Shown piece after piece: positions 1 to 64,000 of a stretch of 64,000 nucleotides of DNA. Made by a program: the position numbers and the translations under genes. How positions within the stretch are numbered: the first letter of the stretch is position 1; each line of letters begins with the position of its first letter. The stretch spans positions 245,086,001 through 245,150,000 of the forward strand of contig OZ024741.1 in assembly GCA_964016885.1 (NCBI GenBank), read 5' to 3'. The notes under the pieces are model-generated. The model was not told the origin of the DNA. It searched no databases and saw nothing but the letters and a program-made list of their open reading frames with translations. The stretch comes from Eledone cirrhosa. Taxonomy: Eukaryota.

Positions 1-1742
1 TTTTTTACGGACCCTTTAATTTTTTATAATGGGTTTTCAATGCCGTTTTAATGGTGTTTTTTAATGGTATCCTTAATGACGCTTCGATAAGTTTCAATGT
101 TATTTTAATGGGGTTTTGATTGATTTTTTAATGGAGTTTTTTTAATGAACTTTTATTGGGGTTTTCAATCAGGTTTTTAACTGAATTTTTAATGTTTTTC
201 AATTAGATTTTTTATGGAGTTTTTATGGGCTTTTTAATGAGTTTTTAATGGTGTGCTAATTGAGTTTTCAATTACCTTTTTAATTGAGTATAAAATCGAG
301 TTTTTACTAAGTTTTTAATGAATTTTTAATGGAATTTTAATGGGGTTTCCAATGGACTTTTAATTGTGTTTTAATGGGGTTTTAAAATTTGTTTTTAGTT
401 GCATTTTTCAGGGGCTTTTAATGGGGCTTAATGGGGGTTTAATGGGGGATTTAATTGAGTTTTTAATGGAGTTTAATAGAGTTTATAATGGAGGTTTTAA
501 TGGAGTTTTTAATGAAGTTTTAATGTAGTTTTTAATGAGGTTTTTAATGACGATTTTAATGGCGTTCTTAATGGCGTTTTAATGGTATTTTATGGCATTT
601 TAATGACGGCTGTAATGGTTTTTAATGGAGTGTTAATTGGTTATTAATTGTATTTTAATGGGTTTTATGAGCTTTTTAATGGACTTTTTAGTGGTGTTTT
701 TAATGGAGTTTTTAATGGGTCTTTTAATGGAATTTGCAATGTAGTTTTTAATGGTGTTTTCAATTGTATTTTTAATGACGTTTTAATGGTGTTTTTTATG
801 GCGTTTTAATAGGATTTTTAATTGTTTTTTTAAGGACTATTATTATGGGTTTTTTATGTAATTTTATAATGGGATTTTCAGTAGGGTTTTTAATTGGATT
901 TTTAATGGAGTTTATAATATGGTTTTTAATTGGATTTTTAAAGAATTTATAATTGCGGTTTTAATATAGTGTTTAATGGAGTATTTAATTGGTTTTTAAT
1001 GGTAATTTTAATGGAGTGTTTAATGTGTTTTTAATGGGGGAGGAGGGGGGTAAAATGCAGTTTTTAATTGAGTTATCAATGGAGTTTTTAATGACATTTT
1101 TAATGACGTTTTAATAGCGTTTTATGACGTTTTAATGACGTTTTAATGGGGGTTTTTTGGGGTTTTGGGAGTTTTTATGAGCTTCTAATTAGGTTTTAAA
1201 TGGGGTTTTCAATGAGGTTTTTAGTGGAATTTTTAATGGGCCTTTAATGTATTTTTAATGGGATTTTAATGTTTTTTATGGCGTTTTTAATGGTATTTTA
1301 AATGCTGTTTTAATGTTTCTTTTATGGCCTTTTAATTGGGTTTTTGATTGAGTTTTTAATGAATTTTTTTAACGAGAATTATGAAGTTTAATGGGTTTCC
1401 AGTGTGTTTTAAATGAAGTTTTTGATAATATTGTTAATGGAATTTTAATGGCGGTTATGGGATTTTAATGGGTTCTGGTGGTATTTTTGTGGGTTTTAAT
1501 GGGGTGTTAAATGGTTTTAATGTTGTTTTACTTGCGCTTTCGATTACGTTTACAATTAAGCTTTTACTGTTTTTAATTGGATTTTTAATGGATTTTAATG
1601 TGGTTTTTAATGGAATTTTAATGGTGTTTTAATATAGTTTTTAATGGGTTTCGGATGTAGCTTTTAATGGTGGTTTAGTGTGCTTTTTATTGGGTTTTTA
1701 ATGAGTTTTTATGAGCTTTTCAATGGAGTTTTTAATGGTGTT
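1..1742 (+). repeat. Degenerate 10-12 bp TTTTAATGG(N) minisatellite arm, G/T-rich orientation (continues from the preceding unit)
   Basis: Continuous T4-6-AAT-G/GG-N monomers; C strongly depleted on the + strand. Confidence 0.93.
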
Positions 1743-1877
1743 TATATATATATATATATACATACATATATATGTATATATATATATTTACACATATATA
1801 TGTGTATATATATATGTGTATATATATATTTACACATATATATGTGTATATATATATTTACACATATATATGTGTAT

Positions 1878-1923
<46 letters not shown>

Positions 1924-1951
1924 TTAAATATATATATATATATATATATAT

Positions 1952-1990
<39 letters not shown>

Positions 1991-2016
1991 TATATATATA
2001 TATATATATATATTAA

Positions 2017-2048
<32 letters not shown>

Positions 2049-2092
2049 TATATATATATATATATATATTAAATATATATATATATATATAT

Positions 2093-2136
<44 letters not shown>
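1743..2136. repeat. (TA)n microsatellite punctuated by TTAAA, with three TACACATATATATGTGTA mini-palindromes near its start (present in every unit, variable length)
   Basis: Read directly; equivalents at ~7852-8228, 13978-14402, 20119-20546, 26239-26668, 32354-32665, 38398-38813, 44441-44820, 50516-50932, 57068-57500, 59769-60192. Confidence 0.97.
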
Positions 2137-2139
<3 letters not shown>

Positions 2140-2338
2140 CACTTTCATGTTACACACTATATATAAACTGGGATTTATATTTTGCGTTAGTGCCATATTA
2201 AGCTGACAACGATATATTCGTATCTTAAAAAATATTTTTTTTAGATCACATTGTTCTAGATATTATTAAAATTATTAAATCTATTTTCAATTTGCACGAA
2301 CACTTGCATATACTACATACATACATTTATATAGACAC

Positions 2339-2726
2339 TAACATAAATATTAGCATATACATAATTTCTTAGTCATTGAGGATGTGTTTTTATACATACA
2401 TATGCATATTGCATACATACATACATACACACATACAAGCATATACATAGACATACACACACACATATATACACACACTGTATATATATATACATACACA
2501 CACACACACATATATATATACACACACACACTATATATATAGTGTGTTGTGTATATATATATATGTGTGTGTGTGTATGTATATATATACAGTGTGTGTA
2601 TATATATGTGTGTGTATGTGTATGTATATGCTTGTATGTGTGTATGTATGGATGCAATATGCATATGTATGTATAAAAAACACATCCTCAATTATTAAGA
2701 AAATATGTATATGCTAATATTTGTGT

Positions 2727-2728
<2 letters not shown>
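2339..2728. repeat. ~390 bp near-perfect inverted repeat (foldback palindrome), unit 1
   Basis: Left arm TAACATAAATATTAGCATATACATAATTTCTTAGTCATTGAGGATGTG pairs with right arm CACATCCTCAATTATTAAGAAAATATGTATATGCTAATATTTGTGTTA; centre CACACTATATATATAGTGTG at ~2535, with no real spacer. Confidence 0.96.
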
Positions 2729-2758
<30 letters not shown>

Positions 2759-2821
2759 CGCACACACTATATATATATATATATATACATACACACTATA
2801 TTTATATATATACACACACAC

Positions 2822-2866
<45 letters not shown>

Positions 2867-2868
2867 TA

Positions 2869-3515
2869 AATCCCATTAAAAACCACATTAAAAATTCAAT
2901 TAAAAATCTATTTTGAAAAACCCATTAAAAACCCCATTATAAGCTCATAAAACACTCCATTAAAACCCCAACCAAACCCCCCATTAAAACACAATTAAAA
3001 CATCATTAAGAATGCCAATAAAAGCGCCATTAATAACCACATTGGAAACCCATAAAAACCCAATTAAAACAAAATTAAAGTTTCCATTAAAAGTCCCCAT
3101 TAAAACTCCATTAAAACACCCATTAAACCCCCCCTCGAAAAGACATTAAAACCTCAAATTTAAACCGAAATAAAAACTCAATTAAAACGCAATTAAAAAC
3201 CCAATTAAAACACCATTAAAAACACAATTAAAAGCCCATTAAACCAATTAAAATTGCATTAACACACCACTAAGGTTCCATTGGAAAACCATTAAAAATG
3301 TCATTAAAAACTACACTGAAAACCCATTAAACCCCCATTAAAAGCGCACCCAAAACTTTATAAAAAACCAAATAAAAACCCCATTAAAATACCATTAAAA
3401 CGGCATAAAACACCATTAAAACTACATTAAAACTCAATTAAAAATTCCATTTAAATCTCCATTATAAACTCAATTAAAACTCCATTAAAACTCAATTAAA
3501 AACTCCATTAAAAAC
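2869..3515 (-). repeat. TTTTAATGG minisatellite in reverse orientation (CCATTAAAA on +), first block
   Basis: CCATTAAAA/CAATTAAAA monomers are the reverse complement of the long-arm monomer; present in every unit except unit 10. Confidence 0.92.
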
Positions 3516-3625
3516 ACACACACATGAAGTTACATGCTGGCTTGCACACTTATAGCGATTGCTATTTCCTTTTAATTTCATTAAAACTAGGATGTTTTAG
3601 AAGGATAAAAACAAAACTGAATAAT

Positions 3626-3755
3626 GAAGAGACTAGGGAGGGGTAAAGAAAGGCAGATCAGGCTGTAGAGGACAGTAGGGGGAGAAGAGGGAAGAGACTT
3701 GGGAGGGGTAAAGAAAGGCAGATCTGGCTGTAGAGGACAGTAGGGGGAGAAGAGG
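3626..3755 (+). repeat. Purine-rich 65 bp direct duplication (2 copies)
   Basis: GAAGAGACT[A/T]GGGAGGGGTAAAGAAAGGCAGATC[A/T]GGCTGTAGAGGACAGTAGGGGGAGAAGAGG at 3626 and 3691, with 2 mismatches; also at ~9736, 15915, 22042, 28164, 34152, 40323, 46348, 52829, 61706. Confidence 0.95.
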
Positions 3756-3759
3756 GAGA

Positions 3760-3808
3760 AATAAACTAAATTATAAACTAAGTTATAAACTAAATTATAA
3801 ACTAAATT
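3760..3808 (+). repeat. 12 bp tandem repeat (TTATAAACTAA[A/G]), about 4 copies
   Basis: ATAAACTAAATTATAAACTAAGTTATAAACTAAATTATAAACTAAATT read directly; conserved in all full units. Confidence 0.9.
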
Positions 3809-3816
3809 AAAAACTC

Positions 3817-4118
3817 AATAAAATAAAATAAAATAAAATAAAATAAAATAAAATAAAATAAAATAAAATAAAATAAAATAAAATAAAATAAAATAAAAAA
3901 TAAAATAAAATAAAATAAAATAAAATAAAATAAAATAAAATAAAATAAAATAAAAAAAAATAAAATAAAATAAAATAAAAAAAACTAAAAAATATAAATA
4001 AAATAAAATAAAATAAATAAAATAAAATAAAATAAAATAAAATAAATAAAAATAAAATAAAATAAAAAAAAATAAAAAAAAATTAAATATAAAAAATAAA
4101 TAAAATAAAATAAAATAA
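3817..4118 (+). repeat. (AAAAT)n pentanucleotide microsatellite, pure at the 5' end and degenerate at the 3' end; length varies per unit
   Basis: Read directly; equivalents start at ~9927, 16106, 22233, 28355, 34343, 40514, 46539, 53020, 61897. Source of the spurious (FILFY)n ORFs. Confidence 0.97.
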
Positions 4119-4119
4119 G

Positions 4120-4579
4120 AACTCAATTAAAAACTCAGTAAAAACTCAATTAAAAACTCAATTAAAAACTCAATCGAAGCACCATTAAAACACCATTAAA
4201 AACTCCACTATAAACCCACTAAACCCATTAAAAACCAATTAAAAATTCAATTACACATCCCATTAGAAATTTCATTAAAAACTCAATTAAAAGTTCCATT
4301 GAAAACACATTCAAAACCCATTAACCCCATATTAAAAGTTCATAAAACTCTATTAAAAACCCAATAACAAACCAATTAAAACGCCATTAAAACGCCACAA
4401 AACACAATAAAATGTCATAAAAACGCCATTAAAACATCACAAAAAGCCCAATTAAAAACCATTAATAATGCCATTAAAAATTCCATAAAAATCCATTAAA
4501 AACTCCACTAAAAGCCCATTAAAAAGTTCATTAAAAGCCATATTATAAATTTCATAAAAAACAATTGAAAACCCCATTA
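4120..4579 (-). repeat. TTTTAATGG minisatellite in reverse orientation (CCATTAAAA on +), second block
   Basis: CCATTAAAA monomers continue to ACCCCATTAT at ~4571-4580, where polarity flips abruptly. Confidence 0.92.
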
Positions 4580-7500
4580 TTTATGAGCCTTTTTTATGAG
4601 TTTTTAATAGTGTTTTAATTCAGTTTTTAATTGCGTTTAAAATTGGGTTTTAATGGCTTTTTAATGGTGTTTTAATGGAATTTTAATGTGATTTTCGATG
4701 GTGTTTAATGGGTTTTTTATGGAGTTTTTAATTGGGTTTTCAATGGTGTTGTTTATGAGTTTTTAAATGGGTTTTTAATGGAATTTTTGATTGCGTTTTT
4801 AATGAAATTTTTAATAGATTCAAGGATGTTTTAATGGAGTTTTTAATGGTCTTTTTAATGGCGTTTTAATTGTGTTTTTATGGTGTTTAAATGCGTTTTA
4901 ATGATTTTTAATTGGGTTTTTAATGGAGTATTTTTAATGAGCTCTTAATGGATTTTTCAATTGGATACTTAATGGGTTTTAATGGAATTTATAATAAGGG
5001 TTCTAATTGACTTTAAATATGATTTTTAATGGAGTTTTTAATGAAATTTCTAATGGTGTTTTTAATTGCGTTTCCCCCCGTGAGGGTTTTAATGGCATTT
5101 TAAATTACATTTTAATGAGTTTTTATGATGTTTTAATGGCGTTGTAATTGTTTTTATTGGGTTTTTAATATAATTTTGTATGAGCTTTTAATGGGGGTTT
5201 TCAATGTTGTTTTTAATGGAGTGTTTAATGGAATTTTAATGGGGGTTTGATAAAAAAAATTAATTGCTTTTTAATTTAATTTTTAATGCGTTTTTGATGG
5301 TGTTTAAGTGCGTTCATGATGATCTTTTTAATGGATTTTTAATGGGGTTTTAATTGACTTTTTAATGGTGTTTTCAATGTAATTTTTAATGATAGTTTAA
5401 TGGTGTTTTAATGACGTTTTAATTGTGTTTTTTATGGTGTTTTAGTGACGTTTAAATAGGATTTTTAATTGGTTTTTTAATTGAGTATTTATATGAGTTT
5501 TCACTGGTGTTTTTAATGGGTTTTTCAATATTGCATTTAATGAAATTTTTAATATGGTTTCAAATGGAATTTTTAATGTGTTTTTAATTGGGTTTCTAGT
5601 GACGTTTTTAATGGTACTTTAAATGACGTTTTAATGACTTTTATGGCGTTTTAATGGGTTTTTTAATTGGGTTTTTAATGTAGTTTTTTAAAAGATCTTT
5701 ACTTGGGATTTTATGGGTTTTCAATGCGGTTTTTAATGGTATATTAATGGAGTTTTTGGTGTGGTTGTTAATGGTATTAGTGACATTTTAATGTGTTTTT
5801 AATGGTGTTTTAAGCGAGTTTCTGATTTAGTTTAAATTTAAATATTTGATGGTCCTTCTAATGGGCTTTAATGGATGTGTAATGTGTTTAATGCAATTTT
5901 AATGGGGTTTAATGGGGGTAGTAGGTTTCAATGTGTTTTAATGGAGTTTTAATGGCTAGTGCTCTTTTTTTTTAGAGTTTTTAATGGTGTTTTTAATGGT
6001 TTTTCATTGAGCTTTTAATTGCGTTTTTAATTGCGTTTTTAATCTAGTTTAAAAATTGAGTTTTAATGGGTTTTTCAATTAGGTTTTTAATGGATTTATA
6101 ATGGTGTTTTTTACGGACCCTTTAATTTTTTATAATGGGTTTTCAATGCCGTTTTAATGGTGTTTTTTAATGGTATCCTTAATGACGCTTCGATAAGTTT
6201 CAATGTTATTTTAATGGGGTTTTGATTGATTTTTTAATGGAGTTTTTTTAATGAACTTTTATTGGGGTTTTCAATCAGGTTTTTAACTGAATTTTTAATG
6301 TTTTTCAATTAGATTTTTTATGGAGTTTTTATGGGCTTTTTAATGAGTTTTTAATGGTGTGCTAATTGAGTTTTCAATTACCTTTTTAATTGAGTATAAA
6401 ATCGAGTTTTTACTAAGTTTTTAATGAATTTTTAATGGAATTTTAATGGGGTTTCCAATGGACTTTTAATTGTGTTTTAATGGGGTTTTAAAATTGGTTT
6501 TTAGTTGCATTTTTCAGGGGCTTTTAATGGGGCTTAATGGGGGTTTAATGGGGGATTTAATTGAGTTTTTAATGGAGTTTAACAGAGTTTATAATGGAGG
6601 TTTTAATGGAGTTTTTAATGAAGTTTTAATGTAGTTTTTAATGAGGTTTTTAATGACGATTTTAATGGCGTTCTTAATGGCGTTTTAATGGTATTTTATG
6701 GCATTTTAATGACGGTTGTAATGGTTTTTAATGGAGTGTTAATTGGTTATTAATTGTATTTTAATGGGTTTTATGAGCTTTTTAATGGGCTTTTTAGTGA
6801 TGTTTTTTAATGGAGTTTTTAATGGGTCTTTTAATGGAATTTGCAATGTAGTTTTTAATGGTGTTTTCAATTGTATTTTTAATGACGTTTTAATGGTGTT
6901 TTTTATGGCGTTTTAATAGGATTTTTAATTGGTTTTTTAAAGGACTATTATTATGGGTTTTTTATGTAATTTTATAATGGGATTTTCAGTAGGGTTTTTA
7001 ATTGGATTTTTAATGGAGTTTATAATATGGTTTTTAATTGGATTTTTAAAGAATTTATAATTGCGGTTTTAATATAGTGTTTAATGGAGTATTTAATTGG
7101 TTTTTAATGGTAATTTTAATGGAGTGTTTAATGTGTTTTTAATGGGGGAGGAGGGGGGTAAAATGCAGTTTTTAATTGAGTTATCAATGGAGTTTTTAAT
7201 GACATTTTTAATGACGTTTTAATAGCGTTTTATGACGTTTTAATGACGTTTTAATGGTTTTTTTATTGGGTTTTGGGAGTTTTTATGAGCTTCTAATTAG
7301 GTTTTAAATGGGGTTTTCAATGAGGTTTTTAGTGGAATTTTTAATGGGCCTTTAATGTATTTTTAATGGGATTTTAATGTTTTTTATGGCGTTTTTAATG
7401 GTATTTTAAATGCTGTTTTAATGTTTCTTTTATGGCCTTTTAATTGGGTTTTTGATTGAGTTTTTAATGGATTTTTTTTAACGAGAATTATGAAGTTTAA

Positions 7501-7851
7501 TGGGTTTCCAGTGTGTTTTAAATGAAGTTTTTGATAATATTTTTAATGGAATTTTAATGGCGGTTATGGGATTTTAATGGGTTCTGGTGGTATTTTTGTG
7601 GGTTTTAATGGGGTGTTAAATGGTTTTAGTGTTGTTTTACTTGCGCTTTCGATTACGTTTACAATTAAGTTTTTACTGTTTTTAATTGGATTTTTAATGG
7701 ATTTTAATGTGGTTTTTAATGGAATTTTAATGGTGTTTTAATATAGTTTTTAATGAGTTTCGGATGTAGCTTTTAATGGTGGTTTAGTGTGCTTTTTATT
7801 GGGTTTTTAATGAGTTTTTATGAGCTTTTCAATGGAGTTTTTAATGGTGTT
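4580..7851 (+). repeat. Complete ~3.27 kb G/T-rich TTTTAATGG minisatellite arm (spans the arbitrary unit 1/2 boundary)
   Basis: Uninterrupted degenerate monomers from TTATGAGCC (4581) to the next (TA)n tract. Confidence 0.93.
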
Positions 7852-8167
7852 TATATATATATATATATACATACATATATATGTATATATATATATTTAC
7901 ACATATATATGTGTATATATATATGTGTATATATATATTTACACATATATATGTGTATATATATATTTACACATATATATGTGTATTAAATATATATATA
8001 TATATATACATATATTAAATATATATATATATATATATATTAAATATATATATATATATATATATATTAAATATATATATATATATATTAAATATATATA
8101 TATATATATATATATTAAATATATATATATATATATATATATATTAAATATATATATATATATATAT

Positions 8168-8230
<63 letters not shown>

Positions 8231-8823
8231 CACTTTCATGTTACACACTATATATAAACTGGGATTTATATTTTGCGTTAGTGCCATATTAAGCTGACAA
8301 CGATATATTCGTATCTTAAAAAATATTTTTTTTAGATCACATTGTTCTAGATATTATTAAAATTATTAAATCTATTTTCAATTTGCACGAACACTTGCAT
8401 ATACTACATACATACATTTATATAGACACTAACACAAATATTAGCATATACATAATTTCTTAGTCATTGAGGATGTGTTTTTATACATACATATGCATAT
8501 TGCATACATACATACATACACACATACAAGCATATACATAGACATACACACACACATATATACACACACTGTATATATATATATACATACACACACACAC
8601 ACATATATATATACACACACACACTATATATATATATAGTGTGTGGTGTATATATATATATGTGTGTGTGTGTATGTATATATATACAGTGTGTGTATAT
8701 ATATGTGTGTGTATGTGTATGTATATGCTTGTATGTGTGTATGTATGGATGCAATATGCATATGTATGTATAAAAAACACATCCTCAATTACTAAGAAAA
8801 TATGTATATGCTAATATTTGTGT

Positions 8824-8855
<32 letters not shown>

Positions 8856-8918
8856 CGCACACACTATATATATATATATATATACATACACACTATATAT
8901 ATATATATACACACACAC

Positions 8919-8979
<61 letters not shown>

Positions 8980-11900
8980 AATCCCATTAAAAACCACATT
9001 AAAAATTCAATTAAAAATCTATTTTGAAAAACCCATTAAAACCCCATTATAAGCTCATAAAACACTCCATTAAAACCCCAACCAAACCCCCCATTAAAAC
9101 ACAATTAAAACATCATTAAGAATGCCAATAAAAGCGCCATTAAAAACCACATTGGAAACCCATAAAAACCCAATTAAAACAAAATTAAAGTTTCCATTAA
9201 AAGTCCCCATTAAAACTCCATTAAAACCCCATTAAACCCCCCCCTCGAAAAGACATTAAAACCTCAAATTTAAACCGAAATAAAAACTCAATTAAAACGC
9301 AATTAAAAACTCAATTAAAACACCATTAAAAACACAATTAAAAGCCCATTAAACCAATTAAAATTGCATTAACACACCACTAAGGTTCCATTGGAAAACC
9401 ATTAAAAATGTCATTAAAAACTACACTGAAAACCCATTAAACCCCCATTAAAAGCGCACCCAAAACTTTATAAAAAACCAAATAAAAACCCCATTAAAAT
9501 ACCATTAAAACGGCATAAAACACCATTAAAACTACATTAAAACTCAATTAAAAATTCCATTTAAATCTCCATTATAAACTCAATTAAAACTCCATTAAAA
9601 CTCAATTAAAAACTCCATTAAAAACACACACACATGAAGTTACATGCTGGCTTGCACACTTATAGCGATTGCTATTTCCTTTTAATTTCATTAAAACTAG
9701 GATGTTTTAGAAAGATAAAAACAAAACTGAATAATGAAGAGACTAGGGAGGGGTAAAGAAAGGCAGATCAGGCTGTAGAGGACAGTAGGGGGAGAAGAGG
9801 GAAGAGACTTGGGAGGGGTAAAGAAAGGCAGATCTGGCTGTAGAGGACAGTAGGAGGAGAAGAGGGAGAAATAAACTAAATTATAAACTAAGTTATAAAC
9901 TAAATTATAAACTAAATTAAAAACTCAATAAAATAAAATAAAATAAAATAAAATAAAATAAAATAAAATAAAATAAAATAAAATAAAATAAAATAAAATA
10001 AAATAAAATAAAAAATAAAATAAAATAAAATAAAATAAAATAAAATAAAATAAAATAAAATAAAAAAAATAAAATAAAATAAAATAAAAAAAACTAAAAA
10101 ATATAAATAAAATAAAATAAAATAAATAAAATAAAATAAAATAAAATAAAATAAAATAAAATAAAATAAAATAAATAAAAATAAAATAAAATAAAAAAAA
10201 ATAAAAAAAAATTAAATATAAAAAATAAATAAAATAAAATAAAATAAGAACTCAATTAAAAACTCAGTAAAAACTCAATTAAAAACTCAATTAAAAACTC
10301 AATCGTAGCACCATTAAAACACCATTAAAAACTCCACTATAAACCCACTAAACCCATTAAAAACCAATTAAAAATTCAATTACACATCCTATTAGAAATT
10401 TCATTAAAAACTCAATTAAAAGTTCCATTGAAAACACATTCAAAAGCCATTAACCCCATATTAAAAGTTCATAAAACTCTATTAAAAACCCAATAACAAA
10501 CCAATTAAAACGCCATTAAAACGCCACAAAACACAATAAAATGTCATAAAAACGCCATTAAAACATCACAAAAAGCCCAATTAAAAACCATTAATAATGC
10601 CATTAAAAATTCCATAAAAATCCATTAAAAACTCCACTAAAAGCCCATTAAAAAGTTCATTAAAAGCCATATTATAAATTTCATAAAAAACAATTGAAAA
10701 CCCCATTATTTATGAGCCTTTTTTATGAGTTTTTAATAGTGTTTTAATTCAGTTTTTAATTGCGTTTAAAATTGGGTTTTAATGGCTTTTTAATGGTGTT
10801 TTAATGGAATTTTAATGTGATTTTCGATGGTGTTTAATGGGTTTTTTATGGAGTTTTTAATTGGGTTTTCAATGGTGTTGTTTATGAGTTTTTAAATGGG
10901 TTTTTAATGGAATTTTTGATTGCGTTTTTAATGAAATCTTTAATAGATTCAAGGATGTTTTAATGGAGTTTTTAATGGTCTTTTTAATGGCGTTTTAATT
11001 GTGTTTTTATGGTGTTTAAATGCGTTTTAATGATTTTTAATTGGGTTTTTAATGGAGTATTTTTAATGAGCTCTTAATGGATTTTTCAATTGGATACTTA
11101 ATGGGTTTTAATGGAATTTATAATAAGGGTGCTAATTGACTTTAAATATGATTTTTAATGGAGTTTTTAATGAAATTTCTAATGGTGTTTTTAATTGCGT
11201 TTCCCCCCGTGAGGGTTTTAATGGCATTTTAAATGACATTTTAATGAGTTTTTATGATGTTTTAATGGCGTTGTAATTGTTTTTATTGGGTTTTTAATAT
11301 AATTTTGTATGAGCTTTTAATGGGGGTTTTCAATGTTGTTTTTAATGGAGTGTTTAATGGAATTTTAATGGGGGTTTGATAAAAAAAATTAATTGCTTTT
11401 TAATTTAATTTTTAATGCGTTTTTGATGGTGTTTAAGTGCGTTCATGATGATCTTTTTAATGGATTTTTAATGGGGTTTTAATTGACTTTTTAATGGTGT
11501 TTTCAATGTAATTTTTAATGATAGTTTAATGGTGTTTTAATGACGTTTTAATTGTGTTTTTTATGGTGTTTTAGTGACGTTTAAATAGGATTTTTAATTG
11601 GTTTTTTAATTGAGTATTTATATGAGTTTTCACTGCTGTTTTTAATGGGTTTTTCAATATTGCATTTAATGAAATTTTTAATATGGTTTCAAATGGAATT
11701 TTTAATGTGTTTTTAATTGGGTTTCTAGTGACGTTTTTAATGGTACTTTAAATGACGTTTTAATGACTTTTATGGCGTTTTAATGGGTTTTTTAATTGGG
11801 TTTTTAATGTAGTTTTTTAAAAGATCTTTACTTGGGATTTTATGGGTTTTCAATGCGGTTTTTAATGGTATATTAATGGAGTTTTTGGTGTGGTTGTTAA

Positions 11901-12234
11901 TGGTATTAGTGACATTTTAATGTGTTTTTAATGGTGTTTTAAGCGAGTTTCTGATTTAGTTTAAATTTAAATATTTGATGGTCCTTCTAATGGGCTTTAA
12001 TGGATGTGTAATGTGTTTAATGCAATTTTAATGGGGTTTAATGGGGGTAGTAGGTTTCAATGGGTTTTAATGGAGTTTTAATGGCTAGTGCTCTTTTTTA
12101 AAGAGTTTTTAATGGTGTTTTTAATGGTTTTTCATTGAGCTTTTAATTGCGTTTTTAATTGCGTTTTTAATCTAGTTTAAAAATTGAGTTTTAATGGGTT
12201 TTTCAATTAGGTTTTTAATGGATTTATAATGGTG
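6107..12234 (+). repeat. Macrosatellite unit 2 (~6128 bp)
   Basis: Anchor at 6107, next at 12235; same module order as unit 1. Confidence 0.95.
8430..8825. repeat. Foldback palindrome, unit 2
   Basis: TAACACAAATATTAGC...GCTAATATTTGTGTTA termini. Confidence 0.95.
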
Positions 12235-14114
12235 TTTTTTACGGATCCTTTAATTTTTTATAATGGGTTTTCAATGCCGTTTTAATGGTGTTTTTTAATG
12301 GTATCCTTAATGACGCTTCGATAAGTTTCAATGTTATTTTAATGGGGTTTTGATTGATTTTTTAATGGAGTTTTTTTAATGAACTTTTATTGGGGTTTTC
12401 AATCAGGTTTTTAACTGAATTTTTAATGTTTTTCAATTAGATTTTTTATGGAGTTTTTATGGGCTTTTTAATGAGTTTTTAATGGTGTGCTAATTGAGTT
12501 TTCAATTACCTTTTTAATTGAGTATAAAATCGAGTTTTTACTAAGTTTTTAATGAATTTTTAATGGAATTTTAATGGGGTTTCCAATGGACTTTTAATTG
12601 TGTTTTAATGGGGTTTTAAAATTGGTTTTTAGTTGCATTTTCAGGGGCTTTTAATGGGGCTTAATGGGGGTTTAATGGGGGATTTAATTGAGTTTTTAAT
12701 GGAGTTTAATAGAGTTTATAATGTAGGTTTTAATGGAGTTTTTAATGAAGTTTTAATGTAGTTTTTAATGAGGTTTTTAATGACGATTTTAATGGCGTTC
12801 TTAATGGCGTTTTAATGGTATTTTATGGCATTTTAATGACTGTTGTAATGGTTTTTAATGGAGTGTTAATTGGTTATTAATTGTATTTTAATGGGTTTTA
12901 TGAGCTTTTTAATGGACTTTTTAGTGGTGCTTTTAATGGAGTTTTTAATGGGTCTTTTAATGGAATTTGCAATGTAGTTTTTAATGGTGTTTTCAATTGT
13001 ATTTTTAATGACGTTTTAATGGTGTTTTTTATGGCGTTTTAATAGGATTTTTAATTGGTTTTTTAAAGGACTATTATTATGGGTTTTTTATGTAATTTTA
13101 TAATGGGATTTTCAGTAGGGTTTTTAATTGGATTTTTAATGGAGTTCTATAATATGGTTTTTAATTGGATTTTTAAAGAATTTATAATTGCGGTTTTAAT
13201 ATAGTGTTTAATGCAGTATTTAATTGGTTTTTAATGGTAATTTTAATGGAGTGTTTAATGTGTTTTTAATGGGGGAGGAGGGGGGTAAAATGCAGTTTTT
13301 AATTGAGTTATCAATGGAGTTTTTAATGACATTTTTAATGACGTTTTAATAGCGTTTTATGACGTTTTAATGACGTTTTAATGGTTTTTTTATTGGGTTT
13401 TGGGAGTTTTTATGGGCTTCTAATTAGGTTTTAAATGGGGTTTTCAATGAGGTTTTTAGTGGAATTTTTAATGGGCCTTTAATGTATTTTTAATGGGATT
13501 TTAATGTTTTTTATGGCGTTTTTAATGGTATTTTAAATGCTGTTTTAATGTTTCTTTTATGGCCTTTTAATTGGGTTTTTGATTGAGTTTTTAATGGATT
13601 TTTTTAACGAGAATTATGAAGTTTAATGGGTTTCCAGTGTGTTTTAAATGAAGTTTTTGATAATATTTTTAATGGCATTTTAATGGCGGTTATGGGATTT
13701 TAATGGGTTCTGGTGGTATTTTTGTGGGTTTTAATGGGGTGTTAAATGGTTTTAATGTTGTTTTACTTGCGCTTTCGATTACGTTTACAATTAAGTTTTT
13801 ACTGTTTTTAATTGGATTTTTAATGGATTTTAATGTGGTTTTTAATGGAATTTTAATGGTGTTTTAATATAGTTTTTAATGGGTTTCGGATGTAGCTTTT
13901 AATGGTGGTTTAGTGTGCTTTTTATTGGGTTTTTAATGAGTTTTTATGAGCTTTTCAATGGAGTTTTTAATGGTGTTTATATATATATATATACATACAT
14001 ACATATATATGTATATATATATATTTACACATATATATGTGTATATATATATGTGTATATATATATTTACACATATATATGTGTATATATATATTTACAC
14101 ATATATATGTGTAT

Positions 14115-14160
<46 letters not shown>

Positions 14161-14161
14161 G

Positions 14162-14231
<70 letters not shown>

Positions 14232-14335
14232 TATATATATATATATATATATTAAATATATATATATATATATATATATTAAATATATATATATATATAT
14301 ATATATTAAATATATATATATATATATATATATAT

Positions 14336-14378
<43 letters not shown>

Positions 14379-14996
14379 TATATATATATATATATATATA
14401 TATTCCACTTTCATGTTACACACTATATATAAACTGGGATTTATATTTTGCGTTAGTGCCATATTAAGCTGACAACGATATATTCGTATCTTAAAAAATA
14501 TTTTTTTTAGATCACATTGTTCTAGATATTATTAAAATTATTAAATCTATTTTCAATTTGCACGAACACTTGCATATACTACATACATACATTTATATAG
14601 ACACTAACACAAATATTAGCATATACATAATTTCTTAGTCATTGAGGATGTGTTTTTATACATACATATGCATATTGCATACATACATACATACACACAT
14701 ACAAGCATATACATAGACAAACACACACACATATATACACACACTGTATATATATATATACATACACACACACACACATATATATATACACACACACTAT
14801 ATATATATATAGTGTGTGGTGTATATATATATATGTGTGTGTGTGTATGTATATATATACAGTGTGTGTATATATATGTGTGTGTATGTGTATGTATATG
14901 CTTGTATGTGTGTATGTATGGATGCAATATGCATATGTATGTATAAAAAACACATCCTCAATTACTAAGAAAATATGTATATGCTAATATTTGTGT

Positions 14997-15028
<32 letters not shown>

Positions 15029-15034
15029 CGCACA

Positions 15035-15069
<35 letters not shown>

Positions 15070-15099
15070 CACACTATATATATATATATACACACACAC

Positions 15100-15160
<61 letters not shown>

Positions 15161-18100
15161 AATCCCATTAAAAACCACATTAAAAATTCAATTAAAAATC
15201 TATTTTGAAAAACCCATTAAAAACCCCATTATAAGCTCATAAAACACTCCATTAAAACCCCAACCAAACCCCCCATTAAAACACAATTAAAACATCATTA
15301 AGAATGCCAATAAAAGCGCCATTAAAAACCACATTGGAAACCCATAAAAACCCAATTAAAACAAAATTAAAGTTTCCATTAAAAGTCCCCATTAAAACTC
15401 CATTAAAACCCCCATTAACCCCCCCTCGAAAAGACATTAAAACCTCAAATTTAAACCGAAATAAAAACTCAATTAAAACGCAATTAAAAACTCAATTAAA
15501 ACACCATTAAAAACACAATTAAAAGCCCATTAAACCAATTAAAATTGCATTAACACACCACTAAGGTTCCATTGGAAAACCATTAAAAATGTCATTAAAA
15601 ACTACACTGAAAACCCATTAAACCCCCATTAAAAGCGCACCCAAAACTTTATAAAAAACCAAATAAAAACCCCATTAAAATACCATTAAAACGGCATAAA
15701 ACACCATTAAAACTACATTAAAACTCAATTAAAAATTCCATTTAAATCTCCATTATAAACTCAATTAAAACTCCATTAAAACTCAATTAAAAACTCCATT
15801 AAAAACACACACATGAAGTTACATGCTGGCTTGCACACTTATAGCGATTGCTATTTCCTTTTAATTTCATTAAAACTAGGATGTTTTAGAAAGATAAAAA
15901 CAAAACTGAATAATGAAGAGACTAGGGAGGGGTAAAGAAAGGCAGATCAGGCTGTAGAGGACAGTAGGGGGAGAAGAGGGAAGAGACTTGGGAGGGGTAA
16001 AGAAAGGCAGATCTGGCTGTAGAGGACAGTAGGGGGAGAAGAGGGAGAAATAAACTAAATTATAAACTAAGTTATAAACTAAATTATAAACTAAATTAAA
16101 AACTCAATAAAATAAAATAAAATAAAATAAAATAAAATAAAATAAAATAAAATAAAATAAAATAAAATAAAATAAAATAAAATAAAATAAAAAATAAAAT
16201 AAAATAAAATAAAATAAAATAAAATAAAATAAAATAAAATAAAATAAAATAAAATAAAAAAAATAAAATAAAATAAAATAAAAAAAACTAAAAAATATAA
16301 ATAAAATAAAATAAAATAAATAAAATAAAATAAAATAAAATAAAATAAAATAAATAAAAATAAAATAAAATAAAAAAAAATAAAAAAAATTAAATATAAA
16401 AAATAAATAAAATAAAATAAAATAAGAACTCAATTAAAAACTCAGTAAAAACTCAATTAAAAACTCAATTAAAAACTCAATCGAAGCACCATTAAAACAC
16501 CATTAAAAACTCCACTATAAACCCACTAAACCCATTAAAAACCAATTAAAAATTCAATTACACATCCCATTAGAAATTTCATTAAAAACTCAATTAAAAG
16601 TTCCATTGAAAACACATTCAAAACCCATTAACCCCATATTAAAAGTTCATAAAACTCTATTAAAAACCCAATAACAAACCAATTAAAACGCCATTAAAAC
16701 GCCACAAAACACAATAAAATGTCATAAAAACGCCATTAAAACATCACAAAAAGCCCAATTAAAAAACCATTAATAATGTCATTAATAATTGCATAAAAAT
16801 CCATTAAAAACTCCACTAAAAGCCCATTAAAAAGTTCATTAAAAGCCATATTATAAATTTCATAAAAAACAATTGAAAACCCCATTATTTATGAGCCTTT
16901 TTTTATGAGTTTTTAATAGTGTTTTAATTCAGTTTTTAATTGCGTTTAAAATTGGGTTTTAATGGCTTTTTAATGGTGTTTTAATGGGATTTTCGATGGT
17001 GTTTAATGGGTTTTTTATGGAGTTTTTAATTGGGTTTTCAATGGTGTTGTTTATGAGTTTTTAAATGGGTTTTTAATGGAATTTTTGATTGCGTTTTTAA
17101 TGAAATTTTTAATAGATTCAAGGATGTTTTAATGGAGTTTTTAATGGCGTTTTAATTGTGTTTTTATGGTGTTTAAATGCGTTTTAATGATTTTTAATTG
17201 GGTTTTTAATGGAGTATTTTTAATGAGCTCTTAATGGATTTTTCAATTGGATACTTAATGGGTTTTAATGGAATTTATAATAAGGGTTCTAATTGACTTT
17301 AAATATGATTTTTAATGGAGTTTTTAATGAAATTTCTAATGGTGTTTTTAATTGCGTTTCCCCCCGTGAGGGTTTTAATGGCATTTTAAATGACATTTTA
17401 ATGAGTTTTTATGATGTTTTAATGGCGTTGTAATTGTTTTTTATTGGGTTTTTAATATAATTTTGTATGAGCTTTTAATGGGGGTTTTCAATGTTGTTTT
17501 TAATGGAGTGTTTAATGGAATTTTAATGGGGGTTTGATAAAAAAAATTAATTGCTTTTTAATTTAATTTTTAATGCGTTTTTGATGGTGTTTAAGTGCGT
17601 TCATGATGATCTTTTTAATGGATTTTTAATGGGGTTTTAATTGAATTTTTAATGGTGTTTTCAATGTAATTTTTAATGATAGTTTAATGGTGTTTTAATG
17701 ACGTTTTAATTGTGTTTTTTATGGTGTTTTAGTGACGTTTAAATAGGATTTTTAATTGGTTTTTTAATTGAGTATTTATATGAGTTTTCACTGGTGTTTT
17801 TAATGGGTTTTTCAATATTGCATTTAATGAAATTTTTAATATGGTTTCAAATGGAATTTTTAATGTGTTTTTAATTGGGTTTCTAGTGACGTTTTTAATG
17901 GTACTTTAAATGACGTTTTAATGACTTTTATGGCGTTTTAATGGGTTTTTTAATTGGGTTTTTAATGTAGTTTTTTAAAAGATCTTTACTTGGGATTTTA
18001 TGGGTTTTCAATGCGGTTTTTAATGGTATATTAATGGAGTTTTTGGTGTGGTTGTTAATGGTATTAGTGACATTTTAATGTGTTTTTAATGGTGTTTTAA

Positions 18101-18380
18101 GCGAGTTTCTGATTTAGTTTAAATTTAAATATTTGATGGTCCTTCTAATGGGCTTTAATGGATGTGTAATGTGTTTAATGCAATTTTAATGGGGTTTAAT
18201 GGGGGTAGTAGGTTTCAATGGGTTTTAATGGAGTTTTAATGGCTAGTGCTCTTTTTTAAAGAGTTTTTAATGGTGTTTTTAATGGTTTTTCATTGAGCTT
18301 TTAATTGCGTTTTTAATCTAGTTTAAAAATTGAGTTTTAATGGGTTTTTCAATTAGGTTTTTAATGGATTTATAATGGTG
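12235..18380 (+). repeat. Macrosatellite unit 3 (~6146 bp; GGATCC variant)
   Basis: Anchor TTTTTTACGGATCC at 12235, next at 18381. Confidence 0.95.
14605..14998. repeat. Foldback palindrome, unit 3
   Basis: Same termini and centre. Confidence 0.95.
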
Positions 18381-20255
18381 TTTTTTACGGACCCTTTAAT
18401 TTTTTATAATGGGTTTTCAATGCCGTTTTAATGGTGTTTTTTAATGGTATCCTTAATGACGCTTCGATAAGTTTCAATGTTATTTTAATGGGGTTTTGAT
18501 TGATTTTTTAATGGAGTTTTTTTAATGAACTTTTATTGGGGTTTTCAATCAGGTTTTTAACTGAATTTTTAATGTTTTTCAATTAGATTTTTTATGGAGT
18601 TTTTATGGGCTTTTTAATGAGTTTTTAATGGTGTGCTAATTGAGTTTTCAATTACCTTTTTAATTGAGTATAAAATCGAGTTTTTACTAAGTTTTTAATG
18701 AATTTTTAATGGAATTTTAATGGGGTTTCCAATGGATTTTAATTGTTTTAATGGGGTTTTAAAATTTGTTTTTAGTTGCATTTTTCAGGGGCTTTTAATG
18801 GGGCTTAATGGGGGTTTAATGGGGGATTTAATTGAGTTTTTAATGGAGTTTAATAGAGTTTATAATGGAGGTTTTAATGGAGTTTTTAATGAAGTTTTAA
18901 TGTAGTTTTTAATGAGGTTTTTAATGACGATTTTAATGGCGTTCTTAATGGCGTTTTAATGGTATTTTATGGCATTTTAATGACGGTTGTAATGGTTTTT
19001 AATGGAGTGTTAATTGGTTATTAATTGTATTTTAATGGGTTTTATGAGCTTTTTAATGGACTTTTTAGTGGTGTTTTTAATGGAGTTTTTAATGGGTCTT
19101 TTAATGGAATTTGCAATGTAGTTTTTAATGGTGTTTTCAATTGTATTTTTAATGACGTTTTAATGGTGTTTTTTATGGCGTTTTAATAGGATTTTTAATT
19201 GTTTTTTTTAAGGACTATTATTATGGGTTTTTTATGTAATTTTATAATGGGATTTTCAGTAGGGTTTTTAATTGGATTTTTAATGGAGTTTATAATATGG
19301 TTTTTAATTGGATTTTTAAAGAATTTATAATTGCGGTTTTAATATAGTGTTTAATGGAGTATTTAATTGGTTTTTAATGGTAATTTTAATGGAGTGTTTA
19401 ATGTGTTTTTAATGGGGGGAGGGGGGTAAAATGCAGTTTTTAATTGAGTTATCAATGGAGTTTTTAATGACATTTTTAATGACGTTTTAATAGCGTTTTA
19501 TGACGTTTTAATGACGTTTTAATGGGGTTTTTTGGGGTTTTGGGAGTTTTTATGAGCTTCTAATTAGGTTTTAAATGGGGTTTTCAATGAGGTTTTTAGT
19601 GGAATTTTTAATGGGCCTTTAATGTATTTTTAATGGGATTTTAATGTTTTTTATGGCGTTTTTAATGGTATTTTAAATGCTGTTTTAATGTTTCTTTTAT
19701 GGCCTTTTAATTGGGTTTTTGATTGAGTTTTTAATGAATTTTTTTTAACGAGAATTATGAAGTTTAATGGGTTTCCAGTGTGTTTTAAATGAAGTTTTTG
19801 ATAATATTTTTAATGGAATTTTAATGGCGGTTATGGGATTTTAATGGGTTCTGGTGGTATTTTTGTGGGTTTTAATGGGGTGTTAAATGGTTTTAATGTT
19901 GTTTTACTTGCGCTTTCGATTACGTTTACAATTAAGTTTTTACTGTTTTTAATTGGATTTTTAATGGATTTTAATGTGGTTTTTAATGGAATTTTAATGG
20001 TGTTTTAATATAGTTTTTAATGGGTTTCGGATGTAGCTTTTAATGGTGGTTTAGTGTGCTTTTTATTGGGTTTTTAATGAGTTTTTATGAGCTTTTCAAT
20101 GGAGTTTTTAATGGTGTTTATATATATATATATACATACATACATATATATGTATATATATATATTTACACATATATATGTGTATATATATATGTGTATA
20201 TATATATTTACACATATATATGTGTATATATATATTTACACATATATATGTGTAT

Positions 20256-20299
<44 letters not shown>

Positions 20300-20300
20300 T

Positions 20301-20370
<70 letters not shown>

Positions 20371-20472
20371 TATATATATATATATATATATTAAATATAT
20401 ATATATATATATATATATTAAATATATATATATATATATATATATTAAATATATATATATATATATATATAT

Positions 20473-20521
<49 letters not shown>

Positions 20522-21140
20522 TATATATATATATATATATATATATTCCACTTTCATGTTACACACTATATATAAACTGGGATTTATATTTTGCGTTAGT
20601 GCCATATTAAGCTGACAACGATATATTCGTATCTTAAAAAATATTTTTTTTAGATCACATTGTTCTAGATATTATTAAAATTATTAAATCTATTTTCAAT
20701 TTGCACGAACACTTGCATATACTACATACATACATTTATATAGACACTAACACAAATATTAGCATATACATAATTTCTTAGTCATTGAGGATGTGTTTTT
20801 ATACATACATATGCATATTGCATACATACATACATACACACATACAAGCATATACATAGACATACACACACACATATATACACACACTGTATATATATAT
20901 ATACATACACACACACACACATATATATATACACACACACACTATATATATATATAGTGTGTGGTGTATATATATATATGTGTGTGTGTGTATGTATATA
21001 TATACAGTGTGTGTATATATATGTGTGTGTATGTGTATGTATATGCTTGTATGTGTGTATGTATGGATGCAATATGCATATGTATGTATAAAAAACACAT
21101 CCTCAATTACTAAGAAAATATTATATGCTAATATTTGTGT

Positions 21141-21172
<32 letters not shown>

Positions 21173-21235
21173 CGCACACACTATATATATATATATATAT
21201 ACATACACACTATATATATATATATACACACACAC

Positions 21236-21284
<49 letters not shown>

Positions 21285-24200
21285 AATCCCATTAAAAACC
21301 ATATTAAAAATTCAATTAAAAATCTATTTTGAAAAACCCATTAAAAACCCCATTATAAGCTCATAAAACACTCCATTAAAACCCCAACCAAACCCCCCAT
21401 TAAAACACAATTAAAACATCATTAAGAATGCCAATAAAAGCGCCATTAAAAACCACATTGGAAACCCATAAAAACCCAATTAAAACAAAATTAAAGTTTC
21501 CATTAAAAGTCCCCATTAAAACTCCATTAAAACACCCATTAAACCCCCCCTCGAAAAGACATTAAAACCTCAAATTTAAACCGAAATAAAAACTCAATTA
21601 AAACGCAATTAAAAACCCAATTAAAACACCATTAAAAACACAATTAAAAGCCCATTAAACCAATTAAAATTGCATTAACACACCACTAAGGTTCCATTGG
21701 AAAACCATTAAAAATGTCATTAAAAACTACACTGAAAACCCATTAAACCCCCATTAAAAGCGCACCCAAAACTTTATAAAAAACCAAATAAAAACCCCAT
21801 TAAAATACCATTAAAACGGCATAAAACACCATTAAAACTACATTAAAACTCAATTAAAAATTCCATTTAAATCTCCATTATAAACTCAATTAAAACTCCA
21901 TTAAAACTCAATTAAAAACTCCATTAAAAACACACACACATGAAGTTACATGCTGGCTTGCACACTTATAGCGATTGCTATTTCCTTTTAATTTCATTAA
22001 AACTAGGATGTTTTAGAAAGATAAAAACAAAACTGAATAATGAAGAGACTAGGGAGGGGTAAAGAAAGGCAGATCAGGCTGTAGAGGACAGTAGGGGGAG
22101 AAGAGGGAAGAGACTTGGGAGGGGTAAAGAAAGGCAGATCTGGCTGTAGAGGACAGTAGGGGGAGAAGAGGGAGAAATAAACTAAATTATAAACTAAGTT
22201 ATAAACTAAATTATAAACTAAATTAAAAACTCAATAAAATAAAATAAAATAAAATAAAATAAAATAAAATAAAATAAAATAAAATAAAATAAAATAAAAT
22301 AAAATAAAATAAAATAAAATAAAATAAAATAAAATAAAATAAAATAAAATAAAATAAAATAAAAAAAAATAAAATAAAATAAAATAAAAAAACCTAAAAA
22401 ATATAAATAAAATAAAATAAAATAAATAAAATAAAATAAAATAAAATAAAATAAAATAAATAAAAATAAAATAAAATAAAAAAAAATAAAAAAAAATTAA
22501 ATATAAAAAATAAATAAAATAAAATAAAATAAGAACTCAATTAAAAACTCAATTAAAAACTCAATCGAAGCACCATTAAAACACCATTAAAAACTCCACT
22601 ATAAACCCACTAAACCCATTAAAAACCAATTAAAAATTCAATTACACATCCCATTAGAAATTTCATTAAAAACTCAATTAAAAGTTCCATTGAAAACACA
22701 TTCAAAACCCATTAACCCCATATTAAAAGTTCATAAAACTCTATTAAAAACCCAATAACAAACCAATTAAAACGCCATTAAAACGCCACAAAACACAATA
22801 AAATGTCATAAAAACGCCATTAAAACATCACAAAAAGCCCAATTAAAAAACCATTAATAATGTCATTAAAAATTCCATAAAAATCCATTAAAAACTCCAC
22901 TAAAAGCCCATTAAAAAGTTCATTAAAAGCCATATTATAAATTTCATAAAAAACAATTGAAAACCCCATTATTTATGAGCCTTTTTTATGAGTTTTTAAT
23001 AGTGTTTTAATTCAGTTTTTAATTGCGTTTAAAATTGGGTTTTAATGGCTTTTTAATGGTGTTTTAATGGAATTTTAATGTGATTTTCGATGGTGTTTAA
23101 TGGGTTTTTTATGGAGTTTTTAATTGGGTTTTCAATGGTGTTGTTTATGAGTTTTTAAATGGGTTTTTAATGGAATTTTTGATTGCGTTTTTAATGAAAT
23201 TTTTAATAGATTCAAGGATGTTTTAATGGAGTTTTTAATGGTCTTTTTAATGGCGTTTTAATTGTGTTTTTATGGTGTTTAAATGCGTTTTAATGATTTT
23301 TAATTGGGTTTTTAATGGAGTATTTTTAATGAGCTCTTAATGGATTTTTCAATTGGATACTTAATGGGTTTTAATGGAATTTATAATAAGGGTTCTAATT
23401 GACTTTAAATATGATTTTTAATGGAGTTTTTAATGAAATTTCTAATGGTGTTTTTAATTGCGTTTCCCCCCGTGAGGGTTTTAATGGCATTTTAAATGAC
23501 ATTTTAATGAGTTTTTATGATGTTTTAATGGCGTTGTAATTGTTTTTTATTGGGTTTTTAATATAATTTTGTATGAGCTTTTAATGGGGGTTTTCAATGT
23601 TGTTTTTAATGGAGTGTTTAATGGAATTTTAATGGGGGTTTGATAAAAAAAATTAATTGCTTTTTAATTTAATTTTTAATGCGTTTTTGATGGTGTTTAA
23701 GTGCGTTCATGATGATCTTTTTAATGGATTTTTAATGGGGTTTTAATTGACTTTTTAATGGTGTTTTCAATGTAATTTTTAATGATAGTTTAATGGTGTT
23801 TTAATGACGTTTTAATTGTGTTTTTTATGGTGTTTTAGTGACGTTTAAATAGGATTTTTAATTGGTTTTTTAATTGAGTATTTATATGAGTTTTCACTGG
23901 TGTTTTTAATGGGTTTTTCAATATTGCATTTAATGAAATTTTTAATATGGTTTGAAATGGAATTTTTAATGTGTTTTTAATTGGGTTTCTAGTGACGTTT
24001 TTAATGGTACTTTAAATGACGTTTTAATGACTTTTATGGCGTTTTAATGGGTTTTTTAATTGGGTTTTTAATGTAGTTTTTTAAAAGATCTTTACTTGGG
24101 ATTTTATGGGTTTTCAATGCGGTTTTTAATGGTATATTAATGGAGTTTTTGGTGTGGTTGTTAATGGTATTAGTGACATTTTAATGTGTTTTTAATGGTG

Positions 24201-24498
24201 TTTTAAGCGAGTTTCTGATTTAGTTTAAATTTAAATATTTGATGGTCCTTCTAATGGGCTTTAATGGATGTGTAATGTGTTTAATGCAATTTTAATGGGG
24301 TTTAATGGGGGTAGAAGGTTTCAATGTGTTTTAATGGAGTTTTAATGGCTAGTGCTCTTTTTTTAAGAGTTTTTAATGGTGTTTTTAATGGTTTTTCATT
24401 GAGCTTTTAATTGCGTTTTTAATTGCGTTTTTAATCTAGTTTAAAAATTGAGTTTTAATGGGTTTTTCAATTAGGTTTTTAATGGATTTATAATGGTG
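18381..24498 (+). repeat. Macrosatellite unit 4 (~6118 bp)
   Basis: Anchor at 18381, next at 24499. Confidence 0.95.
20748..21142. repeat. Foldback palindrome, unit 4
   Basis: Same termini and centre; 1 bp deletion in the right arm (AAAATATTATATGC). Confidence 0.95.
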
Positions 24499-26375
24499 TT
24501 TTTTACGGATCCTTTAATTTTTTATAATGGGTTTTCAATGCCGTTTTAATGGTGTTTTTTAATGGTATCCTTAATGACGCTTCGATAAGTTTCAATGTTA
24601 TTTTAATGGGGTTTTGATTGATTTTTTAATGGAGTTTTTTTAATGAACTTTTATTGGGGTTTTCAATCAGGTTTTTAACTGAATTTTTAATGTTTTTCAA
24701 TTAGATTTTTTATGGAGTTTTTATGGGCTTTTTAATGAGTTTTTAATGGTGTGCTAATTGAGTTTTCAATTACCTTTTTAATTGAGTATAAAATCGAGTT
24801 TTTACTAAGTTTTTAATGAATTTTTAATGGAATTTTAATGGGGTTTCCAATGGACTTTTAATTGTGTTTTAATGGGGTTTTAAAATTGGTGTTTAGTTGC
24901 ATTTTCAGGGGCTTTTAATGGGGCTTAATGGGGGTTTAATGGGGGATTTAATTGAGTTTTTAATGGAGTTTAATAGAGTTTATAATGGAGGTTTTAATGG
25001 AGTTTTTAATGAAGTTTTAATGTAGTTTTTAATGAGGTTTTTAATGACGATTTTAATGGCGTTCTTAATGGCGTTTTAATGGTATTTTATGGCATTTTAA
25101 TGACTGTTGTAATGGTTTTTAATGGAGTGTTAATTGGTTATTAATTGTATTTTAATGGGTTTTATGAGCTTTTTAATGGACTTTTTAGTGGTGCTTTTAA
25201 TGGAGTTTTTAATGGGTCTTTTAATGGAATTTGCAATGTAGTTTTTAATGGTGTTTTCAATTGTATTTTTAATGACGTTTTAATGGTGTTTTTTATGGCG
25301 TTTTAATAGGATTTTTAATTGGTTTTTTAAAGGACTATTATTATGGGTTTTTTATGTAATTTTATAATGGGATTTTCAGTAGGGTTTTTAATTGGATTTT
25401 TAATGGAGTTTATAATATGGTTTTTAATTGGATTTTTAAAGAATTTATAATTGCGGTTTTAATATAGTGTTTAATGGAGTATTTAATTGGTTTTTAATGG
25501 TAATTTTAATGGAGTGTTTAATGTGTTTTTAATGGGGGGAGGGGGGTAAAATGCAGTTTTTAATTGAGTTATCAATGGAGTTTTTAATGACATTTTTAAT
25601 GACGTTTTAATAGCGTTTTATGACGTTTTAATGACGTTTTAATGGGGTTTTTTGGGGTTTTGGGAGTTTTTATGAGCTTCTAATTAGGTTTTAAATGGGG
25701 TTTTCAATGAGGTTTTTAGTGGAATTTTTAATGGGCCTTTAATGTATTTTTAATGGGATTTTAATGTTTTTTATGGCGTTTTTAATGGTATTTTAAATGC
25801 TGTTTTAATGTTTCTTTTATGGCCTTTTAATTGGGTTTTTGATTGAGTTTTTAATGAATTTTTTTTAACGAGAATTATGAAGTTTAATGGGTTTCCAGTG
25901 TGTTTTAAATGAAGTTTTTGATAATATTTTTAATGGAATTTTAATGGCGGTTATGGGATTTTAATGGGTTCTGGTGGTATTTTTGTGGGTTTTAATGGGG
26001 TGTTAAATGGTTTTAATGTTGTTTTACTTGCGCTTTCGATTACGTTTACAATTAAGTTTTTACTGTTTTTAATTGGATTTTTAATGGATTTTAATGTGGT
26101 TTTTAATGGAATTTTAATGGTGTTTTAATATAGTTTTTAATGGGTTTCGGATGTAGCTTTTAATGGTGGTTTAGTGTGCTTTTTATTGGGTTTTTAATGA
26201 GTTTTTATGAGCTTTTCAATGGAGTTTTTAATGGTGTTTATATATATATATATACATACATACATATATATGTATATATATATATTTACACATATATATG
26301 TGTATATATATATGTGTATATATATATTTACACATATATATGTGTATATATATATTTACACATATATATGTGTAT

Positions 26376-26419
<44 letters not shown>

Positions 26420-26420
26420 T

Positions 26421-26490
<70 letters not shown>

Positions 26491-26592
26491 TATATATATA
26501 TATATATATATTAAATATATATATATATATATATATATTAAATATATATATATATATATATATATTAAATATATATATATATATATATATAT

Positions 26593-26643
<51 letters not shown>

Positions 26644-27262
26644 TATATATATATATATATATATATATTCCACTTTCATGTTACACACTATATATAAACT
26701 GGGATTTATATTTTGCGTTAGTGCCATATTAAGCTGACAACGATATATTCGTATCTTAAAAAATATTTTTTTTAGATCACATTGTTCTAGATATTATTAA
26801 AATTATTAAATCTATTTTCAATTTGCACGAACACTTGCATATACTACATACATACATTTATATAGACACTAACACAAATATTAGCATATACATAATTTCT
26901 TAGTCATTGAGGATGTGTTTTTATACATACATATGCATATTGCATACATACATACATACACACATACAAGCATATACATAGACATACACACACACATATA
27001 TACACACACTGTATATATATATATACATACACACACACACACATATATATATACACACACACACTATATATATATATAGTGTGTGGTGTATATATATATA
27101 TGTGTGTGTGTGTATGTATATATATACAGTGTGTGTATATATATGTGTGTGTATGTGTATGTATATGCTTGTATGTGTGTATGTATGGATGCAATATGCA
27201 TATGTATGTATAAAAAACACATCCTCAATTACTAAGAAAATATTATATGCTAATATTTGTGT

Positions 27263-27294
<32 letters not shown>

Positions 27295-27357
27295 CGCACA
27301 CACTATATATATATATATATATACATACACACTATATATATATATATACACACACAC

Positions 27358-27406
<49 letters not shown>

Positions 27407-30400
27407 AATCCCATTAAAAACCATATTAAAAATTCAATTAAAAATCTATTTTGAAAAACCCATTAAAAACCCCATTATAAGCTCATAAAACACTCCATTA
27501 AAACCCCAACCAAACCCCCCATTAAAACACAATTAAAACATCATTAAGAATGCCAATAAAAGCGCCATTAAAAACCACATTGGAAACCCATAAAAACCCA
27601 ATTAAAACAAAATTAAAGTTTCCATTAAAAGTCCCCATTAAAACTCCATTAAAACACCCATTAAACCCCCCCTCGAAAAGACATTAAAACCTCAAATTTA
27701 AACCGAAATAAAAACTCAATTAAAACGCAATTAAAAACCCAATTAAAACACCATTAAAAACACAATTAAAAGCCCATTAAACCAATTAAAATTGCATTAA
27801 CACACCACTAAGGTTCCATTGGAAAACCATTAAAAATGTCATTAAAAACTACACTGAAAACCCATTAAACCCCCATTAAAAGCGCACCCAAAACTTTATA
27901 AAAAACCAAATAAAAACCCCATTAAAATACCATTAAAACGGCATAAAACACCATTAAAACTACATTAAAACTCAATTAAAAATTCCATTTAAATCTCCAT
28001 TATAAACTCAATTAAAACTCCATTAAAACTCAATTAAAAACTCCATTAAAAACACACACACATGAAGTTACATGCTGGCTTGCACACTTATAGCGATTGC
28101 TATTTCCTTTTAATTTCATTAAAACTAGGATGTTTTAGAAAGATAAAAACAAAACTGAATAATGAAGAGACTAGGGAGGGGTAAAGAAAGGCAGATCAGG
28201 CTGTAGAGGACAGTAGGGGGAGAAGAGGGAAGAGACTTGGGAGGGGTAAAGAAAGGCAGATCTGGCTGTAGAGGACAGTAGGGGGAGAAGAGGGAGAAAT
28301 AAACTAAATTATAAACTAAGTTATAAACTAAATTATAAACTAAATTAAAAACTCAATAAAATAAAATAAAATAAAATAAAATAAAATAAAATAAAATAAA
28401 ATAAAATAAAATAAAATAAAATAAAATAAAATAAAATAAAATAAAATAAAATAAAATAAAATAAAATAAAATAAAAAAAAATAAAATAAAATAAAATAAA
28501 AAAACCTAAAAAATATAAATAAAATAAAATAAAATAAATAAAATAAAATAAAATAAAATAAAATAAAATAAATAAAAATAAAATAAAATAAAAAAAAATA
28601 AAAAAAAATTAAATATAAAAAATAAATAAAATAAAATAAAATAAGAACTCAATTAAAAACTCAATTAAAAACTCAATCGAAGCACCATTAAAACACCATT
28701 AAAAACTCCACTATAAACCCACTAAACCCATTAAAAACCAATTAAAAATTCAATTACACATCCCATTAGAAATTTCATTAAAAACTCAATTAAAAGTTCC
28801 ATTGAAAACACATTCAAAACCCATTAACCCCATATTAAAAGTTCATAAAACTCTATTAAAAACCCAATAACAAACCAATTAAAACGCCATTAAAACGCCA
28901 CAAAACACAATAAAATGTCATAAAAACGCCATTAAAACATCACAAAAAGCCCAATTAAAAAACCATTAATAATGTCATTAAAAATTCCATAAAAATCCAT
29001 TAAAAACTCCACTAAAAGCCCATTAAAAAGTTCATTAAAAGCCATATTATAAATTTCATAAAAAACAATTGAAAACCCCATTATTTATGAGCCTTTTTTA
29101 TGAGTTTTTAATAGTGTTTTAATTCAGTTTTTAATTGCGTTTAAAATTGGGTTTTAATGGCTTTTTAATGGTGTTTTAATGGAATTTTAATGTGATTTTC
29201 GATGGTGTTTAATGGGTTTTTTATGGAGTTTTTAATTGGGTTTTCAATGGTGTTGTTTATGAGTTTTTAAATGGGTTTTTAATGGAATTTTTGATTGCGT
29301 TTTTAATGAAATTTTTAATAGATTCAAGGATGTTTTAATGGAGTTTTTAATGGTCTTTTTAATGGCGTTTTAATTGTGTTTTTATGGTGTTTAAATGCGT
29401 TTTAATGATTTTTAATTGGGTTTTTAATGGAGTATTTTTAATGAGCTCTTAATGGATTTTTCAATTGGATACTTAATGGGTTTTAATGGAATTTATAATA
29501 AGGGTTCTAATTGACTTTAAATATGATTTTTAATGGAGTTTTTAATGAAATTTCTAATGGTGTTTTTAATTGCGTTTCCCCCCGTGAGGGTTTTAATGGC
29601 ATTTTAAATGACATTTTAATGAGTTTTTATGATGTTTTAATGGCGTTGTAATTGTTTTTTATTGGGTTTTTAATATAATTTTGTATGAGCTTTTAATGGG
29701 GGTTTTCAATGTTGTTTTTAATGGAGTGTTTAATGGAATTTTAATGGGGGTTTGATAAAAAAAATTAATTGCTTTTTAATTTAATTTTTAATGCGTTTTT
29801 GATGGTGTTTAAGTGCGTTCATGATGATCTTTTTAATGGATTTTTAATGGGGTTTTAATTGACTTTTTAATGGTGTTTTCAATGTAATTTTTAATGATAG
29901 TTTAATGGTGTTTTAATGACGTTTTAATTGTGTTTTTTATGGTGTTTTAGTGACGTTTAAATAGGATTTTTAATTGGTTTTTTAATTGAGTATTTATATG
30001 AGTTTTCACTGGTGTTTTTAATGGGTTTTTCAATATTGCATTTAATGAAATTTTTAATATGGTTTGAAATGGAATTTTTAATGTGTTTTTAATTGGGTTT
30101 CTAGTGACGTTTTTAATGGTACTTTAAATGACGTTTTAATGACTTTTATGGCGTTTTAATGGGTTTTTTAATTGGGTTTTTAATGTAGTTTTTTAAAAGA
30201 TCTTTACTTGGGATTTTATGGGTTTTCAATGCGGTTTTTAATGGTATATTAATGGAGTTTTTGGTGTGGTTGTTAATGGTATTAGTGACATTTTAATGTG
30301 TTTTTAATGGTGTTTTAAGCGAGTTTCTGATTTAGTTTAAATTTAAATATTTGATGGTCCTTCTAATGGGCTTTAATGGATGTGTAATGTGTTTAATGCA

Positions 30401-30610
30401 ATTTTAATGGGGTTTAATGGGGGTAGAAGGTTTCAATGTGTTTTAATGGAGTTTTAATGGCTAGTGCTCTTTTTTTAAGAGTTTTTAATGGTGTTTTTAA
30501 TGGTTTTTCATTGAGCTTTTAATTGCGTTTTTAATTGCGTTTTTAATCTAGTTTAAAAATTGAGTTTTAATGGGTTTTTCAATTAGGTTTTTAATGGATT
30601 TATAATGGTG
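24499..30610 (+). repeat. Macrosatellite unit 5 (~6112 bp; GGATCC variant)
   Basis: Anchor at 24499, next at 30611. Confidence 0.95.
26870..27264. repeat. Foldback palindrome, unit 5
   Basis: Same termini; shares the unit-4 right-arm deletion. Confidence 0.95.
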
Positions 30611-32632
30611 TTTTTTACGGATCCTTTAATTTTTTATAATGGGTTTTCAATGCCGTTTTAATGGTGTTTTTTAATGGTATCCTTAATGACGCTTCGATAA
30701 GTTTCAATGTTATTTTAATGGGGTTTTGATTGATTTTTTAATGGAGTTTTTTTAATGAACTTTTATTGGGGTTTTCAATCAGGTTTTTAACTGAATTTTT
30801 AATGTTTTTCAATTAGATTTTTTATGGAGTTTTTATGGGCTTTTTAATGAGTTTTTAATGGTGTGCTAATTGAGTTTTCAATTACCTTTTTAATTGAGTA
30901 TAAAATCGAGTTTTTACTAAGTTTTTAATGAATTTTTAATGGAATTTTAATGGGGTTTCCAATGGACTTTTAATTGTGTTTTAATGGGGTTTTAAAATTG
31001 GTGTTTAGTTGCATTTTCAGGGGCTTTTAATGGGGCTTAATGGGGGTTTAATGGGGGATTTAATTGAGTTTTTAATGGAGTTTAATAGAGTTTATAATGG
31101 AGGTTTTAATGGAGTTTTTAATGAAGTTTTAATGTAGTTTTTAATGAGGTTTTTAATGACGATTTTAATGGCGTTCTTAATGGCGTTTTAATGGTATTTT
31201 ATGGCATTTTAATGACTGTTGTAATGGTTTTTAATGGAGTGTTAATTGGTTATTAATTGTATTTTAATGGGTTTTATGAGCTTTTTAATGGACTTTTTAG
31301 TGGTGCTTTTAATGGAGTTTTTAATGGGTCTTTTAATGGAATTTGCAATGTAGTTTTTAATGGTGTTTTCAATTGTATTTTTAATGACGTTTTAATGGTG
31401 TTTTTTATGGCGTTTTAATAGGATTTTTAATTGGTTTTTTAAAGGACTATTATTATGGGTTTTTTATGTAATTTTATAATGGGATTTTCAGTAGGGTTTT
31501 TAATTGGATTTTTAATGGAGTTTATAATATGGTTTTTAATTGGATTTTTAAAGAATTTATAATTGCGGTTTTAATATAGTGTTTAATGGAGTATTTAATT
31601 GGTTTTTAATGGTAATTTTAATGGAGTGTTTAATGTGTTTTTAATGGGGGAGGAGGGGGGTAAAATGCAGTTTTTAATTGAGTTATCAATGGAGTTTTTA
31701 ATGACATTTTTAATGACGTTTTAATAGCGTTTTATGACGTTTTAATGACGTTTTAATGGTTTTTTTATTGGGTTTTGGGAGTTTTTATGAGCTTCTAATT
31801 AGGTTTTAAATGGGGTTTTCAATGAGGTTTTTAGTGGAATTTTTAATGGGCCTTTAATGTATTTTTAATGGGATTTTAATGTTTTTTATGGCGTTTTTAA
31901 TGGTATTTTAAATGCTGTTTTAATGTTTCTTTTATGGCCTTTTAATTGGGTTTTTGATTGAGTTTTTAATGGATTTTTTTTAACGAGAATTATGAAGTTT
32001 AATGGGTTTCCAGTGTGTTTTAAATGAAGTTTTTGATAATATTTTTAATGGCATTTTAATGGCGGTTATGGGATTTTAATGGGTTCTGATGGTATTTTTG
32101 TGGGTTTTAATGGGGTGTTAAATGGTTTTAATGTTGTTTTACTTGCGCTTTCGATTACGTTTACAATTAAGTTTTTACTGTTTTTAATTGGATTTTTAAT
32201 GGATTTTAATGTGGTTTTTAATGGAATTTTAATGGTGTTTTAATATAGTTTTTAATGGGTTTCGGATGTAGCTTTTAATGGTGGTTTAGTGTGCTTTTTA
32301 TTGGGTTTTTAATGAGTTTTTATGAGCTTTTCAATGGAGTTTTTAATGGTGTTTATATATATATATATACATACATACATATATATGTATATATATATAT
32401 TTACACATATATATGTGTATATATATATGTGTATATATATATTTACACATATATATGTGTATATATATATTTACACATATATATGTGTATTAAATATATA
32501 TATATTAAATATATATATATATATATATATTAAATATATATATATATATATATTAAATATATATATATATATATATATATATTAAATAAATATATATATA
32601 TATATTAAATATATATATATATATATATATAT

Positions 32633-32667
<35 letters not shown>

Positions 32668-33346
32668 CACTTTCATGTTACACACTATATATAAACTGGG
32701 ATTTATATTTTGCGTTAGTGCCATATTAAGCTGACAACGATATATTCGTATCTTAAAAAATATTTTTTTTAGATCACATTGTTCTAGATATTAAAATTAT
32801 TAAATCTATTTTCAATTTGCACGAACACTTGCATATACTACATACATACATTTATATAGACACTAACACAAATATTAGCATATACATAATTTCTTAGTCA
32901 TTGAGGATGTGTTTTTATATATGCATATTGCATACATACATACATACACACATACAAGCATATACATAGACATACACACACACATATATACACACACTGT
33001 ATATATATATATACATACACACACACACACATATATATATACACACACACACTATATATATATATAGTGTGTGGTGTATATATATATATATGTGTGTGTG
33101 TGTATGTATATATATACAGTGTGTGTATATATATGTGTGTGTATGTGTATGTATATGCTTGTATGTGTGTATGTATGGATGCAATATGCATATGTATGTA
33201 TAAAAAACACATCCTCAATTACTAAGAAAATATGTATATGCTAATATTTGTGTTATATATATATATATGTATATATATATATACGCACACACTATATATA
33301 TATATATATATACATACACACTATATATATATATATACACACACAC

Positions 33347-33395
<49 letters not shown>

Positions 33396-36300
33396 AATCC
33401 CATTAAAAACCACATTAAAAATTCAATTAAAAATCTATTTTGAAAAACCCATTAAAAACCCCATTATAAGCTCATAAAACACTCCATTAAAACCCCAACC
33501 AAACCCCCCATTAAAACACAATTAAAACATCATTAAGAATGCCAATAAAAGTGCCATTAAAAACCACATTGGAAACCAATAAAAACCCAATTAAAACAAA
33601 ATTAAAGTTTCCATTAAAAGTCCCCATTAAAACTCCATTAAAACCCCCATTAAACCCCCCTCGAAAAGACATTAAAACCTCAAATTTAAACCGAAATAAA
33701 AACTCAATTAAAACGCAATTAAAAACTCAATTAAAACACCATTAAAAACACAATTAAAAGCCCATTAAACCAATTAAAATTGCATTAACACACCACTAAG
33801 GTTCCATTGGAAAACCATTAAAAATGTCATTAAAAACTACACTGAAAACCCATTAAACCCCCATTAAAAGCGCACCCAAAACTTTATAAAAAACCAAATA
33901 AAAACCCCATTAAAATACCATTAAAACGGCATAAAACACCATTAAAACTACATTAAAACTCAATTAAAAATTCCATTTAAATCTCCATTATAAACTCAAT
34001 TAAAACTCCATTAAAACTCAATTAAAAACTCCATTAAAAACACACACACATGAAGTTACATGCTGGCTTGCACACTTATAGCGATTGCTATTTCCTTTTA
34101 ATTTCATTAAAACTAGGATGTTTTAGAAAGATAAAAACAAAACTGAATAATGAAGAGACTAGGGAGGGGTAAAGAAAGGCAGATCAGGCTGTAGAGGACA
34201 GTAGGGGGAGAAGAGGGAAGAGACTTGGGAGGGGTAAAGAAAGGCAGATCTGGCTGTAGAGGACAGTAGGGGGAGAAGAGGGAGAAATAAACTAAATTAT
34301 AAACTAAGTTATAAACTAAATTATAAACTAAATTAAAAACTCAATAAAATAAAATAAAATAAAATAAAATAAAATAAAATAAAATAAAATAAAATAAAAT
34401 AAAATAAAATAAAATAAAATAAAATAAAATAAAAAATAAAATAAAATAAAATAAAATAAAATAAAATAAAATAAAATAAAATAAAATAAAAAAAATATAA
34501 TAAAATAAAAAAAAATAAATAAAATAAAATAAAATAAAATAAAATAAAATAAAATAAAAAAAAATAAAATAAAATAAAATAAAAAAAACTAAAAAATATA
34601 AATAAAATAAAATAAAATAAATAAAATAAAATAAATAAAATAAAATAAATAAAAATAAAATAAAATAAAAAAAAATAAAAAAAAATTAAATATAAAAAAT
34701 AAATAAAATAAAATAAAATAAGAACTCAATTAAAAACTCAGTAAAAACTCAATTAAAAACTCAATTAAAAACTCAATCGAAGCACCATTAAAACACCATT
34801 AAAAACTCCACTATAAACCCACTAAACCCATTAAAAACCAATTAAAAATTCAATTACACATCCCATTAGAAATTTCATTAAAAACTCAATTAAAAGTTCC
34901 ATTGAAAACACATTCAAAACCCATTAACCCCATATTAAAAGTTCATAAAACTCTATTAAAAACCCAATAACAAACCAATTAAAACGCCATTAAAACGCCA
35001 CAAAACACAATAAAATGTCATAAAAACGCCATTAAAACATCACAAAAAGCCCAATTAAAAAACCATTAATAATGTCATTAAAAATTGCATAAAAATCCAT
35101 TAAAAACTCCACTAAAAGCCCATTAAAAAGTTCATTAAAAGCCATATTATAAATTTCATAAAAAACAATTGAAAACCCCATTATTTATGAGCCTTTTTTT
35201 ATGAGTTTTTAATAGTGTTTCAATTCAGTTTTTAATTGCGTTTAAAATTGGGTTTTAATGGCTTTTTAATGGTGTTTTAATGGGATTTTCGATGGTGTTT
35301 AATGGGTTTTTTATGGAGTTTTTAATTGGGTTTTCAATGGTGTTGTTTATGAGTTTTTAAATGGGTTTTTAATGGAATTTTTGAATGCGTTTTTAATGAA
35401 ATTTTTAATAGATTCAAGGATGTTTTAATGGAGTTTTTAATGGCGTTTTAATTGAGTTTTTATGGTGTTTAAATGCGTTTTAATGATTTTTAATTGGGTT
35501 TTTAATGGAGTATTTTTAATGAGCTCTTAATGGATTTTTCAATTGGATACTTAATGGGTTTTAATGGAATTTATAATAAGGGTTCTAATTGACTTTAAAT
35601 ATGATTTTTAATGGAGTTTTTAATGAAATTTCTAATGGTGTTTTTAATTGCGTTCCCCCCGTGAGGGTTTTAATGGCATTTTAAATGACATTTTAATGAG
35701 TTTTTATGATGTTTTAATGGCGTTGTAATTGTTTTTTATTGGGTTTTTAATATAATTTTGTATGAGCTTTTAATGGGGGTTTTCAATGTTGTTTTTAATG
35801 GAGTGTTTAATGGAATTTTAATGGGGGTTTGATAAAAAAAATTAATTGCTTTTTAATTTAATTTTTAATGCGTTTTTGATGGTGTTTAAGTGCGTTCATG
35901 ATGATCTTTTTAATGGATTTTTAATGGGGTTTTAATTGAATTTTTAATGGTGTTTTCAATGTAATTTTTAATGATAGTTTAATAGTGTTTTAATGACGTT
36001 TTAATTGTGTTTTTTATGGTGTTTTAGTGACGTTTAAATAGGATTTTTAATTGGTTTTTTAATTGAGTATTTATATGAGTTTTCACTGGTGTTTTTAATG
36101 GGTTTTTCAATATTGCATTTAATGAAATTTTTAATATGGTTTCAAATGGAATTTTTAATGTGTTTTTAATTGGGTTTCTAGTGACGTTTTTAATGGTACT
36201 TTAAATGACGTTTTAATGACTTTTATGGCGTTTTAATGGGTTTTTTAATTGGGTTTTTAATGTAGTTTTTTAAAAGATCTTTACTTGGGATTTTATGGGT

Positions 36301-36675
36301 TTTCAATGCGGTTTTTAATGGTATATTAATGGAGTTTTTGGTGTGGTTGTTAATGGTATTAGTGACATTTTAATGTGTTTTTAATGGTGTTTTAAGCGAG
36401 TTTCTGATTTAGTTTAAATTTAAATATTTGATGGTCCTTCTAATGGGCTTTGATGGATGTGTAATGTGTTTAATGCAATTTTAATGGGGTTTAATGGGGG
36501 TAGTAGGTTTCAATGGGTTTTAATGGAGTTTTAATGGCTAGTGCTCTTTTTTAAAGAGTTTTTAATGGTGTTTTTAATGGTTTTTCATTGAGCTTTTAAT
36601 TGCGTTTTTAATCTAGTTTAAAAATTGAGTTTTAATGGGTTTTTCAATTAGGTTTTTAATGGATTTATAATGGTG
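30611..36675 (+). repeat. Macrosatellite unit 6 (~6065 bp; GGATCC variant)
   Basis: Anchor at 30611, next at 36676. Confidence 0.95.
32864..33255. repeat. Foldback palindrome, unit 6
   Basis: Same termini; short deletion in the left arm (TTTTTATATATGCAT). Confidence 0.95.
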
Positions 36676-38530
36676 TTTTTTACGGACCCTTTAATTTTTT
36701 ATAATGGGTTTTCAATGCCGTTTTAATGGTGTTTTTTAATGGTATCCTTAATGACGCTTCGATAAGTTTCAATGTTATTTTAATGGGGTTTTGATTGATT
36801 TTTTAATGGAGTTTTTTTAATGAACTTTTATTGGGGTTTTCAATCAGGTTTTTAACTGAATTTTTAATGTTTTTCAATTAGATTTTTTATGGAGTTTTTA
36901 TGGGCTTTTTAATGAGTTTGTAATGGTGTGCTAATTGAGTTTTCAATTACCTTTTTAATTGAGTATAAAATCGAGTTTTTACTAAGTTTTTAATGAATTT
37001 TTAATGGAATTTTAATGGGGTTTCCAATGGACTTTTAATTGTGTTTTAATGGGGTTTTAAAATTGGTTTTTAGTTGCATTTTTCAGGGGCTTTTAATGGG
37101 GCTTAATGGGGGTTTAATGGGGGATTTAATTGAGTTTTATTGGAGTTTAATAGAGTTTATAATGGAGGTTTTAATGGAGTTTTTAATGAAGTTTTAATGT
37201 AGTTTTTAATGAGGTTTTTAATGACGATTTTAATGGCGTTCTTAATGGCGTTTTAATGGTATTTTATGGCATTTTAATGACGGTTGTAATGGTTTTTAAT
37301 GGAGTGTTAATTGGTTATTAATTGTATTTTAATGGGTTTTATGAGCTTTTTAATGGGCTTTTTAGTGGTGTTTTTAATGGAGTTTTTAATGGGTCTTTTA
37401 ATGGAATTTGCAATGTAGTTTTTAATGGTGTTTTTAATTGTATTTTTAATGACGTTTTAATGGTGTTTTTTATGGCGTTTTAATAGGATTTTTAATTGGT
37501 TTTTTAAAGGACTATTATTATGGGTTTTTATGTAATTTTATAATGGGATTTTCAGTAGGGTTTTTAATTGGATTTTTAATGGAGTTTATAATATGTTTTT
37601 TAATTGGATTTTTAAAGAATTTATAATTGCGGTTTTAATATAGTGTTTAATGGAGTATTTAATTGGTTTTTAATGGTAATTTTAATGGAGTGTTTAATGT
37701 GTTTTTAATGGGGGAGGAGGGGGGTAAAATGCAGTTTTTAATTGAGTTATCAATGGAGTTTTTAATGACATTTTTAATGACGTTTTAATAGCGTTTTATG
37801 ACGTTTTAATGACGTTTTAATGGGTTTTTTATTGGGTTTTGGGAGTTTTTATGAGCTTCTAATTAGGTTTTAAATGGGGTTTTCAATGAGGTTTTTAGTG
37901 GAATTTTTAATGGGCCTTTAATGTATTTTTAATGGGATTTTAATGTTTTTTATGGCGTTTTTAATGGTATTTTAAATGCTGTTTTAATGTTTCTTTTATG
38001 GCCTTTTAATTGGGTTTTTGATTGAGATTTTAATGGATTTTTTTTAACGAGAATTATGAAGTTTAATGGGTTTCCAGTGTGTTTTAAATGAAGTTTTTGA
38101 TAATATTTTTAATGGAATTTTAATGGGTTCTGGTGGTATTTTTGTGGGTTTTAATGGGGTGTTAAATGGTTTTAATGTTGTTTTACTTGCGCTTTCGATT
38201 ACGTTTACAATTAAGTTTTTACTGTTTTTAATTGGATTTTTAATGGATATTAATGTGGTTTTTAATGGAATTTTAATGGTGTTTTAATATAGTTTTTAAT
38301 TGGTTTCGGATGTAGCTTTTAATGGTGGTTTAGTGTGCTTTTTATTGGGTTTTTAATGAGTTTTTATGAGCTTTTCAATGGAGTTTTTAATGGTGTTTAT
38401 ATATATATATATACATACATATATATGTATATATATATATTTACACATATATATGTGTATATATATATGTGTATATATATATTTACACATATATATGTGT
38501 ATATATATATTTACACATATATATGTGTAT

Positions 38531-38568
<38 letters not shown>

Positions 38569-38569
38569 T

Positions 38570-38610
<41 letters not shown>

Positions 38611-38735
38611 TATATATATATATATATATATATTAAATATATATATATATACATATATTAGATATATATATATATATATATTAAATATATATATATATAT
38701 ATATATATATTAAATATATATATATATATATATAT

Positions 38736-38816
<81 letters not shown>

Positions 38817-39409
38817 CACTTTCATGTTACACACTATATATAAACTGGGATTTATATTTTGCGTTAGTGCCATATTAAGCTGACAACGATATATTCGTAT
38901 CTTAAAAAATATTTTTTTTAGATCACATTGTTCTAGATATTATTAAAATTATTAAATCTATTTTCAATTTGCACGAACACTTGCATATACTACATACATA
39001 CATTTATATAGACACTAACACAAATATTAGCATATACATAATTTCTTAGTCATTGAGGATGTGTTTTTATACATACATATGCATATTGCATACATACATA
39101 CATACACACATACAAGCATATACATAGACATACACACACACATATATACACACACTGTATATATATATATACATACACACACACACACATATATATATAC
39201 ACACACACACTATATATATATATAGTGTGTGGTGTATATATATATATGTGTGTGTGTGTATGTATATATATACAGTGTGTGTATATATATGTGTGTGTAT
39301 GTGTATGTATATGCTTGTATGTGTGTATGTATGGATGCAATATGCATATGTATGTATAAAAAACACATCCTCAATTACTAAGAAAATATGTATATGCTAA
39401 TATTTGTGT

Positions 39410-39441
<32 letters not shown>

Positions 39442-39514
39442 CGCACACACTATATATATATATATATATATACATACACACTATATATATATATATACAC
39501 ACACACTATATATT

Positions 39515-39567
<53 letters not shown>

Positions 39568-42500
39568 AATCCCATTAAAAACCACATTAAAAATTCAATT
39601 AAAAATCTATTTTGAAAAACCCATTAAAAACCCCATTATAAGCTCATAAAACACTCCATTAAAACCCCAACCAAACCCCCCATTAAAACACAATTAAAAA
39701 TCATTAAGAATGCCAATAAAAGCGCCATTAAAAACCACATTGGAAACCCATAAAAACCCAATTAAAACAAAATTAAAGTTTCCATTAAAAGTCCCCATTA
39801 AAACTCCATTAAAACCCCCATTAACCCCCCCTCGAAAAGACATTAAAACCTCAAATTTAAACCGAAATAAAAACTCAATAAAAACGCAATTAAAAACTCA
39901 ATTAAAACACCATTAAAAACACAATTAAAAGCCCATTAAACCAATTAAAATTGCATTAACACACCACTAAGGTTCCATTGGAAAACCATTAAAAATGTCA
40001 TTAAAAACTACACTGAAAACCCATTAAACCCCTATTAAAAGCGCACCCAAAACTTTATAAAAAACCAAATAAAAACCCCATTAAAATACCATTAAAACGG
40101 CATAAAACACAATTAAAACTACATTAAAACTCAATTAAAAATTCCATTTAAATCTCCATTATAAACTCAATTAAAACTCCATTAAAACTCAATTAAAAAC
40201 TCCATTAAAAACACACACACATGAAGTTACATGCTGGCTTGCACACTTATAGCGATTGCTATTTCCTTTTAATTTCATTAAAACTAGGATGTTTTAGAAA
40301 GATAAAAACAAAACTGAATAATGAAGAGACTAGGGAGGGGTAAAGAAAGGCAGATCAGGCTGTAGAGGACAGTAGGGGGAGAAGAGGGAAGAGACTTGGG
40401 AGGGGTAAAGAAAGGCAGATCTGGCTGTAGAGGACAGTAGGGGGAGAAGAGGGAGAAATAAACTAAATTATAAACTAAGTTATAAACTAAATTATAAACT
40501 AAATTAAAAACTCAATAAAATAAAATAAAATAAAATAAAATAAAATAAAATAAAATAAAATAAAATAAAATAAAATAAAATAAAAAATAAAATAAAATAA
40601 AATAAAATAAAAAAAAATAAAATAAAATAAAAAAAAAAAAAATAAAAAAAAATAAAATAAAATAAAATAAAAAAAACTAAAAAATATAAATAAAATAAAA
40701 TAAAATAAATAAAATAAAATAAAATAAAATAAAATAAATAAAAATAAAATAAAATAAAAAAAAATAAAAAAAAATTAAATATAAAAAATAAATAAAATAA
40801 AATAAAATAAGAACTCAATTAAAAACTCAGTAAAAACTCAATTAAAAACTCAATTAAAAACTCAATCGAAGCACCATTAAAACACCATTAAAAACTCCAC
40901 TATAAACCCACTAAACCCATTAAAAACCAATTAAAAATTCAATTACACATCCCATTAGAAATTTCATTAAAAACTCAATTAAAAGTTCCATTGAAAACAC
41001 ATTCAAAACCCATTAACCCCATATTAAAAGTTCATAAAACTCTATTAAAAACCCAATAACAAACCAATTAAAACGCCATTAAAACGCCACAAAACACAAT
41101 AAAATGTCATAAAAACGCCATTAAAAGCCATATTATAAATTTCATAAAAAACAATTGAAAACCCCATTATTTATGAGCCTTTTTTATGAGTTTTTAATAG
41201 TGTTTTAATTCAGTTTTTAATTGCGTTTAAAATTGGGTTTTAATGGCTTTTTAATGGTGTTTTAATGGAATTTTAATGGGATTTTCGATGGTGTTTAATG
41301 GGTTTTTTATGGAGTTTTTAATTGGGTTTTCAATGGTGTTGTTTATGAGTTTTTAAATGGGTTTTTAATGGAATTTTTGATTGCGTTTTTAATGAAATTT
41401 TTAATAGATTCGAGGATGTTTTAATGGAGTTTTTAATGGTCTTTTTAATGGCGTTTTAATTGTGTTTTTATGGTGTTTAAATGCGTTTTAATGATTTTTA
41501 ATTGGGTTTTTAATGGAGTATTTTTAACGATGCTCTTAATGGATTTTTCAATTGGATACTTAATGGGTTTTAATGGAATTTATAATAAGGGTTCTAATTG
41601 ACTTTAAATATGATTTTTAATGGAGTTTTTAATGAAATTTCTAATGGTGTTTTTAATTGCGTTTCCCCCCGTGAGGGTTTTAATGGCATTTTAAATGACA
41701 TTTTAATGAGTTTTTATGATGTTTTAATGGCGTTGTAATTGTTTTTTATTGGGTTTTTAATATAATTTTGTATGAGCTTTTAATGGGGGTTTTCAATGTT
41801 GTTTTTAATGGAGTGTTTAATGGAATTTTAATGGGGGTTTGATAAAAAAAATTAATTGCTTTTTAATTTAATTTTTAATGCGTTTTTGATGGTGTTTAAG
41901 TGCGTTCATGATGATCTTTTTAATGGATTTTTAATGGGGTTTTAATTGAATTTTTAATGGTGTTTTCAATGTAATTTTTAATGATAGTTTAATGGTGTTT
42001 TAATGACGTTTTAATTGTGTTTTTTATGGTGTTTTAGTGACGTTTAAATAGGATTTTTAATTGGTTTTTTAATTGAGTATTTATATGAGTTTTCACTGGT
42101 GTTTTTAATGGGTTTTTCAATATTGCATTTAATGAAATTTTTAATATGGTTTCAAATGGAATTTTTAATGTGTTTTTAATTGGGTTTCTAGTGACGTTTT
42201 TAATGGTACTTTAAATGACGTTTTAATGACTTTTATGGCGTTTTAATGGGTTTTTTAATTGGGTTTTTAATGTAGTTTTTTAAAAGATCTTTACTTGGGA
42301 TTTTATGGGTTTTCAATGCGGTTTTTAATGGTATATTAATGGAGTTTTTGGTGTGGTTGTTAATGGTATTAGTGACATTTTAATGTGTTTTTAATGGTGT
42401 TTTAAGCGAGTTTCTGATTTAGTTTAAATTTAAATATTTGATGGTCCTTCTAATGGGCTTTAATGGATGTGTAATGTGTTTAATGCAATTTTAATGGGGT

Positions 42501-42697
42501 TTAATGGGGGTAGTAGGTTTCAATGTGTTTTAATGGAGTTTTAATGGCTAGCGCTCTTTTTTTAAGAGTTTTTAATGGTGTTTTTAATGGTTTTTCATTG
42601 AGCTTTTAATTGCGTTTTTAATTGCGTTTTTAATCTAGTTTAAAAATTGAGTTTTAATGGGTTTTTCAATTAGGTTTTTAATGGATTTATAATGGTG
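36676..42697 (+). repeat. Macrosatellite unit 7 (~6022 bp; ~100 bp internal deletion)
   Basis: Anchor at 36676, next at 42698; lacks the CATCACAAAAAGCCC...AAGTT segment at ~41125. Confidence 0.95.
39016..39411. repeat. Foldback palindrome, unit 7
   Basis: Same termini and centre. Confidence 0.95.
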
Positions 42698-44577
42698 TTT
42701 TTTACGGATCCTTTAATTTTTTATAATGGGTTTTCAATGCCGTTTTAATGGTGTTTTTTAATGGTATCCTTAATGACGCTTCGATAAGTTTCAATGTTAT
42801 TTTAATGGGGTTTTGATTGATTTTTTAATGGAGTTTTTTTAATGAACTTTTATTGGGGTTTTCAATCAGGTTTTTAACTGAATTTTTAATGTTTTTCAAT
42901 TAGATTTTTTATGGAGTTTTTATGGGCTTTTTAATGAGTTTTTAATGGTGTGCTAATTGAGTTTTCAATTACCTTTTTAATTGAGTATAAAATCGAGTTT
43001 TTACTAAGTTTTTAATGAATTTTTAATGGAATTTTAATGGGGTTTCCAATGGACTTTTAATTGTGTTTTAATGGGGTTTTAAAATTGGTTTTTAGTTGCA
43101 TTTTCAGGGGCTTTTAATGGGGCTTAATGGGGGTTTAATGGGGGATTTAATTGAGTTTTTAATGGAGTTTAATAGAGTTTATAATGGAGGTTTTAATGGA
43201 GTTTTTAATGAAGTTTTAATGTAGTTTTTAATGAGGTTTTTAATGACGATTTTAATGGCGTTCTTAATGGCGTTTTAATGGTATTTTATGGCATTTTAAT
43301 GACGGTTGTAATGGTTTTTAATGGAGTGTTAATTGGTTATTAATTGTATTTTAATGGGTTTTATGAGCTTTTTAATGGACTTTTTAGTGGTGTTTTTAAT
43401 GGAGTTTTTAATGGGTCTTTTAATGGAATTTGCAATGTAGTTTTTAATGGTGTTTTCAATTGTATTTTTAATGACGTTTTAATGGTGTTTTTTATGGCGT
43501 TTTAATAGGATTTTTAATTGTTTTTTTTAAGGACTATTATTATGGGTTTTTTATGTAATTTTATAATGGGATTTTCAGTAGGGTTTTTAATTGGATTTTT
43601 AATGGAGTTTATAATATGGTTTTTAATTGGATTTTTAAAGAATTTATAATTGCGGTTTTAATATAGTGTTTAATGGAGTATTTAATTGGTTTTTAATGGT
43701 AATTTTAATGGAGTGTTTAATGTGTTTTTAATGGGGGAGGAGGGGGGTAAAATGCAGTTTTTAATTGAGTTATCAATGGAGTTTTTAATGACATTTTTTA
43801 TGACGTTTTAATAGCGTTTTATGACGTTTTAATGACGTTTTAATGGTTTTTTGGGGGGGTTTTGGGAGTTTTTATGAGCTTCTAATTAGGTTTTAAATGG
43901 GGTTTTCAATGAGGTTTTTAGTGGAATTTTTAATGGGCCTTTAATGTATTTTTAATGGGATTTTAATGTTTTTTATGGCGTTTTTAATGGTATTTTAAAT
44001 GCTGTTTTAATGTTTCTTTTATGGCCTTTTAATTGGGTTTTTGATTGAGTTTTTAATGAATTTTTTTTAACGAGAATTATGAAGTTTAATGGGTTTCCAG
44101 TGTGTTTTAAATGAAGTTTTTGATAATATTTTTAATGGAATTTTAATGGCGGTTATGGGATTTTAATGGGTTCTGGTGGTATTTTTGTGGGTTTTAATGG
44201 GGTGTTAAATGGTTTTAATGTTGTTTTACTTGCGCTTTCGATTACGTTTACAATTAAGTTTTTACTGTTTTTAATTGGATTTTTAATGGATTTTAATGTG
44301 GTTTTTAATGGAATTTTAATGGTGTTTTAATATAGTTTTTAATGGGTTTCGGATGTAGCTTTTAATGGTGGTTTAGTGTGCTTTTTATTGGGTTTTTAAT
44401 GAGTTTTTATGAGCTTTTCAATGGAGTTTTTAATGGTGTTTATATATATATATATATATACATACATATATATGTATATATATATATTTACACATATATA
44501 TGTGTATATATATATGTGTATATATATATTTACACATATATATGTGTATATATATATTTACACATATATATGTGTAT

Positions 44578-44619
<42 letters not shown>

Positions 44620-44722
44620 TTAAGTATATATATATATATATATATATATTAAATATATATATATATATATATATATATTAAATATATATATATATATATA
44701 TATATTAAATATATATATATAT

Positions 44723-44759
<37 letters not shown>

Positions 44760-44778
44760 TATATATATATATATATAT

Positions 44779-44823
<45 letters not shown>

Positions 44824-45418
44824 CACTTTCATGTTACACACTATATATAAACTGGGATTTATATTTTGCGTTAGTGCCATATTAAGCTGACAACGATATA
44901 TTCGTATCTTAAAAAATATTTTTTTTAGATCACATTGTTCTAGATATTATTAAAATTATTAAATCTATTTTCAATTTGCACGAACACTTGCATATACTAC
45001 ATACATACATTTATATAGACACTAACACAAATATTAGCATATACATAATTTCTTAGTCATTGAGGATGTGTTTTTATACATACATATGCATATTGCATAC
45101 ATACATACATACACACATACAAGCATATACATAGACATACACACACACATATATACACACACTGTATATATATATATATACATACACACACACACACATA
45201 TATATATACACACACACACTATATATATATATAGTGTGTGGTGTATATATATATATGTGTGTGTGTGTATGTATATATATACAGTGTGTGTATATATATG
45301 TGTGTGTATGTGTATGTATATGCTTGTATGTGTGTATGTATGGATGCAATATGCATATGTATGTATAAAAAACACATCCTCAATTACTAAGAAAATATGT
45401 ATATGCTAATATTTGTGT

Positions 45419-45450
<32 letters not shown>

Positions 45451-45534
45451 CGCACACACTATATATATATACGCACACACTATATATATATATATATATA
45501 CATACACACTATATATATATATATACACACACAC

Positions 45535-45591
<57 letters not shown>

Positions 45592-48500
45592 AATCCCATT
45601 AAAAACCACATTAAAAATTCAATTAAAAATCTATTTTGAAAAACCCATTAAAAACCCCATTATAAGCTCATAAAACACTCCATTAAAACCCCAACCAAAC
45701 CCCCCATTAAAACACAATTAAAACATCATTAAGAATGCCAATAAAAGCGCCATTAAAAACCACATTGGAAACCCATAAAAACCCAATTAAAACAAAATTA
45801 AAGTTTCCATTAAAAGTCCCCATTAAAACTCCATTAAAACCCCCATTAACCCCCCCTCGAAAAGACATTAAAACCTCAAATTTAAACCGAAATAAAAACT
45901 CAATTAAAACGCAATTAAAAACTCAATTAAAACACCATTAAAAACACAATTAAAAGCCCATTAAACCAATTAAAATTGCATTAACACACCACTAAGGTTC
46001 CATTGGAAAACCATTAAAAATGTCATTAAAAACTACACTGAAAACCCATTAAACCCCCATTAAAAGCGCACCCAAAACTTTATAAAAAACCAAATAAAAA
46101 CCCCATTAAAATACCATTAAAACGGCATAAAACACCATTAAAACTACATTAAAACGCAATTAAAAATTCCATTTAAATCTCCATTATAAACTCAATTAAA
46201 ACTCCATTAAAACTCAATTAAAAACTCCATTAAAAACACACACACATGAAGTTACATGCTGGCTTGCACACTTATAGCGATTGCTATTTCCTTTTAATTT
46301 CATTAAAACTAGGATGTTTTAGAAAGATAAAAACAAAACTGAATAATGAAGAGACTAGGGAGGGGTAAAGAAAGGCAGATCAGGCTGTAGAGGACAGTAG
46401 GGGGAGAAGAGGGAAGAGACTTGGGAGGGGTAAAGAAAGGCAGATCTGGCTGTAGAGGACAGTAGGGGGAGAAGAGGGAGAAATAAACTAAATTATAAAC
46501 TAAGTTATAAACTAAATTATAAACTAAATTAAAAACTCAATAAAATAAAATAAAATAAAATAAAATAAAATAAAATAAAATAAAATAAAATAAAATAAAA
46601 TAAAATAAAATAAAATAAAAAATAAAATAAAATAAAAAAAATAAAATAAAATAAAATAAAAAAAACTAAAAAATATAAATAAAATAAAATAAAATAAATA
46701 AAATAAAATAAAATAAAATAAAATAAAATAAAATAAATAAAAATAAAATAAAATAAAAAAAAAAAAAAAAATTAAATATAAAAAATAAATAAAATAAAAT
46801 AAAATAAGAACTCAATTAAAAACTCAGTAAAAACTCAATTAAAAACTCAATTAAAAACTCAATCGAAGCACCATTAAAACACCATTAAAAACTCCACTAT
46901 AAACCCACTAAACCCATTAAAAACCAATTAAAAATTCAATTACACATCCCATTAGAAATTTCATTAAAAACTCAATTAAAAGTTCCATTGAAAACACATT
47001 CAAAACCCATTAACCCCATATTAAAAGTTCATAAAACTCTATTAAAAACCCAATAACAAACCAATTAAAACGCCATTAAAACGCCACAAAACACAATAAA
47101 ATGTCATAAAAACGCCATTAAAACATCACAAAAAGCCCAATTAAAAAACCATTAATAATGTCATTAAAAATTCCATAAAAATCCATTAAAAACTCCACTA
47201 AAAGCCCATTAAAAAGTTCATTAAAAGCCATATTATAAATTTCATAAAAAACAATTGAAAACCCCATTATTTATGAGCCTTTTTTTATGAGTTTTTAACA
47301 GTGTTTTAATTCAGTTTTTAATTGCGTTTAAAATTGGGTTTTAATGGCTTTTTAATGGAATTTTAATGGGATTTTCGATGGTGTTTAATGGGTTTTTTAT
47401 GGAGTTTTTAATTGGGTTTTCAATGGTGTTGTTTATGAGTTTTTAAATGGGTTTTTAATGGAATTTTTGATTGCGTTTTTAATGAAATTTTTAATAGATT
47501 CAAGGATGTTTTAATGGAGTTTTTAATGGTCTTTTTAATGGCGTTTTAATTGTGTTTTTATGGTGTTTAAATGCGTTTTAATGATTTTTAATTGGGTTTT
47601 TAATGGAGTATTTTTAATGAGCTCTTAATGGATTTTTCAATTGGATACTTAATGGGTTTTAATGGAATTTATAATAAGGGTTCTAATTGACTTTAAATAT
47701 GATTTTTAATGGAGTTTTTAATGAAATTTCTAATGGTGTTTTTAATTGCGTTTCCCCCCGTGAGGGTTTTAATGGCATTTTAAATGACATTTTAATGAGT
47801 TTTTATGATGTTTTAATGGCGTTGTAATTGTTTTTATTGGGTTTTTAATATAATTTTGTATGAGCTTTTAATGGGGGTTTTCAATGTTGTTTTTAATGGA
47901 GTGTTTAATGGAATTTTAATGGGGGTTTGATAAAAAAAATTAATTGCTTTTTAATTTAATTTTTAATGCGTTTTTGATGGTGTTTAAGTGCGTTCATGAT
48001 GATCTTTTTAATGGATTTTTAATGGGGTTTTAATTGACTTTTTAATGGTGTTTTCAATGTAATTTTTAATGATAGTTTAATGGTGTTTTAATGACGTTTT
48101 AATTGTGTTTTTTATGGTGTTTTAGTGACGTTTAAATATGATTTTTAATTGGTTTTTTAATTGAGTATTTATATGAGTTTTCACTGGTGTTTTTAATGGG
48201 TTTTTCAATATTGCATTTAATGAAATTTTTAATATGGTTTCAAATGGAATTTTTAATGTATTTTTAATTGGGTTTCTAGTGACGTTTTTAATGGTACTTT
48301 AAATGACGTTTTAATGACTTTTATGGCGTTTTAATGGGTTTTTTAATTGGGTTTTTAATGTAGTTTTTTAAAAGATCTTTACTTGGGATTTTATGGGTTT
48401 TCAATGCGGTTTTTAATGGTATATTAATGGAGTTTTTGGTGTGGTTGTTAATGGTATTAGTGACATTTTAATGTGTTTTTAATGGTGTTTTAAGCGAGTT

Positions 48501-48787
48501 TCTGATTTAGTTTAAATTTAAATATTTGATGGTCCTTCTAATGGGCTTTAATGGATGTGTAATGTGTTTAATGCAATTTTAATGGGGTTTAATGGGGGTA
48601 GTAGGTTTCAATGGGTTTTAATGGAGTTTTAATGGCTAGTGCTCTTTTTTTTTTAGAGTTTTTAATGGTGTTTTTAATGGTTTTTCATTGAGCTTTTAAT
48701 TGCGTTTTTAATTGCGTTTTTAATCTAGTTTAAAAATTGAGTTTTAATGGGTTTTTCAATTAGGTTTTTAATGGATTTATAATGGTG
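42698..48787 (+). repeat. Macrosatellite unit 8 (~6090 bp; GGATCC variant)
   Basis: Anchor at 42698, next at 48788. Confidence 0.95.
45023..45420. repeat. Foldback palindrome, unit 8
   Basis: Same termini and centre. Confidence 0.95.
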
Positions 48788-50650
48788 TTTTTTACGGACC
48801 CTTTAATTTTTTATAATGGGTTTTCAATGCCGTTTTAATGGTGTTTTTTAATGGTATCCTTAATGACGCTTCGATAAGTTTCAATGTTATTTTAATGGGG
48901 TTTTGATTGATTTTTTAATGGAGTTTTTTTAATGAACTTTTATTGGGGTTTTCAATCAGGTTTTTAACTGAATTTTTAATGTTTTTCAATTAGATTTTTT
49001 ATGGAGTTTTCATGGGCTTTTTAATGAGTTTTTAATGGTGTGCTAATTGAGTTTTCAATTACCTTTTTAATTGAGTATAAAATCGAGTTTTTACTAAGTT
49101 TTTAATGAATTTTTAATGGAATTTTAATGGGGTTTCCAATGGACTTTTAATTGTGTTTTAATGGGGTTTTAAAATTGGTTTTTAGTTGCATTTTCAGGGG
49201 CTTTTAATGGGGCTTAATGGGGGTTTAATGGGGGATTTAATTGAGTTTTTAATGGAGTTTAATAGAGTTTATAATGGAGGTTTTAATGGAGTTTTTAATG
49301 AAGTTTTAATGTAGTTTTTAATGAGGTTTTTAATGACGATTTTAATGGCGTTCTTAATGGCGTTTTAATGGTATTTTATGGCATTTTAATGACGGTTGTA
49401 ATGGTTTTTAATGGAGTGTTAATTGGTTATTAATTGTATTTTAATGGGTTTTATGAGCTTTTTAATGGACTTTTTAGTGGTGTTTTTAATGGAGTTTTTA
49501 ATGGGTCTTTTAATGGAATTTGCAATGTAGTTTTTAATGGTGTTTTCAATTGTATTTTTAATGACGTTTTAATGGTGTTTTTATGGCGTTTTAATAGGAT
49601 TTTTAAAGGACTATTATTATGGGTTTTTTATGTAATTTTATAATGGGATTTTCAGTAGGGTTTTTAATTGGATTTTTAATGGAGTTTATAATATGTTTTT
49701 TAATTGGATTTTTAAAGAATTTATAATTGCGGTTTTAATATAGTGTTTAATGGAGTATTTAATTGGTTTTTATTGGTAATTTTAATGGAGTGTTTAATGT
49801 GTTTTTAATGGGGGAGGAGGGGGTAAAATGCAGTTTTTAATTGAGTTATCAATGGAGTTTTTAATGACATTTTTAATGACGTTTTAATAGCGTTTTATGA
49901 CGTTTTAATGACGTTTTAATGGTTTTTTTATTGGGTTTTGGGAGTTTTTTTGAGCTTCTAATTAGGTTTTAAATGGGGTTTTCAATGAGGTTTTTAGTGG
50001 AATTTTTAATGGGCCTTTAATGTATTTTTAATGGGATTTTAATGTTTTTTATGGCGTTTTTAATGGTATTTTAAATGCTGTTTTAATGTTTCTTTTATGG
50101 CCTTTTAATTGGGTTTTTGATTGAGTTTTTAATGGATTTTTTTAACGAGAATTATGAAGTTTAATGGGTTTCCAGTGTGTTTTAAATGAAGTTTTTGATA
50201 ATATTTTTAATGGAATTTTAATGGCGGTTATGGGATTTTAATGGGTTCTGGTGGTATTTTTGTGGGTTTTAATGGGGTGTTAAATGGTTTTAATGTTGTT
50301 TTACTTGCGCTTTCGATTACGTTTACAATTAAGTTTTTACTGTTTTTAATTGGATTTTTAATGGATTTTAATGTGGTTTTTAATGGAATTTTAATGGTGT
50401 TTTAATATAGTTTTTAATGGGTTTCGGATGTAGCTTTTAATGGTGGTTTAGTGTGCTTTTTATTGGGTTTTTAATGAGTTTTTATGAGCTTTTCAATGGA
50501 GTTTTTAATGGTGTTTATATATATATATATATACATACATATATATGTATATATATATATTTACACATATATATGTGTATATATATATGTGTATATATAT
50601 ATTTACACATATATATGTGTATATATATATTTACACATATATATGTGTAT

Positions 50651-50690
<40 letters not shown>

Positions 50691-50770
50691 TTAAATATAT
50701 ATATATATATATATATATTAAATATATATATATATATATATATATTAAATATATATATATATATATATAT

Positions 50771-50811
<41 letters not shown>

Positions 50812-50855
50812 TATATATATATATATATATATATTAAATATATATATATATATAT

Positions 50856-50912
<57 letters not shown>

Positions 50913-51211
50913 TATATATATATATATATATATTCCACTTTCATGTTACACACTATATATAAACTGGGATTTATATTTTGCGTTAGTGCCATATTAAGCT
51001 GACAACGATATATTCGTATCTTAAAAAATATTTTTTTTAGATCACATTGTTCTAGATATTATTAAAATTATTAAATCTATTTTCAATTTGCACGAACACT
51101 TGCATATACTACATACATACATTTATATAGACACTAACACAAATATTAGCATATACATAATTTCTTAGTCATTGAGGATGTGTTTTTATACATACATATG
51201 CATATTGCATG

Positions 51212-51243
51212 GTGGCTGCCAACTCGTTTTCGAGTACGGCCAC
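51212..51243 (-). other. Terminal stem-loop of the insertion (putative LINE 3' recognition hairpin)
   Basis: Minus strand GTGGCCGTACTCGAAAACGAGTTGGCAGCCAC: inner stem ACTCG/CGAGT with an AAAA loop, outer stem GTGGC/GCCAC, at the extreme 3' end. Confidence 0.6.
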
Positions 51244-51269
51244 TACTTTATATCCATGTAGGAGAACCC

Positions 51270-51377
51270 CTACTGATGCGCTGAACGAGTGTGACTTTTT
51301 AGTCCAGCCAGCGACTTGAAAACTCTGGTACAAAGACTACACTTGTGACAATTATTGACACATAGTGTTGGGCCCAT
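51270..51377 (-). pseudogene. C2H2 zinc-finger-encoding fragment, likely the C-terminal remnant of a retroelement ORF2
   Basis: Manual translation gives MGPTLCVNNCHKCSLCTRVFKSLAGLKSHTRSAHQ* (frame open from 51443; TAG at 51272-51270), matching C-x2-C-x3-F-x5-L-x2-H-x4-H. Not listed in the ORF track. Confidence 0.78.
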
Positions 51378-51921
51378 GGTACCATGTGACGACAAGTGCA
51401 GAGAGATCTCCAGATATAAAGCAATGCCTGTGCCGTGAAGCTTTTATAGTGAGCAAAGGCACTGCACAAAGCCAGTCCCACTCTCTTAACCAAGATGATA
51501 TTTACCAAAAAGAAGAACAAGTCAACATCATTGGATACCATCAGGGTTGCAGGTGTTATATCAGAGTTTTCCTTCTCCTAGAATTCTGCCTTGACAAAGG
51601 CTAAGGGGTCATCATACACACATACAAGCATATACATAGACATACACACACACATATATACACACACTGTATATATATATATACATACACACACACACAC
51701 ATATATATATACACACACACACTATATATATATATAGTGTGTGGTGTATATATATATATGTGTGTGTGTGTATGTATATATATACAGTGTGTGTATATAT
51801 ATGTGTGTGTATGTGTATGTATATGCTTGTATGTGTGTATGTATGGATGCAATATGCATATGTATGTATAAAAAACACATCCTCAATTACTAAGAAAATA
51901 TGTATATGCTAATATTTGTGT

Positions 51922-51953
<32 letters not shown>

Positions 51954-52016
51954 CGCACACACTATATATATATATATATATACATACACACTATATATAT
52001 ATATATACACACACAC

Positions 52017-52071
<55 letters not shown>

Positions 52072-55000
52072 AATCCCATTAAAAACCACATTAAAAATTC
52101 AATTAAAAATCTATTTTGAAAAACCCATTAAAAACCCCATTATAAGCTCATAAAACACTCCATTAAAACCCCAACCAAACCCCCCATTAAAACACAATTA
52201 AAACATCATTAAGAATGCCAATAAAAGCGCCATTAAAAACCACATTGGAAACCCATAAAAACCCAATTAAAACAAAATTAAAGTTTCCATTAAAAGTCCC
52301 CATTAAAACTCCATTAAAACACCCATTAAACCCCCCCTCGAAAAGACATTAAAACCTCAAATTTAAACCGAAATAAAAACTCAATTAAAACGCAATTAAA
52401 AACCCAATTAAAACACCATTAAAAACACAATTAAAAGCCCATTAAACCAATTAAAATTGCATTAACACACCACTAAGGTTCCATTGGAAAACCATTAAAA
52501 ATGTCATTAAAAACTACACTGAAAACCCATTAAACCCCCATTAAAAGCGCACCCAAAACTTTATAAAAAACCAAATAAAAACCCCATTAAAATACCATTA
52601 AAACGGCATAAAACACCATTAAAACTACATTAAAACTCAATTAAAAATTCCATTTAAATCTCCATTATAAACTCAATTAAAACTCCATTAAAACTCAATT
52701 AAAAACTCCATTAAAAACACACACACATGAAGTTACATGCTGGCTTGCACACTTATAGCGATTGCTATTTCCTTTTAATTTCATTAAAACTAGGATGTTT
52801 TAGAAAGATAAAAACAAAACTGAATAATGAAGAGACTAGGGAGGGGTAAAGAAAGGCAGATCAGGCTGTAGAGGACAGTAGGGGGAGAAGAGGGAAGAGA
52901 CTTGGGAGGGGTAAAGAAAGGCAGATCTGGCTGTAGAGGACAGTAGGGGGAGAAGAGGGAGAAATAAACTAAATTATAAACTAAGTTATAAACTAAATTA
53001 TAAACTAAATTAAAAACTCAATAAAATAAAATAAAATAAAATAAAATAAAATAAAATAAAATAAAATAAAATAAAATAAAATAAAATAAAATAAAATAAA
53101 ATAAAATAAAATAAAATAAAAAATAAAATAAAATAAAATAAAATAAAATAAAATAAAATAAAATAAAATAAAATAAAATAAAAAAAATAAAATAAAATAA
53201 AATAAAAAAAACTAAAAAATATAAATAAAATAAAATAAAATAAATAAAATAAAATAAATAAAATAAAATAAAATAAATAAAAATAAAATAAAATAAAAAA
53301 AAATTAAAAAAAATTAAATATAAAAAATAAATAAAATAAAATAAAATAAGAACTCAATTAAAAACTCAGTAAAAACTCAATTAAAAACTCAATTAAAAAC
53401 TCAATCGAAGCACCATTAAAACACCATTAAAAACTCCACTATAAACCCACTAAACCCATTAAAAACCAATTAAAAATTCAATTTCACATCCCATTAGAAA
53501 TTTCATTAAAAACTCAATTAAAAGTTCCATTGAAAACACATTCAAAACCCATTAACCCCATATTAAAAGTTCATAAAACTCTATTAAAAACCCAATAACA
53601 AACCAATTAAAACGCCATTAAAACGCCACAAAACACAATAAAATGTCATAAAAACGCCATTAAAACATCACAAAAAGCCCAATTAAAAAACCATTAATAA
53701 TGTCATTAAAAATTCCATAAAAATCCATTAAAAACTCCACTAAAAGCCCATTAAAAAGTTCATTAAAAGCCATATTATAAATTTCATAAAAAACAATTGA
53801 AAACCCCATTATTTATGAGCCTTTTTTTATGAGTTTTTAATAGTGTTTTAATTCAGTTTTTAATTGCGTTTAAAATTGGGTTTTAATGGCTTTTTAATGG
53901 TGTTTTAATGGGATTTTCGATGGTGTTTGATGGGTTTTTTATGGAGTTTTTAATTGGGTTTTCAATGGTGTTGTTTATGAGTTTTTAAATGGGTTTTTAA
54001 TGGAATTTTTGATTGCGTTTTTAATGAAATTTTTAATAGATTCAAGGATGTTTTAATGGAGTTTTTAATGGTCTTTTTAATGGCGTTTTAATTGTGTTTT
54101 TATGGTGTTTAAATGCGTTTTAATGATTTTTAATTGGGTTTTTAATGGAGTATTTTTAATGAGCTCTTAATGGATTTTTCAATTGGATACTTAATGGGTT
54201 TTAATGGAATTTATAATAAGGCTTCTAATTGACTTTAAATATGATTTTTAATGGAGTTTTTAATGAAATTTCTAATGGTGTTTTTAATTGCGTTTCCCCC
54301 CGTGAGGGTTTTAATGGCATTTTAAATGACATTTTAATGAGTTTTTATGATGTTTTAATGGCGTTGTAATTGTTTTTTATTGGGTTTTTAATATAATTTT
54401 GTATGAGCTTTTAATGGGGGTTTTCAATGTTGTTTTTAATGGAGTGTTTAATGGAATTTTAATGGGGGTTTGATAAAAAAAATTAATTGCTTTTTAATTT
54501 AATTTTTAATGCGTTTTTGATGGTATTTAAGTGCGTTCATGATGATCTTTTTAATGGATTTTTAATGGGATTTTAATTGAATTTTAATGGTGTTTTCAAT
54601 GTAATTTTTAATGATAGTTTAATGGTGTTTTAATGACGTTTTAATTGTGTTTTTTATGGTGTTTTAGTGACGTTTAAATAGGATTTTTAATTGGTTTTTT
54701 AATTGAGTATTTATATGAGTTTTCACTGGTGTTTTTAATGGGTTTTTCAATATTGCATTTAATGAAATTTTTAATATGGTTTCAAATGGAATGTTTAATG
54801 TGTTTTTAATTGGGTTTCTAGTGACGTTTTTAATGGTACTTTAAATGACGTTTTAATGACTTTTATGGCGTTTCAATGGGTTTTTTAATTGGGTTTTTAA
54901 TGTAGTTTTTTAAAAGATCTTTACTTGGGATTTTATGGGTTTTCAATGCGGTTTTTAATGGTATATTAATGGAGTTTTTGGTGTGGTTGTTAATGGTATT

Positions 55001-55327
55001 AGTGACATTTTAATGTGTTTTTAATGGTGTTTTAAGCGAGTTTCTGATTTAGTTTAAATTTAAATATTTGATGATCCTTCTAATGGGCTTTAATGGATGT
55101 GTAATGTGTTTAATGCAATTTTAATGGGGTTTAATGGGGGTAGTAGGTTTCAATGGGTTTTAATGGAGTCTTAATGGCTAGCGCTCTTTTTTTTAGAGTT
55201 TTTAATGGTGTTTTTAATGGTTTTTCATTGAGCTTTTAATTGCGTTTTTAATTGCGTTTTTAATCTAGTTTAAAAATTGAGTTTTAATGGGTTTTTCAAT
55301 TAGGTTTTTAATGGATTTATAATGGTG

Positions 55328-57203
55328 TTTTTTACGGACCCTTTAATTTTTTATAATGGGTTTTCAATGCCGTTTTAATGGTGTTTTTTAATGGTATCCT
55401 TAATGACGCTTCGATAAGTTTCAATGTTATTTTAATGGGGTTTTGATTGATTTTTTAATGGAGTTTTTTTTAATGAACTTTTATTGGGGTTTTCAATCAG
55501 GTTTTTAACTGAATTTTTAATGTTTTTCAATTAGATTTTTTATGGAGTTTTTATGGGCTTTTTAATGAGTTTTTAATGGTGTGCTAATTGAGTTTTCAAT
55601 TACCTTTTTAATTGAGTATAAAATCGAGTTTTTACTAAGTTTTTAATGAATTTTTAATGGAATTTTAATGGGGTTTCCAATGGACTTTTAATTGTGTTTT
55701 AATGGGGTTTTAAAATTGGTTTTTAGTTGCATTTTCAGGGGCTTTTAATGGGGCTTAATGGGGGTTTAATGGGGGATTTAATTGAGTTTTTAATGGAGTT
55801 TAATAGAGTTTATAATGGAGGTTTTAATGGAGTTTTTAATGAAGTTTTAATGTAGTTTTTAATGAGGTTTTTAATGACGATTTTAATGGCGTTCTTAATG
55901 GCGTTTTAATGGTATTTTATGGCATTTTAATGAGAGTTGTAATGGTTTTTAATGGAGTGTTAATTGGTTATTAATTGTATTTTAATGGGTTTTATGAGCT
56001 TTTTAATGGACTTTTTAGTGGTGTTTTTAATGGAGTTTTTAATGGGTCTTTTAATGGAATTTGCAATGTAGTTTTTAATGGTTTTTTCAATTGTATTTTT
56101 AATGACGTTTTAATGGTGTTTTTTATGGCGTTTTAATAGGATTTTTATTGGTTTTTTAAAGGACTATTATTATGGGTTTTTTATGTAATTTTATAATGGG
56201 ATTTTCAGTAGGGTTTTTAATTGGATTTTTAATGGAGTTTATAATATGTTTTTAATTGGATTTTTAAAGAATTTATAATTGCGGTTTTAATATAGTGTTT
56301 AATGGAGTATTTAATTGGTTTTTAATGGTAATTTTAATGGAGTGTTTAATGTGTTTTTAATGGGGGAGGAGGGGGTAAAATGCAGTTTTTAATTGAGTTA
56401 TCAATGGAGTTTTTAATGACATTTTTAATGACGTTTTAATAGCGTTTTATGACGTTTTAATGACGTTTTAATGGTTTTTTTATTGGGTTTTGGGAGTTTT
56501 TTTGAGCTTCTAATTAGGTTTTAAATGGGGTTTTCAATGAGGTTTTTAGTGGAATTTTTAATGGGCCTTTAATGTATTTTTAATGGGATTTTAATGTTTT
56601 TTATGGCGTTTTTAATGGTATTTTAAATGCTGTTTTAATGTTTCTTTTATGGCCTTTTAATTGGGTTTTTGATTGAGTTTTTAATGGATTTTTTTAACGA
56701 GAATTATGAAGTTTAATGGGTTTCCAGTGTGTTTTAAATGAAGTTTTTGATAATATTTTTAATGGCATTTTAATGGCGGTTATGGGATTTTAATGGGTTC
56801 TGGTGGTATTTTTGTGGGTTTTAATGGGGTGTTAAATGGTTTTAATGTTGTTTTACTTGCGCTTTCGATTACGTTTACAATTAAGTTTTTACTGTTTTTA
56901 ATTGGATTTTTAATGGATTTTAATGTGGTTTTTAATGGAATTTTAATGGTGTTTTAATATAGTTTTTAATGGGTTTCGGATGTAGCTTTTAATGGTGGTT
57001 TAGTGTGCTTTTTATTGGGTTTTTAATGAGTTTTTATGAGCTTTTCAATGGAGTTTTTAATGGTGTTTATATATATATATATATACATACATATATATGT
57101 ATATATATATATTTACACATATATATGTGTATATATATATGTGTATATATATATTTACACATATATATGTGTATATATATATTTACACATATATATGTGT
57201 ATT

Positions 57204-57240
<37 letters not shown>

Positions 57241-57410
57241 TTAAATATATATATATATATATATATATTAAATATATATATATATATATATATATTAAAT
57301 ATATATATATATATATATATTAAATATATATATATATATATATATATTAAATATATATATATATATATATATATTAAATATATATATATATATATATATA
57401 TATTAAATAT

Positions 57411-57503
<93 letters not shown>

Positions 57504-58023
57504 CACTTTCATGTTACACACTATATATAAACTGGGATTTATGGTACTTTAAATGACGTTTTAATGACTTTTATGGCGTTTTAATGGGTTTTTTAATTGG
57601 GTTTTTAATGTAGTTTTTTAAAAGATCTTTACTTGGGATTTTATGGGTTTTCAATGCGGTTTTTAATGGTATATTAATGGAGTTTTTGGTGTGGTTGTTA
57701 ATGGTATTAGTGACATTTTAATGTGTTTTTAATGGTGTTTTAAGCGAGTTTCTGATTTAGTTTAAATTTAAATATTTGATGGTCCTTCTAATGGGCTTTA
57801 ATGGATGTGTAATGTGTTTAATGCAATTTTAATGGGGTTTAATGGGGGTAGTAGGTTTCAATGGGTTTTAATGGAGTTTTAATGGCTAGTGCTCTTTTTT
57901 AAAGAGTTTTTAATGGTGTTTTTAATGGTTTTTCATTGAGCTTTTAATTGCGTTTTTAATCTAGTTTAAAAATTGAGTTTTAATGGGTTTTTCAATTAGG
58001 TTTTTAATGGATTTATAATGGTG
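55328..58023 (+). repeat. Macrosatellite unit 10, internally deleted (~2696 bp)
   Basis: At 57541 ACTGGGATTTAT joins directly to GGTACTTTAAATGACG, skipping the equivalent of unit-1 positions ~2179-5612. Confidence 0.95.
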
Positions 58024-59903
58024 TTTTTTACGGACCCTTTAATTTTTTATAATGGGTTTTCAATGCCGTTTTAATGGTGTTTTTTAATGGTATCCTTAAT
58101 GACGCTTCGATAAGTTTCAATGTTATTTTAATGGGGTTTTGATTGATTTTTTAATGGAGTTTTTTTAATGAACTTTTATTGGGGTTTTCAATCAGGTTTT
58201 TAACTGAATTTTTAATGTTTTTCAATTAGATTTTTTATGGAGTTTTTATGGGCTTTTTAATGAGTTTTTAATGGTGTGCTAATTGAGTTTTCAATTACCT
58301 TTTTAATTGAGTATAAATCGAGTTTTTACTAAGTTTTTAATGAATTTTTAATGGAATTTTAATGGGGTTTCCAATGGACTTTTAATTGTGTTTTAATGGG
58401 GTTTTAAAATTGGCTTTTAGTTGCATTTTTCAGGGGCTTTTAATGGGGCTTAATGGGGGTTTAATGGGGGATTTAATTGAGTTTTTAATGGAGTTTAATA
58501 GAGTTTATAATGGAGGTTTTAATGGAGTTTTTAATGAAGTTTTAATGTAGTTTTTAATGAGGTTTTTAATGACGATTTTAATGGCGTTCTTAATGGCGTT
58601 TTAATGGTATTTTATGGCATTTTAATGACGGTTGTAATGGTTTTTAATGGAGTGTTAATTGGTTATTAATTGTATTTTAATGGGTTTTATGAGCTTTTTA
58701 ATGGACTTTTTAGTGGTGTTTTTAATGGAGTTTTTAATGGGTCTTTTAATGGAATTTGCAATGTAGTTTTTAATGGTGTTTTTAATTGTATTTTTAATGA
58801 CGTTTTAATGGTGTTTTTTATATGGCGTTTTAATAAGATTTTTAATTGGTTTTTTAAAGGACTATTATTATGGGTTTTTATGTAATTTTATAATGGGATT
58901 TTCAGTAGGGTTTTTAATTGGATTTTTAATGGAGTTTATAATATGTTTTTTAATTGGATTTTTAAAGAATTTATAATTGCGGTTTTAATATAGTGTTTAA
59001 TGGAGTATTTAATTGGTTTTTAATGGTAATTTTAATGGAGTGTTTAATGTGTTTTTAATGGGGGAGGAGGGGGGTAAAATGCAGTTTTTAATTGAGTTAT
59101 CAATGGAGTTTTTAATGACATTTTTAATTACGTTTTAATAGCGTTTTATGACGTTTTAATGACGTTTTAATGGTTTTTTTATTGGGTTTTGGGAGTTTTT
59201 ATGAGCTTCTAATTAGGTTTTAAATGGGGTTTTCAATGAGGTTTTTAATGGAATTTTTAATGGGCCTTTAATGTATTTTTAATGGGATTTTAATGTTTTT
59301 TTATGGCGTTTTTAATGGTATTTTAAATGCTGTTTTAATGTTTCTTTTATGGCCTTTTAATTGGGTTTTTGATTGAGTTTTTAATGGATTTTTTTTAACG
59401 AGAATTATGAAGTTTAATGGGTTTCCAGTGTGTTTTAAATGAAGTTTTTGATAATATTTTTAATGGAATTTTAATGGCGGTTATGGGATTTTAATGGGTT
59501 CTGGTGGTATTTTTGTGGGTTTTAATGGGGTGTTAAATGGTTTTAGTGTTGTTTTACTTGCGCTTTCGATTACGTTTACAATTAAGTTTTTACTGTTTTT
59601 AATTGGATTTTTAATGGATTTTAATGTGGTTTTTAATGGAATTTTAATGGTGTTTTAATATAGTTTTTAATGGGTTTCGGATGTAGCTTTTAATGGTGGT
59701 TTAGTGTGCTTTTTATTGGGTTTTTAATGAGTTTTTATGAGCTTTTCAATGGAGTTTTTAATGGTGTTTATATATATATATATATACATACATATATATG
59801 TATATATATATATTTACACATATATATGTGTATATATATATGTGTATATATATATTTACACATATATATGTGTATACATATATTTACACATATATATGTG
59901 TAT

Positions 59904-59945
<42 letters not shown>

Positions 59946-60054
59946 TTAAATATATATATATATATATATATATTAAATATATATATATATATATATATAT
60001 TAAATATATATATATATATATATATATTAAATATATATATATATATATATATAT

Positions 60055-60089
<35 letters not shown>

Positions 60090-60156
60090 TATATATATAT
60101 ATATATTAAATATATATATATATATATATTAAATATATATATATATATATATATAT

Positions 60157-60195
<39 letters not shown>

Positions 60196-60785
60196 CACTT
60201 TCATGTTACACACTATATATAAACTGGGATTTATATTTTGCGTTAGTGCCATATTAAGGTGACAACGATATATTCGTATCTTAAAAAATATTTTTTTTAG
60301 ATCACATTGTTCTAGATATTAAAATTATTAAATCTATTTTCAATTTGCACGAACACTTGCATATACTACATACATACATTTATATAGACACTAACACAAA
60401 TATTAGCATATACATAATTTCTTAGTCATTGAGGATGTGTTTTTATACATACATATGCATATTGCATACATACATACATACACACATACAAGCATATACA
60501 TAGACATACACACACACATATATACACACACTGTATATATATATATACATACACACACACACACATATATATATACACACACACACTATATATATATATA
60601 GTGTGTGGTGTATATATATATATGTGTGTGTGTGTATGTATATATATACAGTGTGTGTATATATATGTGTGTGTATGTGTATGTATATGCTTGTATGTGT
60701 GTATGTATGGATGCAATATGCATATGTATGTATAAAAAACACATCCTCAATTACTAAGAAAATATGTATATGCTAATATTTGTGT

Positions 60786-60817
<32 letters not shown>

Positions 60818-60880
60818 CGCACACACTATATATATATATATATATACATACACACTATATATATATATATACACACACAC

Positions 60881-60953
<73 letters not shown>

Positions 60954-63900
60954 AATCCCATTAAAAACCACATTAAAAATTCAATTAAAAATCTATTTTG
61001 AAAAACCCATTAAAAACCCCATTATAAGCTCATAAAACACTCCATTAAAACCCCAACCAAACCCCCCATTAAAACACAATTAAAACATCATTAAGAATGC
61101 CAATAAAAGCGCCATTAAAAACCACATTGGAAACCCATAAAAACCCAATTAAAACAAAATTAAAGTTTCCATTAAAAGTCCCCATTAAAACTCCATTAAA
61201 ACACCCATTAACCCCCCCCCCCCTCGAAAAGACATTAAAACCTCAAATTTAAACCGAAATAAAAACTCAATTAAAACGCAATTAAAAACTCAATTAAAAC
61301 ACCATTAAAAACACAATTAAAAGCCCATTAAACCAATTAAAATTGCATTAACACACCACTAAGGTTCCATTGGAAAACCATTAAAAATGTCATTAAAAAC
61401 TACACTGAAAACCCCCATTAAAAGCGCACCCAAAACTTTATAAAAAACCAAATAAAAACCCCATTAAAATACCATTAAAACGGCATAAAACACCATTAAA
61501 ACTACATTAAAACTCAATTAAAAATTCCATTTAAATCTCCATTATAAACTCAATTAAAACTCCATTAAAACTCAATTCAAAACTCCATTAAAAACACACA
61601 CACATGAAGTTACATGCTGGCTTGCACACTTATAGCGATTGCTATTTTCTTTTAATTTCATTAAAACTAGGATGTTTTAGAAAGATAAAAACAAAACTGA
61701 ATAATGAAGAGACTAGGGAGGGGTAAAGAAAGGCAGATCAGGCTGTAGAGGACAGTAGGGGGAGAAGAGGGAAGTGACTTGGGAGGGGTAAAGAAAGGCA
61801 GATCTGGCTGTAGAGGACAGTAGGGGGAGAAGAGGGAGAAATAAACTAAATTATAAACTAAGTTATAAACTAAATTATAAACTAAATTTAAAACTCAATA
61901 AAATAAAATAAAATAAAATAAAATAAAATAAAATAAAATAAAATAAAATAAAATAAAATAAAATAAAATAAAATAAAATAAAATAAAATAAAATAAAATA
62001 AAAAATAAAATAAAATAAAATAAAATAAAATAAAATAAAATAAAATAAAATAAAATAAAATAAAAAAAATATAATAAAATAAAATAAAAAAAACTAAAAA
62101 ATATAAATAAAATAAAATAAAATAAATAAAATAAAATAAAATAAAATAAAATAAATAAAAATAAAATAAAATAAAAAAAAATAAAAAAAATTAAATATAA
62201 AAAATAAATAAAATAAAATAAAATAAGAACTCAATTAAAAACTCAGTAAAAACTCAATTAAAAACTCAATTAAAAACTCAATCGAAGCACCATTAAAACA
62301 CCATTAAAAACTCCACTATAAACCCACTAAACCCATTAAAAACCAATTAAAAATTCAATTACACATCCCATTAGAAATTTCATTAAAAACTCAATTAAAA
62401 GTTCCATTGAAAACACATTCAAAACCCATTAACCCCATATTAAAAGTTCATAAAACTCTATTAAAAACCCAATAACAAACCAATTAAAACGCCATTAAAA
62501 CGCCACAAAACACAATAAAATGTCATAAAAACGCCATTAAAACATCACAAAAAGCCCAATTAAAAAACCATTAATAATGTCATTAAAAATTCCATAAAAA
62601 TCCATTAAAAACTCCACTAAAAGCCCATTAAAAAGTTCATTAAAAGCCATATTATAAATTTCATAAAAAACAATTGAAAACCCCATTATTTATGAGCCTT
62701 TTTTTATGAGTTTTTAATAGTGTTTTAATTCAGTTTTTAATTGCGTTTAAAATTGGGTTTTAATGGCTTTTTAATGGTGTTTTAATGGGATTTTCGATGG
62801 TGTTTAATGGGTTTTTTATGGAGTTTTTAATTGGGTTTTCAATGGTGTTGTTTATGAGTTTTTAAATGGGTTTTTAATGGAATTTTTGATTGCGTTTTTA
62901 ATGAAATTTTTAATAGATTCAAGGATGTTTTAATGGAGTTTTTAATGGCGTTTTAATTGTGTTTTTATGGTGTTTAAATGCGTTTTAATGATTTTTAATT
63001 GGGTTTTTAATGGAGTATTTTTAATGAGCTCTTAATGGATTTTTCAATTGGATACTTAATGGGTTTTAATGGAATTTATAATAAGGGTTCTAATTGACTT
63101 TAAATATGATTTTTAATGGAGTTTTTAATGAAATTTCTAATGGTGTTTTTAATTGCGTTTCCCCCCGTGAGGGTTTTAATGGCATTTTAAATGACATTTT
63201 AATGAGTTTTTATGATGTTTTAATGGCGTTGTAATTGTTTTTTATTGGGTTTTTAATATAATTTTGTATGAGCTTTTAATGGGGGTTTTCAATGTTGTTT
63301 TTAATGGAGTGTTTAATGGAATTTTAATGGGGGTTTGATAAAAAAAATTAATTGCTTTTTAATTTAATTTTTAATGCGTTTTTGATGGTGTTTAAGTGCG
63401 TTCATGATGATCTTTTTAATGGATTTTTAATGGGGTTTTAATTGAATTTTTAATGGTGTTTTCAATGTAATTTTTAATGATAGTTTAATGGTGTTTTAAT
63501 GACGTTTTAATTGTGTTTTTTATGGTGTTTTAGTGACGTTTAAATAGGATTTTTAATTGGTTTTTTAATTGAGTATTTATATGAGTTTTCACTGGTGTTT
63601 TTAATGGGTTTTTCAATATTGCATTTAATGAAATTTTTAATATGGTTTCAAATGGAATTTTTAATGTGTTTTTAATTGGGTTTCTAGTGACGTTTTTAAT
63701 GGTACTTTAAATGACGTTTTAATGACTTTTATGGCGTTTTAATGGGTTTTTTAATTGGGTTTTTAATGTAGTTTTTTAAAAGATCTTTACTTGGGATTTT
63801 ATGGGTTTTCAATGCGGTTTTTAATGGTATATTAATGGAGTTTTTGGTGTGGTTGTTAATGGTATTAGTGACATTTTAATGTGTTTTTAATGGTGTTTTA

Positions 63901-64000
63901 AGCGAGTTTCTGATTTAGTTTAAATTTAAATATTTGATGGTCCTTCTAATGGGCTTTAATGGATGTGTAATGTGTTTAATGCAATTTTAATGGGGTTTAA
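58024..64000 (+). repeat. Macrosatellite unit 11 (nearly complete, cut by the window end)
   Basis: Anchor at 58024; all modules present through the G/T-rich arm. Confidence 0.95.
60392..60787. repeat. Foldback palindrome, unit 11
   Basis: Same termini and centre. Confidence 0.95.

What the first reader, a model, noticed from the sequence alone, without database searches (positions are those of the whole stretch)
51211..51612. Single 402 bp foreign insertion: candidate bipartite non-autonomous RTE-type retroelement with a hidden C2H2 finger
Seen: the only single-copy sequence in 64 kb, ~45% GC, present in unit 9 only and so younger than the array. On the minus strand, a 5' segment (hairpin GCCTT-TGTC-AAGGC, then CTAGGAGAAGGAAAACTCTGA) with stops in all frames is followed by a frame ending CSLCTRVFKSLAGLKSHTRSAHQ*, ~60 nt of UTR and a terminal hairpin. 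Established: many RTE-clade ORF2 proteins end in a CxxC..GLxSHxR zinc finger followed by a very short 3' UTR, and short non-autonomous elements joining RTE 5' and 3' parts are known. Inference: residues upstream of the finger do not resemble ORF2, so this is probably a 5'+3' fusion mobilised in trans rather than a plain 5' truncation, and may be an undescribed and recently active family.
Basis: partly seen in the sequence, partly recalled or inferred. Interest (0 to 1): 0.8.

Follow-up and report, generated by a model that had tools for sequence, protein, structure and literature searches.

The report
Truncated copy of abundant RTE-derived retroposon
The 402-base insert is a shortened, very recent copy of a 610-base non-coding jumping element with about 25,000 copies in this genome, built from pieces related to both ends of a larger retrotransposon that likely still moves it; its zinc finger looks like a leftover.

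Summary
The insertion is real: 402 bp, 44.8% GC, in 1 of 16 array units. It is not a unique element but nt 209-610 of a 610-bp non-autonomous retroposon with a fixed 3' end and variable 5' truncation. There are 24,549 exact copies of its last 27 nt; the window copy belongs to a young subfamily (121 exact copies of a diagnostic 44-mer). A likely autonomous partner lies in the same genome: an RTE-type LINE ('Z', intact 1181-aa ORF, endonuclease + RT + three C2H2 fingers). The element matches Z collinearly in the 5' UTR (69%), last finger (66%) and terminal 30 nt (87%), and lacks everything between. Both end before ATGT/ATAT in microsatellites. The finger shows no purifying selection. So the bipartite RTE reading holds, with corrections: the copy is also 5'-truncated, the full element has a 195-nt head of unknown origin, and its direct parent was not found. 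Side finding: a second RTE family took this element's 5' part as a new 5' end at five or more junctions. New member of a known kind; Repbase/Dfam not checkable.

The parts
51211..51612 (-). 5'-truncated copy (nt 209-610) of a 610-bp non-autonomous RTE-derived retroposon, youngest subfamily
   Evidence: 100% identical over 402 bp at 30 of 30 loci fetched (one is the window itself); full-length form L001:1293-1902; subfamily counts
51421..51612 (-). Segment derived from an RTE 5' UTR (element nt 209-400)
   Evidence: Element nt 194-400 aligns to the 5' UTR of LINE Z, 158/229 identical, score 174 vs shuffle max 41
51561..51581 (-). Conserved RTE 5'-UTR motif CTAGGAGAAGGAAAACTCTGA, also in Ceph-SINEs
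   Evidence: Sequence; GGAGAAGGAAAACTC occurs 74 times in the supplement of PMC5786205, in RTE/Ceph-SINE alignments
51367..51420 (-). Unassigned linker that holds the 5'/3' junction; may keep the HxxxH end of an earlier finger
   Evidence: nt 401-485 score 30 vs shuffle mean 26, max 38: no significant match to Z; HxxxH remnant is by eye only
51270..51366 (-). Vestige of the ORF C-terminus: last C2H2 finger (core 51276-51341) and stop codon
   Evidence: 61/93 nt to Z's ORF end; 16/22 aa to Z's last finger, the best of Z plus 203 database proteins; 8 of 9 shared changes non-synonymous
51213..51242 (-). Terminal 30 nt shared with LINE Z (CTCG-N4-CGAG stem-loop, GGCAGCCA): likely recognition and priming signal
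   Evidence: 26/30 identical to Z's 3' terminus, score 44 vs shuffle max 26; function inferred
51200..51210 (.). Target flank at the element's 3' end (reads ATGC... on the minus strand)
   Evidence: Empty site in 15 other units; 84 of 87 copies are followed by AT
51613..51629 (.). Target flank at the truncated 5' end; 9 bp of (ATAC)n lost relative to the common empty site
46348..52828 (.). Host tandem-array unit that carries the insertion (6481 bp vs about 6.0-6.2 kb)

Best explanation
The insert is a 5'-truncated, very recent copy of a 610-bp non-coding retroposon made of a 195-nt head, part of an RTE 5' UTR and the last finger plus 3' end of an RTE, and it is likely copied in trans by the intact RTE-type LINE 'Z' of the same genome. 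Inferred mechanism: the element is transcribed from its own 5' end; Z's protein binds the shared terminal stem-loop, nicks AT/ATGT microsatellite DNA and reverse-transcribes from the nick; here synthesis stopped after 402 nt and repair removed 9 bp of target. The family likely arose by internal deletion of an older relative of Z, so the finger is a passenger.
For: Shown: fixed 3' end with scattered 5' ends, 40 of 87 copies full length. Three collinear matches to Z with shuffle controls, and no endonuclease or RT sequence between them. Z has intact ORFs: 12 of 12 copies examined, chosen for long frames, 1179-1181 aa, 98.3-99.8% alike, YADD present; domains APE + RT + C2H2. Same insertion signature: ATGT or ATAT follows 80 of 87 element copies and 36 of 44 Z-type ends (Z and sister family 2 pooled). 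Microsatellite-like flanks upstream in 60 of 87 and downstream in 69 of 87 vs 4% background. The 15 empty units show that the microsatellite existed before insertion. Clear target duplications in 2 of 87 copies (50 and 12 bp). A sister family joins the same head, a Z-type 5' UTR and Z's 3' end without the finger. No selection on the finger frame.
Against: Identity to Z is only 66-69% outside the last 30 nt, so present-day Z is not the direct parent, and no closer parent was found. The head (nt 1-193) has no match in Z, also not further upstream of 7 Z copies. Only five or six LINE families were compared at their 3' ends, so another mobiliser is not excluded. The window copy and 85 of 87 copies show no unambiguous TSD (hard to see in microsatellites). 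The copy sample is biased towards near-identical copies. Transcription and mobilisation were not tested. The RTE label for Z rests on architecture and the 5'-UTR motif, not on a tree with named references.
Confidence: 0.82

Rival explanations
1. Same structure, but the element is moved by a different, undetected RTE (its true parent, with the 195-nt head and this exact 3' end), not by Z.
For: Only 66-69% identity to Z in the body; genome searches score only the best 40-150 candidates and are swamped by non-autonomous copies.
Against: Among 150 best matches to the finger peptide (96-100% identity) the longest open frame is 103 aa. Z is abundant, intact and shares the terminus and target signature.
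Confidence: 0.1
2. A true SINE: the head comes from a small RNA gene transcribed by polymerase III, followed by RTE-derived body and tail, like Ceph-SINEs or Bov-tA.
For: The same head starts three families with a sharp 5' end; a multi-hairpin fold is predicted for it; copy number is SINE-like.
Against: No tRNA by ARAGORN in 5 loci; no Rfam family near threshold within the element; no A/B boxes seen by eye; runs of 4-5 T inside the element would likely stop polymerase III (inference); covariation is weak (3 of 51 pairs, term -0.4 kcal/mol).
Confidence: 0.05
3. Internal-deletion derivative of the second RTE family ('B', L125), whose copies begin with the element's nt 1-277.
For: 98.6% identity over nt 1-277 to the 5' end of L125; 17 such copies among 30 loci.
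Against: B has no finger and ends in (CTGAGT)n with no match to nt 278-610. B also exists with a different 5' UTR. Junctions fall at 267, 277, 284, 300, 588 and 590, and nt 194-400 is continuous with Z across 277, so B took the sequence from the short element, not the reverse.
Confidence: 0.02
4. Fragment of a host zinc-finger gene, a virus, a contaminant or an assembly artefact.
For: Weak generic C2H2 hits to multi-finger proteins.
Against: 24,549 dispersed exact 3' ends; the finger is closest to Z and to RT-bearing proteins; the element is held in public runs under five organism codes at shares of 0.53-0.98 and was laid on contigs of 4 of 4 runs.
Confidence: 0.01

Closest known systems
Bipartite non-autonomous RTE elements (Bov-A, RTESINE1/2, WALLSI3, MAR4_MD, RTE-N2_Lch; Kojima 2018, PMC5786205)
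   Same: 5'-UTR part plus 3' end of an RTE, no RT, no small-RNA head detected, conserved RTE 5'-UTR motif.
   Different: Keeps about 100-150 nt of the ORF end with a readable finger; has a 195-nt head not found in the partner; only 66-69% identical to the living partner outside the last 30 nt.
Ceph-SINEs (OegopSINE, SepiaSINE, Sepioth-SINE; PMC5786205)
   Same: Carry the same RTE 5'-UTR motif.
   Different: Those have a tRNA head and a CORE-like domain; no tRNA head was found here.
RTE-2_OV of Octopus vulgaris (PMC9115989), as a comparison for partner Z
   Same: [quoted passage not shown]
   Different: 1109 aa vs 1181 aa; its sequence could not be compared, so identity with Z is untested.
5'-UTR switching of RTE LINEs in Nicotiana (bioRxiv 10.1101/2022.11.04.512097), for the side finding
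   Same: One LINE body with exchanged, non-homologous 5' ends; template switching proposed.
   Different: Here the donor is identified: a non-autonomous element that depends on another RTE, captured at several junctions.

Membership tests
Bipartite non-autonomous RTE | 5' part homologous to an RTE 5' UTR | tested here: met
   158/229 to Z 5' UTR; published RTE motif present
Bipartite non-autonomous RTE | 3' part homologous to the 3' end of the same LINE lineage | tested here: met
   61/93 nt to ORF end and 26/30 to the terminus of Z, both above all 100 shuffles
Bipartite non-autonomous RTE | No endonuclease or RT coding sequence; junction shared by all copies | tested here: met
   610 bp, six-frame translation; 87 copies align without a break to the 3' end
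Bipartite non-autonomous RTE | Keeps the extreme 5' end of the parent LINE (usual per PMC5786205) | tested here: inconclusive
   Head nt 1-193 is absent from Z; Z-lineage 5' ends may have been exchanged; parent not found
Bipartite non-autonomous RTE | Retroposition hallmarks: fixed 3' end, 5' truncation, TSD | tested here: met
   Fixed 3' end and truncation in 87 copies; clear TSD in only 2 of 87, none at the window site
Bipartite non-autonomous RTE | Mobilised in trans by the partner's protein | not testable with these tools
   Inferred from shared terminus and target signature
RTE clade (partner Z) | Single ORF with APE endonuclease + RT, no ORF1 | tested here: met
   1181-aa ORF, PF03372 + PF00078 + C2H2; upstream 1.6 kb is UTR-like and microsatellite-rich, not scanned for a separate ORF1 by Pfam
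RTE clade (partner Z) | RT groups with named RTE elements in a tree | not tested
   No named RTE reference among 84 homologues; PDB hits are L1 and R2 RTs only
tRNA/5S/7SL-headed SINE | Small-RNA-derived head with internal pol III promoter | tested here: not met
   ARAGORN 0 genes in 5 loci; no Rfam match near threshold in the element
Simple 5'-truncated LINE | Collinear with the 3' end of an RT-coding LINE over its whole length | tested here: not met
   Upstream extension ends at nt 1 in microsatellite; 5' half matches a 5' UTR
Functional C2H2 gene | Purifying selection on the reading frame | tested here: not met
   92 copies: 8 of 9 shared changes non-synonymous; rare changes 24 synonymous, 57 non-synonymous (23% synonymous expected), 12 indels

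The most novel reading that the evidence does not exclude
The 195-nt head is a portable promoter or RNA-processing module of unknown origin: it drives three non-autonomous families that ride on a microsatellite-targeting RTE, and it was handed on by template switching to a distantly related RTE (30% protein identity), where one capture founded a new LINE subfamily. That would be a parasite supplying a promoter to a second LINE, next to an APE-type RTE with a strong (AT/ATGT)n target preference.
Probability: 0.3. Interest if true: 0.6.

Novelty: new member of a known kind. Interest (0 to 1): 0.33.

Why it matters
The class is known, so the insert itself is ordinary. What is useful: a still-expanding family of about 25,000 copies paired with an intact candidate mobiliser; a clean natural empty-site control showing that the microsatellite came first (target preference rather than only tail seeding); young copies as polymorphic markers; and a traceable case of a non-autonomous element donating 5' ends to another LINE, which bears on how LINEs renew their promoters.

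Tried and rejected
Longer-protein search with the 57-aa frame: nothing. HMMER over cluster representatives: 119 generic multi-finger proteins, none closer than Z. RT-family search gave mostly a CR1-like family (label from recalled motifs) with no DNA match to the element in 30 loci. RTE-B as parent: rejected. An older finger-bearing RTE family: decayed; its 20 loci match the element only through inserted copies or 18-nt words. The idea that the finger is the N-terminal finger of an R2/NeSL/R4-type element (ATG at 51377 in good context) was dropped once Z's C-terminal finger and terminus matched. A GIY-YIG-like reading of the plus strand: no Pfam hit. Ribozyme in the head: no Rfam hit; HDV and twister patterns checked by eye from recall, not found. 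Head upstream of Z: not found in 7 copies. Four 10-kb upstream stretches held no extension of the element. Expression: no RNA holder listed. No contig bridged the window junction; not evidence either way. Earlier scan notes: none. Literature: seven searches gave no description of this family; element motifs were absent from the supplements searched, and the head motifs from that of PMC5786205. 4 of 8 supplementary files of PMC9115989 were not searched and 2 more are unreadable; they may hold the RTE-2_OV sequence. Repbase and Dfam are not available here.

Full report
Observation. The window is part of a tandem array of about 6.1-kb AT-rich units that runs from about 30 kb before to about 5 kb after the window. 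At 51211-51612 one unit holds 402 bp (44.8% GC) that give the only long run of unique 25-mers in the window. Of 16 homologous sites in the array 15 are empty. Compared with the common empty site, 9 bp of an (ATAC)n run are missing and there is no target duplication. The minus-strand frame ending ...CSLCTRVFKSLAGLKSHTRSAHQ* is present and scores 22.8 bits on zf-C2H2, below the curated cut-off.

It is a piece of a larger, abundant element. A search of the own genome returned 40 scored places, all 402 bp at 100% (rounded); the 30 fetched hold the 402 bp exactly. Most extend 208 nt further 5' and then end in microsatellite, which defines a 610-bp element (L001:1293-1902). Window position = 51821 minus element position. 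Among 87 distinct copies with an intact 3' end and flanks, gathered from all loci fetched (a sample biased to near-identical copies), 40 start at nt 1 and the rest anywhere from nt 3 to 457. The last 27 nt occur exactly 24,549 times, control 0. A 44-mer with the window's two diagnostic bases occurs 121 times, the older version 10,966 times, so the window copy belongs to a small, very young subfamily.

Target. 84 of 87 copies are followed by AT (40 ATGT, 40 ATAT). Twenty-base flanks are microsatellite-like upstream in 60, downstream in 69 and on both sides in 51 of 87, against 4% of 7,817 background windows. Copies cluster head to tail in such tracts. The empty array units show that the microsatellite predates the insertion at this site. 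Non-microsatellite duplications of 50 bp (L038) and 12 bp (L054) are visible in 2 of 87 copies.

First candidate parent, rejected. A DUF6451 search led to an RTE-like family 'B' (L125:1069-4506; APE + RT + DUF6451) whose first 277 nt are 98.6% identical to the element's. But B has no finger, ends in (CTGAGT)n, and also exists with a different 5' UTR. Among 30 loci the element's sequence is joined to the B body at nt 277 (17 copies), 284 (3), 300, 267, 588 and 590. 14 of the 16 junction-277 copies that cover position 54 share a change not seen as a shared variant in the short family, and some are 5'-inverted, so that chimera spread as a LINE subfamily. The direction is short element to B, because nt 194-400 runs on unbroken into a homologue in another LINE (next paragraph).

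Likely partner. A fragment in L129 led to a very abundant family 'Z'. Twelve copies chosen for long frames have ORFs of 1179-1181 aa, 98.3-99.8% alike, with APE endonuclease, RT and three C-terminal C2H2 fingers. The element aligns to Z in three collinear places: nt 194-400 to the 5' UTR just before the ORF (158/229; score 174, shuffle max 41), nt 455-547 to the ORF end (61/93; the overlapping test segment nt 486-550 scores 51, shuffle max 32) and nt 579-608 to Z's terminus (26/30; score 44, max 26); nt 1-193 and 401-485 do not match. The finger core is 16/22 identical to Z's last finger, against at most 15/22 in 203 database proteins, whose best are mostly RT-bearing relatives of Z. Z-type ends are followed by ATGT or ATAT in 36 of 44 cases (Z and the sister family pooled). 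Z's 3' UTR is mostly microsatellite; the short element has a compact 59-nt UTR instead. Of 84 database homologues of Z's C-terminal third, 42 carry a C2H2-type Pfam domain (my count), so fingers are common in this lineage, though PMC9115989 calls them relatively rare in RTEs. The motif CTAGGAGAAGGAAAACTCTGA is the published conserved RTE 5'-UTR domain, also in Ceph-SINEs. The RTE label for Z rests on this motif, the single-ORF architecture and recalled C-terminal motifs; no tree with named references was possible.

The finger is a vestige. In the 35-codon frame from the ATG at 51377, across 92 copies, 8 of 9 changes shared by three or more copies are non-synonymous; rare changes are 24 synonymous to 57 non-synonymous (23% expected by chance) with 12 indels. 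A sister family lacks the finger altogether.

The head. Nt 1-195 also start a sister family (L213-L242: head, microsatellite, Z-type 5' UTR, Z terminus; 22 of 30 loci printed, 8 failed my parsing) and a third form (L191). It is absent from Z's own long 5' region in 7 copies, has no tRNA or Rfam match, and is predicted to form several hairpins with weak covariation. Its origin and role are open; a promoter role is inferred from its fixed position and its repeated capture by B.

Mechanism. Shown: structure, copy number, truncation pattern, target bias, homology to Z, lack of selection on the finger, chimeras with B. Inferred: origin by internal deletion from an older relative of Z; transcription from the head; target-primed reverse transcription by Z's protein via the shared terminal stem-loop; early termination and a small target deletion at this site; template switching as the source of the B chimeras. 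No direct parent was found, and searches score only the best candidates.

Comparison with what is known. Bipartite non-autonomous RTEs are an established class (PMC5786205; I read parts 1-4 of 5 of the text and passages of its supplement). RTE-linked microsatellites are known (PMC2887409, passages), as is RTE 5' switching (bioRxiv 10.1101/2022.11.04.512097, abstract and one section). Seven literature searches found no description of this family, but Repbase and Dfam could not be checked. The element is also held in public runs under five organism codes and lies on contigs of 4 of 4 runs laid, mostly as the older subfamily.

Verdict. Observation confirmed; interpretation right in kind, wrong in treating the 402 bp as the whole element and the finger as special. 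New member of a known kind, interest 0.33. The unexplained head and its transfer to a second LINE are the parts worth following.

Noticed in passing
window 1-64000 and about 30 kb before, 5 kb after: Tandem array of 16-17 units of about 6.1 kb, 94-99% alike, built of degenerate 11-12-bp TTTTAATGGAG-type repeats in both orientations, (TA)n, (AATAA)n, a 65-bp dimer and a roughly 500-bp imperfect palindrome that holds the target site; one unit near 57.5 kb is rearranged. Nature unknown.
   Followed up: partly
L143-L164, L168, L171: RTE family B carries the short element's 5' part as a new 5' end at six junction positions; the nt-277 chimera spread as a subfamily with a private base change.
   Followed up: yes
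L213-L242, L183, L198, L191:2764-3260: Two sister non-autonomous families share the 195-nt head and a Z-type 3' end but lack the finger.
   Followed up: partly
L212:1-5606, L283-L289: LINE Z has many intact 1181-aa ORFs, a 5' region of at least 1.6 kb rich in simple repeats and a microsatellite 3' UTR of variable length; L204 has a piece of the short element fused to its 5' UTR.
   Followed up: partly
L065-L094: A CR1-like family with many open frames of 945 aa, apparently young.
   Followed up: no
L038: A truncated copy flanked by a 50-bp target duplication, long for a LINE-type insertion.
   Followed up: no
L140:764-2029 (-), L034, L243-L262: Further LINE families seen: an R4/Dong-like fragment, another RTE-like RT, and an old decayed finger-bearing RTE (labels from recalled motifs).
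   Followed up: no
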